From assembly GCA_046583315.1 (NCBI GenBank), contig JAYGCN010000223.1, forward strand, positions 1 to 10,749: DNA of 10,749 nt, in the 5' to 3' direction. The translations under genes were made by a program, and so were the position numbers. The notes beneath the pieces are model-generated. The model had not been told where the DNA came from. It saw nothing but the letters and a program-made list of their open reading frames with translations, and made no database searches. Origin of the DNA: Candidatus Hydrogenedentota bacterium. GTDB taxonomy: Bacteria > Hydrogenedentota > Hydrogenedentia > Hydrogenedentales > GCA-2746185. The stretch's first letter is position 1. Each line of letters begins with the position of its first letter. Shown here one piece after another: positions 1 to 10,749 of this stretch.

Positions 1-2
1 GC

Positions 3-1361
3 CCCCTGCTCGCCATCGTCATCGGCATCACCACACCCGCCTTCGTCGTTTCCAGCACCAACGTCATGGCCGAAATCATGATGGTATGTTTCTACGTTTG
101 GGCCATTCACTTTTGGATGTTGGGCATCGAAAAAAAGAAAAATGCCTACCTCTTCATCGGCGCGCTCTGCATCGCTGCGTCCACCCTCGCAAAATACTTC
201 GGCTTCAGCCTGATTCCCCTGCTCTTCGTATACACCCTGCTCGAAATCCGAAAACCCGGATGGTGGCTCGCCCATCTGGCCACCGCCGTAGGTATCGTGC
301 TGCTCTACGAAGCATGGACCCTCTACATGTACGACATCGGATTGCTCGGTGAAGCCGCCAACTTCGCCACCAGCTACCGCGACGAAAACGAAGTCTCCCG
401 CAACACCAAAGCCTTCGTCGGCTTGGCATTCACCGGCGGCTGCATCGCCATCGTTACCCTGCTCTCCCCGCTACTCTTCTCCCGGAAATGGCAACTATCC
501 ATCTGGGCAACCGGTCTTTATTTCTTCTTCGTCGCCTACAACTACCCCCACATATTTCAAGAGCAAGATATCCTGCGTCGCGAATACAACGACTGGAATT
601 TCATCCTCCACTTCACGATATTCTGCGTAGCCGGACTCTTCGTTCTGCTGCTCCCCATTCTCGACCTCTTCACCCACCGCAACAAACAATCCGTCTTCCT
701 CTTCCTCTGGGTCATGGGCACTTTTCTCTTCGCAACCCAGGTCAACTGGACCGCCAACGCGCGCTCCATCGTACCCATGGCGCCCGCTATTGGAATCCTC
801 ATCGGGCGACGACTCAGCCACGTCCACGGAGATCTAGCGTTCCCCATCCGACGCGTCGGTGCCAGCCTCACCGCAGCCGTGCTCCTCGCAATAACACTCG
901 CCTACGCCGATTACACCCTTGCCCGCGCCGGGAAACAAGCCGCGACCAAAATTACCCAGGAATACGGCGACGAAGACACCACCCTGAGATTCACCGGCCA
1001 CTGGGGCAACCAATATTACATGATGCAGACCCCGCATTTTCAGCCGCTCGTCTACCTGCCCACCGATTTCAAAAAAGGCGACGTACTCGTCATCTGCGAC
1101 AACAATACGGGACTCTTTCTTACAGACGAACAACGGGATTTCGCCGAAACCACCGAATTCGACATCTTTCCCTACGCAACCGTCTGGTGCAAATCCCACC
1201 GCACGGGCTTCTACTCCGACATCTGGGGAAGCATCCCTTACTCCTTCGGCGCGATCCCCGACGAAGCCTACCACGTCCTCATCAGCGGCTCCGACATGCA
1301 CGTCGACCTCGGCATCTACAAACCCGGATCATCCACCCCCGACCCCATCCCCTTGCTGTAA
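3..1361 (+). CDS. ArnT/PMT-like (GT39/GT83, GT-C fold) integral membrane glycosyltransferase, 5'-truncated by the window edge
   Basis: The frame is open from position 3 (PLLAIVIGITTPAFVVSSTNVMAEIMM...), so the ATG at 66 is internal. It has many hydrophobic helices and GT-C-like segments 'PAFVVSSTNVMAE', 'ASTLAKYFGFSLIP' and 'NARSIVPMAP', followed by a soluble C-terminal domain. Codon usage is strongly C-ending. Confidence 0.75.
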   Translation, partial: PLLAIVIGITTPAFVVSSTNVMAEIMMVCFYVWAIHFWMLGIEKKKNAYLFIGALCIAASTLAKYFGFSLIPLLFVYTLLEIRKPGWWLAHLATAVGIVLLYEAWTLYMYDIGLLGEAANFATSYRDENEVSRNTKAFVGLAFTGGCIAIVTLLSPLLFSRKWQLSIWATGLYFFFVAYNYPHIFQEQDILRREYNDWNFILHFTIFCVAGLFVLLLPILDLFTHRNKQSVFLFLWVMGTFLFATQVNWTANARSIVPMAPAIGILIGRRLSHVHGDLAFPIRRVGASLTAAVLLAITLAYADYTLARAGKQAATKITQEYGDEDTTLRFTGHWGNQYYMMQTPHFQPLVYLPTDFKKGDVLVICDNNTGLFLTDEQRDFAETTEFDIFPYATVWCKSHRTGFYSDIWGSIPYSFGAIPDEAYHVLISGSDMHVDLGIYKPGSSTPDPIPLL

Positions 1362-1434
1362 CTAAACTGGTTTCTGCCTCGGAAATGCGATAGGATCAGA
1401 CCCTACTTTACTTGATTTACCGGGAGAATCCACC

Positions 1435-2217
1435 ATGCCGTACACCTCATCCGACCACATCACCCTTTGCCTCGACGAACGCGTTCTGCGCATCCAATTC
1501 AATCGACCCGAAAAGAAAAACGCCATCACCCTCGACATGTACTCCACCATGGCCGCAGCCATCCGCCAAGCCAACGACGACTCCACCGTGCGCGTCATCC
1601 TCATCGAAGGCTCCCCCGGCTGCTTCACCAGCGGCAACGATCTCGCCGACTTCATGACCGCATCCGAGACCGGTTCCGGCTCACCCGTAGGGGAATTCCT
1701 CGAAGCCGCAGCGACCACCCCCAAACCCCTCATGGCCGCCGTCACCGGAATCGCCGTCGGCATCGGCACCACCATGTTACTACACTGCGACCTCGCCTAC
1801 GCTTCCGAGACCGCCATGTTTCACATGCCCTTCGTGAATCTCGGACTCGTCCCCGAATTCGGATCCTCACTCATCTTGCCCCAACTCATGGGACAACGCC
1901 GCGCCGCAGAATTGCTCATGCTCGGCCAGCCCTTCGATGCTGCGACCGCCCGAAAACTCGGCTTCATCAACGCCGAATTCCCCGACGACGTGATGCTCGA
2001 CGAAACCCTCTACAAAGCCCACGCCCTCGCCCAACAACCACCCGCAGCCCTACGCCAGACCAAACAACTCATGAAACAACCCTTCCGCGAAGCCATAGCC
2101 CAACAAATGACCGAAGAAGGCAACCGCTTCGCCTCCATGCTCACCGGCCCCGAAGCCATGGAAGCCTTCCAGGCCTTCATGGAAAAACGAAAACCCGATT
2201 TCTCCAATTTCGACTAA
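1435..2217 (+). CDS. Enoyl-CoA hydratase/isomerase (crotonase) family protein, probably delta3,delta2-enoyl-CoA isomerase-like
   Basis: Crotonase motifs 'FNRPEKKNAI', 'FTSGNDL', 'PKPLMAAVTGIAVGIG', 'LHCDL', 'PFVNLGLVPEFG' and C-terminal 'AFMEKRKPDF'. An SD-like GGGAG lies upstream of the ATG. Confidence 0.93.
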   Translation: MPYTSSDHITLCLDERVLRIQFNRPEKKNAITLDMYSTMAAAIRQANDDSTVRVILIEGSPGCFTSGNDLADFMTASETGSGSPVGEFLEAAATTPKPLMAAVTGIAVGIGTTMLLHCDLAYASETAMFHMPFVNLGLVPEFGSSLILPQLMGQRRAAELLMLGQPFDAATARKLGFINAEFPDDVMLDETLYKAHALAQQPPAALRQTKQLMKQPFREAIAQQMTEEGNRFASMLTGPEAMEAFQAFMEKRKPDFSNFD

Positions 2218-2450
2218 CATTTTCGGGTTTCCAGACTCACTCTGTCAATAGATTAACTTCGCAAGCCAAGTATTATCAATTAGTTACAAATCGCACCCTA
2301 TTATTTCCCATACTCATGTTCGGAACCCAATCCCGCAACGCAGTCTCCCTAATTACAGAAAATGGTTTCCCCATACTTGGGTTCACCAAGGCCATTTGAT
2401 AGACTACTCGGAATGATTCCAGAGTCCAACCACAACGCGGAGCTACAGCT

Positions 2451-4007
2451 ATGAAGCGTTTCCTGTTGTTTATCTTGTGCACCTCCATCGTCACAATCGA
2501 TGCCTCCGCCCAACGCGTCACGTTTACCAAAGACGTTGCGCCCATTTTTTTCGAACACTGCGTCGCGTGCCATCGCCCTGACGAAATCGCGCCCATGTCG
2601 CTACTCACCTACGAATCCGCGCGACCCTGGGCCAAGTCCATCGCCAAAGCCGTCGGAAACAAAGACATGCCGCCCTGGAGCGGTGACTCGGATCACCGAA
2701 AATGGTCCAACGACATTTCCCTCAACGACGAACAAATCGAAACCATCGTGAAATGGGTGGAGCAAGGCGCTCGCGAAGGCGACCCGAAGGCACTCCCGGA
2801 ACCACCAACATTTCCTGAGACCTGGGTCCTCGGCGAGCCGGACTACATCGTGCATCTCAGCGAAGTCGTCGTACCGGCAGACGGCGAAGACCTCTTCCCA
2901 AAAGAAACCATCGAAATCGAAATCGACGAGCAACAATGGGTTCGTGCCATCGAATTCATGCCCGGGGATCGACGCGTCGCCCATCACATTCAGACCACCT
3001 ACAACAACGGTAAAGTAAAAACAGGTGCTTTGGACGGTGCTCAGGTCGGTATCCTCGCCATCTGGACCGCCGGTATGTCCCCATTCGAATTTCCCGAAGG
3101 AGTCGGACGCATCTTGTCTCCCGGAGCGCGCATTAACGTCGACTCCCATTACCATCCCTACGGAGAAGCCACCACAGACAACACGCGAATCGGACTCTAC
3201 TTCGGCAAAGGCGAGCTGAAAAAAGAAGTCAGTACCTTAAGTGTCGCGAACATGGGTATTCGCATTCCCCCCGGCGCCGCGGCGCACCCGGAGACAGCCT
3301 TCCACGTATTCGATCGCGACATGCAGATTCTCGCCTTCAGTCCGCACCTCCATGTGCGCGGAAAATCCATGCGCTACGACCTCACCTACCCCGACGGTCG
3401 CGTCGAAACCTTGCTCGACGTGCCCAAATACAACTTCAACTGGCAATGGCAATATTACCCCACCGAACCCATCGACGTACCCGCCGGTAGCCGGGTCGAT
3501 GTCACCGGCGTCTGGAACAACTCCGAAGGCAACCCCTTCAACCCCGACCCCACCCAGGAAATCATCTATCGCGGAAACACCTTCAATGAAATGTTCGTCG
3601 GATTCATGGAAGTCATCGAAAAAGACGGTGTCTATCTGAATCCCCCCGTCGCCAAAGACAAACTCATCGACCTGCTCAAGGCCCACCCTGCTGACGAATC
3701 ATTCTACTTCGGCGGATTCCTGCCCTTTGGCGTTTACGCCCCTAAGGAACCTGGCAAAGAAGGCATGATGTATATCGTCAACGGCTCCATCATGTTCACC
3801 ATCAGCCTCGACGATTTCTTTTGGGATGGCGATCACTTGACCATTAATACCCAGCTACCCACCCCAGAAGCCAGCGCAACAACAACCACGGTTACCGGTG
3901 AACTAAACGACAAGGGACAGCTCAAGGGAACCCTGCACTACGGCATCGATTCCCCACGCCCCCTCAAAGTACCCGCACTCGGCGTACCGATGAGTCAGCT
4001 GAATTAA
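2451..4007 (+). CDS. Secreted protein with an N-terminal c-type heme domain and a copper type II (PHM/DBH-like) monooxygenase domain
   Basis: Sec signal peptide (MKRFLLFILCTSIVTIDASA). Heme motif CVACH at 2559-2573 and 'DMPPW'. Copper-ligand pattern HH (H178/H179), HYH (H233/H235), PHLH (H299/H301) and EM (M381), plus 'YNFNWQ'. GGAG lies upstream of the ATG. Confidence 0.8.
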   Translation: MKRFLLFILCTSIVTIDASAQRVTFTKDVAPIFFEHCVACHRPDEIAPMSLLTYESARPWAKSIAKAVGNKDMPPWSGDSDHRKWSNDISLNDEQIETIVKWVEQGAREGDPKALPEPPTFPETWVLGEPDYIVHLSEVVVPADGEDLFPKETIEIEIDEQQWVRAIEFMPGDRRVAHHIQTTYNNGKVKTGALDGAQVGILAIWTAGMSPFEFPEGVGRILSPGARINVDSHYHPYGEATTDNTRIGLYFGKGELKKEVSTLSVANMGIRIPPGAAAHPETAFHVFDRDMQILAFSPHLHVRGKSMRYDLTYPDGRVETLLDVPKYNFNWQWQYYPTEPIDVPAGSRVDVTGVWNNSEGNPFNPDPTQEIIYRGNTFNEMFVGFMEVIEKDGVYLNPPVAKDKLIDLLKAHPADESFYFGGFLPFGVYAPKEPGKEGMMYIVNGSIMFTISLDDFFWDGDHLTINTQLPTPEASATTTTVTGELNDKGQLKGTLHYGIDSPRPLKVPALGVPMSQLN

Positions 4008-5305
4008 TTCGGGAGTACCGCTTTCGAAAACGAGGCCAGCCAGACGTCCACAACTTTCGGATCTTCCGGTACCCGCAGTCGTCGCGTAGTCGGACTATAA
4101 GACGGATATCCGCCCACGTCGTCCTGGCTATCGATTATTCCGCCTGTTCTATCGCGCACCGTGGCAACAATACGCGCATCAATGGGATCCCGATCGCCCG
4201 GTCGCGCACCAACATTCTGCAAAACCCATTCAGTCGTATCGGAGGACAACCGACTGACCAATCCCTCCGGCCAAAGCGGCGGCTCATCCAATTCTACGAC
4301 AATCGCGTAGGCGATCTCCGCCGCAACACCGTTCTGGTCCCAGGCAACATTGTCGTGCATATATACATCCCCGAACGGCCCAAGCATGTGCAACCCATTA
4401 AGCGTATCAACGCCATGATACAAAACATTGCCTACAATGCTGAACCGACCATTCTCCGGCGTCAACCCCGTACCCACCCATTCGCTCTGCACATAGAACA
4501 ATTGTATCGCCCAGCTGCCCGGGTTATAGATGACATTATTCACAATGACCCCGGTCGTAAACGCCTTAAAATAAGGATTGCGCTGATCGTTGTGCGCATA
4601 CAAACACCCTATGATCGAAACGTCCCGCACGAAATCATGGATCAGCGATCCCTTCGAATGAGGCCCCTTTGCATGACTCGAATCATCCAACCCTTCGGCA
4701 ATGATGCAGTGACTAAACGTGATGCGATGCGACGTGGCATCGGGGCCTTCCGTCGCCGGACCCGACGCGCTCAGATTTTCATCCACGGCCCAGGTCAACG
4801 AACAATGGTCGATTACAATATTGAACGCGTCGCCACCACTCGTTGAAATGCCGTCCGGCTCCCAGCCGCTTCCTTTGGGTTGACCAGCATCCCCCGGACG
4901 AATGCTGATATGCTGCATCAGCACGTCGTGCGTAAAAATGGTCAAGCCACCCTTGATAATCGTGATACCCGGACTCGGCGCGGTTTGTCCCGCTATCGTG
5001 ATAAAAGGTTCGCTGATGGACAGGCCGCGTTGTTGTAAATCAATGACGCCGCCGACTTCGAAAACGACAATGCGCGGCCCAGCGGTCTCCAGTGCTTCAC
5101 GCAACGACCCCGCACCCGATTCAGCAAGCGAGGTAACGCGAATCACCTGACCCCCGTTTCCCGCCACCGTGTCCGTCCCGAAACCAACGAGACTCGGAGA
5201 CGCACTACTATCGGAGTCCGAGCACCCCGAGCAAGCCACAACGAATACCAGGCACAGCCAAAAAGAGCGGCGCGCCGACACGGTAGTTTTGTTCAATGAT
5301 GCCAT
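4004..5305 (-). CDS. Pectate lyase-like parallel beta-helix protein (polysaccharide lyase family 1), probable lipoprotein
   Basis: PL1 motifs 'GFGTDTVAGNGGQVIRVTSL..SGAGSLREA', 'GPRIVVFEVGGVI', 'TIAGQTAPSPGI', 'IDHCSLTWAVDE' and 'HNDQRNP'. The N-terminus has RR, a hydrophobic stretch and a lipobox-like VVAC/CSGC. Confidence 0.87.
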   Translation of the reverse strand: MASLNKTTVSARRSFWLCLVFVVACSGCSDSDSSASPSLVGFGTDTVAGNGGQVIRVTSLAESGAGSLREALETAGPRIVVFEVGGVIDLQQRGLSISEPFITIAGQTAPSPGITIIKGGLTIFTHDVLMQHISIRPGDAGQPKGSGWEPDGISTSGGDAFNIVIDHCSLTWAVDENLSASGPATEGPDATSHRITFSHCIIAEGLDDSSHAKGPHSKGSLIHDFVRDVSIIGCLYAHNDQRNPYFKAFTTGVIVNNVIYNPGSWAIQLFYVQSEWVGTGLTPENGRFSIVGNVLYHGVDTLNGLHMLGPFGDVYMHDNVAWDQNGVAAEIAYAIVVELDEPPLWPEGLVSRLSSDTTEWVLQNVGARPGDRDPIDARIVATVRDRTGGIIDSQDDVGGYPSYSPTTRRLRVPEDPKVVDVWLASFSKAVLPN

Positions 5306-5351
5306 GAGTGGTAGTTCCTATCTGGGTACACGCACCACGGGTCAGCTGTCT

Positions 5352-5380
5352 ACTATGCCGGTTCATAGGGCAGAATTCAA
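5352..5380 (-). promoter_or_regulatory. Possible sigma70-type promoter for the pectate lyase gene
   Basis: On the - strand: TTGAAT (5380-5375), a 17-nt spacer, then CATAGT (5357-5352), within the 80-nt gap. AGGAA precedes the ATG at 5305. Only a partial consensus match. Confidence 0.3.
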
Positions 5381-5385
5381 CGCGG

Positions 5386-8300
5386 CTATCGCGAGGGCTG
5401 GCTCGATTTCAGACGCGCACGAACATTGCGCCAATTCTTCATAGCCGCAATCGTATGATTATGATTCTCCCCATAACGCTCCCGGAAGATGATGGTGGCC
5501 TTCTTGAAGTACTTCTCGGCTTGGGGCAGGTCGCCCTTCAAATTGAGTAGGTTGCCCACGTTCAACAAGTTGATTGCGACCTTCGGATGCGCCTTGCCGT
5601 AAACAATCTCATTGATTTCGCGCGCGTTCTCAAAATAGTCGTATGCAGAATCTATATCACCCAGATTCTGCATGATCAGACCCAGATTATTGTAGCTCTG
5701 CGCCACATACGGATGTTCCTTACCATGAATCTCCGCATCAATTTTCACCGCACGCAAATAATAATCCTTCGCCGTCGTCTGATCCCCCATCCGCAACAAC
5801 AGTCCCGCCATATTCTTGACGACATAGGCCTTCATCGGATGGTTATCTGCCAACGTCTTCTCGGCAATCTCCAAACCGTTACTGTACTGATCCCACGCTT
5901 CCGTGAGATCTTCCAACTCCTGCGCAACGAGCCCCAGATTGGTGTAATCACGACACACCGCCTCGTGATCCGCGCCTTTGAGCTTGATATCCATCTCAAG
6001 CGCACGCCGATACGCTTGACGCGCACCAGAGTAATCCTCCAAATCCATGCAGATGTTCCCAATCTGCTGCAACGTACTCGCCATTTCCTCGGTACCCTTG
6101 CCGCGCCCTTTCTCCAGAATCTCAAGTGCGCGTTCATATTCCGTGCGTGCACGCTGGTTGTCACCCTGCGCGCGATACACATTGCCGCTGTGCAGATACA
6201 TCTCCGCGATCTTTTTGTGCGTCGGACCCAGAACCTTGATGCGCTCTTCAATCGCATAGCGGCACGCACTCGAAGCGCGCACATAATCCGCCTTCATCCA
6301 AAGATACGTCGAGATATACAGCCAAAGACTGCTCGTAATCACTGAATCGACCGGTGCTGTTTTGACCACACGAAGGTAATCGGCAATATGCGGTACCAAC
6401 CAGCCGTTCTCATGAATCTGCTGCACCTGATCGGGTTCCGGCACGAGCTCCTCGTAAAATCTACCCATCAGATCCGCCCAGGCAACGGTCGACTTCTGCT
6501 CCCAACGGGCCGATCGCAGCAACATCGTCGCCTCTTCGTTCCCCTCCGTTTCTTCCGCCTCAAGATCCAGTTCAAGCCAGTAAAGCACCGCCTGTTTGAT
6601 GCCCGGCGTCACGGAAACCCGCTCATCCTCAAGCAAAATCAATTTGTAACTCTTCAACAAGGTAAACAGTTCATTAAACTTGCGCGGATTCTGAAGCGTC
6701 TTCTTGAGTGCCCGCGGGAAGGGCTTGGCTCCCGACACAACATACGACACCGGGAACGGTCCATCCCCCAAATACGTCAGGGCTTTCATTAAATCCAGAG
6801 CGATCGGATTTTCATCCCGGACATGCTTGAGCGACACAAGAACCGCCGTACGGATAACCGATATCGGATTCAGCGCGGGATTGGCCACGCCCCATATTTT
6901 CCGGTGCTCCGCCACAAACATATCATAATATTGGTCATAACCAACTTTGGCCTGAACCATATAGTCCGACGCAAGCATCAACGCCAGCACCGTATCACTC
7001 AGCGAAGCCGCCAGCGCCGCTGCTGCCCCTTCACTGCGAATTTTTGTACTACTAAAAAGTAGCTCAACGGACTCCTGCCTGTTCAACGTAGGCATCGATA
7101 TCGGATTCGCTTCTTTGGGCCACTGCGCAGAGTTTGTTGTAGAAAGAACATGGCCCGAATGCTCCCTGGGCAAATATTCCCGAAGTACTTTCCAATTCCG
7201 AACGTCATCAAATATAATCAGCCAACTCGTGTTGAGTTCCAGCCACCTCTTCAATGCCGCCAGTCGAATATTTATCTTGGCCGTTGACTTCTCTTCCAGG
7301 CCCAGCTTATCAACCAACTCGCTCAAGTCTTCCTGGATGCTCACCCGGCTGGAACCGCGCACCCACCATACGACCGAATAATTCGACTTGTTTAGGTTCG
7401 CAAATTCCACTGCCAACTGCGTCATCCCAATACCGATACTGTCCGGCGCCGGGTTGACCATCGTGACAAAACCACCCTGAACATTGATGCGCTGCCGCAT
7501 TTTTTCAAGCAACAGAGAACGGCCCACGTAATGCGAGGCCATGCGCCACGGCACGCTCCAAATCGTATCCTTCAACTTGGGAACCTGCGCCTTTTTCTTG
7601 CGCTTGAGACGTGTCGATGTCGCTTTACGCCGCGGTTTGCCCCGTAATTCTTCGCACTCCTGCAGCAACAGCACGCGCGCTTTTTCGCGCGTCTGTTTCA
7701 CCAGATCAATATAATTGTTCGTGCCAAAGGTCGAAGCCATATTTACACAATTGAGCACCATCACCGGGAACGGTGCCCAACGACCATCATGCAACGCCAT
7801 AATCCACTCGGACTGACCGTGTACGGCATCCAGGTAATACGGCGATGCCACTGCGATCGATTTAATTCCCCGATTCGTCTGCTTCAACAACTGCCGCAAC
7901 GTTTCGTGCGGGTCATTGGAGTCCCAAGGCAGCTTCCGCGCGTTATACCCCACACCCGTCAACAAATGATACAGCCACTCTGCCCACTGCTCATCCATCG
8001 GTACATAGTGAATATAAAAATCCAGCTCATCCTTGGGCAACGGCGGCGGCGTCATCTGCGCAATGCCATCCATATTTCCCGGAGGAGGCGTATCCGCCGA
8101 CAGTGCCGATTCAGCAAACGACTGCTGCATGAACGTAGGGGTCACTTCCGCCAACGGCGGCTCATCGGACGCGCCGCCTGCTGAACCCAGCGAGGTCGGA
8201 GTCATTGGAATTGACGAGTTTTCAATCGCCGGAATCAACGACCCCACGCCCAACGAATCCGGAACATCAACGGGTAGCGGGCGAACGGTATCCTCCAGAC

Positions 8301-9126
8301 TAATCGTCTCGTCATCAGACTGTTCCCAATCGTCCAACGCGCTAATCAGATCCAATGCCGAGGTGTACCGCATCTTCGGATCTTTGCTCGTCGCCTTCAT
8401 GATAATTTTTTCAAGGCTGGAAGAGACATCCGGGCGAAGCTCACGCACTTTCTGCATCGGACGATTTATGATCAGATGCATCAACGCCGCCGGATTGCTC
8501 GCCTTGAATCCGGGCGTACCCGTGAGCAACTCAAAAAGCGTCACCCCTAAGGCATACGTGTCCGTCGCAATGCCCGCCGCACCCCCTTCAAAAAGTTCCG
8601 GGGCCATATACCGCGGGGTCCCGAGATGATCACCCGCCATCGTGAGCTCCGCATTGCTCTCCGTAAGGCGTGCCAGACCAAAATCCGCCACCTTCAATAG
8701 CATGTCATCGTTCACCAACAAATTGGCCGGTTTGATATCCCGATGAATTATTCCCTTCGGATGCGCCTTGCTCAGCGCACCCGCCGCTTGGCGAATCAAA
8801 TCGACCGCAAGATCAATCTCCAGCGGACCACGCGACTGGAGTAATTCCGCCAGATTCTGCCCCTCCACCAGCTCCATCGCTATATAATAGTGACCGCCAT
8901 CCTCCCCGATCGCGTACACCGTGACCATGTTCGGATGATTCAAGGTCGCCGCCACCATCGCCTCACGTTTGAAACGGGTGACCAGGTCGGGATGTTCTTT
9001 AAGGTGAGCAGGAAGAATTTTTAAGGCCACATGGCGACCAAGCGTCGGATCAAGTGCCTTGTACACGATGCCCATGGCACCGCGTCCAAGCTCTCCAACC
9101 ACTTCATATCCTGCAATTGTTTTCAT
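5386..9126 (-). CDS. Multidomain Ser/Thr protein kinase - TIR-like - degenerate NB-ARC (STAND) - TPR repeat protein
   Basis: Intact Hanks kinase motifs (GRGAMGIVY, VALK, HRDIKPAN, DFG, GTPRYMAPE) at about 9126-8330. TIR_2-like 'DFYIHY..DEQWAEWL...ASPYYL....QSEW' from about 8022. NB-ARC-like 'IWSVP....YVGR...GIGMTQLAVEFA....YSVVWWV...WLIIFDDV' at about 7563-6900. C-terminal TPR array. Confidence 0.9.
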   Translation of the reverse strand: MKTIAGYEVVGELGRGAMGIVYKALDPTLGRHVALKILPAHLKEHPDLVTRFKREAMVAATLNHPNMVTVYAIGEDGGHYYIAMELVEGQNLAELLQSRGPLEIDLAVDLIRQAAGALSKAHPKGIIHRDIKPANLLVNDDMLLKVADFGLARLTESNAELTMAGDHLGTPRYMAPELFEGGAAGIATDTYALGVTLFELLTGTPGFKASNPAALMHLIINRPMQKVRELRPDVSSSLEKIIMKATSKDPKMRYTSALDLISALDDWEQSDDETISLEDTVRPLPVDVPDSLGVGSLIPAIENSSIPMTPTSLGSAGGASDEPPLAEVTPTFMQQSFAESALSADTPPPGNMDGIAQMTPPPLPKDELDFYIHYVPMDEQWAEWLYHLLTGVGYNARKLPWDSNDPHETLRQLLKQTNRGIKSIAVASPYYLDAVHGQSEWIMALHDGRWAPFPVMVLNCVNMASTFGTNNYIDLVKQTREKARVLLLQECEELRGKPRRKATSTRLKRKKKAQVPKLKDTIWSVPWRMASHYVGRSLLLEKMRQRINVQGGFVTMVNPAPDSIGIGMTQLAVEFANLNKSNYSVVWWVRGSSRVSIQEDLSELVDKLGLEEKSTAKINIRLAALKRWLELNTSWLIIFDDVRNWKVLREYLPREHSGHVLSTTNSAQWPKEANPISMPTLNRQESVELLFSSTKIRSEGAAAALAASLSDTVLALMLASDYMVQAKVGYDQYYDMFVAEHRKIWGVANPALNPISVIRTAVLVSLKHVRDENPIALDLMKALTYLGDGPFPVSYVVSGAKPFPRALKKTLQNPRKFNELFTLLKSYKLILLEDERVSVTPGIKQAVLYWLELDLEAEETEGNEEATMLLRSARWEQKSTVAWADLMGRFYEELVPEPDQVQQIHENGWLVPHIADYLRVVKTAPVDSVITSSLWLYISTYLWMKADYVRASSACRYAIEERIKVLGPTHKKIAEMYLHSGNVYRAQGDNQRARTEYERALEILEKGRGKGTEEMASTLQQIGNICMDLEDYSGARQAYRRALEMDIKLKGADHEAVCRDYTNLGLVAQELEDLTEAWDQYSNGLEIAEKTLADNHPMKAYVVKNMAGLLLRMGDQTTAKDYYLRAVKIDAEIHGKEHPYVAQSYNNLGLIMQNLGDIDSAYDYFENAREINEIVYGKAHPKVAINLLNVGNLLNLKGDLPQAEKYFKKATIIFRERYGENHNHTIAAMKNWRNVRARLKSSQPSR
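5410..6345 (-). repeat. Array of about 7 protein-level 42-aa TPR repeats (TPR_10/TPR_12, kinesin light chain-like) within the kinase gene
   Basis: Recurring unit A..Y.RAL.I.....G..HP..A..Y.NLG......GD at 42-aa period, e.g. AKDYYLRAVKIDAEIHGKEHPYVAQSYNNLGLIMQNLGDIDS. The repeats are diverged at the DNA level. Confidence 0.88.
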
Positions 9127-9129
9127 TAC

Positions 9130-9276
9130 TTAATTCCAGTGCAATATGCAACAGGCACCTATGGAACCGGTCATGTTGATGTCTGCACCGTTGTTCAGGG
9201 TGATATCGGCTATAGCCGATACGCATAACACGAACGAGAGTGCAGGGATTAATACTAACGAGTTGCGATATGACAT
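9130..9276 (-). CDS. Small 48-aa ORF with a signal-peptide-like N-terminus (small secreted peptide or truncated gene remnant)
   Basis: Hand translation: MSYRNSLVLIPALSFVLCVSAIADITLNNGADINMTGSIGACCILHWN*. A strong SD (ACAGGAG) lies 7 nt before the ATG. There is an h-region and an AIA|D cleavage-like site. The TAA lies 3 nt before the kinase ATG. Confidence 0.55.
   Translation of the reverse strand: MSYRNSLVLIPALSFVLCVSAIADITLNNGADINMTGSIGACCILHWN
9204..9221. promoter_or_regulatory. Perfect 18-bp palindrome, possible operator
   Basis: TATCGGCTATAGCCGATA is its own reverse complement and lies about 80 nt upstream of the kinase start. The palindrome is directly visible, but a regulatory role is inference. 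Confidence 0.35.
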
Positions 9277-9504
9277 GGATTTACTCCTGTTTTAAATGTA
9301 CTTTAACGCTTACAACCATCTTCATTTCTTAACAAGACTAGAATAATAACCTAAATATATTGCGGCACCCTTTCAATTACATGACGATTGGGTGACAAAC
9401 TGGTGAATACAGGGAATAGATAGGCTCTGGAGACGGCTCTATGGGTGATGCTAGGGGCTAGGGTTGGATACTAGCAGGCGAGATAAAGGGCCAGTAGCGT
9501 GTTC

Positions 9505-9681
9505 CTACGTCCTTCGTGCGTAAAGCACAAGAACGCCGGAAAATACGACGGTCGCAATGACCAGTGCAGTCACTATAATGTCGCCACCGGAAACACCAAC
9601 GGATTCCGACAGAGATCCGGTAAATCCGATTGAGTCAACGTCAAGAGCTTTTGTGGCAGGGTTTTCTACTTCAGCAATCAT
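9505..9681 (-). CDS. Small 58-aa membrane protein with one C-terminal transmembrane helix
   Basis: Hand translation: MIAEVENPATKALDVDSIGFTGSLSESVGVSGGDIIVTALVIATVVFSGVLVLYARRT*. SD-like TAAGGA 7 nt before the ATG, in-frame stops upstream, and a hydrophobic stretch of about 20 residues followed by RR. Confidence 0.6.
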   Translation of the reverse strand: MIAEVENPATKALDVDSIGFTGSLSESVGVSGGDIIVTALVIATVVFSGVLVLYARRT

Positions 9682-9848
9682 TTGAGAATCCTTAATTGAG
9701 CAGCATTAGAACTAACGATTTCTGAGCAATGATGGATGACACGGAATTGCGGAAATCCAAGCCCAAAGCTCCCACAGGCGTTAAGGGTTCAATATGACGG
9801 AACAGCACCCAGCAAAGGAACGAAGAATCGGTTAATGGACTTTTTTCC

Positions 9849-10006
9849 TTTTTTCCGAACCCTACACGCGGGGACTCAGAGAGAAAAACAAAGATGTGAG
9901 AAGGGGAGAGAGAAAAGAAATAATAGAGTATATATGTAGTAATAAATAATGTTTATAGGGTTGTTCTATTCTTCATTTTTTCCGACTTATTTCCATTTTT
10001 TCCGAC
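9849..10006. repeat. Three direct TTTTTTCCGA repeats flanking a purine-rich and AT-rich low-complexity tract
   Basis: TTTTTTCCGA at 9849-9858, 9976-9985 and 9996-10005. The last two copies extend to CATTTTTTCCGAC with a 20-bp period. There is no C on the + strand from 9890 to 9965. Confidence 0.7.
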
Positions 10007-10097
10007 CGACCATGCTGGACCATGCGACTAGTTCTATTATTTGCCCCTTCGGTAATGTTCCATCAATAGTGGACAGTGAATCCGAGAAAATAATGCC

Positions 10098-10748
10098 CTA
10101 AGGCCTATCACTCGGTTTCTCTTCTACACGAGCCGATGATAGGACTGGCGATATGTACTTGTAATTCGTATTCTTGATGTAGTCTCTAACCTCTGTACCC
10201 TCAGCGACACCGATTCGTTCGTACGTAAATTCATTTTCGGAAAGTGTTGCATTTATTTTGTTGACAATAAATTCAAACTGCTCGCCGAGCCCGGTCGTCT
10301 TGTTCCCGGCATCATCAATTATTATCCTGTGCCACTCATATCTCAACGGTATCCACACGCCATCTACTTCTTGATACGAAATATCGCATTGTTCACCGTA
10401 ACGACCATTGAGCCACTCAATATGGCTTAAGTTGCCACCTCTCCAGAGTGAGAATTCCATATCCATAGTATTCACGCCATCGTCTGTGTATACGTAAAAT
10501 CGAATGTCTTCCTGCCGAACCGAAACCGACTTTGTAGAATTTCCTCTACGGATCTCAAACGCTTCGCGAAGTATATCGGGAAACCCAATGTGAAACTTTG
10601 ATCTGAAATAGTCCATAGGATGAAAATTGGGCGGGAAAGAGCTCGTAAACGTGGCAGGTATTTTCCCCCGATGCCAAATTCGCAAAATACTTTCTGAATC
10701 ATAAGGCATCAATTCAGAATACCGGTCACCCGCTATCAACGTGGCTTC
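10098..10748 (-). CDS. Hypothetical protein, 5'-truncated by the window edge; beta-rich, possibly LolA/outer-membrane-lipoprotein-sorting-like fold
   Basis: The frame is open to the window end (EATLIAGD...), so the TTG at 10739 is probably not the true start. At least 216 codons in lower-GC DNA. The 'YQEVDGVWIP...VNKINATLSENEFT...GTEVRD' pattern resembles C-termini of LolA-like hypothetical proteins (inference). Confidence 0.7.
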   Translation of the reverse strand, partial: EATLIAGDRYSELMPYDSESILRIWHRGKIPATFTSSFPPNFHPMDYFRSKFHIGFPDILREAFEIRRGNSTKSVSVRQEDIRFYVYTDDGVNTMDMEFSLWRGGNLSHIEWLNGRYGEQCDISYQEVDGVWIPLRYEWHRIIIDDAGNKTTGLGEQFEFIVNKINATLSENEFTYERIGVAEGTEVRDYIKNTNYKYISPVLSSARVEEKPSDRP

Positions 10749-10749
10749 A

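Follow-up and report, generated by a model that had tools for sequence, protein, structure and literature searches.

Gene and module order

The window, a stretch of 10,749 bp (contig JAYGCN010000223.1, Candidatus Hydrogenedentota bacterium), carries on its minus strand (9126-5386) an open reading frame of 1246 amino acids (P0001) that is free of internal stops (Table 1). Pfam placed Pkinase at residues 7-256 (E 2.9e-52), TIR_2 at 370-482 (35.1 bits, exceeding the cut-off of 28 bits), NB-ARC at 565-690 (21 bits, not reaching the cut-off of 23.5 bits) and TPR_12 in six stretches. An AlphaFold2 model of residues 363-1241 had a mean pLDDT of 93.9; the Pfam matches, this model and the structure matches described below bear out a first-pass annotation of the DNA, which had read four modules in this order in one polypeptide. 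An assembly chimera was considered and rejected, because 15 other proteins carry the same fusion, including ones in genomes G005 and G013. The acidic linker behind the kinase has low conservation and is far shorter in distant homologues, and its TP motifs are retained in the four closest ones. The protein has no hydrophobic stretch of the membrane-span type (the top 19-residue hydropathy, 1.77, lies within a STAND helix), which agrees with the cytoplasmic location proposed earlier. An Rfam search upstream of the gene returned no match, and promoter and terminator scans stayed at chance level (7 vs. 5.9 and 6 vs. 6.5, respectively). The source organism is uncultured.

Table 1. Features of the P0001 gene, with positions in the window.
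Feature	Residues	Position	Strand	Basis
Whole ORF P0001: kinase - linker - TIR - pseudo-NB-ARC - helical arm - TPR		5386..9126	-	ORF, Pfam
Hanks-type RD Ser/Thr kinase	7-267	8326..9108	-	Pfam, motifs
Acidic Ser/Thr/Pro-rich linker	268-366	8029..8325	-	Sequence, homologue comparison
TIR domain, remodelled pocket	367-495	7642..8028	-	Pfam, model, alignments
Lys/Arg-rich flexible linker	496-524	7555..7641	-	Sequence; low pLDDT
Degenerate AP-ATPase/NB-ARC STAND (NBD, helical domain, winged helix)	525-860	6547..7554	-	Model, alignments
Degenerate Walker A, Met568 (codon 7425-7423) in Lys place		7417..7449	-	Alignment
Helical arm	861-965	6232..6546	-	Model, identity
TPR solenoid, 42-residue period, capping helix, KLC/LGN-like		5407..6231	-	Pfam, model

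Kinase and TIR domains

The kinase is an intact Hanks kinase, as first annotated, with the Gly loop, K36, the helix-C Glu (E55), HRD (128-130) followed by N135, DFG (148-150), APE, and R253 all present. These motifs are unbroken wherever the region is present across 16 homologues, and the activation-loop threonines T162 and T170 are each found in at least 90% of them. Mean pairwise identity (13 of the 16 homologues) is highest in the kinase, at 48%, followed by 36% in the NBD and 32% in the TIR domain. PADLOC matched the kinase to PD-T4-6 and MAD6; we dismissed these matches as generic, because an unrelated kinase gets similar scores.

The region 8022-7650 had been proposed to be a TIR domain, and when modelled separately (pLDDT 94.2) it matched PdTIR (Z 12.8, rmsd 3.0, 124 aligned) and AbTir (Z 11.5); a sequence search against solved structures gave weak TIR matches and nothing else. 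The Glu that the annotation had pointed out in QSEW, Glu440, does align with the catalytic-Glu column in helix C, and is retained in P0001 and its closest homologues, but the kinase-fused homologues as a whole keep this Glu in only 8 of 16 cases, compared with 109/117 of the other matches. Elsewhere the pocket has been remodelled: His373 replaces the beta-A Ser (Ser in 106/112 other matches and 0/16 kinase-fused homologues, all 16 having His), Pro406 replaces the BB-loop Gly (98/112 other matches; at most 2 of 19 kinase-type proteins), and His436 replaces the WxxxE aromatic residue (F/Y in 91/115 others; His in 12/19 kinase-type proteins), so that P0001 lacks the residue of a TIR NADase at each of these three positions. 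His373 is found in 19/19 kinase-type proteins and in 1/9 kinase-less members of the clade, and is not a common residue among 112 others. Judging from its position, the BB-loop Gly site is probably equivalent to G174 of AbTir; reported AbTir mutants (10.1101/2022.05.07.491051) include E208A, which is inactive, G174A, which is nearly inactive, and W204A, whose activity is reduced but not abolished. The TIR domain is therefore likely, on its sequence, no longer an NAD-cutting effector, and the two outputs proposed previously (phosphorylation and NAD+ cleavage) become doubtful, since the Glu is kept in just half of the kinase-fused homologues and the remaining pocket is altered. Close homologues share 63-72% identity in this domain, and it thus appears to have some role; no second TIR partner was found in the genome.

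Degenerate STAND module and putative TPR sensor

The assignment of the middle region to the STAND class holds for the fold: the model matches Apaf-1 (Z 29.2, rmsd 4.1, 415 aligned) and the NB-ARC of NRC1 (Z 25.8, rmsd 3.1, 305 aligned), and these folds together with the TPR of the model support the NLR-like layout that had been described. By sequence it does not hold for the NTPase, a point that the annotation had missed. The P-loop reads GIGMT, departing from the pattern GxxxxGK[T/S] with Met568 in place of the catalytic Lys, and the Walker A motif has lost its first two glycines too; this Lys is present in 163/163 other matches, compared with 0/16 kinase-fused homologues and 0/28 proteins in the wider clade. 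The residues that replace it vary (L, M, A, R, T, V), a pattern of lost constraint. The hhTSR Arg, which we take to be sensor-1, is N665 here and is absent from all 15 kinase-fused homologues compared (vs. 151/163 others that have it), and the winged-helix His motif, presumably MHD, has T840 in P0001 and His in 10/15 homologues. Since the Walker A Lys is missing from the whole kinase-fused set, the STAND module is predicted not to be an active NTPase. The Walker B Asp (D640; 14/15 homologues) persists, as do Gly565 and Gly567, so weak nucleotide binding may be possible.

The helical arm is the least conserved of the folded parts. The solenoid behind it matches the KLC1 TPR (Z 24.3, rmsd 2.3, 223 aligned), and its conserved residues include R1059, D1060, K1104, N1105, H1138, N1147, K1182, and N1189. 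In close homologues the TPR is conserved to a degree comparable with the kinase (76 vs. 73% and 70 vs. 66% identity). Among the codon variants listed from marine runs, the TPR has 16 synonymous changes and 1 non-synonymous change, against 29 and 9 overall; these counts draw on 39 of 87 listed differences, mainly from one run.

Homologues, distribution and gene context

The kinase-fused set comprises 16 proteins; frames of 1100-1250 amino acids stay open across proteins that are just 26-40% alike. TIR and NB-ARC matches are patchy, occurring in 10 of 135 genomes of the phylum (Hydrogenedentota), and all full TIR plus pseudo-NB-ARC matches that have a genome come from this one phylum. Within the family, the kinase-type protein was found in 4/14 genomes and not in four that are 94-97% complete, a distribution resembling the typical pattern of defence genes. 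In one genome (G003) the kinase tail alone remains, either a genuine loss or an assembly fault. A pattern scan with the single protein retrieved no related loci; with a three-row alignment it returned one metagenome locus and two genome loci already in the set. In a quick tree of a 50-row set, rooted on intact relatives, the kinase clade had an SH-aLRT support of just 83, and we infer from this tree that the P-loop disappeared from a TIR-AP-ATPase-TPR ancestor before the kinase was gained, in a single event.

The comparison of gene neighbourhoods suggested by the annotation was made at the nine loci with flanks: the neighbours, mostly metabolic or housekeeping genes, differ at 9/9 loci, and none is conserved across them. 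The cytochrome/monooxygenase-like genes neighbouring the loci in G000 and G003 were rejected as chance synteny, because G000 has 39 such paralogues. A nuclease gene lies within about 8 kb at 2/9 loci (a raw count), and no defence island was found at 7/9 loci. In the PADLOC check, which had been suggested as well, the non-kinase part matched no Avs/NLR model and a generic TPR model alone, in a 2023 library that is older than Avs7-24. The gene context thus gives little support to the anti-phage role suggested earlier.

Relation to known systems

For the TIR, NB-ARC, and TPR modules, the nearest sequence family described is the FxsT type (NF040586; Kaur et al., 2020, PMC7159879), with the modules in the same order. 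The kinship seen in the first-pass annotation is upheld by a match of 251.5 bits, although this is under the family cut-off of 300, and P0001 further differs in its lost P-loop, added kinase, remodelled TIR pocket, and lack of FxsB, the radical SAM/SPASM protein. The FxsB model (TIGR04269) reached at best 29 bits against a cut-off of 370 in the 96.7% complete genome. The window holds neither FxsB nor a peptide gene, as had been remarked earlier, and for FxsB the absence extends to the genome.

The architecture is uncommon, as had been supposed, but the placing of a kinase and a TIR domain before a STAND module is already catalogued: Figure 2 source data 1 of Kaur et al. (2021, PMC8195603) includes Pkinase+TIR+nSTAND1+sensor proteins (Plesiocystis EDM78150.1, Chloroflexi TMC23062.1, Thermogemmatispora WP_151729819.1). 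These resemble P0001 in having, in one chain, a kinase and then a TIR domain before the STAND and a C-terminal sensor, but their STAND is of the nSTAND1 class and their listed sensors are beta-propeller, beta-helix or FilH. None of the 14 places listed in that source data has Pkinase+TIR+AP-ATPase+TPR, and neither this combination nor a Hydrogenedentes entry appeared in the literature and supplement files covered; the exact architecture may have been listed previously.

Inactive STANDs are also catalogued. iSTAND and iSTAND2 (PMC7159879, PMC8195603) have a STAND fold with degenerate Walker motifs, as does KpAvs8, of a capsid-sensing family (PMC13581612), and each has a sensing role that is either proposed or demonstrated. 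The iSTANDs, however, sit in MoxR-vWA operons (no MoxR or vWA gene was among the neighbours at loci with flanks, which are short at some), Avs8 is another family, and neither is described in these sources with a kinase and a TIR domain. Avs/AVAST and bNACHT proteins share the effector-STAND-TPR layout, but no Avs model of PADLOC 2023 was matched, and bNACHT01 is reported to require its Walker A Lys (10.1101/2022.07.19.500537). PknK of M. tuberculosis, a Ser/Thr kinase with a regulatory role, has been assigned to the STAND class (PMC9045387). The ESM Atlas holds many kinase/NB-ARC/TPR clusters; like P0001, such PknK-type proteins combine kinase and STAND, but without a TIR domain between them, and P0160, one of them, has an intact GKT.

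A candidate ligand-gated kinase and its alternatives

The models establish the folds, and the alignments establish the intact kinase motifs and the lost NTPase residues. From these, P0001 is probably a nucleotide-independent pseudo-NLR body with a ligand-gated Ser/Thr kinase, whatever its purpose; that it is a cytoplasmic, ligand-switched kinase serving cell signalling is our tentative preference, at slightly under an even chance. The TPR groove would hold a conserved peptide or protein, whose source is more likely the cell than a phage; binding would open the nucleotide-independent NB-ARC and arm, molecules would cluster via NB-ARC and TIR-TIR contacts, and the tethered RD kinases could then trans-phosphorylate their activation loops (T162/T170) and subsequently cell targets. 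NLR/STAND proteins are thought to switch through ADP/ATP exchange, and here a lineage has long retained an NLR body without a P-loop and added an easily read enzyme. If the TPR still gates the kinase, P0001 would offer a simple system for nucleotide-free NLR switching, and would raise the question of whether a bacterial TIR domain clusters non-enzymatically, as in animal Toll signalling. The case also suggests that TIR plus NB-ARC annotation overcalls defence genes where active sites go unchecked.

The same mechanism could serve defence in an ATP-independent, Avs-like receptor, with a TPR that recognises some conserved phage protein and a kinase that provides the toxic output (abortive infection). 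We regard this as unlikely, yet it is the foremost alternative: presence is patchy and without synteny, the ancestral TIR-AP-ATPase-TPR class is regarded as a conflict protein (PMC7159879), KpAvs8 is a precedent for degenerate Walker motifs (PMC13581612), and, because Avs sensors bind conserved folds, a conserved TPR fits defence as well. The nuclease genes near two loci point the same way, but the other seven lack a defence island, the PADLOC matches of both the kinase and the remaining part are generic, and full matches are confined to one phylum, whereas defence genes usually spread widely. A protein in which the kinase and a TIR NADase are both active effectors, jointly triggered by oligomerisation, is improbable, even though the TIR fold is confirmed, Glu440 is kept in P0001 and its closest homologues, conflict systems repeatedly contain kinase+TIR fusions (PMC8195603 supplement 1), and W204A does not abolish AbTir activity (10.1101/2022.05.07.491051). 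The Glu is gone from half of the kinase-fused proteins, the Ser has become His in all, and the BB-loop Gly and WxxxE aromatic are replaced; the ligand-switched kinase is likelier than such a two-weapon anti-phage protein, because the ATP-binding Lys is lost and the NAD pocket remodelled.

Equally improbable is that the TIR pocket (His373, His436, Glu440) has become a new input site, for a metal, a nucleotide signal or the phosphorylated linker, that controls the kinase. A gained, invariant His373, nearly confined to kinase-type proteins, and the frequent His436 are in its favour, the former being unlike what decay predicts, but His436 and Glu440 vary, and a lone residue may be structural. The fuller version, an NLR turned nucleotide-free receptor kinase whose pocket was rebuilt around the invariant His as a ligand- or phospho-binding control site, has a small chance, marginally better than the last two; were the pocket a control site, there would be TIR-to-kinase signalling within one bacterial polypeptide, and a receptor body without NAD+ or ATP turnover. 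Very unlikely indeed is a decaying relic, an NLR losing its function to which a kinase was joined by chance, as the lost NTPase motifs, the patchy presence, and the missing kinase in G003 might suggest. This reading is already largely refuted by long-term conservation, as seen in long frames kept open across divergent proteins, clade-specific gained residues, and the mainly synonymous codon changes.

Domain architecture and predicted fold

The open reading frame under study encodes a protein of 1246 aa (P0001), and its Pfam matches and predicted folds place a kinase, a TIR domain, an NB-ARC-like STAND region and TPR repeats in one polypeptide, as the first-pass annotation had proposed. We modeled residues 363-1241 with AlphaFold2 (119-row alignment; mean pLDDT 93.9): the model resembles Apaf-1 (Z 29.2, rmsd 4.1, 415 residues aligned), the NB-ARC of NRC1 (Z 25.8, rmsd 3.1, 305 aligned) and the TPRs of KLC1/LGN (Z 23-24), and its best Foldseek match is 6mfv, a STAND-TPR structure. 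For the TIR domain modeled on its own, the top structural matches include PdTIR (Z 12.8), a cryptic TIR (12.2) and AbTir (11.5); the best match that is not a TIR scores 10.1. Given these matches, the earlier assignments of a TIR fold and of a STAND fold in the middle region both hold, and P0001 is an NLR-type receptor in layout. The suggested kinship with FxsT, the TPR protein of FxSxx-COOH systems, stands as a resemblance: P0001 matches FxSxx_TPR (NCBIfam), but its score, 251.5 bits, lies below the family cut-off (300) and does not make it an FxsT member. A search of the genome for FxsB, the radical SAM/SPASM protein of these systems, was negative, in agreement with the earlier reading that the window has no radical-SAM or FxSxx genes; PADLOC returned, outside the kinase, a generic TPR match only.

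Proteins with the TIR-AP-ATPase-TPR order are common, with 489 representatives matching at E 1e-30 or better and further ones in the Atlas, and are reported with FxSxx systems (PMC7159879); kinase/NB-ARC/TPR proteins are also common, for example PknK (PMC9045387). Pkinase+TIR+nSTAND1 fusions are catalogued in 14 places in the supplement of PMC8195603, which also discusses inactive STANDs (for general background only, see 10.1101/2020.01.06.895854). In the literature and supplements searched we found no listing of kinase+TIR+inactive AP-ATPase+TPR, although other supplements may contain one.

Features of P0001, its gene neighborhood and related loci
Feature	Location	Strand	Remarks
P0001 ORF	window 9126-5386	minus	1246 aa
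Pkinase	residues 7-256		Pfam
TIR_2	residues 370-482		Pfam, above cut-off
NB-ARC	residues 565-690		Pfam, sub-threshold
TPR repeats	from ~residue 972		Pfam
Glycosyltransferase-like membrane protein	in window		
Enoyl-CoA hydratase	in window		
Cytochrome/monooxygenase-like heme-motif (CxxCH) protein	window 2451-4007	+	39 matches in genome, a large expansion
PelZ-like pectate lyase	window 4004-5305	minus	520 bits, cut-off 840; 80 bp downstream of P0001, same strand
Open-ended ORF, 216 aa	window 10098-10748	minus	low-GC (42-44%) stretch
Dispersed repeat, ~250 bp	window 9163-9410	minus	
48-codon signal-peptide ORF	window 9276-9130		ends just before kinase start
TIR-less NB-ARC-TPR paralogue	G000 C46:27608-30211 (L025:5606-8119)	minus	degenerate P-loop
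Three tandem Ser/Thr kinase genes	G000 C207:5237-12351		
Short homologue in G003	L022:3050-3830, C59		starts in kinase's last helix
G013 locus			adenylosuccinate lyase, DAGK-family kinase, PQQ dehydrogenase
G003 locus			PrpD, another kinase, DegT; XhoI nuclease ~7.5 kb off
G099 locus			GGDEF and purine genes; HNH and PD-(D/E)XK genes 3-4 kb off
G119 locus			release factor, PrmC
G021 locus			sugar genes
G000, the window's genome; other G numbers, genomes of the Hydrogenedentota set; C, contigs; L, loci.

Distribution of the family

Sequencing runs with this DNA are mostly marine metagenomes, and a 63% homologue of P0001 carries the label Candidatus Hydrogenedentes. Of the 135 phylum genomes, 31 matched a TIR + NB-ARC profile with an E-value no higher than 1e-40, 10 of them strongly across the profile's entire length; the rest are TIR-less or more distant paralogues. 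The complete kinase fusion is found in the window's genome and in G005 and G013, both placed in the same family, and G003 has the kinase tail only; all four belong to family f1 (4/14 genomes, completeness 72-99%). The G013 record (L060) is titled Nitrospirales despite this placement, probably a labelling conflict. With further homologues from protein libraries, and with three duplicates and one fragment without a P-loop removed before counting, the set comprises 16 kinase-TIR-NB-ARC proteins, 3 fragments whose sequence begins within the tail of the kinase, and 9 relatives that lack the kinase. The DNA upstream of the short G003 homologue is unrelated and GC-rich; this homologue is either a real truncation or an assembly fault.

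A degenerate STAND and a remodeled TIR

The P-loop of P0001 reads GIGMT. The Walker A Lys is found in 0/16 proteins with the kinase fusion, where L, M, A, R, T or V takes its place, and in 0/28 members of the wider clade vs 163/163 remaining matches; since the 9 kinase-less relatives were chosen as Lys-less top hits, independence from this feature holds for the kinase-defined count alone. The Arg of hhTSR is likewise missing (0/15 kinase-fused vs 151/163 others), as are P-loop glycines 1 and 2 and the Arg-Leu following the winged-helix His; the Walker B Asp is kept (14/15), and residues newly fixed in the clade include N579, H741, K809, W850 and E852. The hhTSR and winged-helix His motifs are those called sensor-1 and MHD. 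Judged by these residues, P0001 would not be an active STAND NTPase. For bNACHT01, defence requires the Walker A Lys (10.1101/2022.07.19.500537).

A quick tree of 50 rows divides into 26 Lys-less and 24 intact rows (SH-aLRT 100), with the 17 kinase-type rows together on one side of a branch (SH-aLRT 83). Rooted on the intact proteins, this tree, which is limited by long branches, implies that the P-loop was lost first and that the kinase was gained later, once. The window's genome also has a TIR-less paralogue with a degenerate P-loop (see table). Since other TIR-less clades of the phylum lack the Lys too (8 rows of another family, f5, with GxGT[TS]Q), the P-loop may have been lost more than once in Hydrogenedentota.

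The TIR domain, the sole TIR_2 match in the genome, shares 63-72% identity among close homologues. The Glu noted earlier in QSEW (Glu440) does align to the catalytic column, but Glu is kept there by 8/16 kinase-fused proteins vs 109/117 others. In place of the beta-A Ser, 16/16 kinase-fused proteins have His (19/19 including fragments); the Ser is retained in 106/112 others and 7/9 kinase-less relatives. The BB-loop Gly (98/112 others) is Pro406 in P0001 and Gly in at most 2/19 kinase-type proteins; the WxxxE position, which aligns with a Trp in the TIR of TLR15, is His436 in P0001 and His in 12/19 kinase-type proteins vs F/Y in 91/115 others. Among AbTir mutants, E208A lacks activity, G174A shows little or none and W204A has less than the wild type (10.1101/2022.05.07.491051). 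With the Glu, Ser, Gly and aromatic positions altered in some or all family members, and given these mutants, NADase activity is unlikely as a family function, though P0001 itself might have it.

The kinase and the TPR array

All catalytic motifs of the kinase are present wherever homologue sequence covers them, and T162 and T170 are each shared by at least 90% of the 16 rows. Mean pairwise identity, from 13 of the 16 kinase-fused proteins (P0002, P0049 and P0107 excluded), is 48% for the kinase, 39% for the C-terminal TPR, 38% for the helical domain, 36% for the NBD, 33% for the N-terminal TPR, 32% for the TIR, 30% for the winged helix and 24% for the arm. By its sequence, then, the kinase is intact, as annotated earlier, and is the best-conserved module. 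The genome has ~16 Hanks kinases in total, including three in tandem.

In the model, the TPR array consists of seven pairs of helices that repeat every 42 residues and end in a capping helix; its conserved positions include Asn, Lys, Arg and His, as in the peptide-binding KLC/LGN TPRs. Against close homologues its conservation equals that of the kinase. Four marine runs gave 87 differences, of which 40 are listed, 39 in the gene; the listed synonymous:non-synonymous variants (TPR 16:1, NB-ARC 8:4, kinase 4:1, arm 1:2, linker 0:1), weak evidence that comes mostly from one run, do not indicate a diversifying sensor. A conserved TPR ligand, from host or phage, fits these observations.

A proposed ligand-gated kinase and its alternatives

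Clustering leads to activation-loop phosphorylation, by which RD kinases are switched on. We infer a mechanism in which ligand binding by the TPR would open a nucleotide-independent NB-ARC, the TIR and NB-ARC would bring chains into clusters, and the clustered kinases would activate one another. Such a ligand-gated kinase, for cell signalling or phage defence taken together, is probable; a role in cell signalling specifically is our tentative preference, at slightly under even chances. Service of the same kinase in phage defence is possible but rather unlikely, and we keep it in view because presence is patchy and KpAvs8, a member of a capsid-sensing family, has degenerate Walker motifs (PMC13581612).

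The earlier interpretation, with kinase and TIR as two effectors, is supported in part: the layout is of NLR type, but the sequence speaks against an active STAND NTPase and against FxsT membership. A live TIR effector beside the kinase, which Glu440 favors and the altered positions disfavor, is improbable. Repurposing of the TIR pocket seems improbable to the same degree, and that the protein is a relic is very improbable.

Gene neighborhoods

No neighbor is common to the loci, except one multi-copy family. The pectate lyase was not found beside other family members, and the 10098-10748 ORF showed neither a meaningful match to any family nor a paralogue in the genome. The 2451-4007 protein resembles copper monooxygenases, and the gene upstream of the protein P0004 is presumably uvrA. 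The dispersed repeat upstream of P0001 recurs, in part or in full, at 7 other places in the genome, several of them close to the end of a contig, and contig depth is in the hundreds at the repeat vs ~5 in the gene; upstream of 9161, relatives in two runs carry different sequence. The repeat carries a ribosome-binding site and the 48-codon signal-peptide ORF; contig C44 has an untruncated relative.
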